38,400 nucleotides of DNA from a virus. The position numbers were made by a program, and so were the translations under genes. The DNA is taken from the UHGV virus genome UHGV-1783985; one strand, written 5' to 3'. Below the pieces are notes generated by a model, which did not search any database, had not been told where the DNA came from, and saw only the letters and a list, made by a program, of their open reading frames with translations. Positions 1-38,400 of this stretch are shown in pieces (the stretch's first letter is position 1; the number at the start of each line of letters is the position of its first letter).

Positions 1-579
1 AAAACCAGCATCTTTTTTGTGTGGAGTATCCGCTGCCGCATATGCTGCGATCTTGGCCAGCCTGTCGCATATTTCGTTTTCTCGATGCCCGGCGTGGCCC
101 TTTACCCAGTTCCACCTGACATTGTGGCGACTGGCGGCTAAATCGAGTTGTTTCCAGAGGTCGACATTCTTAACAGGCTTCTTGTCAGCAGTGATCCAAC
201 CATTTTGTTTCCACCCCTTCATCCAGAGGGTCATACCATTTTTGAGATACTGGCTATCTGAGTGCAGGATCACGTTGCAGGAGAATTTAAGACGTTCCAA
301 AGCTATCAGGGCGCCCATCATCTCCATGCGATTGTTTGTGGTGCTGTGGAAGCCGTCGGAAAACTCGCGTTCTTCGCCGCGGAACTGAAAGACGATGCCA
401 TATCCACCGGGCCCGCCTGGGTTTCTGAGACAAGAGCCATCACTGAAAACTTTGACCGTCTTAAACCGGGGATTAAATTCGACAACTGGCGTTTTGAAGT
501 TTTTGCGGGGGTGTTTTTGATACTGGTGCTGCGCACGGCCGGCTGCCGTTTTTCGTCTGGCGTGTGTGCTTGTCGTCAT
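1..579 (-). CDS. rnhA: Ribonuclease HI, C-terminal end runs off the window start; about 45-aa basic N-terminal extension
   Basis: Minus-strand frame open from ATG at 577-579 (GGAG 7 nt upstream) to position 1 with no stop, so absent from the supplied ORF track. Translation contains [68 protein letters not shown], colinear with E. coli RNase HI. Confidence 0.85.
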
Positions 580-1159
580 CTCTAACTCCAAAGCGTGCGC
601 CGCCGCCCGTTTTTCCTCGCGCGTGTGCGCACGCGTGTTTATACATATTTATTTTCAATGAATTACTTCCCAGATCGGGTTTATTTTTACCTGAACTGAG
701 CGAACGAAGTGAGTGAAGTTCACCTCGAACGAAGTGAGAGGTTGTCTTTTCAGGTAATACTCTCCCAGGGAGGTGAGTATAAAAATTCCTCACCAACCTG
801 GTCGTTTCATAACCTGAAAAGTTATGACCTAAGTCTACTGCCAGCTTAGGCTTGGGAAGTTATGGATGACAGCACCCCAGAACCGAGATCTTCCCACACT
901 TTATGAAGGGGAGTACTGGATTCAACCTCTCGAAACACCCCAGACTCGACAATCATAAAGTGACCCTTCTCTCTGCCCACTTTGGTTCCCCCTTCCCCAA
1001 CCCCTAAACGGTGCCGGTTCTACGCTGGTAGTGAGCTTTTTTAAACCTGACGCCAGTGACGCTTACCCCCACCCATCAGGTCGAGCCTCCAGTCTACGAC
1101 TGGAAACTATCAGATCTTAGCACTTATCATTCACTTTATAAATAGTTAGTACTTATCTA

Positions 1160-1390
1160 TCATTGTGATTGGTTGCTTTCTCGACCATGTAGTTGAACAT
1201 TCAAGGCAAACACCTCATTGATCAACTCACCTAAAAGCTGTTCAACAAGTTCGCGATGCTCCCCAAGATGCAAGCACTTAATTGCCCATTCATACAAGGT
1301 GAAAGCCTGCTCGCGATCTTTCATCATTTCACGAGCCTGAGCCAGAAAATCGCTCTCTACGAGTGCAACGACATTAGTCGGGTATGACAT
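1160..1390 (-). CDS. Hypothetical small protein
   Basis: ORF 1160..1414; likely start is the internal ATG at 1388-1390 (MSYPTNVV) preceded by AAGGAA with 6-nt spacer. Confidence 0.5.
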   Translation of the reverse strand: MSYPTNVVALVESDFLAQAREMMKDREQAFTLYEWAIKCLHLGEHRELVEQLLGELINEVFALNVQLHGRESNQSQ

Positions 1391-1575
1391 GTTGGTTTCC
1401 TTAAAGTGGTTCATAAAATCGATTTTAAAGCGTCTGGGAAGGGGTTCTAGTGGATTCTGTGATGATGTTCAGGTCTGGAGTCTCTGATATAAAACAGCCT
1501 GTTTCCGTATATTAATAATTAATATGTAGTTATTTATATATACAGAAGCAGGCTAATTACAGACGCCAGAACAAA

Positions 1576-2181
1576 CTAAGCAGCCTTCTTTGATGGTCTT
1601 TTTTTCCTGATCACATTCGCAGGGTCATACCCTCCCAGACTTTTCATGACGTCCAGAGGGATCTTGCTTATAGAGTGCCCAGCATCCTGACAGAATCCTC
1701 GAAAAACAACGAGCATACTGCCACCGGGGTTGATGTTTACTTCTACCTGACCCAAATTGACGTCAGGCTCGACAAACGCTACGCGGCCACCAGACAGAAT
1801 AATCGTCTCATTCGCACACTCTGTTGCACGCTCATACCACTTTGTATCGAGGGATTGAGGAATTAGCATCACGGTTGTAACTCCGCGAGCCTGCTCACGT
1901 ATAGCCGCATCAATCCAGGGGGAGATTTTGGAGTAGGGTGGATTGAGGAAGGCAATTGTACCTGGCTGCCCCCATTCAGATTTCAAAGCATCGCGCTCAA
2001 CGCCTATGAAATTTGGCAGCTTTGCATTGTCCTTGTTGCAGGCAACGTCAACATCAAATGTCACTCCAAGATAACGTTGAATGGCAGAAAACAGCCAATC
2101 AGGTGTTCTCCAGAGATCACGAAGAGAGTTGTCGCGCTTTCGCTGTTTGATTTTTTCAGCTGCAATCATCTTCTTTCTCAA
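1576..2181 (-). CDS. DNA N6-adenine methyltransferase (phage Dam-like)
   Basis: 201-aa ORF with DLWRTPDWLF near N-terminus and NPPYS catalytic motif, as in phage/bacterial N6-adenine methyltransferases. Confidence 0.75.
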   Translation of the reverse strand: MRKKMIAAEKIKQRKRDNSLRDLWRTPDWLFSAIQRYLGVTFDVDVACNKDNAKLPNFIGVERDALKSEWGQPGTIAFLNPPYSKISPWIDAAIREQARGVTTVMLIPQSLDTKWYERATECANETIILSGGRVAFVEPDVNLGQVEVNINPGGSMLVVFRGFCQDAGHSISKIPLDVMKSLGGYDPANVIRKKRPSKKAA

Positions 2182-2352
2182 TAGGTAGGTGATTACCTAT
2201 TTTTGCATTTGGTTTTATGTATAGCAATCAAATAAAATGCGCCAGAAATGCGAACAAGAAGCTCTCTGGCGCGTTTTTGTGGTGCTGGGTATGTGATTGG
2301 CTTACCCAGCACTATAAAGCTCTCTATGGGCTTTATTTTCAGTAGGGGAACG

Positions 2353-3162
2353 TCATCCAATAGTGTACTCCGCGACAAACTTCTTAACGATCGGTGATTC
2401 TTCGTTCAGTGTTAGATTTCCACCGTCTCTAACAGCAATTCCTGTAGCTGGAAACACAGCCATCATTTGCCCAGCCTGAGTTGACGCCGTGTTAAGCGGA
2501 TACGGTTTTTCTGGATTGCTCATTAAAGCAATCTTAATACTATTACTTGTAGCCTTCTTTTCTGTGAGAAGGTGTCTCATGGAAATTACTGTGTAAACAC
2601 TAATATCTGGACCCGCGCTAAACCAATTAAGAAGGTTTAATATCTTATCCTTTGCTTTGACAGGCGCGTTTTCGTAAGCGTCTAAGAAAATATCTTTTTC
2701 TAAACCTGCTTTATTGAAAAACGAATCATCTTTATCACTTAAAGTAAAACGAGGACCTCTTGCAGCACGAGCTTTTTTATTTGTGTTGCTATCATTTGAC
2801 TGTTGGACTTTTAATCCATCATTAACCTCAACACACTCTTCAACATCAATAATCCCCAATTGTTCTGGCTCGTTTTCAGCAGCTTCAACGCTTTCAGCGT
2901 TAATTACGTTTATAGGTTCATGCGCTAACTCCAACTCATTTAAAGCAGAGCTGAAATCACCGATATTTTCTTCATTGGACAACTCTTCGGCGACATCATC
3001 AGAACTCGTAGCCACACCTTCATCGAGACCAAGAAGAAGATAATCAATGTCATCAGTATTTTCAATCTGTGCAGCTTTTTTTACTGGTTCATCAAGTGAT
3101 CGCAACATTGCAGTCAGCTCGTCCAGATCATCATTTATAATTACATTTTCAGTCGAACTCAT
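2353..3162 (-). CDS. Hypothetical protein with strongly acidic N-terminal half
   Basis: 269-aa ORF; first ~150 residues extremely rich in D/E (e.g. DDLDELTAMLRSLDEP, EELSNEENIGDFSS, AENEPEQLGIIDVEECVEVNDG), C-terminal ~100 residues non-acidic. Confidence 0.6.
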   Translation of the reverse strand: MSSTENVIINDDLDELTAMLRSLDEPVKKAAQIENTDDIDYLLLGLDEGVATSSDDVAEELSNEENIGDFSSALNELELAHEPINVINAESVEAAENEPEQLGIIDVEECVEVNDGLKVQQSNDSNTNKKARAARGPRFTLSDKDDSFFNKAGLEKDIFLDAYENAPVKAKDKILNLLNWFSAGPDISVYTVISMRHLLTEKKATSNSIKIALMSNPEKPYPLNTASTQAGQMMAVFPATGIAVRDGGNLTLNEESPIVKKFVAEYTIG

Positions 3163-3416
3163 GTAAGTCTCCTTTTCTTTCGTTATATTTGCGTTTAGTT
3201 GATTATATTTTGACTAAACCTACTAGGCGGAAAAGTGTTAAATCCAGGCGAGTTAGTCATGAACGGGTTATATTCCTGATGATCATGTGAGTCTGACTGC
3301 TTTACAAATAAGCAAATAAATTTACACATATTATTTTTGTGATCGTCATCACAAAAATAACCTTCAATAAAGGTTATTTATAATATTGTACGTTCATGTT
3401 TTTTTTGGCAAGGAAA

Positions 3417-3518
3417 ATGGAATCATCAAAAAAAGAACAATTTAGCAACTTATTAATAAAAGTTGTTATTGGTATCGCTGTAGTTGAATACATTTATCTT
3501 TTTGTGAGATATTTTTAA
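3417..3518 (+). CDS. Candidate 33-aa hydrophobic peptide
   Basis: ATG at 3417 preceded by AAGGAAA; translation MESSKKEQFSNLLIKVVIGIAVVEYIYLFVRYF; stop immediately followed by the 3521-3560 hairpin. Below the 60-aa ORF-track cutoff. Confidence 0.3.
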   Translation: MESSKKEQFSNLLIKVVIGIAVVEYIYLFVRYF

Positions 3519-3520
3519 TA

Positions 3521-3560
3521 AAAACCCTACTTTAAAGTTAATTTAAAGTAGGGTTTATTC
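3521..3560. terminator. Intrinsic terminator hairpin (bidirectional)
   Basis: Inverted repeat AACCCTACTTTAAA / TTTAAAGTAGGGTT flanked by A-run and T-run, directly downstream of the minus-strand exonuclease gene and the plus-strand small ORF. Confidence 0.6.
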
Positions 3561-4117
3561 TAAGCTATTTCAGAAGGCAACTTAAAAAATCCGTACTTAT
3601 TACGTGCCTTAAAGAAGCATTGCATCATTAAGTTTGTGTCATATAAGGCACTATGTGCTTTGGTATGATCGTATATAAAGCCAAGAGAGAAGGCTAACTC
3701 TTCAAGGCGGGGACGTTTACCGTCTTCTGTGGCCCACAGGGAAAATAGAGTGTCAATCAATGGGATGTCTGGAAGCGAAAAACCGTAACTTTTCAGCTCA
3801 TGCCTAATAAACGGAATATCGAACGCTTCGCCGTTGTGGGCTATCCAAATATCGGAAGAAGAGAGGTACGAAGCGACAGATGAAGCGTGATCGGCTAGTA
3901 ACGGCTCGGCGGCTAAATCTTCAAGACTGATGCCGTGTACCGCTTGCGCTTTCGGATCGATACTGCGACGCGGGTTGAACCGCATTACAAAACTATCAAC
4001 CATTGTCTGTGTCTCAATTTCGTACTTCACCATTGCGATTTCAATAATTTTATGACCAGCAAGGAAATCCAGCCCCGTAGACTCGATATCGATGCCTGCA
4101 ACAATCGTTGTCATCAA
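3560..4117 (-). CDS. DnaQ-like 3'-5' exonuclease (DEDDh family)
   Basis: 185-aa ORF with Exo I GIDIESTGL, Exo II HNGEAFDIPF and Exo III HSALYD motifs. Confidence 0.8.
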   Translation of the reverse strand: MMTTIVAGIDIESTGLDFLAGHKIIEIAMVKYEIETQTMVDSFVMRFNPRRSIDPKAQAVHGISLEDLAAEPLLADHASSVASYLSSSDIWIAHNGEAFDIPFIRHELKSYGFSLPDIPLIDTLFSLWATEDGKRPRLEELAFSLGFIYDHTKAHSALYDTNLMMQCFFKARNKYGFFKLPSEIA

Positions 4118-4123
4118 AACTCC

Positions 4124-4543
4124 TTACAACTTCTTAGCGCCCTTAAGTAGTGCGCTACGTACAAATTGAGCCGCTTTTTTCAAAGTTTCTTCACTGGTTT
4201 CACAGACAATCGGATCTTTCCACTTACCTGATGCTGTGTTGAGAATGTTGATTTGGTTGCTATCCAGACAAACAGAGATATAAAGCACCGTGCCACCAGC
4301 CAGCATCAAATGCATAGGAAACAGAGGCTTTTTACTGCCTTCACTGAACTGAGACATGGCGATGTTAATGGCTTCACCTACTTGTGCGCCAACAAGCCCT
4401 TGCGCAGTTTCGAATATGGCACGAATAGCCAGACGAGCCTCTCGATCGCTCATAAACGACCGAGAATGTTCGTCCGCCACACGAATCAAAGCCTCTGTTG
4501 TTTTCCGATCCAGTTCATCTTCAAGCAACATTTCACTAAACAT
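4124..4543 (-). CDS. Hypothetical protein
   Basis: 139-aa ORF in operon context, same strand as neighbours; no motif recognised. Confidence 0.5.
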   Translation of the reverse strand: MFSEMLLEDELDRKTTEALIRVADEHSRSFMSDREARLAIRAIFETAQGLVGAQVGEAINIAMSQFSEGSKKPLFPMHLMLAGGTVLYISVCLDSNQINILNTASGKWKDPIVCETSEETLKKAAQFVRSALLKGAKKL

Positions 4544-4604
4544 TTTTTATCCTTAACCCATTTTGAGAGTTTTATTGTCGCAATGTCGAAGAGGCGAACA
4601 ATTT

Positions 4605-5249
4605 CTAATGAACGGTCACTCGGCCACAGAACCGGTTTTCTATCTTTTCTACAGCGTTATCGAGTATTCTCATTACTGATCTGGCTCTTGCTTCAACTGT
4701 GCGATATCGGTTGGAAACGACGAAAGTTTGCAGATCTCCCCTTTGCGGATGCAGGTGAATTTTTGTCAGTTCCCCGCACATCAACGCATCAATACGAGCA
4801 ACATACAGACGGTCTAATGATGCTCGTTGTGATCGCAAGTAATCTCGCTCTGAGAGAGCGACTCCCGGGCGTAAGCCAGCAATGGCGTTAAAGTTTGAAA
4901 TGGCAGTTTTGTGGCAAAATTTTTCGATATCGAGGGCTAACTCAATACACCGCTCTTCATTTGTATGGCCGACCAAATCCAACGTGTAGGCCATAACATC
5001 AGCAGGTGTGCGATCGATAACAAAGCCTTCAACACCACGCGTAAGTAGCTCTATATGCTTTGCTATTTCCATTTGAATCTGAAGCCGCTCATATAGAGGC
5101 ATAGACTCACCTACTCGAACACCGAGGCGGCTCATCAAACTTCCGACACCAGCATCCACGTAAGGGATTCCGTAATGTTTGTCGATATATTTAGCCAGGG
5201 TTGTTTTCCCACTGCCCTGAGCACCAGTGATCCCAATCCGGTAATCCAT
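4605..5249 (-). CDS. P-loop nucleotide kinase (putative dNMP kinase)
   Basis: 214-aa ORF with Walker A GITGAQGSGKTTLA at residues 7-20; nucleotide-metabolism neighbourhood (DHFR, ThyA). Confidence 0.5.
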   Translation of the reverse strand: MDYRIGITGAQGSGKTTLAKYIDKHYGIPYVDAGVGSLMSRLGVRVGESMPLYERLQIQMEIAKHIELLTRGVEGFVIDRTPADVMAYTLDLVGHTNEERCIELALDIEKFCHKTAISNFNAIAGLRPGVALSERDYLRSQRASLDRLYVARIDALMCGELTKIHLHPQRGDLQTFVVSNRYRTVEARARSVMRILDNAVEKIENRFCGRVTVH

Positions 5250-5725
5250 TACGACCTTCTGTATACGATCTGCGAAAAGCCAGGCTCTTCCTCGCTGGCT
5301 CGTTGGGTATAAGCTGTTTCAACAGGCACAAAGCCTAAGTTACGCATCATGCTTGCCGGGAAGAATGCATCAGCGTTTGGTACATCAACGCCGATGTGGG
5401 AGAGCCAAATCTCTTCAACATGCGGCATGAATAGCGAGTAAATTTGTTCCCCGCCAATCACCCACACAGGCTCTGGTAATCGCAACACATCATCCACACC
5501 AGCAGGGTAGAATCCATTTGGTACAAAGCCATGAGAGCGCGTCAAAACGAGATTATGACGCTCTGGAAGAGGGCGTTTGAGACTTTCCATCGTTTTACGT
5601 CCCATAACGACAGTGGCGTTTTTGGTGAGTCTCTTAAATAGCTTCAGATCGGTAGAGCAACGCCAGGGCAGTTCGTTCGCTATACCGATCTCATAATTAC
5701 GGCCAACAGCAGCTATCATCTTCAT
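5249..5725 (-). CDS. folA: Dihydrofolate reductase
   Basis: 158-aa ORF; MIAAVGRNYEIGIANELPW, VVMGRKTMESL, HNLVLTRS, VIGGEQIY match DHFR signature blocks; start overlaps upstream gene stop. Confidence 0.8.
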   Translation of the reverse strand: MKMIAAVGRNYEIGIANELPWRCSTDLKLFKRLTKNATVVMGRKTMESLKRPLPERHNLVLTRSHGFVPNGFYPAGVDDVLRLPEPVWVIGGEQIYSLFMPHVEEIWLSHIGVDVPNADAFFPASMMRNLGFVPVETAYTQRASEEEPGFSQIVYRRS

Positions 5726-6135
5726 TTGCCCACCTCATAGATGACCGGTCTATGATGAGAGTCAGCTAAAGCGGCACGGAGTCGAGGATCGTGCACCAGC
5801 GCAGCGATAAGCAGATCGCCTTTATGCTCCGCTAATGTGCGCTTAATATGCTTCTCATAACTGATGCCATTCGGTACGAGATGAAGCCAGTCGTAATCAA
5901 CACCAAAATCTTTCAGCCATCGTTTAGTGGGCGCTTCAAGAGTTTCAGAGCGGCTACTGATAAGCACCACTTCAGCCCCTGAGCGAGCAAAACCACGCAA
6001 CATACGGCTGGTGGGGAAAATGAGTTCATCACCGGCAATGAGCTGGCCTGCATCCGCGTCAGATACAGATTTACGATGGCTGGTATTTGCCAGCACACCT
6101 TCAATTTCGCATAAGACATACATACCTCTTGCCAT
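5722..6135 (-). CDS. Hypothetical protein
   Basis: ORF 5722..6183; start placed at ATG 6133-6135 (MARGMYVL) one nt after the ThyA stop; ATGA overlap with the DHFR start. Confidence 0.45.
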   Translation of the reverse strand: MARGMYVLCEIEGVLANTSHRKSVSDADAGQLIAGDELIFPTSRMLRGFARSGAEVVLISSRSETLEAPTKRWLKDFGVDYDWLHLVPNGISYEKHIKRTLAEHKGDLLIAALVHDPRLRAALADSHHRPVIYEVGK

Positions 6136-6136
6136 A

Positions 6137-7267
6137 TCACACCGCCACTGGAACCTTGATCCACGGTAGAGGGGCATAGCCAAGAATTAGAACCTCGTCC
6201 CATTTGAAATCATCCAACTCTGACCATTCATGAGGGAAAATAACGACCGGATCTGAATGCTCTGGAGCCTGTCGTTTCATTAGCTCACACACACTTTCCA
6301 TGTGGTTGTTGTACAAATGCACGTCAAAGCCAAAATGCACAAAGGCACCGGCCATGTGACCCGTAATCTTCGCGAGAAAATGAGTGAGAATGCCATAACC
6401 AGCAATATTGAATGGCATACCAACAAAAGTGTCTACGCTACGCTGTACGAGGCAGGAGTTGAGGATGCGTTTGGGGATTCCAAGTTCATCCAGTTCAGTT
6501 TCAGTAACACTGCCGACCATCTCCAGATCGTATAGCATCTTGGTGTAGATAGACTCGTAACCGAGGCGACTGTGTTGAAGACCAATGTCAGTTGCCATCG
6601 TTAAACGGGTTTCAAAATCAAGCTCACGACTCCACAAAGAGAAGACAAAGTGGCAAGGTGGCAGTTTCATATCCTCAAGCTCGCCTACGTTCCATGCGTT
6701 AAGCATGATGCGACGATCGGTAGGGTTCGTGCGCAGTGTATCGACAATACGCTGTAGCTGATCGATTTCACGGGACAGCACTACGCGATCTTCACTGATA
6801 CCCAGGTATCCCTCGACTTTGTACCCGCGTTCACGGAACGTATCGATCTTGCTCAGATACTCACTATGGCTCACGATGCGGGTATCTTCCCAGCGACGCC
6901 ACTGCTTGCCGTAAACCGGCCCCAAATCACCATTCTCATCGGCCCATGCGTCCCAAATCTTCACGCCGTTATCCTTGAGAAATTGGATGTTACCCGTGCC
7001 TTTCAGATACCACTCAAGTTCGACAAGTAGTGGCTTAAGATTTACCGCCTTTCCAGAAATAAGCGGCACAGTCCCACCAGTAAGCATGTAGTAAGAGGGA
7101 ACGTAGCAGGTGCTTAAAGTACCAGTGCCTGTGCGATCATCAGCCTGCACGCCGCTTTTAAGCACCGTCTCAATAACTCTTGCATACGATGCGTTTGTTA
7201 CCTGACCGTTCGTATGCTCACGATTCAAAAGGAGTGACACAAAAACCTCACAAAGATAGGTAATCAC
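6137..7267 (-). CDS. thyA: Thymidylate synthase (ThyA family) with two internal insertions
   Basis: DRTGTGT, IWDAWADENGDLGPVYGKQWRRW, LPPCH, SCLVQRSVDTFVGMPFNIAGY motifs. About 38-aa and about 50-aa insertions relative to E. coli ThyA. An in-frame GTG preceded by GAGG (spacer 5) nine codons in may be the true start. Confidence 0.8.
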   Translation of the reverse strand: MITYLCEVFVSLLLNREHTNGQVTNASYARVIETVLKSGVQADDRTGTGTLSTCYVPSYYMLTGGTVPLISGKAVNLKPLLVELEWYLKGTGNIQFLKDNGVKIWDAWADENGDLGPVYGKQWRRWEDTRIVSHSEYLSKIDTFRERGYKVEGYLGISEDRVVLSREIDQLQRIVDTLRTNPTDRRIMLNAWNVGELEDMKLPPCHFVFSLWSRELDFETRLTMATDIGLQHSRLGYESIYTKMLYDLEMVGSVTETELDELGIPKRILNSCLVQRSVDTFVGMPFNIAGYGILTHFLAKITGHMAGAFVHFGFDVHLYNNHMESVCELMKRQAPEHSDPVVIFPHEWSELDDFKWDEVLILGYAPLPWIKVPVAV

Positions 7268-7411
7268 TTATTTATTGTGTGAGTTTACATTTATTGAGAG
7301 AACAAGACCAGACAGATAAAAAAATGGTGACCATAGGCCACCAAAAACGAATAGTTGTTTCAGAAATTTAACGCGCAGACACAATATACATAGATAGATA
7401 ACTACCTACAA

Positions 7412-8281
7412 TTATTTTTTGATCATTCCGTACATTGCTGAGGCTTTAGCTTGCTCAACAAAGGAGGATAAATCGACATCACTATAGGTTGGAGACTTCA
7501 GAATTTTTCCATCGGAAATTCGAAAGCCGATCATCTTATCGGTGCCATCAGCATGGCGAAATCCCAGATCTGAAGAGTCGTATTTGCAGTTGGCCACAGC
7601 CTGGCGACGTTCCTCGACATCAGCAGGCCATAATTTTGTCATGTTAGACCGATGAATTTCGCCAACCAGCTCGACGACATTGATACCGAGGAAATCAGCC
7701 AGTCGATAGGTCATCATGCACGCCACATAGATTTTGTTCATGACACGGCGCAGTTCCTGAATCAGCTCAGAATCCTTAACAGTCTTGTTCTCAAGTTTAT
7801 CTGCCAGCTCTTCGAGCATACATGACGCCTCACGAGCTTCCTGAAATGGCATTGCCATATCATCGAAAACAGTGTTACCAGGCACAAAAATTGTCTGCAT
7901 AAAGCGATCAATGCTCTGTTCCTGCGTGTAATAGGTCATGCCGGTAGAAATGCCGCCTTTGATGGCGACCATCGTACCAACACCAACGTATAAAAAGTCG
8001 GCCATTGCATCCAGCAGTTGCTCAATATCCCCATTCATTGCGGCTGGAATACCTTCCACTACAGCTTCTTCATGAATCAGGCTTGCACGGAGACGAAGCA
8101 GCTCTGGTGTCGGCATAACGCGTCTCGGATGCTGGAAGAGTTCATGAAACTGATCGACCATCTTGTAAATACTTTCAGTGGCTACACCATGGCCTTCATG
8201 CAACTCATATGGTTCTGGCTTAAATCCAATGAGTCGATCGGTGGCAAGTTTCAGGTGGTCAGTCAGTTTGGTAAAGTTCAT
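7412..8281 (-). CDS. Putative all-alpha NTP pyrophosphohydrolase (MazG-like), tentative
   Basis: 289-aa ORF with two helical E-rich segments (ELHEGHGVATESIYKMVDQFHELF; LIHEEAVVEGI) reminiscent of MazG/dimeric dUTPase folds; call is by resemblance only. Confidence 0.35.
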   Translation of the reverse strand: MNFTKLTDHLKLATDRLIGFKPEPYELHEGHGVATESIYKMVDQFHELFQHPRRVMPTPELLRLRASLIHEEAVVEGIPAAMNGDIEQLLDAMADFLYVGVGTMVAIKGGISTGMTYYTQEQSIDRFMQTIFVPGNTVFDDMAMPFQEAREASCMLEELADKLENKTVKDSELIQELRRVMNKIYVACMMTYRLADFLGINVVELVGEIHRSNMTKLWPADVEERRQAVANCKYDSSDLGFRHADGTDKMIGFRISDGKILKSPTYSDVDLSSFVEQAKASAMYGMIKK

Positions 8282-8358
8282 GCTAGTTTTGTTCCTTCTT
8301 AATTCTTGTGATCCATTGTGGCCCAGCGTTGCCAGGCCACATAATGCTTTGTATCGGT

Positions 8359-9501
8359 TTACAGGTCTGCAAACTGGCTTAGAGAAGCCTTATCCACGGT
8401 AGAATCGATCTGACCTACCAGATATGTGCTTTGCTCTGCCTCTTGTGGTGCAATTTGCAGTGTGTCGGTTAACAACCACTTGTTCATCCAGACCAGCGGA
8501 TCAGTGGTAACTTCTGGAAATAAAGCCTTCAGGCCAAGACGATTCATAGCCAGATTGGTGCGGTATTTTACATAGGTCTTCAGAATATCCGCGTTTAAAC
8601 CAATCATCGAACCGTCTTTGAAGAGATAGTCTGCCCAGTTCATTTCTTGTTCGGCGACTGATTTCATGGTGTCGTAAATGACGTTTTCTTCATCAGCAGC
8701 AATCTCTTTCCACAATAAACCTTCGCGACCGGTACGCATGAAGCGGATCATGCGTTCAGTTCCTTCGCAATGCAGAGCTTCATCACGGGCAATAAAGCGC
8801 ATAATTTTGGTGTTACCCTCAAGCAACTTCCGTTCGCCAAAGGCAAACGTACATGCAAAACTTACATAGAAACGGATCGCCTCAAGCGCATTAATGGACA
8901 CCAACGTGCGGAAAAGCTGACGGTGCAAAGGGTATGGCTCCCAGCCATATTCATTTACGTACAGACGTTCAAACTCCTTCTCACCTAACGACTGGCGCTC
9001 GCATGTCATCCCATAAAGCCTGTCATATTCAGCAGAGATACTGATCGCTCGGTTGATGATTTCTTCATCCGTAACAATACCGTCAAAAACAATGCTCGGA
9101 TCGTCCACCATGCCACGAATAATATGGGTGTAGCTACGGCTATGGATAGTCTCAGAGAAAGACCACGTTTCAACCCACGTTTCCAGTTCAGGAATAGAGA
9201 TAAGCGGCAGCAGCGTTGCATTTGGGCTACGTCCCTGAACTGAATCGAGCAACGTTTGATAACGGAGATTACTCAGGAAAATGTGGCGTTCGTGGTCCCG
9301 CAGCTTCGTATTGAAGTCGATGCGATCGCTCGAAATATCAACTTCTTCCGGCCGCCAGAAGAAAGACAATTGACGTTCAATCAACTTTTCAAAATCACGG
9401 TATTTTTGCTGATCGTAACGTGCCACGTTGACAGATTGTCCGAGGAACATAGGCTCTTTGGTTGCATCATTAGCACCCAAACGGAACGTTGAATATGACA
9501 T
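8359..9501 (-). CDS. nrdB: Ribonucleotide reductase class Ia beta subunit
   Basis: Near-colinear with E. coli NrdB ([63 protein letters not shown]). Start placed at ATG 9499-9501 (MSYSTF) with AAGGAAAA upstream; ORF track starts 12 codons earlier. Confidence 0.9.
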
Positions 9502-9606
9502 GTGTTTTTCCTTTTGCTTTTTGATGTGTTTAAACAAGTTGTTATCTTATTTGTTTAAACAAGGCTTACAAATCAAAGAGAAGGTGGGGATACACCCCAC
9601 CATATA

Positions 9607-11922
9607 TCAGATTTTGCAGGCTCCGTCGCACTCATCTTCTGGCTCGACGGCTACAGCTTGCGTCAGTGGATTCTGCGGTTCGTCGTCATCACGCTTTCCT
9701 GCCCCATCTCTGGTGTTGTGGTAGTAAAGCGTTTTAACCCCCATCTTGTAGGCGAGAAGCAAATCTGACAGTAGCGTCATCATTGGGACTTTATCGCCTT
9801 CAAAGCGAGAAGGGTCATAGTTGGTATTGGCTGAAATAGCCTGGTCAAAGAACTTCTGGATGATCGCCACCTTTGTCAGATAGCCGCGGTTGTCCGGCAT
9901 ATCCCACAGGTATTCATACTGTTTCTTCAGTTTTTCAAACTCAGGCACGACCATCTTAACGATGCCGTCCTTAGAAGATTTCACCGACACCGGTCCACGA
10001 GGCGGTTCGATGCCGTTGGTGGAATTAGTGATCTGGCTGGAAGTCTCGCATGGCATTTGTGCCGTCAGTGTGGAGTTGCGAAGACCGTATTTTGCAATAC
10101 GTTCACGCAGTTCTTCCCACGGCATCTTTAACTCAAAGTTGGTTTCACCACTTTCGTCTAATGAAGAACGGTAATGGTCGATCGGCAACTGACCAATTGC
10201 GTATTTGGTCTGCTCAAACCAGTCACACTCACCTTTAGCTTCAGCAAGTTGGCAGCTGGCATCGAGAAGGTAATACTGGATAGCTTCGAACGTTTCATGC
10301 ACCAGTTTATTGCCAGCGGTATCAGAATAACGAACGCCATTCTTTGCCAGGTAATAAGCAAAGTTGGTTACACCGATTCCCAGGCTACGACGAGCTTTGG
10401 CAGGCACTTCGGCTGCCTCCATCGGATAGTCTTGATAATCCAGTAACGAATCCAGTGCAGCGACGGCATAGAACGCCACCTCTTTAAGAGACTCCAGTGA
10501 ACGGATGGCTCCGAGATTAAAAGCGGATAAAGTGCAAAGCGCGATCTCACCGTTCGGGTCGTCGGTAAATGTCAGTGGACGGGTGGGTAGGGTGATCTCC
10601 ATACACAGGTTTGACTGGCGGACAGGTGCAAGAGCAGGAATGAAAGCGCCATGCTCGTTAATATGATCGACGTTCGCAATATAAATTCGGCCCGTGGACG
10701 CACGTTCCTGCATCAGATATGAGAACAGCTCAATGGCAGGCACTGACTTCTTGCGAATTGAATCATCGGCTTCGTATTTATGGTACAGCTTTTCAAACAG
10801 ATCCTGGTCTGTGAAGAAGGCTTCGTACATATCAGGCACATCATGCGGGCTGAACAGAGTGATGTTCTCGCTTCTGACGAGTCGACGGTACATCAGACGG
10901 TTACTCATGACACCGTAATCAAGATGGCGAACGCGGTTTTCATCGATACCACGGTTATTTTTCACCACCAGCAGACTTTCAACTTCAAGATGCCAAATCG
11001 GGTAAAACGCTGTTGCTGCGCCACCACGGACACCACCTTGCGAGCAAGATTTAACAGCCGTCTGGAAATGCTTCAGGAATGGAATAACTCCGGTATGGGT
11101 GGCTTCACCATTGCGGATCTCACTGCCCAGCGCACGGATACGGCCAAAACCAATACCAATTCCAGCACGACGTGAAACGTAGTCGATAATTGCGGCTGAA
11201 GCTGCGCTAATCCCTTTCAGACTATCGCCAGACTCAATCAGCACACAACTGGAGAACTGACGGGTTGGAGTACGGACGCCGGCCATGATTGGTGTGGGCA
11301 GAGACAGTTTGAACGTACTTGTAACGTCATAGAAACCTTTGACCATCTCCATACGTGTTTTGCCAGCGCAGTCGTCTTCCCAATTCTGGAACAGACACAT
11401 GCCTACCAGCATATAGATATGTTGCGGCCCCTCATGAATCTCACCAGTAACACGGTTTTGAACGAGGTATTTGCTTTGCAATTGCACCGTAGCTGCATAG
11501 CCAAAAAGATCGTCACGTTTAGGCTTAATGTAATTGCCGAGTTCTTCGATCTCTTCAAACGAATAATGTGTCAGCAAATCCTTGTCATAAACGCCCTTGT
11601 TAACGTTCTTGACAATGTGTTGGTAGAAGTTCGGATAGTCGTAACGACCGAAGGCATCTTTGCGGATTTTAAAAATGTTCAGGCGGGCAGCCACCTGTGA
11701 GTAATTTGGTGCATCTGGTGAGATCAAATCAGCGGCAGATTTAACCAAAGCCTCATGCAACTGGCTGGTGGTAATCCCATCAAAAATGCTGGCCGCAGCT
11801 CCCATTGCTACAGCGGATGCGCTTACACCACGAATGCCTTCTACGCCATACATTACGACGCGGTTGTATTTTTCTTCGGATAACGGCTCTGTTTGGCCGT
11901 TACGTTTTACGATGCTTATCAT
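9607..11922 (-). CDS. nrdA: Ribonucleotide reductase class Ia alpha subunit
   Basis: 771-aa ORF with long stretches matching E. coli NrdA (VTGEI, LPTPIMAGVRTPTRQFSSCVLIE, SCSQGGVRGGAAT, NLCMEI, C-terminal GACKI). Confidence 0.92.
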   Translation of the reverse strand: MISIVKRNGQTEPLSEEKYNRVVMYGVEGIRGVSASAVAMGAAASIFDGITTSQLHEALVKSAADLISPDAPNYSQVAARLNIFKIRKDAFGRYDYPNFYQHIVKNVNKGVYDKDLLTHYSFEEIEELGNYIKPKRDDLFGYAATVQLQSKYLVQNRVTGEIHEGPQHIYMLVGMCLFQNWEDDCAGKTRMEMVKGFYDVTSTFKLSLPTPIMAGVRTPTRQFSSCVLIESGDSLKGISAASAAIIDYVSRRAGIGIGFGRIRALGSEIRNGEATHTGVIPFLKHFQTAVKSCSQGGVRGGAATAFYPIWHLEVESLLVVKNNRGIDENRVRHLDYGVMSNRLMYRRLVRSENITLFSPHDVPDMYEAFFTDQDLFEKLYHKYEADDSIRKKSVPAIELFSYLMQERASTGRIYIANVDHINEHGAFIPALAPVRQSNLCMEITLPTRPLTFTDDPNGEIALCTLSAFNLGAIRSLESLKEVAFYAVAALDSLLDYQDYPMEAAEVPAKARRSLGIGVTNFAYYLAKNGVRYSDTAGNKLVHETFEAIQYYLLDASCQLAEAKGECDWFEQTKYAIGQLPIDHYRSSLDESGETNFELKMPWEELRERIAKYGLRNSTLTAQMPCETSSQITNSTNGIEPPRGPVSVKSSKDGIVKMVVPEFEKLKKQYEYLWDMPDNRGYLTKVAIIQKFFDQAISANTNYDPSRFEGDKVPMMTLLSDLLLAYKMGVKTLYYHNTRDGAGKRDDDEPQNPLTQAVAVEPEDECDGACKI

Positions 11923-11995
11923 GTATCACCAAATAAAGAGGGCCACTAAATATAGTGGCCCATGTTAATAGATAAGTGCCTACCTATCAATGAGG

Positions 11996-12565
11996 TCAAA
12001 TGAGAGACTTGAGAACATCGCACACCTGGCGGAACTGATCTGTTTGCATACCGGTATGGATGGCAGCCACCGCATCAGCCAAATGTTCGTTTTTGTTCAC
12101 GAGAACATCCTGTCCAGATTGCTTACGACGCAGCCACGGTGCTTTAGGGTGTTTTTTCGTAGCCCACTGGATAATCTCTTCTTTCGATGTTGTAAGTTTA
12201 TTGCCGACAAAATGTTTAATTTCGTTTGGAGTAACCTGGATCAATGGCTTATCCACACACGCAAGTACACCGATGCAAATACCGTAAGACGTCTGCGAAC
12301 GAGAGTTTTGGCTCCCAACCGGTAGCTCACAAAAAACCATATTTGCCTTATCAATGATTGGCTTTGCAACACGCCATATTTCACTGGCGCGGCGAAGATC
12401 GTCACTGTTCACACGAACTGTCTTTTTGTTATTCCCCGCTTTAGTCTCAACAAGAGTAAGGCCGTGAATCTCAAGTTCGTCCGTTTCAAGGTCTAAAGTG
12501 CCCACAGCAAGCCCAAAGTTGCTCATTGAGGGATCAACACCAACTACGCTGATTTTTTTACTCAT
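11996..12565 (-). CDS. RuvC-like Holliday junction resolvase
   Basis: 189-aa ORF; N-terminal VVGVDPSMSNFGLAV (catalytic Asp context), later FCELP and ADAVAAIHTG typical of RuvC-fold resolvases. Confidence 0.55.
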   Translation of the reverse strand: MSKKISVVGVDPSMSNFGLAVGTLDLETDELEIHGLTLVETKAGNNKKTVRVNSDDLRRASEIWRVAKPIIDKANMVFCELPVGSQNSRSQTSYGICIGVLACVDKPLIQVTPNEIKHFVGNKLTTSKEEIIQWATKKHPKAPWLRRKQSGQDVLVNKNEHLADAVAAIHTGMQTDQFRQVCDVLKSLI

Positions 12566-12574
12566 ATAGTCTCC

Positions 12575-13318
12575 TTACCATGTTCCCCATATAGGGTTTT
12601 CCAATAATCTCGCCTCCAACGAATTGGCTACTATTGCCGTTTGCAACGTTGGTTGGGGATAGTTTGCAAAGTCTGAATACTCATTTTCCTGCGTGACAAG
12701 TTTATCTGCGGCATCTTTAACGCCACTTGCTATGAAATGACGCATGATGCCCAACAGCCTCCGACTGTCTGCACTATCGTTTGCTAAAACATGAGGGAGC
12801 TGAAGTTCGATTTCTACCATTTCTCCATACTTACCAACAAACTGTAGTTTGTCCGCACTGTACTTTTTATCCCTCCTTTGGATAAGGAAACCAGTAAAAG
12901 CATCACCTGGCGATGCCAAACTATCCGCCCGCTTATTGGCAAGTCGAATAAGATTCGTGAAAGCCATACAGAGATGCGCATCCATTGCCCCAAAGAACCC
13001 TTCGCTATTAATGTTAAGATCTTCAGTTTCATGGGTTGCGATAAACCCAGGTCCGACGTTGGGAAGATATCCCCCCTCAACAAAAGGATTAATCAAGATC
13101 GGCGCAATACATCCAGACGGCAGTGATTCCAAACTTTGCATCAATGGTGTCTCGGATATTAGACCAAGCAACGGGGCGAATTGTGCTTTGTCAATATTAT
13201 TGCTGCCCCACAGAATACGTGGAGCCGCACTATTGGAAGTATGCCCATTGATCAGTTTTATCGACTGCATCACTGCAAACACCTGCAAAAACTGCGAGCG
13301 GCTTAATTTAAACGACAT
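12575..13318 (-). CDS. Hypothetical protein
   Basis: 247-aa ORF between resolvase and SbcC-like genes; overlaps SbcC-like stop by 11 nt. Confidence 0.5.
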   Translation of the reverse strand: MSFKLSRSQFLQVFAVMQSIKLINGHTSNSAAPRILWGSNNIDKAQFAPLLGLISETPLMQSLESLPSGCIAPILINPFVEGGYLPNVGPGFIATHETEDLNINSEGFFGAMDAHLCMAFTNLIRLANKRADSLASPGDAFTGFLIQRRDKKYSADKLQFVGKYGEMVEIELQLPHVLANDSADSRRLLGIMRHFIASGVKDAADKLVTQENEYSDFANYPQPTLQTAIVANSLEARLLENPIWGTW

Positions 13319-15224
13319 AGCTGCGCCCCTCTTTAACTTCCAGCGTAATAGTTTCCCGGAACCATGACTTCATCTCTTTATGGGAGATAATCAGCACAGT
13401 ACCTCGCTCGCGAGCTTTGGACTCCAGAATACCCATGAGGCGTTCAAGACCGGCTGTATCGAGTGCATCGTCAATTTCGTCGCCGATAAACAAATCGATG
13501 TTTTTACTCGCCCGGTTACTAACCAGATCCTGCAATGCCAAAGAACACGCAATGCGAACCTTCCGCTTCTCACCACCAGAGAGGGTCTGGAACGACTTAC
13601 TTGAACCTTTCTTCTGCACACTAATGTTGAATTTGTCGCGATACTCACCTTTTTTAGTGACATCCATCGTCGACCACTCAGCAGTAATATTCCCGTCAGA
13701 CAACGTATTGAGATACTCGGCTGTGCGTGTATTCAGGAAAGGCGTAACAGACGTCAAAATATGAGAACGCACCCCGGCAGGAGAGTAGACCTGACGAGCT
13801 TTTTCCAATAGCAACGTTTGTTCCTGAATAGCCTTCAACTCATCTTTTAAGGACTTGAAGGTAGACTTACTGGATACCAGGTTATCTTCGTGTCTGGCGA
13901 TAAGAGCAATAAACGGATTAATCTCTTTTGATATACGATCGACCTCAGTACGAGCACGAGTAACAAGAGACTCAATAGCAACAACCTCCTTCTCACGATG
14001 ACGCAAAGATGAGAGTTGTTTAGTAAGTTCTTCAATCCGGGCAATGATAGCCGTTACATCAGGTGTCGTTTTAACAAGGGCAGACTCAATGCTTAACGCC
14101 TTCTCAAGATTCGTTTTGTGTTTAGCCATTGCCTCTGCAAGTGTCTTCGCCTGACCAATTTCCTGACGTGCTTGTTCAATGAAATTCTCCTTCACCGTTG
14201 ATAGATCTTCTTCGCAGTAGGCTTTGCCACAAGTAGGGCATGGTGATCCTACTTTAGTACCAACCTCTTCTGCTTTGGTCTTAAAATTGCGCGCGCGGCT
14301 CATTGCATCAGCCTGACTATTTTCTGTAGCTTTGATGCTTGCCCGAATATCAGTTATCGCACCACGCACTTTGAGCAACTTGGCATCATGTTCTTCTTTT
14401 GAGGCTAACTTTTTGCGCTCACTTTCGATTGCCTTCTCGGTATCACGGATCTGTTCGGGAAGAGTGCGGATCTCAAGTTCAACTTCCGTTAACTCAACTT
14501 CGGCACTTGCCAGCCCAGCCAGGGCATCGTCATAACGTTTAGAACGCTCTTGTTCCCATGATTCAGAGGAGGCTTTCGCGGACTCAATTTCTGACTGTGT
14601 TGCCTCAATGGTCGAGATTGTTGACTCCAATTTGGTTTTAACCACGTCCGTACGTGCGGCAGCTGCGTTAGCTCGTTCACGAGCAATAGCGTAGGCGCGT
14701 GTCAGTCTGTCAACGCCAGCGGCTTCTTCTACGATGGTTTTAAGGTTTTTGTCGGACATTCCAGGTAGATCTGGCATAGCTTCTTGGCTCGCATAGATAG
14801 AAGCCATGAAAACCTCTTTAGATGCACCGATCAGACGCTCGACGAACTCTTGCGTCAGCGCATCTTTGCCTTTCGTCATATCGCCATCTTCACCACGAAC
14901 GATAAGACGATTTTTGAACTCTTTGTGTTTACGGTGACGAATGATCGCATATCTCTTGCCTTCATCCTCGATGGTTACTGCAACACGACAGTTCTTTTCA
15001 TGGTCGGTAGACAACACATCGTCACCCTTCACACCATGAGCTGTTTCGCCATAAAGACACCACATCAGGCTATTCATTAGCGTTGACTTTCCAGAGCCAT
15101 TGCTTGATGCGGAACTATCGTCACTATTAACGCCCTGAATTAGCACTAAACCACGCTGATCTAACTCGACCTCCGCGCTGGCGATAGCCATAAAATTCTC
15201 AACCTGGAGTTTTAAAAACTTCAT
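13308..15224 (-). CDS. SbcC/Rad50-like recombination ATPase
   Basis: 638 aa; Walker A GSGKST, long coiled-coil middle with CPTCG zinc hook-like motif, ABC signature LSGGEKRKV, Walker B LFIGDEIDDALD. Confidence 0.85.
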   Translation of the reverse strand: MKFLKLQVENFMAIASAEVELDQRGLVLIQGVNSDDSSASSNGSGKSTLMNSLMWCLYGETAHGVKGDDVLSTDHEKNCRVAVTIEDEGKRYAIIRHRKHKEFKNRLIVRGEDGDMTKGKDALTQEFVERLIGASKEVFMASIYASQEAMPDLPGMSDKNLKTIVEEAAGVDRLTRAYAIARERANAAAARTDVVKTKLESTISTIEATQSEIESAKASSESWEQERSKRYDDALAGLASAEVELTEVELEIRTLPEQIRDTEKAIESERKKLASKEEHDAKLLKVRGAITDIRASIKATENSQADAMSRARNFKTKAEEVGTKVGSPCPTCGKAYCEEDLSTVKENFIEQARQEIGQAKTLAEAMAKHKTNLEKALSIESALVKTTPDVTAIIARIEELTKQLSSLRHREKEVVAIESLVTRARTEVDRISKEINPFIALIARHEDNLVSSKSTFKSLKDELKAIQEQTLLLEKARQVYSPAGVRSHILTSVTPFLNTRTAEYLNTLSDGNITAEWSTMDVTKKGEYRDKFNISVQKKGSSKSFQTLSGGEKRKVRIACSLALQDLVSNRASKNIDLFIGDEIDDALDTAGLERLMGILESKARERGTVLIISHKEMKSWFRETITLEVKEGRSYVV

Positions 15225-15453
15225 ATAACACCTTTGATACCGTGTGTTAGCTTTTGACCTTCTTTCAATCTGAACTCCGTATGCGCCGGGAAGGATCTGC
15301 GCCTCAATACGCCTTTTCTGGTTAACCTTCCAAGATAAAACGCTACGGGATTTCCTTGTGGCGGGTAGGGCTTGTGAAACATCACCGTCTGGCCTCGTTC
15401 AAGTCTTTTCATCGTGATGGCAAAGTCTCAAAAGCTCCCATAACGACTTTGCC

Positions 15454-16539
15454 TCACACAGCCTCCGAACTCTCCGCTTCGGTGAGGATTTCCTGACACA
15501 AAATATCCAACTTGCTCAGATCAAATCCGCCGTCAGTATCGTGGACAATCTTGCAATAAGCAGATACCGACTCTCCCAGGCTATCGATTTTGCTGGTTTC
15601 CGTTGTGCTTGCTGTCCCTTCCATCATTGATGACTTACGGATGAAGTTGCACACAACACCTTTTGCACCCATTGTTTTGAGGATGTTCTGGTACTTAATG
15701 CCTTCTTCGTCGTTCTCGATTACGGCGCGGAAACGCACGTAGTTGCCGCGAATTTGGTCATCTGCAACATAATCTTCCAGGTTAATGAATTTAGGCGCAC
15801 TGGTTTCGTAGTGACTGAAACTGCCGTCCGGGTTTACGATCATGTAACCAGCTAGAGATCCAACATCTCCCCAATTTTGATGGGTCAGTGCACCGACACT
15901 GATAACTCCAGGAATGACCTCTTTGTGATTGTGGTAATGCCCACTAAGCACGAGACGAAAGCCGATATCCTTTAACTCCTGCGCATCGATACCGACGTCA
16001 GGCATTGTTGGAATAGCTTTGTTAATGGATGTATGGATAACAACGTCATGATTATCACCTTCTACGCTCTTACGTAATGCTTTCAGATCGCTGATAAGCT
16101 CCGCATGATTGTTACGCCAGCTAATCAGGTGGACAGTGACATCACCAATTTTTATTGAGTGTGGGCGCTTGCCACATACGATTATCACGCCGATAGAACT
16201 CAGCGATGCTGCTGCGTTGGCGCTATATACTGAATCGTTGGTTTCAAGATCGTGATTACCGGCCAGCATTACTACTGTCAGATCAAGCTCGTTGATAATC
16301 CACTTGTACGTTTCAGTTACGTAATGCAAAACAGAAGGGGACACAGTTCCTCGGACGTGAAATGTATCACCGGCAACCAACATGTACTTACAACCGGCCT
16401 TCTTCATGGCGATGGCTGCTTCTTTCGTTGCTTCCAACTGTATTTCAAGTCTGGAGTTAAGCCCCTCAGCGTTCGTCGTGGAGAACGCATCCCATTTGTG
16501 GTAGTGGCAGTCAGAAATGACGCCGTATGGCAAAGTCAT
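15454..16539 (-). CDS. SbcD/Mre11-like nuclease (calcineurin-like phosphoesterase)
   Basis: 361 aa; SDCHYH, VAGDTFH, LAGNHD, HTS and SGHYHNH phosphoesterase motifs; adjacent to SbcC-like gene. Confidence 0.8.
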   Translation of the reverse strand: MTLPYGVISDCHYHKWDAFSTTNAEGLNSRLEIQLEATKEAAIAMKKAGCKYMLVAGDTFHVRGTVSPSVLHYVTETYKWIINELDLTVVMLAGNHDLETNDSVYSANAAASLSSIGVIIVCGKRPHSIKIGDVTVHLISWRNNHAELISDLKALRKSVEGDNHDVVIHTSINKAIPTMPDVGIDAQELKDIGFRLVLSGHYHNHKEVIPGVISVGALTHQNWGDVGSLAGYMIVNPDGSFSHYETSAPKFINLEDYVADDQIRGNYVRFRAVIENDEEGIKYQNILKTMGAKGVVCNFIRKSSMMEGTASTTETSKIDSLGESVSAYCKIVHDTDGGFDLSKLDILCQEILTEAESSEAV

Positions 16540-16793
16540 GTATTTTTCCTTTGTGGTTATTTTGATACAAATTTTAAGAGCAATAAGAAGGTAAACAACT
16601 ATGCATAACGGTATGTTAGGAATGAAACGAGCGTCTTAATATACAAAATTTATAAGTAAGTATATACCTATTTGCTGTGGCGCAACTTTGCTTGTCTGTA
16701 TGATTAAAAATAAGACAGGATCACTGTAGAACGCTATGAGAGCTATTTTGAGGAGGCGTAGATTCTATCTACGCCAATATACGATCTGGAAGG

Positions 16794-17438
16794 TTACAGC
16801 GCGTCAGTGGGCTTTTTACGCGCTGCGTTTATGCTTATGACGCCAGCTTTTGGACGTGGGTCAACAAGGTTAAGCTCTTCTTCACTGTGGTATTCGAGGT
16901 CGAACTCACGTTTTACATGTCTGATGTAGATTGCGGTGAGCAGGCTATCTTTGGTTAGGAAGTGTCCGTAGGATTTACGGATCACTTCTTCTACCTTCTC
17001 GATTTTCTCTCCACCCATACAGAGATGATTAAACCGGCTGTGTTTTCGCAACATTTCGTCTACTGGACCTGAGTAAACCTTGTCTACTTTCCCAAAACGG
17101 ATGATTTTCCCTGTGTCTGCGGATACAAGGCAAATCAGCTTGTCTGGTGATAAACGATCTCGCCACGTCACACCTGAACGAAGTGTGTTGAAGTAGGGGG
17201 CATCCAATCCGATGATCGGTTTACGAAATGCGAGCAATGGAACGTACCTGATGCAACTGTTTAAATGAAAGTTCACACCAGCCTTATCAAGTTTAATTCT
17301 GGTTTCGTAGATCGGGCACTTCGCCGCTATACCGCAGATGTCACAAAGCAGCTTCTGCTTATTCAGGTTGGAATTTGATTCGATAGTGTAGGAGCCGTCT
17401 TCAAGACGACGAACCCAGCGCGTGCGTTTTAGATCCAT
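16794..17438 (-). CDS. Hypothetical protein
   Basis: 214-aa ORF; no motif recognised. Confidence 0.45.
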   Translation of the reverse strand: MDLKRTRWVRRLEDGSYTIESNSNLNKQKLLCDICGIAAKCPIYETRIKLDKAGVNFHLNSCIRYVPLLAFRKPIIGLDAPYFNTLRSGVTWRDRLSPDKLICLVSADTGKIIRFGKVDKVYSGPVDEMLRKHSRFNHLCMGGEKIEKVEEVIRKSYGHFLTKDSLLTAIYIRHVKREFDLEYHSEEELNLVDPRPKAGVISINAARKKPTDAL

Positions 17439-17637
17439 ATGTCATTTTTCTGTGATTGTTAGCCGAGGCAACGATAACCCACCAGGTGCGCCGAAGGTAG
17501 TAAATGCCTGTTTTAATTATTCACATATCCACAGGATAGATCCTAATAAAGAGATCCATAGATAGATCCTTGTATAGATCAAATAAGATCCCCGATCGCT
17601 GTAAGCCGCGCCACGACTGGTCTGAAGTCATGTTCAT

Positions 17638-17739
17638 GTATGCTGCCAGCGGTAATTGATAGTCTGTCAACGGTTCGCCGTATGCTGCCAACTGTTTTTG
17701 GTATGCTGCCAGCGGCAAATCAAGTATGCTGTCAGCGGT
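17638..17739. repeat. Iteron cluster upstream of rep (about 4 copies)
   Basis: Direct repeats of consensus GTATGCTG(C/T)CAGCGGT at 17638, 17701, 17724 plus a degenerate copy near 17679. Confidence 0.8.
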
Positions 17740-17759
17740 TGAATGACAAAGGTGTCCAC

Positions 17760-18854
17760 ATGTCCACAAAAAATAAAAAAGGTAAAAATAACAAAGAAGT
17801 AGAAGATAATCTCGACAACTTTGAAGAAGGTTCCCTTGAATTGTACACAGGGGAACTTGTCCCTAATAGCAACAATACAGTCCAACCAATTGCGTTGATG
17901 CGGCTGGGGTTGTTCGTGCCCACGCTCAAGGGGACAAAATACAGCAAGCGTAACAAGCCAAATGAGATCGATGCTTCAAAGGAGCTTGTTCAGCTCGAAG
18001 TAGCCCGTTCTGAAGGCTATTCCGATATCAAGATAACCGGTCCTCGTCTCGACATGGATCATGATTTCAAAACGTGGGTGGGCGTCGTGCGTTCGCTGGC
18101 AGAATACGGCGAACCTAACGGTCGTGTCGAGTTAAGCATCACGAAATTTGCGAAGTTTTGTGGCTATCCATCGTCACAGATCCGCAAAACACTCCGCGAC
18201 CGGCTTACAAACAGTCTTTTGAAGATTATGCGTACCACTCTGTCTTTCCAGAGAACGTATGAAGAAAAGAATGTCGACGGTTCTAACAAGATCTCGCTTC
18301 TGATGGTGCACCTCATCAATAGCGTGGACTACAACGAGCAGAAAGATACGGTGGTATTCTATGCAGAACCGAAGCTGGCCGAACTATATCGCTTTGACCA
18401 TAAGGTTCTTTTGCAGTTAAAGGTTATCAATAAGCTACCACGCAAAGAAACAGCACAGGCTCTGTACACCTTCATCGAAAGTCTTCCAACCAAGCCTGCG
18501 CCGGTATCGCTTGCTCGATTGCGTGCGCGACTCAATTTGAGTAGCAGGAATGTCAGCTCGCAGAATCAGACTATACGTAACGGCTTAAAAGTTCTTCAAG
18601 ATTTGGGCTATCTCGAATACAGCGAGATTAAGCGAGGGCGGTCGATCTATATCCAGATTCACAGCCGCAATCCAAAACTCAAAGTCGCACCGCCAAAACC
18701 TGAAGACATCGAACCCAAAAAACCAGATGAGAAAGCTGGGGAAATTGATGCCAAACAGAACATTATCAACAAGATAACCGAACTTTCGCAGAATTTGACG
18801 CCTGAAAATATCAAGATGATTGAGATCCTTTCCAATAGTCTCAAACTGCTTTGA
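17760..18854 (+). CDS. Putative iteron-binding replication initiator (Rep-like origin-binding protein)
   Basis: Plus-strand ORF flanked on both sides by iterons; start placed at ATG 17760 (MSTKNKKGK), the ORF-track start at 17640 lies inside the iterons. Basic N-terminus and size (364 aa) consistent with plasmid RepA-type initiators; assignment by context. Confidence 0.6.
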   Translation: MSTKNKKGKNNKEVEDNLDNFEEGSLELYTGELVPNSNNTVQPIALMRLGLFVPTLKGTKYSKRNKPNEIDASKELVQLEVARSEGYSDIKITGPRLDMDHDFKTWVGVVRSLAEYGEPNGRVELSITKFAKFCGYPSSQIRKTLRDRLTNSLLKIMRTTLSFQRTYEEKNVDGSNKISLLMVHLINSVDYNEQKDTVVFYAEPKLAELYRFDHKVLLQLKVINKLPRKETAQALYTFIESLPTKPAPVSLARLRARLNLSSRNVSSQNQTIRNGLKVLQDLGYLEYSEIKRGRSIYIQIHSRNPKLKVAPPKPEDIEPKKPDEKAGEIDAKQNIINKITELSQNLTPENIKMIEILSNSLKLL

Positions 18855-19386
18855 TATGCTGTCAGCGGTGAAATGTATGCTATCAGCGGCTATTTTTCTG
18901 AAAAGTATGCTGTGAACGGTTAGAGATATGCTACTAGCGGTATAGTGAGATAAACGTATGCTGTGAGCGGTAAAACATCTATCACCACTCAATGCTCTGT
19001 CATACCTACCCAGTGGTTACTAACCTCGAAGAGTGCATTCCATATAGGTTTGCGCTCACTAACATTCTATTGCCATTGCGCTGATTGCTTGTAGTGAAAG
19101 GCATTTATTGCCTGCTGCTCCCTGATAGAACGTATGCTGTCAGCGGTGTTTTATTGAGGAATTTTTGTTTGGATATGCTATCAGCGGTAATTAATGGTAT
19201 ATGTCAGACCTTCGTATGCTGCCAGCGGTAATTTTGTTCTGGTTATACCCATACCGGTACACATTATTCATGCAATGTCTTAAGTATGCTGTCAGCGGTA
19301 AAAAATCGAGTAAAGTATGCTGTGAGCGGTGAGATAAACTCTCGATATGCTATCAGCGGTAATTGATTGTGTATGCTGTCAGCGGT
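18854..19386. repeat. Iteron array downstream of rep (about 11 copies), putative replication origin
   Basis: 16-bp repeats (G/A)TATGCT(G/A)(T/C)(C/G)A(G/A)CGGT at 18854, 18875, 18905, 18926, 18956, 19132, 19173, 19214, 19284, 19314, 19345, 19371; spacing mostly 21-41 bp, same orientation. Confidence 0.8.
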
Positions 19387-19433
19387 GACGACAATGAAAT
19401 ATGACTGCGGAACGAGCCGCAGTCAGTTTGCAT

Positions 19434-19646
19434 TTAGTGTATTTTCTTTAACAGACCCCAAAGTGTCCCGGCTTTTGTAGTCAGTTTTCCTGTTTCTGGA
19501 TCGTACATACGCCATTCACGCCGCTGGTGGACGATATACCCATCTTCACGTTCCAGACGCTCAAGAATGCCAGGCTGCTTGAAGCCCTTAGCACGCCAGT
19601 AGCCGCTTGTTTTCTCGATTTCCAGACCTGCCAGTGTTAATGCCAT
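19434..19646 (-). CDS. Hypothetical small protein
   Basis: 70-aa ORF; start overlaps upstream gene stop. Confidence 0.45.
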   Translation of the reverse strand: MALTLAGLEIEKTSGYWRAKGFKQPGILERLEREDGYIVHQRREWRMYDPETGKLTTKAGTLWGLLKKIH

Positions 19647-19981
19647 TATCCAACCTCCTTGCAGTCATCGAAAAGGTAGCTTTGCTGAGAAGCGTGAACG
19701 CCATAGAAGCCCTTGTATTTGTTGTATACGAAGTGGTCTTCTCCGACGCCGGTTAATTTGCCATTACGGTTTGTGAGATATGGGGATGACAATACTCGAT
19801 CGTCACGCACAACATAGAACTGGTCGCCGCTGTCTACGACCATCGCGCCATATGGTGCTTTTATGACGTCGGTAAGAGCGCCATTCTTAACTTCGGCTAC
19901 AGACATTTCACACTGATAAACAGTGGCGTCGGCCACAACGATCGAAGAAAGGAACAACAGAGCGAATGGGATGGCCTTCAT
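19646..19981 (-). CDS. Secreted/periplasmic small protein
   Basis: 111 aa; N-terminal signal peptide MKAIPFALLFLSSIVVADA followed by a hydrophilic domain with one Cys pair. Confidence 0.55.
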   Translation of the reverse strand: MKAIPFALLFLSSIVVADATVYQCEMSVAEVKNGALTDVIKAPYGAMVVDSGDQFYVVRDDRVLSSPYLTNRNGKLTGVGEDHFVYNKYKGFYGVHASQQSYLFDDCKEVG

Positions 19982-20157
19982 GCTGCCACCTCTTTGATTA
20001 CATCAAATGCTGAATTAAATACGAGCACGATAGCCAAAGCGTTTATGACTACTTCGTTCACCGGGGAAAAGACTTTACGAATGACACCAGTGAAAATGCA
20101 GTCGATGACAAAAGCTATTGACACGATGAGTAACAAGTATTCAATAAAAATCTTCAT
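19978..20157 (-). CDS. Small membrane protein (59 aa)
   Basis: My own translation MKIFIEYLLLIVSIAFVIDCIFTGVIRKVFSPVNEVVINALAIVLVFNSAFDVIKEVAA; two hydrophobic segments; stop overlaps ATG of the secreted-protein gene. Below ORF-track cutoff. Confidence 0.4.
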   Translation of the reverse strand: MKIFIEYLLLIVSIAFVIDCIFTGVIRKVFSPVNEVVINALAIVLVFNSAFDVIKEVAA

Positions 20158-20196
20158 GATAGGTAGATACTAACTTATATAAATTTTACTGTAAAC

Positions 20197-20472
20197 TCAC
20201 TCAAAAGTGCTGATGCTTAAAATACGCTCAAGATGTGCGGCATCTTCATCACTGATTTGTTGAGTCTCTTCTACGTACCAACAGTTGCCGTTATGCCAAC
20301 AAACACCATCATCATCAACCATCACTGAATCAGCGTCATGACCTGTATATTCAACGAGAATACGCTGGATCAGCGCGTCAGTTTCTTCGTCGTTAAGGCC
20401 ATCGGCTTTGACCATAAAAAGCGGAAACACGTCATAGACAGTGCTGGTAACGATTCGAACTAAAACTCTCAT
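20197..20472 (-). CDS. Hypothetical protein
   Basis: 91-aa acidic ORF. Confidence 0.45.
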   Translation of the reverse strand: MRVLVRIVTSTVYDVFPLFMVKADGLNDEETDALIQRILVEYTGHDADSVMVDDDGVCWHNGNCWYVEETQQISDEDAAHLERILSISTFE

Positions 20473-20490
20473 GTGTTTTTCCTTTTGTGG

Positions 20491-20952
20491 TTAGTGTTTA
20501 CTTATTTTGTTAGTTATGAATAGGCGATCAATCTTCTTGTTTAGGGAAAAACTGTTCAATAACTCTGTCAACGGCTGTTCTATATGGAGTAGATGCCACA
20601 CAACCATATCTTTGCTTCCCATACCTTGTGTGAATATCACGTCATATTTACGCCATGCGCAGTGGAACCAATATGCTGAGTCATCAATTGGTAAATCCTC
20701 TCCCGCCTCTTTGAAGTATTTCAGCAGCATTGCTTGCTCTGCCGTTGGCGTTGGACCTATTTCCTGAGCGTACATACGGATAAATCGCTGCCAGTCTGTC
20801 TCGTCGGTGGTCGGAGCTGGTGGATTCATTTCGGCGATAGCGTTTCGTAGCTGATGCGCCCAATCAGGTTCAGGAAAGCCTTTTGATACTTCATCATCAA
20901 TAACATTCAGAGCCGCGTTTGCGGCATCGTAGAGTTTCTTAATTGCTGCCAT
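20491..20952 (-). CDS. Hypothetical protein
   Basis: 153-aa ORF. Confidence 0.45.
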   Translation of the reverse strand: MAAIKKLYDAANAALNVIDDEVSKGFPEPDWAHQLRNAIAEMNPPAPTTDETDWQRFIRMYAQEIGPTPTAEQAMLLKYFKEAGEDLPIDDSAYWFHCAWRKYDVIFTQGMGSKDMVVWHLLHIEQPLTELLNSFSLNKKIDRLFITNKISKH

Positions 20953-21043
20953 GTTTTCTTAACCATTTAAACAAATTGTTTTCTTAATAAGATAATTGCG
21001 ATAAAAAAGGCGTCCAACTGGACGCCTGAACTTTTAAGGGGAG

Positions 21044-21874
21044 TTATTTCACTGTAATGAAAGGAGTGTTAGCCCCTTGAGTCATGTACTGCGGTAACTG
21101 GCCATTCCATTTATTGATGGCTTCCAGTTCCATAACGTTCGGGTTTTGACGCAGAGCTTCACCGCGCAGACGAATAGCGTCTGCTTCTGCTTGCGCACGA
21201 GCACGAATAGCATCAGCTTCACCATTAGCCTGTTCACGCAGCATATTCGCCTCAGCTTTACGTTGTTCGACTTCCTGCTGACGTTGCAGAGTACGCTGGT
21301 TAGCCGTTACTTTGGCGTTGATAGATTCAATGACGGTTTTTGGGTAATCAGGCTTTCCAACCCATGACAGGCTCAGTACCTCAATACCAACCGGAGACAT
21401 CTCTTTCTGAATATCTTTCAGTGCGTTGTCCAGCAATTGCGCCTTACCACCGTCGATAAATGAGTCAGTGGTCATACGGCTGGCCAAACGGTTTAGAGAG
21501 TCGGCAATTTTCTGACGCAGATCTGATTCGGTGATATCATCTACGCCTTTGCGATAGGTCTGGAACACCGTCGTTACCTTGTCACGATTAACCAGATACG
21601 CAACGCCAATTTTGTGACCAATAGCAGTACCGTCACTCATCTGGAATGTGAACGGCTCGTCGTAGGTCTTCATTTGTTTGAAGGTCGGGAATACGTAAAG
21701 TTCGGTGTTAAGACCTGTCCATTGGCGACCAACGCCAACCACTTCACCAATCCCTTTGTCTTCACCTAATTTGTTTACTTTGATGCCAACGTATCCAGGC
21801 TCCACGCGATCACAGCCAGTAAGACCCATTGTGCAAATAGCCGCCAGAGCAACTGCAAGTAAACCTTTCTTCAT
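21044..21874 (-). CDS. SPFH/band-7 domain lipoprotein
   Basis: 276 aa; signal peptide with lipobox LTGC (Cys21); central region consistent with SPFH/prohibitin fold; C-terminal Ala/Arg/Gln-rich coiled coil (EADAIRARAQAEADAIRLRGE). Confidence 0.65.
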   Translation of the reverse strand: MKKGLLAVALAAICTMGLTGCDRVEPGYVGIKVNKLGEDKGIGEVVGVGRQWTGLNTELYVFPTFKQMKTYDEPFTFQMSDGTAIGHKIGVAYLVNRDKVTTVFQTYRKGVDDITESDLRQKIADSLNRLASRMTTDSFIDGGKAQLLDNALKDIQKEMSPVGIEVLSLSWVGKPDYPKTVIESINAKVTANQRTLQRQQEVEQRKAEANMLREQANGEADAIRARAQAEADAIRLRGEALRQNPNVMELEAINKWNGQLPQYMTQGANTPFITVK

Positions 21875-21877
21875 TAC

Positions 21878-22078
21878 TTATTTCCCCTTTGCTTTGATTA
21901 ATGAGTTAATAAACTTACGACCAGCAATAAGACCGATTACAGGAGTACCAAAACCAACGAGAACTCCAAGCATGACGGCCAAATCACTCTTTGCAGAAAT
22001 CAGCGACGGAACCAGTAATCCGTAGATGAGAGCCACTGAAAGACCTGTGGCTACTGCCAATAGATAGATTTTGATCAT
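21878..22078 (-). CDS. Small membrane protein, co-transcribed with SPFH lipoprotein
   Basis: 66 aa, two hydrophobic helices; 3-nt gap to downstream SPFH gene. Confidence 0.5.
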   Translation of the reverse strand: MIKIYLLAVATGLSVALIYGLLVPSLISAKSDLAVMLGVLVGFGTPVIGLIAGRKFINSLIKAKGK

Positions 22079-22170
22079 GTGTTTTCCTATGTGGTTGTTA
22101 TGCGAAAATGATAAGTAAGTGCTTATATATTTTCAAGAGATAAAAAAGGCGTCCATAGGACGCCTTGTGT

Positions 22171-24348
22171 TTACCCTTCTACTGACTCCGTGGGGGTATC
22201 TTTTGCTCTCCGGTCGTCGATTGCCTGTAAAGCCGCAATGATTTCAGCTAGTGGCTTCTCCCGATACATCTCGACGATCTGTGATTTGGTGTATTTCTTG
22301 TCACCAATTTCTACGCGCCCGCTGGCGTTCTTTGGCAGGTATCCTTCTTCCAGCATGTACTCGACGAGCGATTCGATAACGTCGAGGCCACGAGTAGGAT
22401 CGAAGTAGAATTTCCAGGTGCATTTGCCATACGGTGGTGCAACTTTGTTTTTGATGCACTCTGCGCCTACGTCCTGACCGATCTTCTCTTTACCATCCTT
22501 CATCACCGATGCACCGAGACGGATGCGCACAGAAGCGTAAAACTTCGGTGAATCGCCACCTGGTGACGTGCAATTGTGAACGATAAATCCATTTGCCGAA
22601 TTTCCAACCATATAGTTATGGTTGTCTTCAACACCAATGTCATAACGTCGTGTTAATGTTCTCCCCGCTCCCTTTTTTACCTTGCTCTCGCGGACATCTT
22701 TGACGACCGTCCAATGTTCATAGAATGAGACTACCGGTTGCATATCATAATTATCGACGAACTTGCCACGATACTCCGAGGGGAGCTTGTACTGCATAGA
22801 ATCAAAGACAAACGATGCAATATTCTCAGCAATTATGGCGCTGGATTCCTGGTCAAAGAGGAGGCCTCCCTTACGCGCGTTAACTTTTGATCTGATGCTG
22901 AATTTGTCGTACAGGATATCGGCCAGGTTTTGGAGATACCCTCTGCCACAGTGTTTTTTAGCCTTACGTTTAAATGAAATGTCGTATCGACCTCTGCTAT
23001 CAAGATGACCGTCATCCATTACCAGTAGAGCGAAGTTTTGCCAGGAGGCAAACTCCGTAAACACTTTTAGCGGATTTCTGACATAATCCTCCAGGTCTTT
23101 AAAATCGTTGTTAACAGGAGAGTCGTGTCTAATTCCGTACTTTCCTGACATTCGACCTAAAAGAACTTTTGTCTCTGTAAATTCGCCAAATAGATTCGAT
23201 AGCTTATCCGCTTTCCACTTTGAGTAAGACGGGTTCGCATTATCCTGAAAAGCAATGCCTGCTGTGGTTCTTTCGCCTCTCATCTTTCTAAAAGCGCAGT
23301 CTCCCACTAAGAAGCCGACAACTTGAGACCTGGTTTCATTAGTTAAAACAGTTGTGCGCTTGGTAAGCAATTCATCGCCTTCAATTATGTCTTTGGCCGT
23401 AGTCCAACCACGACGAGTCAGGATGCGGTGATCCTCTGTAAATGTCGCAGCCATAACCCCGTTTTTGGTATTGTGTCCAAGCGTGCTGATGTGTATCCAT
23501 TCCTCATCATCTGGCTTGCGGCCGTTATCATGCCATTCGTTGATTTTCTTTGGCTCGATAACGCCTGACTCTTCGTTGTACGACCACACATCTTTTTCTA
23601 TTTTGTTCTCTACAATTTCTCGGATAGTTGCGCTTGTGCCATCAACGAAAGGTATTATTGCATCCCCTCTCAAACATCTATCGCCAAACATAATTCCCAG
23701 ATTTGTCCTCATCTGATTGAGGAAAATTAAACAAGCATTGTATTTACGCGCCCACAAAGCCAGAGTAGGAAAGTTCGCACTCGTCGCACGCGCCAGCGCC
23801 GTATTGTCGTTCATGTTTAGCTGATCTTTGTCTTTGGCAGTGCCTTCAGCCATCTTTTCGAACTTCTCGGCTTTGGAGTTCGGAACCATAGACGCAAGTG
23901 AGTCAGCCACGATACAGATAGGTGCTGATTCAGGGATAAGCTCTTCATCACGTACCAATTTAAGTATTGTGCCGATCAACTCTACAGAGTCTTCGAAGGT
24001 ATCAGGCTGCTTGTATACCCACTGACCGTCATCCTCATCTGCGTTCAGGCCATTGGCGACAGCCAGGCCAACATCAAAACTGTTCTCATGATCGAGGAAT
24101 ACCGCCAGACCATCTTGTTTCTGAGCGGATATCATTGCTGCTGTTGCCAAAAAGGTTTTCCCCGCGCTTGGCGGCCCGAATACTTCTACGATACGACCAC
24201 ATGGGAAACCGCCATCGTAACGACCGGAAATAGCTTTGTTTAACGGAGGAAAGCCTGTGTCAATCCAATGAGTTACTTTCTGAATTTCGTCGTTGCTACC
24301 GATTTTCTTTTTCAGAGCAAGTGCCAGTGCGGATTTTCCTTTTGCCAT
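22171..24348 (-). CDS. RecA/UvsX-family recombinase interrupted by an intein
   Basis: 725-aa ORF. N-extein has Walker A GPPSAGKT; junction ...GIMFGDR | CLRGD...FIVHN | CTSPGGDSPKFYASVR. Spliced extein (about 357 aa) restores the RecA motif MFG-x6-GG-x3-KFYASVR. Confidence 0.8.
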   Translation of the reverse strand: MAKGKSALALALKKKIGSNDEIQKVTHWIDTGFPPLNKAISGRYDGGFPCGRIVEVFGPPSAGKTFLATAAMISAQKQDGLAVFLDHENSFDVGLAVANGLNADEDDGQWVYKQPDTFEDSVELIGTILKLVRDEELIPESAPICIVADSLASMVPNSKAEKFEKMAEGTAKDKDQLNMNDNTALARATSANFPTLALWARKYNACLIFLNQMRTNLGIMFGDRCLRGDAIIPFVDGTSATIREIVENKIEKDVWSYNEESGVIEPKKINEWHDNGRKPDDEEWIHISTLGHNTKNGVMAATFTEDHRILTRRGWTTAKDIIEGDELLTKRTTVLTNETRSQVVGFLVGDCAFRKMRGERTTAGIAFQDNANPSYSKWKADKLSNLFGEFTETKVLLGRMSGKYGIRHDSPVNNDFKDLEDYVRNPLKVFTEFASWQNFALLVMDDGHLDSRGRYDISFKRKAKKHCGRGYLQNLADILYDKFSIRSKVNARKGGLLFDQESSAIIAENIASFVFDSMQYKLPSEYRGKFVDNYDMQPVVSFYEHWTVVKDVRESKVKKGAGRTLTRRYDIGVEDNHNYMVGNSANGFIVHNCTSPGGDSPKFYASVRIRLGASVMKDGKEKIGQDVGAECIKNKVAPPYGKCTWKFYFDPTRGLDVIESLVEYMLEEGYLPKNASGRVEIGDKKYTKSQIVEMYREKPLAEIIAALQAIDDRRAKDTPTESVEG
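22573..23676 (-). mobile_element. Intein with LAGLIDADG homing-endonuclease domain inside the recombinase gene
   Basis: Residues 225-592: starts with Cys (CLRGDAIIPFVDG), ends HN followed by Cys+1; internal LAGLIDADG-like motifs VGFLVGDCAF and LLVMDDGHLD. Codon boundaries checked against the sequence. Confidence 0.75.
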
Positions 24349-24350
24349 GA

Positions 24351-24623
24351 TCAGGCTCCTTTTGTTTTGTTGATTCGTTTTAAAGCGGCGGATTCGTCGA
24401 ATACAATCGCATCGTGGTTAAGGAGTTTGGATAAACGAGCGAGGATTTTTACGACCTGCTCGCTGACTAATTCAAACTCGCGATTTGTCGCTTTCATTCC
24501 GGCAGCGCCTAGAATTGACGGCAGTGCGATGACAGCGTACTCACCGTGATAAAAGACAATCTCTTTTGCCAGTTTGGCAGGGGTGGTTGTAGCGCCATTA
24601 ATAATCGATTTAAGCATTAGCAA
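24351..24623 (-). CDS. Hypothetical protein
   Basis: 90-aa ORF between FEN and recombinase genes. Confidence 0.45.
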   Translation of the reverse strand: MLMLKSIINGATTTPAKLAKEIVFYHGEYAVIALPSILGAAGMKATNREFELVSEQVVKILARLSKLLNHDAIVFDESAALKRINKTKGA

Positions 24624-25612
24624 TACCTTTCGAATGGAAGAACAAACACTTCAAGGTCTTCAAGGAACGAACGGAAATTCAGCTCGTAACACAGTTGCTC
24701 GAATGCTTTCACGTCACGATTGCCTTTGATTGTTTCGATTTCGGTAGGCGGAAACTTCGTCTCAATCAGGTTCATTAGCGTGATGTTTCTCTTGAACGCT
24801 TCGAGCATTCGACAGCCTGTTTTCTCGTTGAAGGCATTCTTCGCTAGTTTGTTGAAGGCGGTCTTATGACGCCCTTTATTAACCACGATTGAGCCGTCGT
24901 TGATGCCGCGTACCATCGTTGCGACACTTCCCCATTCATGCAGCAGCTCTTTCGCACCGCCAGCACCAATGCCACCAACACCGCTAATGTTGTCCGAGTT
25001 ATCGCCTTGTAATGCTTTTGCTTCCAAAAATGCGCGAGGCGTGGCGAACCCTGTCAGCTCCGCAAATTGCTCAAAATTAACCTGCTTGTTTTTGGCGTCT
25101 TCACGCAGGCTTACCCAGCTTACGTTTTCACGAACTAACTGAAGCCAGTCACCATCGCCTGTTAACAGATAGATGTGTTCAACGGTTGGCTGCGGTGCCA
25201 TACGGGATACCAGCAGCCCGGCCAGATCGTCCGCTTCTGCATCTTTTGCAATGAGTTGGTTAACTCCAAGCGCGGTCATCATTTTGAGGATGTATGGCTT
25301 CTGGATAGCAAAGCCTTCCTTCATCTTTTTTATATCAGGGTCGTTGTCGCGATTTGCCTTGTAATCCGGGTAAAAGTCGCGACGCTTGTCACTAAATCCA
25401 TCCCAAAGAATCATAGGCCGGGCATGGAGAATTGAGGCATAACGACGGACGTTCTTAACAAAGCCGAAAGCAGCCTGTACTTCCATTTCGCCGTTATACA
25501 ATTTGTCAGATTTTTGGTGGTAATAACCCAGGCTATTGCCATCTACGAAGAGATAATTCACCGGTACATTCCTTCCAAAAAGTAAGGCGTCCGTAGACGC
25601 CTTACTGGTCAC
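24617..25612 (-). CDS. 5'-3' exonuclease / flap endonuclease (FEN, PIN-like)
   Basis: 331 aa; YLFVDGNSLGYY, AEADDL, LLTGDGDWLQLV, H3TH motif LQGDNSDNISGVGGIG. Confidence 0.85.
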   Translation of the reverse strand: MTSKASTDALLFGRNVPVNYLFVDGNSLGYYHQKSDKLYNGEMEVQAAFGFVKNVRRYASILHARPMILWDGFSDKRRDFYPDYKANRDNDPDIKKMKEGFAIQKPYILKMMTALGVNQLIAKDAEADDLAGLLVSRMAPQPTVEHIYLLTGDGDWLQLVRENVSWVSLREDAKNKQVNFEQFAELTGFATPRAFLEAKALQGDNSDNISGVGGIGAGGAKELLHEWGSVATMVRGINDGSIVVNKGRHKTAFNKLAKNAFNEKTGCRMLEAFKRNITLMNLIETKFPPTEIETIKGNRDVKAFEQLCYELNFRSFLEDLEVFVLPFERYC

Positions 25613-25621
25613 GTAATGGGA

Positions 25622-26650
25622 TTACAGAGAGTCAAGCTCTCTCAGTAGATCATCCAGACCTTCATCTTCCGTCGCAGATGCGGCTGCTACAGATGTCGCT
25701 GCGACTGCTTCAGACTCTTTGACTGATACGGCAACGGCAGCGGAACTTGCTTCTGGTTTAAATTCAGTTTCAACGGCACGGAGGATTTCTTCATCAACCA
25801 GACTGGTTGGTTCAGAAGCTGGGGTGTGAGCGGTTGCTACAGCAGTCGCACCCTCCGTATGACCAGTGACAGAGCCAAATCCAGGCAGTGCCGCGGCCGA
25901 TGTTTTCGCGGTAGAGGAAATTGCTGGTGCAGATGCAGAGGCAGTTGGTGCTGCGATGCCAATCAGACGGCCCATAGTGCGAATTGTCGAGAGAAGACGA
26001 GTTTCATCAGCCTGATTTACGAATGCGCTTAGATCATGCTGGGTGTTCCAGAATTTATCTTCGATATCGCCGTTGAAGACTTTACGCTTACGCGTGAGGT
26101 CATATACGGTATTGGGGTAAGAGCCAGTGCGATTAATCAGGAATGCGTAGCCTTCCTCTTTGCTCAGTGGATTTCCGATATCGTCAGCAATGTCTTCGGC
26201 GATTGCTTTGCAGATATCGTCGAAGACCGTGGACGGCAATTCGATTAACTGGCATTTCTCTGCATCGGCAAAGTCTTCACGCGCAGACAGAACACCGTTG
26301 ACTAGGTAGCGAGGGGACGCGCGCATTTTACTGATGCGATCTTCCATTGCTGTGTTATCCTTGTGACGAGCGCGACCTTCCATCACCATTTCGCATAGCT
26401 GACAAGCGCGACCGTGAGTTTGTTGCTCACAAATATAAGCGTTGGTGGCTTCTTTACCGTCCTCGTTCTGATACTTAACGTAGTGCATACCGAAAGTCTG
26501 GAAAAACTTACCATTTGGATCGTCTTTATTCGGGAAGATACGGATATAGTTGATGCCATCTTTTAAGCGAGCCAGATCAACGTTGTTACCACGTTTGGCG
26601 GCAATGTCTTTACGAGTTTTGTTAAGCAAATCAAGTAATGTCTTAGACAT
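25622..26650 (-). CDS. Single-stranded DNA-binding protein, T4 gp32-like
   Basis: 342 aa; YIRIFP block, Zn-binding-like CEQQTHGRACQLC, Ala/Ser/Thr-rich linker and acidic C-terminal tail EDEGLDDLLRELDSL, the same architecture as T4 gp32. Confidence 0.65.
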   Translation of the reverse strand: MSKTLLDLLNKTRKDIAAKRGNNVDLARLKDGINYIRIFPNKDDPNGKFFQTFGMHYVKYQNEDGKEATNAYICEQQTHGRACQLCEMVMEGRARHKDNTAMEDRISKMRASPRYLVNGVLSAREDFADAEKCQLIELPSTVFDDICKAIAEDIADDIGNPLSKEEGYAFLINRTGSYPNTVYDLTRKRKVFNGDIEDKFWNTQHDLSAFVNQADETRLLSTIRTMGRLIGIAAPTASASAPAISSTAKTSAAALPGFGSVTGHTEGATAVATAHTPASEPTSLVDEEILRAVETEFKPEASSAAVAVSVKESEAVAATSVAAASATEDEGLDDLLRELDSL

Positions 26651-26767
26651 GTGTTTCTCCTTGTTGTGATTTGACCGATGGCGCTATGCGCGTTGGGCTT
26701 TCGTTCATTCGTGGCTTTTTCGAGCTGTCAAATGATAGATCAGTACATACTTATTATCTATCAAAAA

Positions 26768-27316
26768 TCAGCGGGGAGTAATAAAGCGTTCAGAGCCTAA
26801 TCGATCTAACTCAACGATGGCCATCTTCGACGCCTGAACGATCATGTCTCGGCGATGCGAAAAGGCGGCGACAGCATGTTTGTATATGTCTGCGATGTGC
26901 CGTGCTTCATCCAACTTCTGCCGTTTAGACAGATACTGTGGGTTTGTTTTAACCTTAGCGTCCAGTACAGACTCATTGAACTTAATGCCGTTCATACTCA
27001 AGTTCTTACGCTCTGTGTCGTATAGCTTGGCTTCAACAGCTTCAAGGTTAAGTTTTGCCTCTGCGACACTTCTTTCTGCATGAGCGAGTTTTGAGCCATA
27101 CTCCATTAAAAGGCGGGGTTGTCTACGCCAGACTTCTTCCAGATTGTCTCGGTCAAACTCGAGATCAGACATTATTTTCTCGTAAATATCGGCGAACATG
27201 AGCATTTCCTTATCACTTATCATTTTGTATTTATTATAGCATTGTGATGATGAAGCAATGAGCTTGAAGATAGGGGGATGTGAGGGGATAAGGGAAAACA
27301 TGGCCTTTATGGCCAT
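26768..27316 (-). CDS. Hypothetical protein (start uncertain)
   Basis: 182-aa ORF; internal ATG at 27221-27223 (MISDKEML) is an alternative start; neither start has a clear RBS. Confidence 0.45.
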   Translation of the reverse strand: MAIKAMFSLIPSHPPIFKLIASSSQCYNKYKMISDKEMLMFADIYEKIMSDLEFDRDNLEEVWRRQPRLLMEYGSKLAHAERSVAEAKLNLEAVEAKLYDTERKNLSMNGIKFNESVLDAKVKTNPQYLSKRQKLDEARHIADIYKHAVAAFSHRRDMIVQASKMAIVELDRLGSERFITPR

Positions 27317-27326
27317 GTTTATTGGA

Positions 27327-30300
27327 TCACGTCTTAATAGTTTCTGCTACGTCGGCTAATATCGCTTCTAGTCGTTCCCCCTCTTCAGGTCTGAAGTAAA
27401 GAATGTTGGGGTTAAACCCGTAAAAGACAGTAACGTCAAGGTCTGGAAGATACTCCTTCCTGCCGACCAAATCGGATGGCTTGTTTTTGTTGTTAAACAA
27501 TGCCGTTGCCCGGCTGCCACACGTCAGCACATAGGTCGGACGCACCAGATTGATCTCTTCACGCATAAAGTCGGTGAACTGGCCGATCTCGTCTTTGGTG
27601 TAGTCCTTTTCTTTGTCTTTCATCTTTTTGCAAACGCCTGTGACATAGATATCGCCCATGCGCAGATCTCCAGCCGTCAACAGCTTGGCCTTAAAATCGT
27701 CGTATCCGTTCTCCATGAAGTAACCGGTTCGAGCATCATTACCGTTTGCATTGTCCAGAATGATCATGATTTTCGGCTTAATACCAATGCTGGGGCGGAT
27801 TAGTTCATCACCTAAGCTCATTTCAGCCGCCATCCGTGTCATGAGCACGTTAATCTCAGCCGAACGTTTGGGGTTCATCTCAAACGGACGTGAGGCTTTA
27901 ACTGCATCTATGACAAGGTTTCCCATCAATTCTGCCTGGTCGCGGAGACGCTCTGGATCAGTTGCTGGCAGACTACCTGGCTCTATGGATGCAAACGCAC
28001 CTACTTTTTGCAGTGATTCGCGCACTCGACTATTACAGGAACGTTTCTCGACAGCTTCTTCGAATTGCGCCAGTGACTCGAATTTGCCGCCAACTTTTTC
28101 TCGCGCTCTCATGATGGCTTGGCAGCCATTCTCAGAACACCCCTTCACAGCAGAGAAGGGCGCATACAGCACCTGGCTGCCATCTTCAAGCGTGCGGATC
28201 TCGATTCGGTTAGATGACACGTTAACGTCTGGTGGCAATACGCGAATACCATAGGTCAGCGCATCTTTAACCAGCCCCTGGTGTTTATCTTCGCCAAGAA
28301 TAGTGAGAGCAGCAGCGAAAAACTCTGCGGGATAATGAGTTTTCAACCACATAGATTGATAACTGATTAAGGAGTAAGCAACAGAGTGTGATTTGTTGAA
28401 CTGGTAGGCACCATTTTTCTCGAATGCAGTCCAGATCTCCTTCGCCTTCATCTCTGATAGCCCTGGATGTGACGCTGTAACGCGTACTGCGTTTATAGGT
28501 AGTTTTGCTCCGTGCTCAAGTGCTTCTTCGACAGTTTTCAGGGTTCCGTCTTCGCATTTAAAATGTTCCGCACGGTGAATGCGCTGTGTAGTGCCATCTT
28601 CCAGCTCAACGTCTATCCAGCCAGCTTGAGCCTGAACGATGAACTTCTCGCCCATGCTCTTCATTTTTTCCATGTTCTTCTTACCGATTGCGGAACGCAC
28701 ACCGTCAGCTTCAGCCATTGTGAAGCCAGCAAGCAATCGAGTCGCGTTCATCGTCTGTTCCTGATAGAGAATCACGCCATTTGTTTCTGCGGTAAGTTCA
28801 TCAAGAACGGGGTGTAATGATTCCGGCGTCATAAAGCCTTTGGCGACAGAAACATAATCATCCAACATGCCTGACTGAATTGGTCCCGGCCGGAAGAGCG
28901 CAGTCGTAGCAACAACCGTTTTAAAGCTCATTGGCTCAATTCCACCACCTAAATCTTTAAGCAGCTTGCGCATTGGGCCTGATTCAAGCTGGAAAACACC
29001 TTGAGTGTACCCAGCAGCAAAACCATCCAGCACCTTGCGATCTTCAAGAGATATGGCATCAAGATTGATATCTTCACCTGTGTTCTCTTTAATGTAGCGT
29101 TTTGCACTATCGAGCAAATCGAGAGTTGCCAGGCCAAGCACGTCCAGCTTAATTAGGCCCATAGCCTCGCAGTAACGCTTGTCAAATGCGATACAACGCG
29201 CGTCACCACGTCGTTCAACCGGTGTACGTTCTGTCAGAGGAACACCTGCTACGATCATCCCTGCCGCATGTCTACCAAAGCCACGCATAAGGCTTTGTAA
29301 CTTGCAGGCTGCATTGAATGCATCAGGGTATTTTGTCGCGTATTTGTCGAGACTTGCCAGTTGTTCGCGCAGCTCCTCCAGTGGAAGGCTATCATCCTCG
29401 ACGTTCTTCAGTTCTTTTGATACCGCCATATCTGCGGACTCCACACCATAAATACGAGCAGTGTCACGTAGTGCAGAGGCTGCGCCCAGATATGTGAAGT
29501 TCGGAATGCCTGCAACGTAATCTTCGCCGTAGCGTTCATTCAGATACTCGATCACCTCATGGCGACGTGCCTGGCTGAAGTCCAAATCCGCATCTGGCAA
29601 GTCGAGACGCTCAGGGTTGATGAAACGTTCAAACAGAAGACCGTGACGGATAGGGTCGACGTTGGTTATGCCTATGCACCATGCCACCAGAGAGCCAGCA
29701 GAGGAACCACGACCAGGCCCGACAGGAATGCCAGTTTCACGGCTGTGATTCATCAGATCGCGTACCATCAGGAAGTAACCACAGAATCCCAGGCGAGTCA
29801 GCGTATCCATTTCGTACTTAAGTCGCTCAACATAAACCCTGTTCTCAGAAGCCGGTGGTGTGTAGCCAAACTCTTTTGTGGTAAGACGTTTACGCAGCCC
29901 AGCAACGGCCAGTTTCATCAGAGTTGCAGGCTCGTCGTCTGCCATCTTTGGCAGTGCTGGTGGCAATTCATGCCAGCGCCATGTGCAGGCATCGATAATG
30001 GTATCCTGCGTTGTTGAGGCCATTGCAGCTGTTACCGGCACATCCATGCGAACGGAGAAGGCTTTAAGCGCCTCAAGGAGATGGCGGCGACCATTGACGG
30101 CGTTATCTCGCTGGTGGGGGATACGCAGACGATGCGGCTGGTCGATTTTGATGTTGTTCGTAACCATGTGCGCAATGTCTTTAATGTCTGCATCGTCGAT
30201 CGATTCGTAATAAGCGGGATAAAACGCTACTGGCTCTATTTTCAGTGCGCTGGCGACTTTCATCGCCCGGACGTTAATCTGGTCGTAGAATGGGGTAGGG

Positions 30301-30845
30301 TGCGGATAAATCACACTATAGAAGTTGTCTTTTCCACCCGCTGTAATCAATGTGCTTATGATTTTTGCAAAATCGTTGCGTTGGAACACGCTACCGATGT
30401 CGGAAGTTAGCAGGATGATGTTGCCTTTGGCATATGTAGAAACCAACTGTTCGAGCGAGAGACGCGGTACAAAGTAGAACTGTTCTCGTGTGTTGGCCGC
30501 CGTCATTAGTTCGCAGATGTCTCGATATCCCTGCTCATTTTTAATTAGAGCGGTAAAGGAGTAGTTCCGCCCACGCTCTAATGATTCCATACATCCCATA
30601 GACTCTTTAGCAAGTTTAGCCCGGTGCTCGTATGTGGGATCATCAACAATGTTTAGTTTCACACCACAAATAACCGCCATGTCGTCACCAGCGGCACGTT
30701 GTAGTGGAATAACACTCGCAATATTCATGCTATCTGCCGAAATTACAGCGGTGTAGCCAGCTTCTCTGGCAATCTTCACCGCGTTTTCTGCTTTTAGAGC
30801 CGACTCCCCAAGAGAGAAGTCAGTTCGAACCATCAGAGCCTTCAT
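27327..30845 (-). CDS. dnaE: DNA polymerase III alpha-type replicative polymerase (DnaE family)
   Basis: 1172-aa ORF; size and overall layout match the DnaE family; the N-terminal PHP-like region (MVRTDFSLGESALKAENAVKIAREAGYTAVI) lacks the canonical His pair and may be degenerate. Confidence 0.8.
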   Translation of the reverse strand: MKALMVRTDFSLGESALKAENAVKIAREAGYTAVISADSMNIASVIPLQRAAGDDMAVICGVKLNIVDDPTYEHRAKLAKESMGCMESLERGRNYSFTALIKNEQGYRDICELMTAANTREQFYFVPRLSLEQLVSTYAKGNIILLTSDIGSVFQRNDFAKIISTLITAGGKDNFYSVIYPHPTPFYDQINVRAMKVASALKIEPVAFYPAYYESIDDADIKDIAHMVTNNIKIDQPHRLRIPHQRDNAVNGRRHLLEALKAFSVRMDVPVTAAMASTTQDTIIDACTWRWHELPPALPKMADDEPATLMKLAVAGLRKRLTTKEFGYTPPASENRVYVERLKYEMDTLTRLGFCGYFLMVRDLMNHSRETGIPVGPGRGSSAGSLVAWCIGITNVDPIRHGLLFERFINPERLDLPDADLDFSQARRHEVIEYLNERYGEDYVAGIPNFTYLGAASALRDTARIYGVESADMAVSKELKNVEDDSLPLEELREQLASLDKYATKYPDAFNAACKLQSLMRGFGRHAAGMIVAGVPLTERTPVERRGDARCIAFDKRYCEAMGLIKLDVLGLATLDLLDSAKRYIKENTGEDINLDAISLEDRKVLDGFAAGYTQGVFQLESGPMRKLLKDLGGGIEPMSFKTVVATTALFRPGPIQSGMLDDYVSVAKGFMTPESLHPVLDELTAETNGVILYQEQTMNATRLLAGFTMAEADGVRSAIGKKNMEKMKSMGEKFIVQAQAGWIDVELEDGTTQRIHRAEHFKCEDGTLKTVEEALEHGAKLPINAVRVTASHPGLSEMKAKEIWTAFEKNGAYQFNKSHSVAYSLISYQSMWLKTHYPAEFFAAALTILGEDKHQGLVKDALTYGIRVLPPDVNVSSNRIEIRTLEDGSQVLYAPFSAVKGCSENGCQAIMRAREKVGGKFESLAQFEEAVEKRSCNSRVRESLQKVGAFASIEPGSLPATDPERLRDQAELMGNLVIDAVKASRPFEMNPKRSAEINVLMTRMAAEMSLGDELIRPSIGIKPKIMIILDNANGNDARTGYFMENGYDDFKAKLLTAGDLRMGDIYVTGVCKKMKDKEKDYTKDEIGQFTDFMREEINLVRPTYVLTCGSRATALFNNKNKPSDLVGRKEYLPDLDVTVFYGFNPNILYFRPEEGERLEAILADVAETIKT

Positions 30846-31025
30846 GTGTTTTTACCTTTCTGGTTTTTTTGATTTTGTCATTGGGGAAGCCTACGAACTT
30901 CCCATGCATCGAAATCGCAACTTCTTTTGCTGATTGGTGACAATCGGGCTTGTCTGGACATACCAGACAAGCCTTACCAGTTTCAGAAGCAGCGATAAGA
31001 GAGCCGAAACATCCTTTACGCACGA

Positions 31026-33308
31026 TTAACCAAATATTTTTTGAACAACTTCACGTGCCGCTTGCGCAGAAGCTGAAGGGAGTTTGTTAATGAAAGAACG
31101 CTCAATACCTGTCACAAAATCGCCTCGCATCATTCCAATCTTGGCCGACAACAAAAGCTCACGAGGCCCAATTGGTTGGCTAATATTGTGTTCTTCGTAT
31201 CCATCGCGAACGATACCGGCAAACTTAACCATCTTTTCAGCGTATTCATCCACAATGCCGGCATTTATCAACATGTTGATCTCTGCCTCTTTGCTCATGT
31301 ATTTCACATTCGAAACGATGCCAAAACGCGAAAAGTTCGCGGCGTTCTGGATGTTTGTACCCTGGTACAAGCCGGTTTCATCACCAGATCCGTTCGTGTT
31401 GCCAGTGCCAATGAAAGCAAACCGTTCATGCGGAGTAATGCGACGCCATTCTGGAGTCGCCTCTTTGATGACCAACGCTTCACCTTCCAGCACTGGCTGA
31501 TACACGCCAAGAATTTGTGGAAACGCAAAGTCGTATTCATCCGCGAGGTAAACCCAGCCATGCTTCATTGCGAGCGCAAGCAAGCCAGGTTCGAAATACG
31601 TAGAGCCATCACGCGCCAGAATTTGCCCCGTAACATGTGCCTCTTCCATTGATGCTGTATGTTGGGCACGGATCAACGGGCGATTGAGCAAAGCACATAG
31701 CTGTGTAGGCAGAGTTGTATTGTGCGTAACGATAAACTCTTCGGTGATGTACAGTTCATCATCTGCGCTTACTTTTATACATATGCACTCAGCCTCGCCA
31801 TCTTCCTCGATAGAGGTGATAAATCTGCTTGGCGGATTCTTGGTAGATGGAGACCAGTTTTTGGATTTCCGATCAGCGGAAAATGGGTTAATGAACATTT
31901 TCACGTTAATATCAGCATAGTAACCGCTCTTATGACGTTCTGCGGCTCCATCTTTTACTATCGCAGTTCCGCCTAAAGACTGAACAAGAAACTTCACACA
32001 TGCAGCCAGCTTTTCAGACGTGGTGGAGAAGTTTGTACGGTTTTGTCTCACGCTTCCGTCTGTATCCATCAGTCCTCGGAGTAAAGCGAGGCGATTTTCA
32101 GTGGAGTCGAAGAGATATTCATCTGGGATAAATTTTTCCCCTGATTGCACATTCAAACCCAGCCGTTTAATCTCATCCATCATTCTGTTTTGACGGAACT
32201 TTTTGCAGTCGATGATATTAAATTGCCGCCCGTTTTCACTCGTGTTTCTGAGCTTGCTGGTGCGCATACCATCAGGAAGAAGAGAATCGATTCTTCTCTT
32301 GATATCAATGTCTTCCGTACCCACGCTCATTGCTGGCGTGTTCCCTAATAAGTAACCGTCTCCAATTAACGCACCTAATAAATAGGGATGGATGAGATGT
32401 TCCTGCGAGGGCCACTCGACAGCTTTAGTTAAAGGAACTTTGAACTTGCACTGACCACCAGAATTTCTGATTCCCAAGTCAATCATTTCTTTGGTCGTTC
32501 TGATTTTTGCATGTTGCTTGTAGCTCTTGCCGTTTTTGGTCTTGTATTCATGTGTAGGTAGGATATGCCAAAGATGTTCGCCGCAAGCTCGTGTGCTAGA
32601 ACCATCTCTAAAGGTGATGCGATAAATTGGCTTAATCCCTTGTGGGAAGATGCCTGTTATCTTTGTGGACTTTCCGTTAGATCCGAATACCTCATCACCA
32701 ACTTTCAAATCACCAAAGCGCACCATCCCTCTTGGTGTTGGGATTAGCGTATCTACTGGCTGGGCCTTGCCTGTTCCTGCATGACCCCACAAATAGCCAG
32801 GTATGCCAAGTTCAAGCATCATGAAAATATCTTTGATCAGTTCGAAGTCGCCATATACGTAGCCCTTCTTCACTTCGGGAACGAACTCTGGAAACGGCGT
32901 ATTGACGTTGACGCTAACCATGAGCGGCGTCCCACGTTTTGTTCCGAGTTCTTCCACCGTTACGTTTAGCAGTTCGTGAGCTGCGACCAGATCTGTCTTG
33001 TACTCAACTGTGCCTGTGTAGCCTGGGCTACTGGTCACGCCAGAAGATTTGGCCAGTTCGCTTTTTTGCTCGGCACGTTTAGCTTGAATTGCATCAAGTG
33101 CCTTTTTCGATAGCGTTGGCTCATCTGGAAACTGCGTTGTGTACATTTTCAGTACGGTGTCAGGGTCGGAATCTTTTACTGACTCAGGAATGCCCTCACA
33201 ATTACCATTGGCTACATGGGACTTAAAATAGTGAAATGATTTGCCGCACCACTTGCAAACAAGGTAATCAGAAGGATTTTTTTCATTTTGCAGTGCAGTA
33301 GTCGTCAT
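31026..33308 (-). CDS. CobS/MoxR-like AAA+ ATPase interrupted by an intein in the P-loop
   Basis: 760-aa ORF; junction ...GYLWGHAGTGK | AQPVD...IVTHN | TTLPTQLCALL. Spliced product (about 411 aa) restores Walker A GHAGTGKTTL; N-terminal Cys-rich segment CKWCGK...H...C. Confidence 0.7.
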   Translation of the reverse strand: MTTTALQNEKNPSDYLVCKWCGKSFHYFKSHVANGNCEGIPESVKDSDPDTVLKMYTTQFPDEPTLSKKALDAIQAKRAEQKSELAKSSGVTSSPGYTGTVEYKTDLVAAHELLNVTVEELGTKRGTPLMVSVNVNTPFPEFVPEVKKGYVYGDFELIKDIFMMLELGIPGYLWGHAGTGKAQPVDTLIPTPRGMVRFGDLKVGDEVFGSNGKSTKITGIFPQGIKPIYRITFRDGSSTRACGEHLWHILPTHEYKTKNGKSYKQHAKIRTTKEMIDLGIRNSGGQCKFKVPLTKAVEWPSQEHLIHPYLLGALIGDGYLLGNTPAMSVGTEDIDIKRRIDSLLPDGMRTSKLRNTSENGRQFNIIDCKKFRQNRMMDEIKRLGLNVQSGEKFIPDEYLFDSTENRLALLRGLMDTDGSVRQNRTNFSTTSEKLAACVKFLVQSLGGTAIVKDGAAERHKSGYYADINVKMFINPFSADRKSKNWSPSTKNPPSRFITSIEEDGEAECICIKVSADDELYITEEFIVTHNTTLPTQLCALLNRPLIRAQHTASMEEAHVTGQILARDGSTYFEPGLLALAMKHGWVYLADEYDFAFPQILGVYQPVLEGEALVIKEATPEWRRITPHERFAFIGTGNTNGSGDETGLYQGTNIQNAANFSRFGIVSNVKYMSKEAEINMLINAGIVDEYAEKMVKFAGIVRDGYEEHNISQPIGPRELLLSAKIGMMRGDFVTGIERSFINKLPSASAQAAREVVQKIFG
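31719..32765 (-). mobile_element. Intein (Ala-1, candidate class 3) with LAGLIDADG homing-endonuclease domain inside the AAA+ ATPase gene
   Basis: Residues 182-530: begins with Ala, ends THN with Thr+1; Trp in block-B-like ACGEHLWHIL, Cys in block-F-like ECICIKV, Thr in terminal VTHN (WCT arrangement); LAGLIDADG motifs LLGALIGDGYL and LLRGLMDTDGSV. Codon boundaries checked. Confidence 0.6.
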
Positions 33309-33403
33309 GCGTTTTTCCTTTGTTCTCTAATGAGCGTTCAACCTCTTATATAAATATACCATTAACTATCGTAAGTGGTTACTTATCGTTAAGGCTGTTT
33401 TAT

Positions 33404-35512
33404 TCACTTCAAAATGATACGAGATAGTTCAGTAACTACAGATGAACCAAGACTATCAACGCTCGTTACCAGGGCATGATTTGAGTAAAATCTCTCCGGT
33501 GCGTCAGTCATGATGCCAATTGCCATCAAATCAATGTCAGTCTGCGTTTCAATTTGCTTCGCAACCGAACGCAAATGAGCGTCAAACCCTCTCCCAACAG
33601 CCCACGGCGCGCCATCACTCAGAACAAGCATGATCTTCCTGTCCTCCATGCGACCGGAAAATAACGATGCAAGGCTGGCTATACTTTCACCATCCACGTT
33701 ATTAAGAAGTGGGAATGTGTAGCCTACGCACCCCATACGTGAGCGAACTTCGCGAGAATTTACCTTTTCATTCCAATTTTTGATGATAGGTAGCATTAAA
33801 GACTCAAAGCGAGAGAACTCATACTTGACAGCCTTAAGTTCTCCTGCCGCCATATGACTACCAAATGTAGTGAAGCCGGTGATAATGTTGGGAACATTTA
33901 TTCGATCAAGGGCATCGGCGATGGTATATGCACTTGCAAGAGCCAATTGTATCGTTATACCACACATTGAACCTGATAAATCAATCACTTGTTGAACACA
34001 GGCGTTAACGGCTTTAGATTCTTCTTTTTTACGAAACACGCGATCATCATTCATTGCTAATCTGTAGATACTAGAACCATGAATGCGCCCCCGACGCTGG
34101 CCCGGTATAAACTGAACTCTGTTTCTGCTTGCTATTGCTCGCTCCAGGTCTTTTGCCAGCGTCGACGAAACACCTGACGAAAGATGCTTTTCAATATATT
34201 TGTCGAAGAGCTGGTTGCCTTCAGGAACGATGCGATAGCGGCTGATTGGATATCCTCCTAAATCAATATCGGAGAATGTTTTAATAAGCCGTTTGATATG
34301 GGCTTCTGCCTGATCAATCGAGCCGATGAAGTCGTATGAGCGATTGTATGGCCTGTATTCGCTTTTCGAGCTTTCTGTTAACTCGCTTTTAATCGTTTCG
34401 GATATAGCATCTTCTGTCATGCCTCCGACTTCATCTTCTATGCTATCCAGCTCCTCTAAAGCCTCTTCCAGACTCATTTTTGACGGAGTTGGAATATCTG
34501 AAGAGCCGTCTTCTGTCGTTTTTCTTTTTTCGTGGTCAGCGGTTAATGATTCTGACGCCGCGTTATCAGAAGCATCAGAATCTGATACCTCTTTATCATT
34601 TTCTGTATCATCGAATATTGTTTCTGATGATTCAGAATTATCTGAATCATTACTGTCGTTATTATCATGTTTGTGCTTACTGTGTGATTCTGATTTGATA
34701 GATTTGTGATTATCTAACGATGAGGGTGTCTCATGATCTTCGTTATCTTCATTGTTTTCTCCAGAGGCATCCGTCTGGTCAGCGTCTGAAGGATCGGAAG
34801 TTTTTCCCGGAGCTGACTCCTTACCTTTGCTTTCGCTTTCAGTGTCTTTGAGGATCTTAGCTATGGTCGCAGCCACCTTTACACAATCCTCGGTGCAAGA
34901 CATGTTACGCACGGCCACATCGATACCATGTTCTTTTAATAATGAAATTGGTTTCTCAATGACAGGCCAGTATTCATCCATGAAATCTACGAACGGTGCT
35001 TGGCCATCCCAGGCTCTTACAACCGGACAGAGAAAGAAGTTTAGAAAAAGCGCGCGCTGATCTTTGCCACAATAAGCAATAGCCTCTGAAGCCTTTGGTT
35101 TAAAGACTTTTCCGATTATAAGGCGCTGAGTTGCCATCAGATTACGTCTCGTTCCGTTAAAGACCTGCCCCATTTTTCGCTCGATGAACACGTCTTCTAA
35201 GGCATTCCATAGCGACCAGGAAGGAACGCGTCCTTTTTCTCTCATTTTGTTGGACACACGAATATCGGTAAACAAAATGTGAGCAACCTCATGATCGAGA
35301 AATCCGCGCACAGCATTCATCAATGCCGGTGTTGCGTTATCCGGGATTGATGGGATGTTTACGAGAATTGGCTCTCCATCATCGTTATAGCGTACATAAG
35401 CGTCGTCCCCTCGTTCTGCAACAGGGATGTTTTTACCTGAAAGGAGAGCGACTACTCGTTTTACACTGTCACGGAAGTCCTGAACCTCTTTGATGGAACG
35501 TTTTTTAGACAT
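33404..35512 (-). CDS. vWA-domain protein (CobT-like partner of the AAA+ ATPase) with long acidic low-complexity insert
   Basis: 702 aa; C-terminal vWA-like block (VIDLSGSM, ITGFTTFG, VLSDGAPW); central 130 residues are S/D/E/N-rich (SDPSDADQTDASGENNEDNEDHET...). Confidence 0.65.
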   Translation of the reverse strand: MSKKRSIKEVQDFRDSVKRVVALLSGKNIPVAERGDDAYVRYNDDGEPILVNIPSIPDNATPALMNAVRGFLDHEVAHILFTDIRVSNKMREKGRVPSWSLWNALEDVFIERKMGQVFNGTRRNLMATQRLIIGKVFKPKASEAIAYCGKDQRALFLNFFLCPVVRAWDGQAPFVDFMDEYWPVIEKPISLLKEHGIDVAVRNMSCTEDCVKVAATIAKILKDTESESKGKESAPGKTSDPSDADQTDASGENNEDNEDHETPSSLDNHKSIKSESHSKHKHDNNDSNDSDNSESSETIFDDTENDKEVSDSDASDNAASESLTADHEKRKTTEDGSSDIPTPSKMSLEEALEELDSIEDEVGGMTEDAISETIKSELTESSKSEYRPYNRSYDFIGSIDQAEAHIKRLIKTFSDIDLGGYPISRYRIVPEGNQLFDKYIEKHLSSGVSSTLAKDLERAIASRNRVQFIPGQRRGRIHGSSIYRLAMNDDRVFRKKEESKAVNACVQQVIDLSGSMCGITIQLALASAYTIADALDRINVPNIITGFTTFGSHMAAGELKAVKYEFSRFESLMLPIIKNWNEKVNSREVRSRMGCVGYTFPLLNNVDGESIASLASLFSGRMEDRKIMLVLSDGAPWAVGRGFDAHLRSVAKQIETQTDIDLMAIGIMTDAPERFYSNHALVTSVDSLGSSVVTELSRIILK

Positions 35513-35610
35513 GGCTAATCCTTTGTTATGAAAACAAATTATTTACTAGTGTGTTTAATGTAGCACTGCGCGAACAGGGAACTAAGCCATTCGCGCAGGG
35601 AGAAGAGGGG

Positions 35611-35823
35611 TTAACAGATTCTGACGGCTAAAGACCCGGAGCCGGTATTGAGAAGCGTGAAGCGTTTGTTGTTAAGTTCGAATATAAAGCCAGTTGTGTC
35701 ATTCAAACCAACCTGAATCTGCTCATTCGGAAGATCGGTGAGGATGTCAGCTACACACTCATCAGCTAATTTCTGTACGTGTCCGGTCTCAAGAGCGATT
35801 AGGCTGGAAATAGTGGTTTTCAT
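35611..35823 (-). CDS. Hypothetical small protein
   Basis: 70-aa ORF. Confidence 0.4.
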   Translation of the reverse strand: MKTTISSLIALETGHVQKLADECVADILTDLPNEQIQVGLNDTTGFIFELNNKRFTLLNTGSGSLAVRIC

Positions 35824-36028
35824 TCAATCAATCCATTCTAACTTATACTATGGTAAGGAATACTACTAAAATTTGTATCAATACTGAATACATCTATATC
35901 AGATGCAAGTTAATTTTCTTACCTATTTTGGGCTAGTTCTTCTCCATGCATGGACCTTTGCTCGGTCTTACAAGTGCCTGCCGAAAAAATGATAATAGCT
36001 TTACAACCCTAACCTTTGATGTAATATC

Positions 36029-36042
36029 GGTAAGCACTTACC
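36029..36042. promoter_or_regulatory. Perfect palindrome GGTAAGCACTTACC, candidate operator upstream of the HTH gene
   Basis: 14-bp perfect inverted repeat 32 nt upstream of the HTH gene start; related half-sites GGTAAG / CTTACC recur twice more in the same divergent intergenic region. Confidence 0.45.
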
Positions 36043-36073
36043 AGAGAGAATTAAACGCGCAAAGGTTATAACG

Positions 36074-36460
36074 ATGTCTGAAAACAAAATTGAATTTATT
36101 GAAAGTCGCTATGCTGCTGTTATTGCAGGGCTGATTGAATCCTCATCTATGAGTCAGGCACAAATAGCCAGACTTATTGGTTATAAAAATGCCAACAACC
36201 TTTCTTTAATTAAAAGTGGCAAAATTCCTTTGCCTATCGATAAGGTTCGTCCGCTGGCGCTGGCACTGGATATTGAGCCAAGTCGCCTTATGATGATGGT
36301 TCTGGAAGAACGCCAACCTGAACTCGCAGCATTTTTATACAAAGAAGGCACCGCTCCTCTTAACGAGGACGAAAAACAGGTTCTTGCTGCATATAACGAG
36401 CGATTCGGTAAAGAGAAAGGCGCATCACAAAAGGTTGTTGAGGCCATAAAGTCTCTATGA
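36074..36460 (+). CDS. Helix-turn-helix transcriptional regulator (XRE/Cro-CI-like)
   Basis: 128 aa on the plus strand; HTH-like segment SQAQIARLIGYKNANNLSLIKSGK; convergent with and overlapping the integrase stop by 6 nt. Confidence 0.6.
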   Translation: MSENKIEFIESRYAAVIAGLIESSSMSQAQIARLIGYKNANNLSLIKSGKIPLPIDKVRPLALALDIEPSRLMMMVLEERQPELAAFLYKEGTAPLNEDEKQVLAAYNERFGKEKGASQKVVEAIKSL

Positions 36461-37558
36461 AAAATTTACACGAATAAGCTCTGTTGATAGACGATCTCCC
36501 TTGAATTTGTGGTCAATTTCGTCTAAATCCGGTTGCTCTACGATTGATGCGATGTACGTCGAGAAACTTTCTAAGGCGTCTCGCATCTCGTCCATATAAT
36601 CGTGTCGATCGTAGACCCGATCTATCCCCTCAAGACTGTGGTTCATGATTTTGCGTGATACCTCCTGGCTTATGCCTAATGCTGGGAAGTAACTACGCGC
36701 AGTACGGCGCAAATCTCGGGGTGTAAATGGCTCAAGCTCCATCAGTTCTGGTCGGTCCAGAATACGACGTAATGCCTGGGCTATTGCCACTTTAGACATA
36801 GGAAGGTCTTTCCCGATTTTTTTATTCGAAGGCACAAGCCACTGGCTGTCTTTGCCGTATTCGAACAATTCTTCAATGCATGTGCGCATTAATGTGCTTA
36901 AAGGCAGCGAATGCTCACGTGCTGACTTGTTTCTCTTGCCTTGATTCCAAACCCCACGCTTAAGATTGAACTCACTTTTTTTAGCCCGCAGAACTTCGTC
37001 AGGTCGTCTTGCCGATACAAGGCATAGCCTGGCCGCCCATTTTGTACCAGCGCACACATTGAAGTAGTCCCATATATTCCAGAACACCCATACCTCTGCG
37101 TCGGTCAGCTTCCGCTCGCGAGGCGTGGGCTTTGCGCCACCGGCAACTTTGTTCAGTGACATATCGTTTAACGGTGACACGTCGATCATCCCCTGGAAGG
37201 CGCACCAGCTGAGGAACTGCTTCATCAGAGAGAAAACGCGGCGGCCCATAACAATTTTGCCATCCAGTATTAGTGGGTTGACCAGTTGGTTCACCATGAA
37301 CCTATTAATATCACTTACTTTTACGTCGGCAATGTGCGGCAAAACATGTATCAAAATACAATGAACAGCGATCTCTGGCCGACGTCTTGTTATCAGCAGA
37401 GATAAGCGAGTGAATAACATGAATGCGTCCGAGAATCTCATGTCATTGCTGACCTGGGAGATCATAACGGCCTGCATTTGAGATGCTCTTTCGAGATACT
37501 CAATCGCCTCTTTTGAGGTGTTCTCCGCAGCGCGTGCTCTGTCAAAGCTATTTTTCAT
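36455..37558 (-). CDS. Tyrosine recombinase / phage-type integrase
   Basis: 367 aa; catalytic-domain-like blocks RRPDEVLRAKKSEF, FTPRDLRRTARSYF and C-terminal IDRVYDRHDY (candidate catalytic Tyr). Confidence 0.7.
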   Translation of the reverse strand: MKNSFDRARAAENTSKEAIEYLERASQMQAVMISQVSNDMRFSDAFMLFTRLSLLITRRRPEIAVHCILIHVLPHIADVKVSDINRFMVNQLVNPLILDGKIVMGRRVFSLMKQFLSWCAFQGMIDVSPLNDMSLNKVAGGAKPTPRERKLTDAEVWVFWNIWDYFNVCAGTKWAARLCLVSARRPDEVLRAKKSEFNLKRGVWNQGKRNKSAREHSLPLSTLMRTCIEELFEYGKDSQWLVPSNKKIGKDLPMSKVAIAQALRRILDRPELMELEPFTPRDLRRTARSYFPALGISQEVSRKIMNHSLEGIDRVYDRHDYMDEMRDALESFSTYIASIVEQPDLDEIDHKFKGDRLSTELIRVNFS

Positions 37559-37656
37559 ATGACAATCACCGAGTTACGCCGTTGCACTGTATAAGTAAAC
37601 AGTATATTAGGCATAGATTCTTATAGGATCAAGAGTAAAAGTAACTCATTTTCAGT

Positions 37657-37711
37657 AATGATTCCATACATAGTAGGTATGGAATCATTTTGACGTTGTT
37701 TTTTGAATTTT
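37657..37711 (+). terminator. Plus-strand intrinsic terminator-like hairpin
   Basis: 12-bp perfect stem AATGATTCCATA / TATGGAATCATT with 9-nt loop, followed by TTGACGTTGTTTTTTGAATTTT. Confidence 0.45.
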
Positions 37712-37735
37712 AAGGGAAACGGGAGTGAGTTTGGT

Positions 37736-37763
37736 GGGAATAAAAACGGCTCCTGTGAGCCGT
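37736..37763 (-). terminator. Intrinsic terminator downstream of the glutaredoxin gene
   Basis: Hairpin AACGGCTC-CTGT-GAGCCGTT followed on the minus strand by TTTTTATT, immediately after the glutaredoxin stop. Confidence 0.6.
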
Positions 37764-37768
37764 TAAAA

Positions 37769-38014
37769 TCAGAGGGTGCTGACGTATGCAGCCAGTTCTG
37801 TGTATCCGCCAATCGGCTGGCCGTCGATCAGTACCTGTGGGATAGTCTCTACCGGTTTACCAACAATTTCACTTAGTTTTTCCTTGTCGATACCGGCTGT
37901 GGTGATGTCGATGTACTCATAATCACCGCAGCCATGCCCCTTTAGTTGCTTTGCCAGCTCGACCGCACGTTTGCAGTAAGAGCAGTTATCTCGTCCGTAG
38001 ATAGTGATCGTCAT
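37769..38014 (-). CDS. Glutaredoxin-like protein (NrdH/NrdC-type redoxin)
   Basis: 81 aa; MTITIYGRDNCSYCKRA with CxxC active site and glutaredoxin-like C-terminal region VETIPQVLIDGQPIGGYTEL. Confidence 0.8.
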   Translation of the reverse strand: MTITIYGRDNCSYCKRAVELAKQLKGHGCGDYEYIDITTAGIDKEKLSEIVGKPVETIPQVLIDGQPIGGYTELAAYVSTL

Positions 38015-38058
38015 TACTTCTCCTTACAAAGTTCGATTTGACTATTTCAGTTACAAAA

Positions 38059-38085
38059 AAGGGGCCGAAGCCCCTTTGAATTTTG
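38059..38085 (-). terminator. Intrinsic terminator downstream of the tRNA cluster
   Basis: GC-rich hairpin GGGGCTTCGGCCCC (minus strand) followed by TTTTTT. Confidence 0.7.
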
Positions 38086-38230
38086 CGCTGACAGAAGAGT
38101 TGCTGGGATGTTAGTAAGCTATGGTAAGAACGTCTGCAGTAATTGTCTATCACAGCGTTGAGCGGTCTGGTTTATGTTAGCGGAGTCTTAATCTGGGTGA
38201 TTAAAAGGCCAAACCGCTCAACGCTGTGGC

Positions 38231-38317
38231 TGGCGGAGAGTAATGGAATCGAACCATCATCGCTTGCGCAATGGGACGGTTTTCAAGACCGTTTGAGCAC
38301 CATGCTCCCTACTCTCC
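38231..38317 (-). tRNA. tRNA-Ser (anticodon UGA), long variable arm
   Basis: Minus-strand sequence GGAGAGT...ACGGT-CTTGAAA-ACCGT...GGTTCGATTCC...ACTCTCCGCCA folds as a cloverleaf with 7-bp acceptor stem, anticodon loop CU-UGA-AA, long variable arm and encoded CCA. Confidence 0.8.
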
Positions 38318-38325
38318 AATTGTTG

Positions 38326-38400
38326 TGGTGCCGGTTAACGGACTTGAACCGCTGGCCATTCGCTTACAAAGCGACTGCTCTACCAACTGAGCTAAACCGG
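38326..38400 (-). tRNA. tRNA-Thr (anticodon UGU), 5' end just beyond window edge
   Basis: Minus-strand sequence CCGGTTTAGCTCAGTTGGTAGAGC...GTTCAAGTCC...AACCGGCACCA; D-loop and T-loop consensus, anticodon loop UU-UGU-AA; first acceptor nucleotide lies past position 38400. Confidence 0.75.

Follow-up and report, generated by a model that had tools for sequence, protein, structure and literature searches.

The window analysed here, 38,400 nucleotides of the virus genome UHGV-1783985, carries a block composed of a short open reading frame (orf70), a gene for an HTH protein and a tyrosine recombinase gene (int), together with candidate promoters, a predicted LexA box, a candidate recombination site and neighbouring glutaredoxin and tRNA genes. 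The features are as follows, with the strand given where one applies.

35611–35823, − strand: orf70, 70 aa, of unknown function (ORF; PHROG 2627, E 1e-39)
35824–36073: 250-bp control region between orf70 and the HTH gene; its right-hand ~70 bp alone is conserved across plasmid groups
35852–35857, + strand: distal GGTAAG half-site, kept in Cyrano and not conserved beyond; possibly chance
35918–35926, + strand: distal half-site CTTACCTAT, with GGTAAG on the − strand at 35918–35923; fits the right half of the 20-bp motif; not conserved
36000–36027, + strand: candidate HTH promoter, TTTACA-16 nt-TAATAT (promoter scan, 9/12 matches)
36026–36045: proximal operator-like palindrome, core GGTAAG-CA-CTTACC at 36029–36042; a member of the 20-bp motif family
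36074–36460, + strand: HTH protein, 128 aa (= CYRAN_45; ORF, PHROG match, predicted fold)
36455–37558, − strand: tyrosine recombinase, 367 aa (= CYRAN_44; ORF, Pfam Phage_integrase)
37585–37604: predicted LexA (SOS) box, TACTGTTTACTTATACAGTG on the int strand, CTGT-N8-ACAG core at 37587–37602
37604–37632, − strand: candidate int promoter, TTGATC-17 nt-TAATAT (read from sequence; conservation)
37657–37689: candidate recombination site, AATGATTCCATAC-ATAGTAG-GTATGGAATCATT (inverted-repeat search, conservation)
37690–37768: cargo hotspot, short here, with the glutaredoxin terminator inside it (37745–37764, − strand)
37769–38014, − strand: neighbouring glutaredoxin gene (Pfam Glutaredoxin, E 9e-11)
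38231–38400, − strand: tRNA-Ser and tRNA-Thr, element-borne and no attachment site of the host (Rfam; the same tRNAs are annotated in Cyrano)

The int and HTH genes lie tail to tail with a 6-bp overlap (36455–37558, −, against 36074–36460, +), in agreement with an earlier sequence-only reading of this DNA, which described them as convergent; the word 'divergent' in its title is wrong for this pair and applies instead to the HTH gene and orf70. The same reading placed the pair beside a tRNA cluster: the tRNA genes do begin at 38231, but the glutaredoxin gene stands between them and int. An Rfam search returned nothing beyond these two tRNAs. Domain searches found no recognizable domain in orf70, which is part of the module: it is annotated in the Cyrano, Salmonella and Y. 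pestis loci and is lost together with int and the HTH gene in phage SSU5.

Judged by its sequence, the element is a phage-plasmid of the SSU5/pSLy3 type, an already known kind, and is kept as a free plasmid. Its DNA is 95–96% identical to that of Escherichia phage Cyrano and of CMS-2020a, and synteny with 95–98% identity is shared with Cyrano, PhiR41_1 and ~190 E. coli plasmids of 100–125 kb. Gene content, gene order and plasmid state are those of the SSU5 supergroup (pSLy3 group), for which definitions have been published (PMC7969092; PMC11652158). In PLSDB, 540 plasmids match the element, and the int/HTH module occurs at 254 places in 252 of 5,426 complete E. coli genomes, all of them on plasmids and none chromosomal. 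The suggestion that the element is temperate or a phage-plasmid with a lysogeny-type module is thus borne out by the Cyrano and PLSDB matches and by 254/254 plasmid-borne E. coli copies. Cyrano itself is maintained as a plasmid of ~5.5 copies, produces virions and is induced 39-fold by ciprofloxacin (PMC9928086); its annotation labels the same two genes 'Integrase' (CYRAN_44) and 'putative repressor' (CYRAN_45). The gene families that persist across the SSU5 supergroup include tyrosine recombinases (PMC7969092). In phage SSU5 the whole block from orf70 through the HTH gene and int to the site is deleted, and SSU5 still grows. SSU5 has been proposed as a member of phage cocktails.

The recombinase and an adjacent lox-like site

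The assignment of the 367-aa protein as a tyrosine recombinase is confirmed by a Pfam Phage_integrase match (PF00589) above threshold (E 1e-9). An alignment had been named as the check on its catalytic Arg and Tyr residues, and in 39 aligned sequences R185, R284 and Y316 are invariant, with K211 and H307 nearly so; the complete catalytic set is R185, K211, R281, R284, H307 and Y316. At the position of the first catalytic His, Arg (R281) is found in 33/39 sequences and His in six outgroup integrases (HxLRRT). On this alignment, R281 is a family-wide variation and the nucleophile is not lost. The AF2 model (pLDDT 86, pTM 0.78) has a helical N-terminus and contains the core-binding and catalytic domain fold; its top Foldseek match is lambda Int 75–356 (TM 0.77, E 2e-6), followed by Tn1549 Int, XerH and IntI, whereas a PDB search by sequence gave no match. 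The arm-binding domain PF13356 was found in no close family member, but it is present in the nearest integrases of 24–32% identity, and the N-terminus here is ~60–100 residues shorter than in those arm-binding relatives. The protein may be pictured as a two-domain descendant of P4/lambda-type integrases after loss of the arm-binding domain. Relatives are encoded in 1,080 PLSDB records and reside on large, mostly non-phage replicons, several of which have records named as plasmids; those of Pantoea and Rahnella lie on 250–520-kb plasmids with no phage genes nearby. We found no published experiment on this recombinase or its site.

The candidate site, ~100 bp upstream of int, spans 33 bp and consists of perfect 13-bp inverted arms around an asymmetric 7-bp spacer. 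Exactly one copy stands beside int in 65/66 related loci, the 108-kb Cyrano genome holds a single full copy, and matches in the 5,426 E. coli genomes fall on plasmids only, with zero on the chromosome. Information content across 55 distinct Pantoea-type loci is 1.95 bits per position in the arms and 0.4–0.5 in the flanks. Arm positions 6 and 11 differ between the two clades, in both arms (GATTCCATAC versus GACTCCAGAC), and the variant-arm clade has recombinases of 45–53% identity on Pantoea, Rahnella and Erwinia replicons. The spacer sequence differs among plasmid groups and occurs in both orientations relative to int; a simple site that lacks flanking accessory sites would tolerate such flips, and we saw no evidence of arm sites around the 33 bp. 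A full-text literature search with the arm sequences and the palindromes described below returned unrelated primers or nothing.

By analogy, Int and the site most likely form a Cre/loxP-like module for multimer resolution and not for chromosomal insertion. Resolution of replication multimers had been offered earlier as an alternative role, and it is now favoured by the adjacent lox-like site, the missing arm-binding domain and the large replicons of the relatives. The arms would bind two Int monomers, with strand exchange within the asymmetric spacer; acting on two direct copies of the site in a plasmid dimer, Int would then return monomers, as Cre/loxP does in P1. It may also circularize or recombine incoming genomes. 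This putative recombination activity is drawn from the anatomy of the site and from the analogy.

The likeness to Cre/loxP is that of a phage-plasmid tyrosine recombinase of two-domain architecture, devoid of an arm-binding domain and encoded beside a single site with 13-bp arms and an asymmetric spacer. Cre serves in plasmid multimer resolution (PMC7969092). Nevertheless, there are clear differences: no sequence similarity to Cre was detected, the fold match is weak (E 0.02–0.1, TM 0.4–0.5) and ranks behind lambda Int, Tn1549 Int and XerH, the spacer has 7 bp where that of loxP has 8, the first catalytic His is an Arg, and the promoter carries a predicted LexA box. A 7-bp spacer is the overlap length of lambda. 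The P4/lambda-type integrases are the nearest relatives by sequence and share the ...DLRRT... and ...YDRHDY motifs as well as the core-binding and catalytic fold, but the system here differs from them in having no PF13356, perfectly symmetric arms, no chromosomal target or integrated copies found in E. coli and no annotated excisionase. XerH/difH, XerA and XerS resemble it in their inverted arms of 11–13 bp, spacers of 6–8 bp, one site per replicon and the dimer resolution that is proposed here, and XerH and XerA are among the Foldseek matches. Comparable plasmid resolution systems are ResD/rfsF of F and Xer/cer; unlike Xer and ResD, the recombinase here is encoded by the element, is not linked to FtsK, has no recognized accessory sequences and belongs to a different sequence family.

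A true integrase, inserting the element into the host chromosome at, for example, a tRNA gene, would fit the P4-type ancestry, the NCBI name 'site-specific integrase', a few carrying contigs of 0.2–0.9 Mb and a survey's mention of seven rare chromosomal regions resembling phage-plasmids, although the same survey ascribes these to recombination not directed by integrases (PMC12977533). However, 0/254 E. coli module copies are chromosomal and the site has no chromosomal match, the protein lacks an arm-binding domain, no excisionase is annotated nearby in six related records, and the spacer flips relative to its flanks, a change incompatible with an attP that has arm sites. The sequence-only reading had pointed to integration next to a tRNA and had held that a lack of integrated copies in host genomes would speak against it; since that is the situation in the 5,426 E. 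coli genomes, and the tRNAs are borne by the element itself, the integrative reading fails and we consider it very improbable. A different role is suggested by the cargo at the outer edge of the site, which is CYRAN_43 in Cyrano, a gadW-like gene with an 826-aa protein in PhiR41_1, the caf1 capsule operon in Y. pestis pMT and other ORFs in Salmonella and Citrobacter. If the site were mainly a point of gene exchange, at which Int recombines co-resident phage-plasmids or captures circular DNA that has a compatible site, this would explain why variable cargo always starts there. Homology between plasmid groups ends at 37688–37690, each lineage has its own unrelated cargo beyond that point (in Y. 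pestis, the caf1 operon), and spacers are group-specific. Yet each locus, like the Cyrano genome, has a single full site and no second one bounding the cargo, ~25 bp past the site (ATTCAAAAAA) are still common to several lineages, and intergenic spots after terminators are common insertion points for morons without any recombinase; we regard gene exchange as a decidedly improbable main function. Multimer resolution, the preferred role, has difficulties of its own. LexA repression would be unusual for a resolvase, for which basal expression is required, the first catalytic His is replaced by Arg family-wide, and the AT-rich site precedes a T-rich stretch on the + strand, so that it could double as a terminator.

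The HTH protein, its promoter palindrome and a dispersed 20-bp motif

The sequence-only reading recognized an XRE-like HTH gene, and the 128-aa product does match a PHROG regulator (3.8e-11) and has an XRE/C-protein-like predicted fold, with the Pfam HTH match staying below threshold. It consists of an XRE-type N-terminal domain and a helical tail of ~50 aa; an S24 peptidase domain was found neither by Pfam, PHROG and NCBIfam nor in the model. Nearly all of its 55 homologues with long assemblies lie on ~100–116-kb contigs of these phage-plasmids, and the recognition-helix segment NNLSLIKSGK is nearly invariant among the homologues. In RNA-seq of lysogens with silent lytic genes, the HTH gene stands ~10-fold over background.

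The palindrome at 36029–36042, previously described as a perfect 14-bp palindrome, is present but imperfect, because GGTAAG-CA-CTTACC has 6-bp arms and the central CA is not self-complementary; in the Klebsiella homologue the palindrome is GGTAAGTACTTACC and perfect. The two further half-site copies (35852–35857 and 35918–35923) exist as reported but are not conserved: Cyrano keeps both, PhiR41_1 (HTH protein 95% identical) has mutated versions, and the Salmonella, Yersinia and Klebsiella loci have neither. The window contains 21 GGTAAG hexamers, where shuffled sequence gives 10.7 ± 3.2, and 4/21 fall within the 250-bp spacer; by arithmetic a single 6-2-6 inverted repeat in 250 bp has a chance of ~0.06 and is not rare. 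It is conservation that makes the proximal palindrome credible. The −35, the −10 and the palindrome form a block that Cyrano, PhiR41_1, Salmonella, Y. pestis pMT and Klebsiella all retain, in a spacer that otherwise diverges; both promoter hexamers are conserved in the Salmonella, Yersinia and Klebsiella loci, and the palindrome takes the form GGTAAG/AGTAAG-NN-CTTACC in the five other aligned loci. It directly follows the −10, at about the predicted transcription start (+1).

This palindrome is also the core of a 20-bp palindrome, ATAgGTAAGTACTTACtTAT, which has 25 matches in Cyrano against ~2.5 in shuffles, nearly all of them intergenic. The earlier description 'operator-like palindromes' thus holds for the proximal, conserved copy; it does not hold for the distal ones, and the sequence is a genome-wide motif and not a private operator. 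We infer that the HTH protein is a lysogeny repressor, an XRE-type dimer without a self-cleavage domain, which would bind GGTAAG-N2-CTTACC at its own promoter start (autoregulation) and probably also the ~25 related 20-bp palindromes near lytic genes. Recognition helix and motif core are both essentially invariant, which leaves no variants of protein and operator to compare for covariation. Compared with lambda CI/Cro, there is a divergent arrangement with orf70, one conserved palindrome and no consensus leftward promoter; lambda CI has the S24 self-cleavage domain that is missing here. Structural superposition matches the predicted HTH domain to C.BclI, C.AhdI and C.Esp1396I (TM 0.7–0.8, with weak E values of 0.008–0.09). 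Restriction-modification C proteins bind palindromic boxes at their own promoters, as proposed here, but the HTH protein has the additional ~50-aa helical C-terminal tail and is essentially confined to these phage-plasmids. The P1 C1 repressor and RK2 KorB/KorA have many operator copies scattered through intergenic plasmid or phage DNA; the motif resembles these in its pattern of scatter, and no homology to C1 or KorB was seen.

The palindromes may not be operators of the HTH protein at all, and ATAgGTAAGTACTTACtTAT could instead be bound by another factor, ParB-like in the manner of KorB or an activator, or could act in RNA, in which case the copy at the HTH promoter would merely place the HTH gene under that factor's control. 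The ~25 copies extend over structural, replication and partition regions, one of them just upstream of parB; copies are kept in SSU5, which has no HTH gene; several are flanked by a stop codon and a GC hairpin, with no obvious promoter; and the HTH-promoter copy is without the outer ATA/TAT of the consensus. On the other hand, conservation of the core is highest in the copy at the start site of the HTH promoter, the classical place for autoregulation, and the HTH protein is restricted to these phage-plasmids (55 homologues). The RNA version is weak, with 48/207 stem positions mismatched and G:U pairs numbering 22 versus 19 without strand bias, and we rejected an RNA hairpin or terminator as the main reading of the motif on these grounds. 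The HTH protein cannot be an essential activator, as SSU5 grows without the gene; as an activator acting through the motif it was likewise rejected, because lysogens express it while their lytic genes are silent. A promoter-element reading, with the palindrome near −20 and a TATnAT-like −10, loses weight in view of the copies between stop codon and GC hairpin and of another that lies 12 nt away from a start codon. Overall, binding by another factor is a possibility that we take seriously but hold to be on the unlikely side.

A predicted LexA box at the int promoter and proposed SOS control

The exact sequence CTGT-N8-ACAG occurs once in the window, at 37587–37602, within a predicted LexA box that matches 16/20 positions of the 20-bp consensus and begins directly after the −10 of the int promoter. 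Versions with CTGT and ACAG intact and a variable centre recur in Cyrano, PhiR41_1, Salmonella, Yersinia, Kluyvera and two Klebsiella groups; Pantoea-type loci have no such box. In the 108-kb Cyrano genome it is one of only two strong boxes. The int promoter scores 8/12 to consensus, under the scan threshold, and its hexamers and spacing are conserved in Salmonella, Yersinia and Klebsiella. The predicted box and promoter are thus supported by sequence and conservation, from which LexA binding may be inferred: host LexA would occlude the int promoter, so that int is low in the resting plasmid and rises after DNA damage. In RNA-seq of LF82, int is up by 4.2 log2 in macrophages (6 h) versus medium, and the other gene with a LexA box, CYRAN_98, by 3.1 log2; the source paper calls the macrophage condition SOS-inducing. 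These public data are consistent with LexA control of int, although hicAB and CYRAN_60, without LexA boxes, also rise in macrophages, so that the rise by itself does not single out LexA. In the literature on SSU5 with LexA, and on pHCM2/pMT1 with integrase, we came across no description of these elements. N15 antC, GIL01 LexA and coliphage 186 Tum are alike in that host LexA, and not self-cleavage of a repressor, links damage to a phage promoter, and the SOS-linked switches of N15 and GIL01 are cited in PMC11652158. Here, in contrast, the gene with the box encodes a recombinase and runs tail to tail into the repressor gene, and no anti-repressor was recognized.

An extension that is compatible with the main explanation is SOS read-through. 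Without LexA, the int transcript would cross the HTH gene in antisense and enter orf70; convergent transcription or antisense RNA would lower the repressor, and orf70, a possible anti-repressor or Cro-like protein, would be made, which would explain SOS induction of a repressor without a cleavage domain. The genes int, orf70, cobT, cobS and dnaE all lie on the − strand, and the HTH gene is the sole + strand gene, tail to tail with int. Loci of the SSU5 type that were examined have both the tail-to-tail overlap and the LexA box, except that one of them, L011, shows no exact box; Pantoea-type relatives, which have no HTH gene, have neither. Cyrano has only its two strong boxes, yet shows 39-fold ciprofloxacin induction. 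FPKM values of int and orf70 are nearly equal over five LF82 RNA-seq conditions (r = 0.975), a correlation that comes from five conditions only and from counts of unstated strandedness; in macrophages, int and orf70 reach log2 ~10.3–10.8 and cobT 5.9. The promoter scan found no consensus promoter for orf70. No convincing terminator emerged when the strand downstream of int was folded, and the scan gave only a weak terminator-like hairpin within the HTH gene (36234–36218, − strand), which counts against read-through. Furthermore, macrophages with high int and orf70 yield no virions, so that the transcript alone is not the lytic trigger, and the second LexA box, before an S24-peptidase gene, could be the real SOS input. 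We hold read-through to be rather unlikely. The wider proposal, in which read-through by convergent transcription, and not repressor cleavage, flips a switch whose small XRE repressor silences the entire lytic genome through ~25 scattered palindromes, while Int and its site, with the two natural specificities GATTCCATAC and GACTCCAGAC, make up a new lox-like pair of integrase descent, is unlikely.

Taken together, we have moderate confidence in a phage-plasmid kept as a plasmid, in which Int would resolve multimers at the 33-bp site, LexA would occlude the int promoter and the HTH protein would act as lysogeny repressor. In the literature, we found no description of how SSU5-type elements stay monomeric, choose lysogeny or sense DNA damage. 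New relative to the sequence-only reading are the recombination site, the SOS box and the extent of the palindrome family. The database label 'integrase' is corrected, which matters for tools that call integrative prophages by their integrases, and the two natural recombinase/site specificities are possible orthogonal lox-like tools. SSU5-type phage-plasmids are common in E. coli, Klebsiella, Salmonella, Enterobacter and Y. pestis and carry resistance genes (PMC9600943), and virulence cargo, the caf1 F1-capsule operon, adjoins the site in the Y. pestis pMT record. For these elements, the locus supplies three concrete candidate sequence elements: a recombinase target, a LexA box and an operator family.

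The replicon and its gene order

Among phage-plasmids of the SSU5 supergroup, whose persistent genes include tyrosine recombinases (PMC7969092), the region falls in the pSLy3 group. Its DNA shows 95–96% identity with Escherichia phage Cyrano (pLF82) and with CMS-2020a, and 94% with PhiR41_1. Cyrano is a virion-producing plasmid of ~5.5 copies that ciprofloxacin induces 39-fold (PMC9928086), and its annotation already labels the two genes of interest 'Integrase' (CYRAN_44, here int) and 'putative repressor' (CYRAN_45, here the HTH gene). The module noticed in the sequence-only reading is real, and that finding is itself ordinary, since databases already contain the element and its two genes. 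The layout is as follows.

Features of the region (window coordinates)
33404-35512, - strand, cobT-like gene
35611-35823, - strand, orf70, a 70-aa open reading frame, followed by a 250 bp spacer to the HTH gene
36000-36027, candidate HTH promoter, TTTACA-16-TAATAT
36029-36042, proximal palindrome GGTAAG-CA-CTTACC, directly behind the -10 of the HTH promoter
36074-36460, + strand, HTH gene, 128 aa
36455-37558, - strand, tyrosine recombinase gene int, 367 aa, followed by a 210 bp spacer to the glutaredoxin gene
37587-37602, LexA box CTGT-N8-ACAG, the sole one in the window
37657-37689, candidate recombination site AATGATTCCATAC-ATAGTAG-GTATGGAATCATT, with perfect 13-bp inverted arms and an asymmetric 7-bp spacer
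37769-38014, - strand, glutaredoxin gene
from 38231, - strand, tRNA-Ser and tRNA-Thr
1141, 2181, 7256, 11968, 16652, 20159, 22111, 26735 and 36026, copies of a 20-bp motif, each 20 bp

The HTH gene had been called both divergent and convergent; it is convergent with int, overlapping it tail to tail by 6 bp, and divergent from orf70. Genes int, orf70, cobT, cobS and dnaE all lie on the - strand, with the repressor gene antisense among them. On the - strand, tRNA-Ser is followed immediately at its 3' end by a 20-nt inverted repeat (38151-38228; 95% complementary, 38-nt loop), perhaps a hairpin for processing or termination.

PLSDB returned 540 matching plasmids, mainly non-mobilizable E. coli and Klebsiella replicons; the full-length E. 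coli plasmids among the matches listed measure ~100-126 kb. A search for the 1.9-kb module in 5,426 complete E. coli genomes found it at 254 places in 252 genomes, every one plasmid-borne, with no chromosomal copy. Integration beside a tRNA, as had been proposed, is unsupported: no copy in these genomes is integrated, and the tRNAs are a component of the element, not a site where it attaches to the host. Some E. coli plasmids that carry the module have two to three times the normal length (NZ_CP146657, 198 kb; NZ_AP027577, 214 kb; NZ_CP139126, 218 kb; NZ_CP100967, 324 kb) and may have formed by cointegration of the phage-plasmid with another plasmid.

The recombinase and its candidate site

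Loss of the catalytic Arg and Tyr residues would have spoken against the recombinase, but R185, R284, R285 and Y316 show no variation across a 39-sequence alignment, and K211, H216 and H307 almost none. The first catalytic His position is Arg (R281) family-wide, aligned with the His of H-D-L-R-R-T in outgroup integrases. An AlphaFold model (pLDDT 86) best matches lambda Int 75-356 (TM 0.77) and also Tn1549 Int, XerH, IntI and XerA, whereas Cre is a weaker structural match. The arm-binding domain PF13356 is carried by the nearest relatives outside the family (24-32% identity) and is absent from every family member; the N-terminus is short and helical in the model. The family comprises two clades. 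Members of the first are at least 79% identical (82-87% in the aligned Salmonella, Yersinia and Klebsiella loci) and reside on SSU5-type phage-plasmids of Escherichia, Salmonella, Yersinia pestis (pMT1), Citrobacter, Enterobacter, Kluyvera and Klebsiella, together with a 56-61% group. The second, 45-53% identical, is found on large replicons of Pantoea, Rahnella, Erwinia, Ewingella, Xenorhabdus and others, several of them named plasmids of 250-520 kb, in which the neighbours of int are siderophore or metabolic genes, not phage genes.

The candidate site, which the sequence-only reading lacked, lies ~100 bp upstream of the int start. Of 66 related loci, 65 have the same architecture 80-280 bp upstream of int, in exactly one copy each; the 66th is a gene fragment. 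Conservation over 55 distinct Pantoea-type loci amounts to 1.95 bits per position in the arms, against 0.4-0.5 in the flanks. The clades differ at two inner positions, altered in both arms (GATTCCATAC/GTATGGAATC versus GACTCCAGAC/GTCTGGAGTC); such change in step with the protein clade would be expected of a recombinase-binding element. Spacers differ by group: CTACTAT in E. coli pSLy3, CTATTAA in SSU5/pHCM2/pMT1 types, CTACCAA in Klebsiella pKpn types, TCTATAG in another Klebsiella group and TTAATAG in most Pantoea types. Both spacer orientations relative to int occur (loci L008-L067 included), and the window (37670-37676) and the 94%-identical PhiR41_1 have their spacers in opposite orientations. 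Since site-specific recombination is unable to invert a spacer against its adjoining flank, the flips must arise otherwise, possibly by template switching within the palindrome; their persistence suggests that the site does not need oriented accessory sequences.

The full site is present once in the 108 kb of Cyrano and, among the E. coli genomes, in the 252 plasmid-bearing genomes with the module and in no others. Additional exact copies of the 13-nt arm AATGATTCCATAC lie at 30580-30592 (+) in the window, within a DNA polymerase III alpha-like gene, and in Cyrano (L069) at 37801 and 38813, at the starts of small ORFs beginning MIPYI; the chance expectation is ~0.003 per 13-mer in 108 kb.

Homology with more distant relatives ends at the outer edge of the site, at 37688-37690 (query 1865-1867 and 2189). 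The genes beyond vary by lineage: Cyrano has CYRAN_43, Y. pestis the caf1 capsule operon, and further lineages other genes. The site therefore borders a cargo hotspot. In the Y. pestis pMT locus (L004, 1-2400), the F1 capsule genes caf1A and caf1 stand immediately past the site, in the hotspot.

Owing to the anatomy of the site, the missing arm domain and the lack of integrated copies, the best reading of recombinase and site is a simple recombination module like Cre/loxP. Its task is most likely multimer resolution in a multicopy plasmid prophage, so that the phage-plasmid and multimer-resolution alternative of the sequence-only reading is the one supported.

The candidate int promoter and the int transcripts

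On the int strand the order is TTGATC, 17 nt, TAATAT, A, CTGTTTACTTATACAG, a GGTGA ribosome site and ATG, the LexA box beginning directly after the -10. This candidate promoter scores 8/12 to consensus, under the cutoff of the scan tool. Hexamers, spacing and the CTGT/ACAG ends are kept in Cyrano, PhiR41_1, Salmonella, Y. pestis, Kluyvera and two Klebsiella groups, with varying box centres; the Pantoea-type loci have no LexA box. The sole other strong box in the Cyrano genome, near-consensus TACTGTATGTGTATACAGTA (Cyrano 89275-89294, L070 39275, outside the window), precedes by 36 bp the gene CYRAN_98, which encodes a 129-aa S24 peptidase (UmuD-like). In Klebsiella pDD521.1 (L005, ~563-2450), a sense-oriented group II intron with ltrA separates the LexA box/promoter from the int start codon, and would thus lie within an SOS-controlled 5' leader.

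In LF82 RNA-seq from dataset GSE154648, int expression (log2) is 5.6 in LB, 6.1 in medium at 6 h and 10.3 in macrophages at 6 h, a condition that the authors of those data call SOS-inducing. Relative to medium, macrophages also raise the S24 gene (3.1 log2), orf70 (4.7), the HTH gene (2.4) and cobT and cobS (1.8), with dnaE unchanged. The rise of int fits LexA control without being specific to it, because hicAB and others are also up.

SOS-released int transcripts might read antisense across the repressor gene into orf70, although we consider this unlikely. The phage-plasmid groups examined combine convergent overlap with a LexA box, the FPKM values of int and orf70 are nearly equal in all five conditions (r = 0.975), and cobT, the next gene, is 30-fold lower. 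However, the correlation covers only five RNA-seq conditions with counts of unstated strandedness, and in macrophages int and orf70 are induced, yet virions are not made. The orf70-cobT gap holds a GC-rich hairpin, CTGCGCGAA...TTCGCGCAG (35565-35600), which may terminate the orf70 transcript, since expression falls ~30-fold across it.

The putative repressor, its operator-like palindrome and a dispersed motif

A search of 5.8 billion sequences gave 55 homologues of the HTH protein, and those with long assemblies are nearly all on ~100-116-kb contigs. Residues ~1-75 are modelled as an XRE/controller-protein HTH domain matching C.BclI and C.AhdI (TM 0.7-0.8, E ~0.01), followed by a predicted helical tail; neither domain searches nor the model revealed a peptidase domain. 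The recognition-helix segment NNLSLIKSGK is nearly invariant. Promoter and palindrome are kept as a block (AGTAAGCACTTACC in Salmonella and Yersinia, GGTAAGTACTTACC in Klebsiella), the remaining spacer being unalignable, a pattern that fits negative autoregulation by the HTH protein. The two further half-site copies of the sequence-only reading are unconserved even in PhiR41_1.

A 20-bp motif, ATAgGTAAGTACTTACtTAT, unexpectedly proved to have the palindrome as its core. In Cyrano it matches 25 times at up to five mismatches (~2.5 in shuffles) and 17 at up to four (0.2 in shuffles); ~23 of the 25 are intergenic, between same-strand genes of the structural, lysis, replication and partition regions. 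Copies often lie just past a stop codon, sometimes followed by a GC hairpin. Deviations from consensus neither preserve pairing nor favour one strand, and we therefore read the motif as a protein-binding DNA site. The HTH protein is the leading candidate for its binder, though a ParB/KorB-like protein or another factor may fill this role.

Phage SSU5 (L073, JQ965645) has just 165 bp between tRNA-Asn and cobT (5598-5761) and lacks tRNA-Thr/Ser, the glutaredoxin gene, the site, int, the HTH gene, orf70 and the LexA box; motif copies are kept despite the missing block. The lysogeny/maintenance block seems to have been deleted naturally, which fits its candidacy for phage cocktails (PMC7969092). 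Since SSU5 lacks the HTH gene, an essential activator role for the HTH protein is ruled out.

If the HTH protein binds the motif, it would be a scattered-operator repressor. The lox-like site, the putative LexA-controlled promoter and the motif family appear to be undescribed in the literature searched, and all three are directly testable.

Follow-up and report, generated by a model that had tools for sequence, protein, structure and literature searches.

The window (the whole stretch of DNA analysed here: 38,400 nucleotides, virus genome UHGV-1783985) is a phage-plasmid of the SSU5/pHCM2/pLF82 type. Near one end it carries part of a tRNA cluster on the minus strand, followed on that strand by a long hairpin, a trailer that ends in an intrinsic terminator, and co-oriented genes. 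In minus-strand order the features are:

38326..38400, minus strand: tRNA-Thr(UGU) of the same cluster, truncated by the window end (ARAGORN, Rfam)
38231..38317, minus strand: tRNA-Ser(UGA), encoded CCA ending at 38231 (ARAGORN, Rfam)
38209..38228, minus strand: hairpin 5′ arm CACAGCGUUGAGCGGUUUGG, with family box ACAGCGUUGAG (repeat search and folding)
38171..38208, minus strand: 38-nt hairpin interior, with a small 8-bp hairpin on its 5′ side (38186–38206), then a single-stranded segment
38180..38189, minus strand: loop motif AAGACUCCGC (plus strand: GCGGAGTCTT), conserved and mostly unpaired
38151..38170, minus strand: hairpin 3′ arm CCAGACCGCUCAACGCUGUG (repeat search and folding)
38145..38150, minus strand: AUAGAC directly 3′ of the stem (alignment of relatives)
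38078..38144, minus strand: trailer spacer, ACGGCAGACGUUCUUAACCAU ... UAGCAAC ... U-run ... CAGCGCAAAAU, conserved, its structure without consistent support
38055..38077, minus strand: intrinsic terminator of the tRNA operon, AAAGGGGC-UUCG-GCCCCUUU plus U-run (direct reading)
37769–38014, minus strand: glutaredoxin ORF, downstream of the terminator and co-oriented with the hairpin
36455–37558, minus strand: tyrosine integrase ORF, ∼600 bp from the hairpin and co-oriented with it

The two arms are an inverted repeat of 20 nt each with one mismatch; the plus strand has C·A there, the minus strand G·U, so that the stem in minus-strand RNA has 20 contiguous pairs (−41.6 kcal/mol; z = −10.4 against shuffles). 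The hairpin is single-copy in the window. A preliminary description of this DNA had reported a perfect stem of 16–17 bp around a loop of about 44 nt, directly downstream of tRNA-Ser on the minus strand. The placement is right, the stem starting 2 nt past the encoded CCA, and 16 bp are indeed perfect (CACAGCGTTGAGCGGT at 38151–38166, with its exact reverse complement at 38213–38228); the repeat extends, however, to 20 nt per arm, and the interior measures 38 nt (38171–38208) instead of 44. We also agree with the description that the hairpin is not a tRNA (ARAGORN and Rfam call only tRNA-Ser and tRNA-Thr), that no T-run follows it (AUAGACA adjoins the stem instead), and that a terminator lies beyond it, which by direct reading is real and occupies 38055–38077 of the minus strand. 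In 200 first-order Markov simulations of the window, searched for local perfect inverted repeats, none reached 16 nt, the longest being of 15 nt and found once; this result and the compensatory changes found in relatives (below) together exclude a chance palindrome.

The terminator reads GGGGC-UUCG-GCCCC plus U6 on the minus strand and lies ∼70 nt from the stem, AUAGACA being followed by a ∼65-nt spacer. A simple terminator pattern scan missed it because three U were counted as stem. The hairpin itself was rejected as an intrinsic terminator, since AUAGACA follows its stem and the actual terminator stands ∼70 nt further on. A second terminator-like hairpin, AACGGCUCACAGGAGCCGUU plus U-run at 37745–37764 of the minus strand, comes directly after the glutaredoxin ORF. 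The product of the integrase ORF matches only the generic Phage_integrase family. At 37657–37689, ∼100 bp upstream of the integrase ORF, ATGATTCCATAC-ATAGTAG-GTATGGAATCAT consists of 12-bp inverted repeats separated by 7 bp, resembling a lox/dif core, and is a candidate binding site for a recombinase or repressor. The 12-mer ATGATTCCATAC recurs at 30581–30592 of the window and in five further places in the related Escherichia phage Cyrano, including an equivalent inverted pair; its flanks are largely shared, with AATGATTCCATACAT in most copies.

The region has matches in Escherichia phage Cyrano (the pLF82 phage-plasmid), in CMS-2020a and in 668 PLSDB plasmids, of the SSU5/pHCM2 type, whose hosts are Escherichia, Klebsiella, Enterobacter, Salmonella, Citrobacter, Cronobacter, Shigella and Raoultella. 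Among 5426 complete Escherichia coli genomes the trailer occurs in 249 (4.6%), at no chromosomal place and with a median of 1 copy. A host origin was therefore rejected, there being no chromosomal copy in those genomes, as was a dispersed repeat of the REP, ERIC or MITE kind, the element being found once per genome (median) and on plasmids only. The trailer interval is without annotation in all records examined.

Relatives were gathered with anchors on the tRNA-Ser body and on the spacer, so that the hairpin itself was not selecting. The anchor scans gave 92 loci, with 49 unique trailers and 24 unique hairpins; a spacer-anchor scan of the genome collection returned mostly chance matches, plus Buttiauxella and Kluyvera elements. 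The last tRNA before the hairpin is tRNA-Ser in the E. coli and Klebsiella types and tRNA-Asn in the pHCM2, Enterobacter, Citrobacter and Raoultella types. Whichever tRNA is last, the hairpin is co-oriented with the tRNAs, and 2–3 nt separate it from the CCA in 21 of 24 unique variants. Cronobacter-type elements lack the adjacent tRNA and have up to three stem mismatches. Three Klebsiella loci (L005, L006 and L007) have a conserved non-coding spacer of ∼145 nt between tRNA-Asn and tRNA-Ser; the same spacer, on the tRNA-Asn side, is also found in a Cronobacter-type locus without tRNA-Ser (L088), there between tRNA-Asn and the hairpin.

Rfam 15 (including tRNA, C4 antisense RNA, YrlA and tmRNA) was run on the window end and on the Cyrano tRNA region, the RNA family scan that the preliminary description had proposed, and nothing reached the gathering threshold for the hairpin. 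The best hits over the interval, to hairpin-shaped microRNA families, are far below it: mir-957 with 24.9 bits (threshold 66) and, on the Cyrano copy, MIR2646 with 17.7 bits (threshold 245). A tRNA or pseudo-tRNA was rejected, no cloverleaf being detected by ARAGORN or by the tRNA covariance model.

The hairpin is real and evolutionarily maintained, its pairing kept by compensatory changes. Pairing holds in 99% of the cells of the 20-bp stem across the 49 unique trailers. At two positions both partners have changed, U-A having become C-G in 13 sequences and G-C having become A-U in 17 (unique sequences that are not independent events), and three further pairs show a one-sided change to wobble. 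No shuffle of 500 matched the covariation score of the stem, which collapses when the partners are slid.

The pairing also tells which strand folds. Stem position 17 is U·G in 48 of the 49 sequences, which would be C·A on the opposite strand. When 65 unique hairpins of the family described below were oriented by the nearest tRNA, their stems held 109 G·U against 14 A·C, again counted over unique sequences and not over independent events. G·U pairs thus lie overwhelmingly on the tRNA strand, which points to folding of the transcript or, less likely, of that DNA strand. There is a counter-case: C·A at pair 8 in the Enterobacter and Cronobacter types, where the wobble falls on the other strand. 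Since G·T is also the mismatch that disturbs single-stranded DNA least, a hairpin of DNA is not strictly excluded by this bias.

Selection for pairing is accompanied by conservation of the whole interval. The conserved stretch runs from the tRNA to the U-run of the terminator and ends exactly there, the DNA beyond being unrelated between relatives. Between ten lineage representatives the arms are 91–92% identical and the terminator 97%, against a mean pairwise identity of 46% for the loop; within the loop AAGACUCCGC stands at 84%, and outside the stem AUAGAC is at 100% (with rare single-base variants within the full set of 49 sequences) and the spacer segments at 77–93%. The small hairpin on the 5′ side of the loop differs in sequence per lineage and is then followed by the same, mostly unpaired AAGACUCCGC, which is nearly invariant across the 49 unique trailers and has a predicted unpaired probability of 0.56–0.78. 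Most relatives have a U-run upstream of the GC-rich terminator with its U-tail. RNAalifold and inspection supported no second conserved stem-loop in the trailer spacer. A sigma-70 promoter in the spacer (TAGACA-17-TACCAT) was rejected, since a 3–4-nt indel changes the spacing of its hexamers between lineages, and none was recognised upstream of the tRNA cluster in Cyrano.

The window's own trailer (38079–38144) is the most diverged of the E. coli type: identity to the closest PLSDB plasmid is 94.6% at most over 38085–38232, and to E. coli RefSeq plasmids 95.6% at most over 38053–38232. Its internal U-run is broken, with UCUUCUGU in place of UUUUUU. The DNA right past the trailer terminator (38015–38054) is wholly different among related phage-plasmids, and the gene that follows is glutaredoxin in the window, an extra ORF in Cyrano and others elsewhere; this region and its equivalents look like a hot spot of insertion or exchange bounded by the terminator.

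The preliminary description had offered a stable small RNA or a processing site. Neither is contradicted, and selection on the folded tRNA-sense strand is in line with both: the compensatory pairs, the excess of G·U on the tRNA strand and the end of conservation at the terminator U-run are compatible with either. For the small RNA, the hairpin would be the structured 5′ domain of a stable, trans-acting RNA from the 3′ external transcribed spacer (3′ETS) of the tRNA operon, like 3′ETS-leuZ of E. coli. The 20-bp stem would protect its 5′ end, the U-run and terminator would bind Hfq, and targets would be paired by the unpaired AAGACUCCGC (with its anti-Shine–Dalgarno-like CUCC) or by the conserved spacer. 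tRNA 3′ETS sponges are an established class, and the hairpin has the position of one, between the last tRNA and the operon terminator; as with 3′ETS-leuZ, that interval is conserved as a unit, from the tRNA end to the U-run. Segments without supported structure are 77–100% identical between lineages, against 46% elsewhere in the loop; AAGACUCCGC is predicted to be mostly unpaired in every lineage, and the U-run and U-tailed terminator are present in most relatives. Searching for antisense targets, with GCGGAGTCTT in the window and by blastn-short of the reverse-complemented trailer against Cyrano, found nothing beyond chance, which counts against this reading: the window has GCGGAGTCTT-like sites about as often as chance predicts, and complementarity to the complete Cyrano genome does not exceed chance either, the best exact match being of 12 nt, with ∼2 such matches expected. 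Moreover, the trailer is ∼180 nt and dominated by its 20-bp stem, unlike the ∼50 nt of 3′ETS-leuZ, and the phage genome yielded no complementary partner. In the window the internal U-run is broken up. Two relatives (L003 and L016) keep the tRNA and hairpin with everything past the stem replaced, and in pJN2-26 the sequence is replaced from ∼35 nt past the stem, so the hairpin is separable from the spacer and terminator, which some hairpin-keeping relatives have lost; and paralogous hairpins have other loop motifs and no terminators behind them. We regard a 3′ETS-type small RNA as unlikely, though it is the main alternative and is compatible with processing.

These paralogues belong to a wider family, which temperate enterobacterial phages carry beside tRNA clusters and in leaders of early operons. 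A covariance model (R1) trained on alignment A6, whose 26 sequences are unique hairpins plus short flanks, finds paralogues at E of about 1e-5 in the tRNA region of the same elements. One, at 38632–38753 of Cyrano (L141), has a 20-bp stem and lies ∼270 nt upstream of tRNA-Asn, a placement conserved in pHCM2 and in Klebsiella, Enterobacter, Citrobacter and Buttiauxella elements; a weaker family-like hairpin at 38472–38560 of Cyrano contains AUGACUCCCG in its loop. Phage D6 has a hairpin with a 23-bp stem between tRNA-Thr and tRNA-Ser and a degenerate homologue directly after tRNA-Ser, which repeat finding at the DNA level misses, two of its pairs being G·U in the tRNA sense. In CMS-2020a a degenerate member stands directly behind tRNA-Thr. 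All of these members have (C)ACAACGUUGAG / CUCAACGUUGU(G) as their stem base, and the distal part of the stem covaries. We define the ACAACGUUGAG-box family by the box on both arms, at least 17 paired stem positions, a covarying distal stem and G·U on the transcribed strand; the window hairpin has all four.

Some observations on annotation belong here. Upstream of tRNA-Asn in Cyrano, 38240–39020 is a non-coding stretch of ∼780 nt dense in strong hairpins, among them a perfect 11-bp hairpin at 38447–38470, and no sigma-70 consensus promoter was found in it. The hypothetical ORFs CYRAN_40 (Cyrano 39144–39356) and mEp460_037 (L262, 1022–1390) run antisense across tRNA genes or family hairpins and are probably spurious calls over structured RNA. 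In phage D6 (L004, MF356679.1; 1524–2229) GenBank places tRNA-Ser, tRNA-Thr and tRNA-Asn on the plus strand, and ARAGORN all three on the minus strand.

Lambdoid members were found by scanning IMG/VR for the box on both arms, followed by similarity searches. A cI-like S24 repressor gene stands 380–460 nt upstream of them on the same strand, and operator-like repeats adjoin them; this placement holds in five prophage loci, whose repressors are only 31–37% identical to that of locus L159, and phage mEp460 has a member in the equivalent position (similarity search). Klebsiella phage ST16-OXA48phi5.2 carries a degenerate copy downstream of a late tRNA cluster, between Q and the holin gene. In all five lambdoid loci the G·U-rich strand coincides with that of the repressor gene. 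Oriented by tRNA and by repressor gene, the bias shows that the folded strand tracks local transcription in three unrelated genome contexts. In the family pool of 32 unique stems, with GAAA in place of the loops, both partners change in 10 of 19 pairs, pairs 1–10 barely varying, and 83 cells are compensatory as against 25 ± 4 in shuffles; the paired fraction of the pool is partly built in, through ascertainment bias, because members were kept only with at least 17 positions paired.

The strand bias and the covariation bear on whether the element instead acts as DNA. It might be a strand-specific hairpin in single-stranded DNA (for recombination of the attC or CTX type, or for priming as an ssi) or a pair of palindromes (the box contains CAACGTTG) to which a dimeric regulator or the integrase nearby binds. 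In favour are a stem base of conserved, almost palindromic sequence, an integrase gene ∼600 bp off, variable cargo that adjoins the trailer with a breakpoint exactly at the stem edge in one lineage, and the tolerance of DNA hairpins for G·T pairs. Yet the distal stem covaries, something not needed by two independent operators; the strand that folds is linked to the direction of transcription in all three contexts, and the breakpoints of the variable cargo differ between lineages. The integrase is of a generic phage type, family members occur in phages without it, and a better candidate for a recombinase or regulator site is the separate one at 37657–37689. Likeness to integron attC is considerable: an imperfect inverted repeat in the range of 60–140 nt with conserved base and variable centre, folding of one strand, GTTRRRY-like and RYYYAAC-like heptamers, and a place beside variable cargo and a tyrosine recombinase gene. 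Set against attC, however, the heptamers come in the opposite order, extrahelical bases are absent from the stem, the integrase does not resemble IntI, the choice of folded strand goes with transcription, and the element adjoins tRNA genes or leaders instead of cassette ends. An attC was accordingly rejected (GTTGAGC ... GCTCAAC in that order on both strands, a perfect stem, and an integrase matching only generic Phage_integrase), and a DNA element of any kind we hold to be very unlikely.

The lambdoid members raise a further possibility, a processive antitermination RNA like put of phage HK022, here allowing read-through of the strong terminator into the cargo genes. These members closely follow the early-left promoter region, their loci gave no recognisable N-like protein, and the window hairpin precedes a terminator and then co-oriented genes. 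The put RNAs are ∼70 nt and consist of two side-by-side stem-loops forming a V (PMC9378689). With one 20-bp basal helix around small hairpins, the window element is unlike this V, and on that ground it was rejected as a put RNA proper (single basal helix versus two adjacent stem-loops; PMC9378689). Nor did the lambdoid loci yield a second copy beyond the rightward promoter region. A put-like role is thus hardly to be credited.

The near-constant distance from the tRNA suggests yet another reading, in which the helix mimics the stacked acceptor and T arm of a tRNA and RNase P or RNase BN/Z cuts at its 5′ edge, 1–3 nt after the CCA; the last tRNA would thereby get the 3′ processing normally provided by a downstream tRNA. 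The gap of 2–3 nt in 21 of 24 unique variants is near the 2–8 nt that separate tRNAs within the cluster, and RNase P does process non-tRNA hairpins, namely the precursors of 4.5S RNA and of the C4 RNA of phages P1 and P7. On the other side, AUAGAC and not RCCA stands behind the stem, covariance models of tRNA and C4 have no match, and neither the lambdoid-leader members nor the paralogue upstream of tRNA-Asn is preceded by a tRNA. We consider cleavage of this kind quite unlikely.

Our preferred reading, to which we give about an even chance on the sequence evidence, is that the hairpin is a cis-acting RNA for processing or for marking a boundary, most likely an RNase III site, and at the same time the 5′ domain of a conserved trailer RNA of ∼180 nt. 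The family hairpin intervals are probably transcribed and non-coding, and the hairpin would be co-transcribed with the tRNAs. A duplex of 20–22 bp abutting the CCA end of the last tRNA would be a processing or boundary signal, most likely cut by RNase III, dimeric and specific for double strands. A cut within the stem would free a short 3′ trailer on the tRNA, and such trailers are trimmed exonucleolytically in tRNA maturation. It would also separate the tRNAs from the sequence that follows, here a conserved tail of ∼100 nt ending in the intrinsic terminator. As only 2 nt lie between CCA and stem, there is no single-stranded room for the usual cut by RNase E.

Processing hairpins in polycistronic phage transcripts are an already known kind of element, and so are tRNA-operon trailers; phage lambda for example has an RNase III hairpin in its N leader. 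The window hairpin resembles known RNase III hairpins (the lambda N leader and T7 early R sites; rRNA stems, metY-rimP) in being a near-perfect duplex of about two turns in a probably transcribed intergenic region, in the sequence that paralogues of one genome have in common near the presumed recognition region, in its dyad core with central C-G/G-C, and in having family members apparently at the lambdoid early-left leader. We take these lambdoid members to occupy the position of the lambda N-leader hairpin; since Pfam, PHROGs and tblastn gave no N-like identity for the ORF that follows them, ‘N-leader position’ is a positional analogy only. To our knowledge the lambda RNase III site has no sequence similarity to our hairpin. 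Unlike RNase III processing hairpins, moreover, the window hairpin abuts a tRNA CCA and has conserved unpaired loop motifs and a tail.

The assignment to RNase III would follow from geometry and symmetry as well as from this analogy. RNase III is a symmetric homodimer that accommodates ∼22 bp of double-stranded RNA; it favours certain base pairs near its staggered cuts, and the two pairs enclosed by the cuts are usually G-C or C-G (PMC6212723). The 20 contiguous pairs of the window stem fall in the ∼20–22 bp that RNase III requires of a duplex (PMC6212723); Klebsiella variants extend to 26 stem positions, a few mismatches included. The family core CAACGUUG has an 8-bp dyad symmetry centred on C-G/G-C. 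A change in one half of the dyad removed the symmetry from the E. coli variant, CAGCGUUG; in the pHCM2 variant, CAGCGCUG, the symmetric position is changed too and the symmetry restored, a single event that is only suggestive.

AAGACUCCGC, the AUAGAC tail and the spacer are conserved above the needs of a pure cleavage site. This excess points to an additional or different function of the hairpin or trailer, so that the trailer, or the upper hairpin if excised, may have a second role of its own. Other structured non-tRNA RNAs are co-located and co-oriented with phage tRNAs: species 1 and 2 (RNA C and D) of T4, and the C4 RNA of P1 and P7, in whose setting the presence of family members in D6, a P1-like phage, is a further likeness. 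With its single long basal helix and no match to Rfam C4, however, the window hairpin differs from the C4 antisense RNA, and its resemblance to the stable RNAs of T4 is presumably one of position only.

A broader and more tentative reading, which we think possible but doubtful, is that ACAACGUUGAG-box hairpins are an unrecognised, widespread class of phage cis-RNA, read by a dimeric factor and punctuating polycistronic transcripts, with loops acting in trans. The class would span SSU5-like phage-plasmids and D6/P1-like and lambdoid phages, and recognition would be sequence-specific; these parts we hold as tentatively as the whole. No less doubtful is its last part, that hairpin RNAs are also released and that their conserved loops (AAGACUCCGC; YCACAGAG) serve, for example, as regulators or as decoys against host defences that target tRNA or RNA. 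The open-access literature that we searched holds no mention of the box sequence or of an SSU5/pHCM2 small RNA, and the family, its loop motifs and its placement at the ends of tRNA clusters appear to be undescribed. Beyond the preliminary description, the locus holds a member of a hairpin family with a sequence-conserved stem base, a conserved trailer of ∼180 nt and a nearly invariant, mostly unpaired loop 10-mer.

SSU5/pHCM2-type phage-plasmids are common in clinical Enterobacteriaceae. The family of box hairpins is a candidate for a new Rfam entry and flags spurious ORF calls over structured RNA. Should the hairpins be processing signals, that would account for the defined 3′ ends of phage tRNA clusters inside long co-directional transcripts, and the shared box would be a handle for finding equivalent signals in lambdoid leaders. 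If the trailer or loop motifs act in trans, these phage-plasmids would carry a regulatory RNA that is expressed together with their tRNAs.
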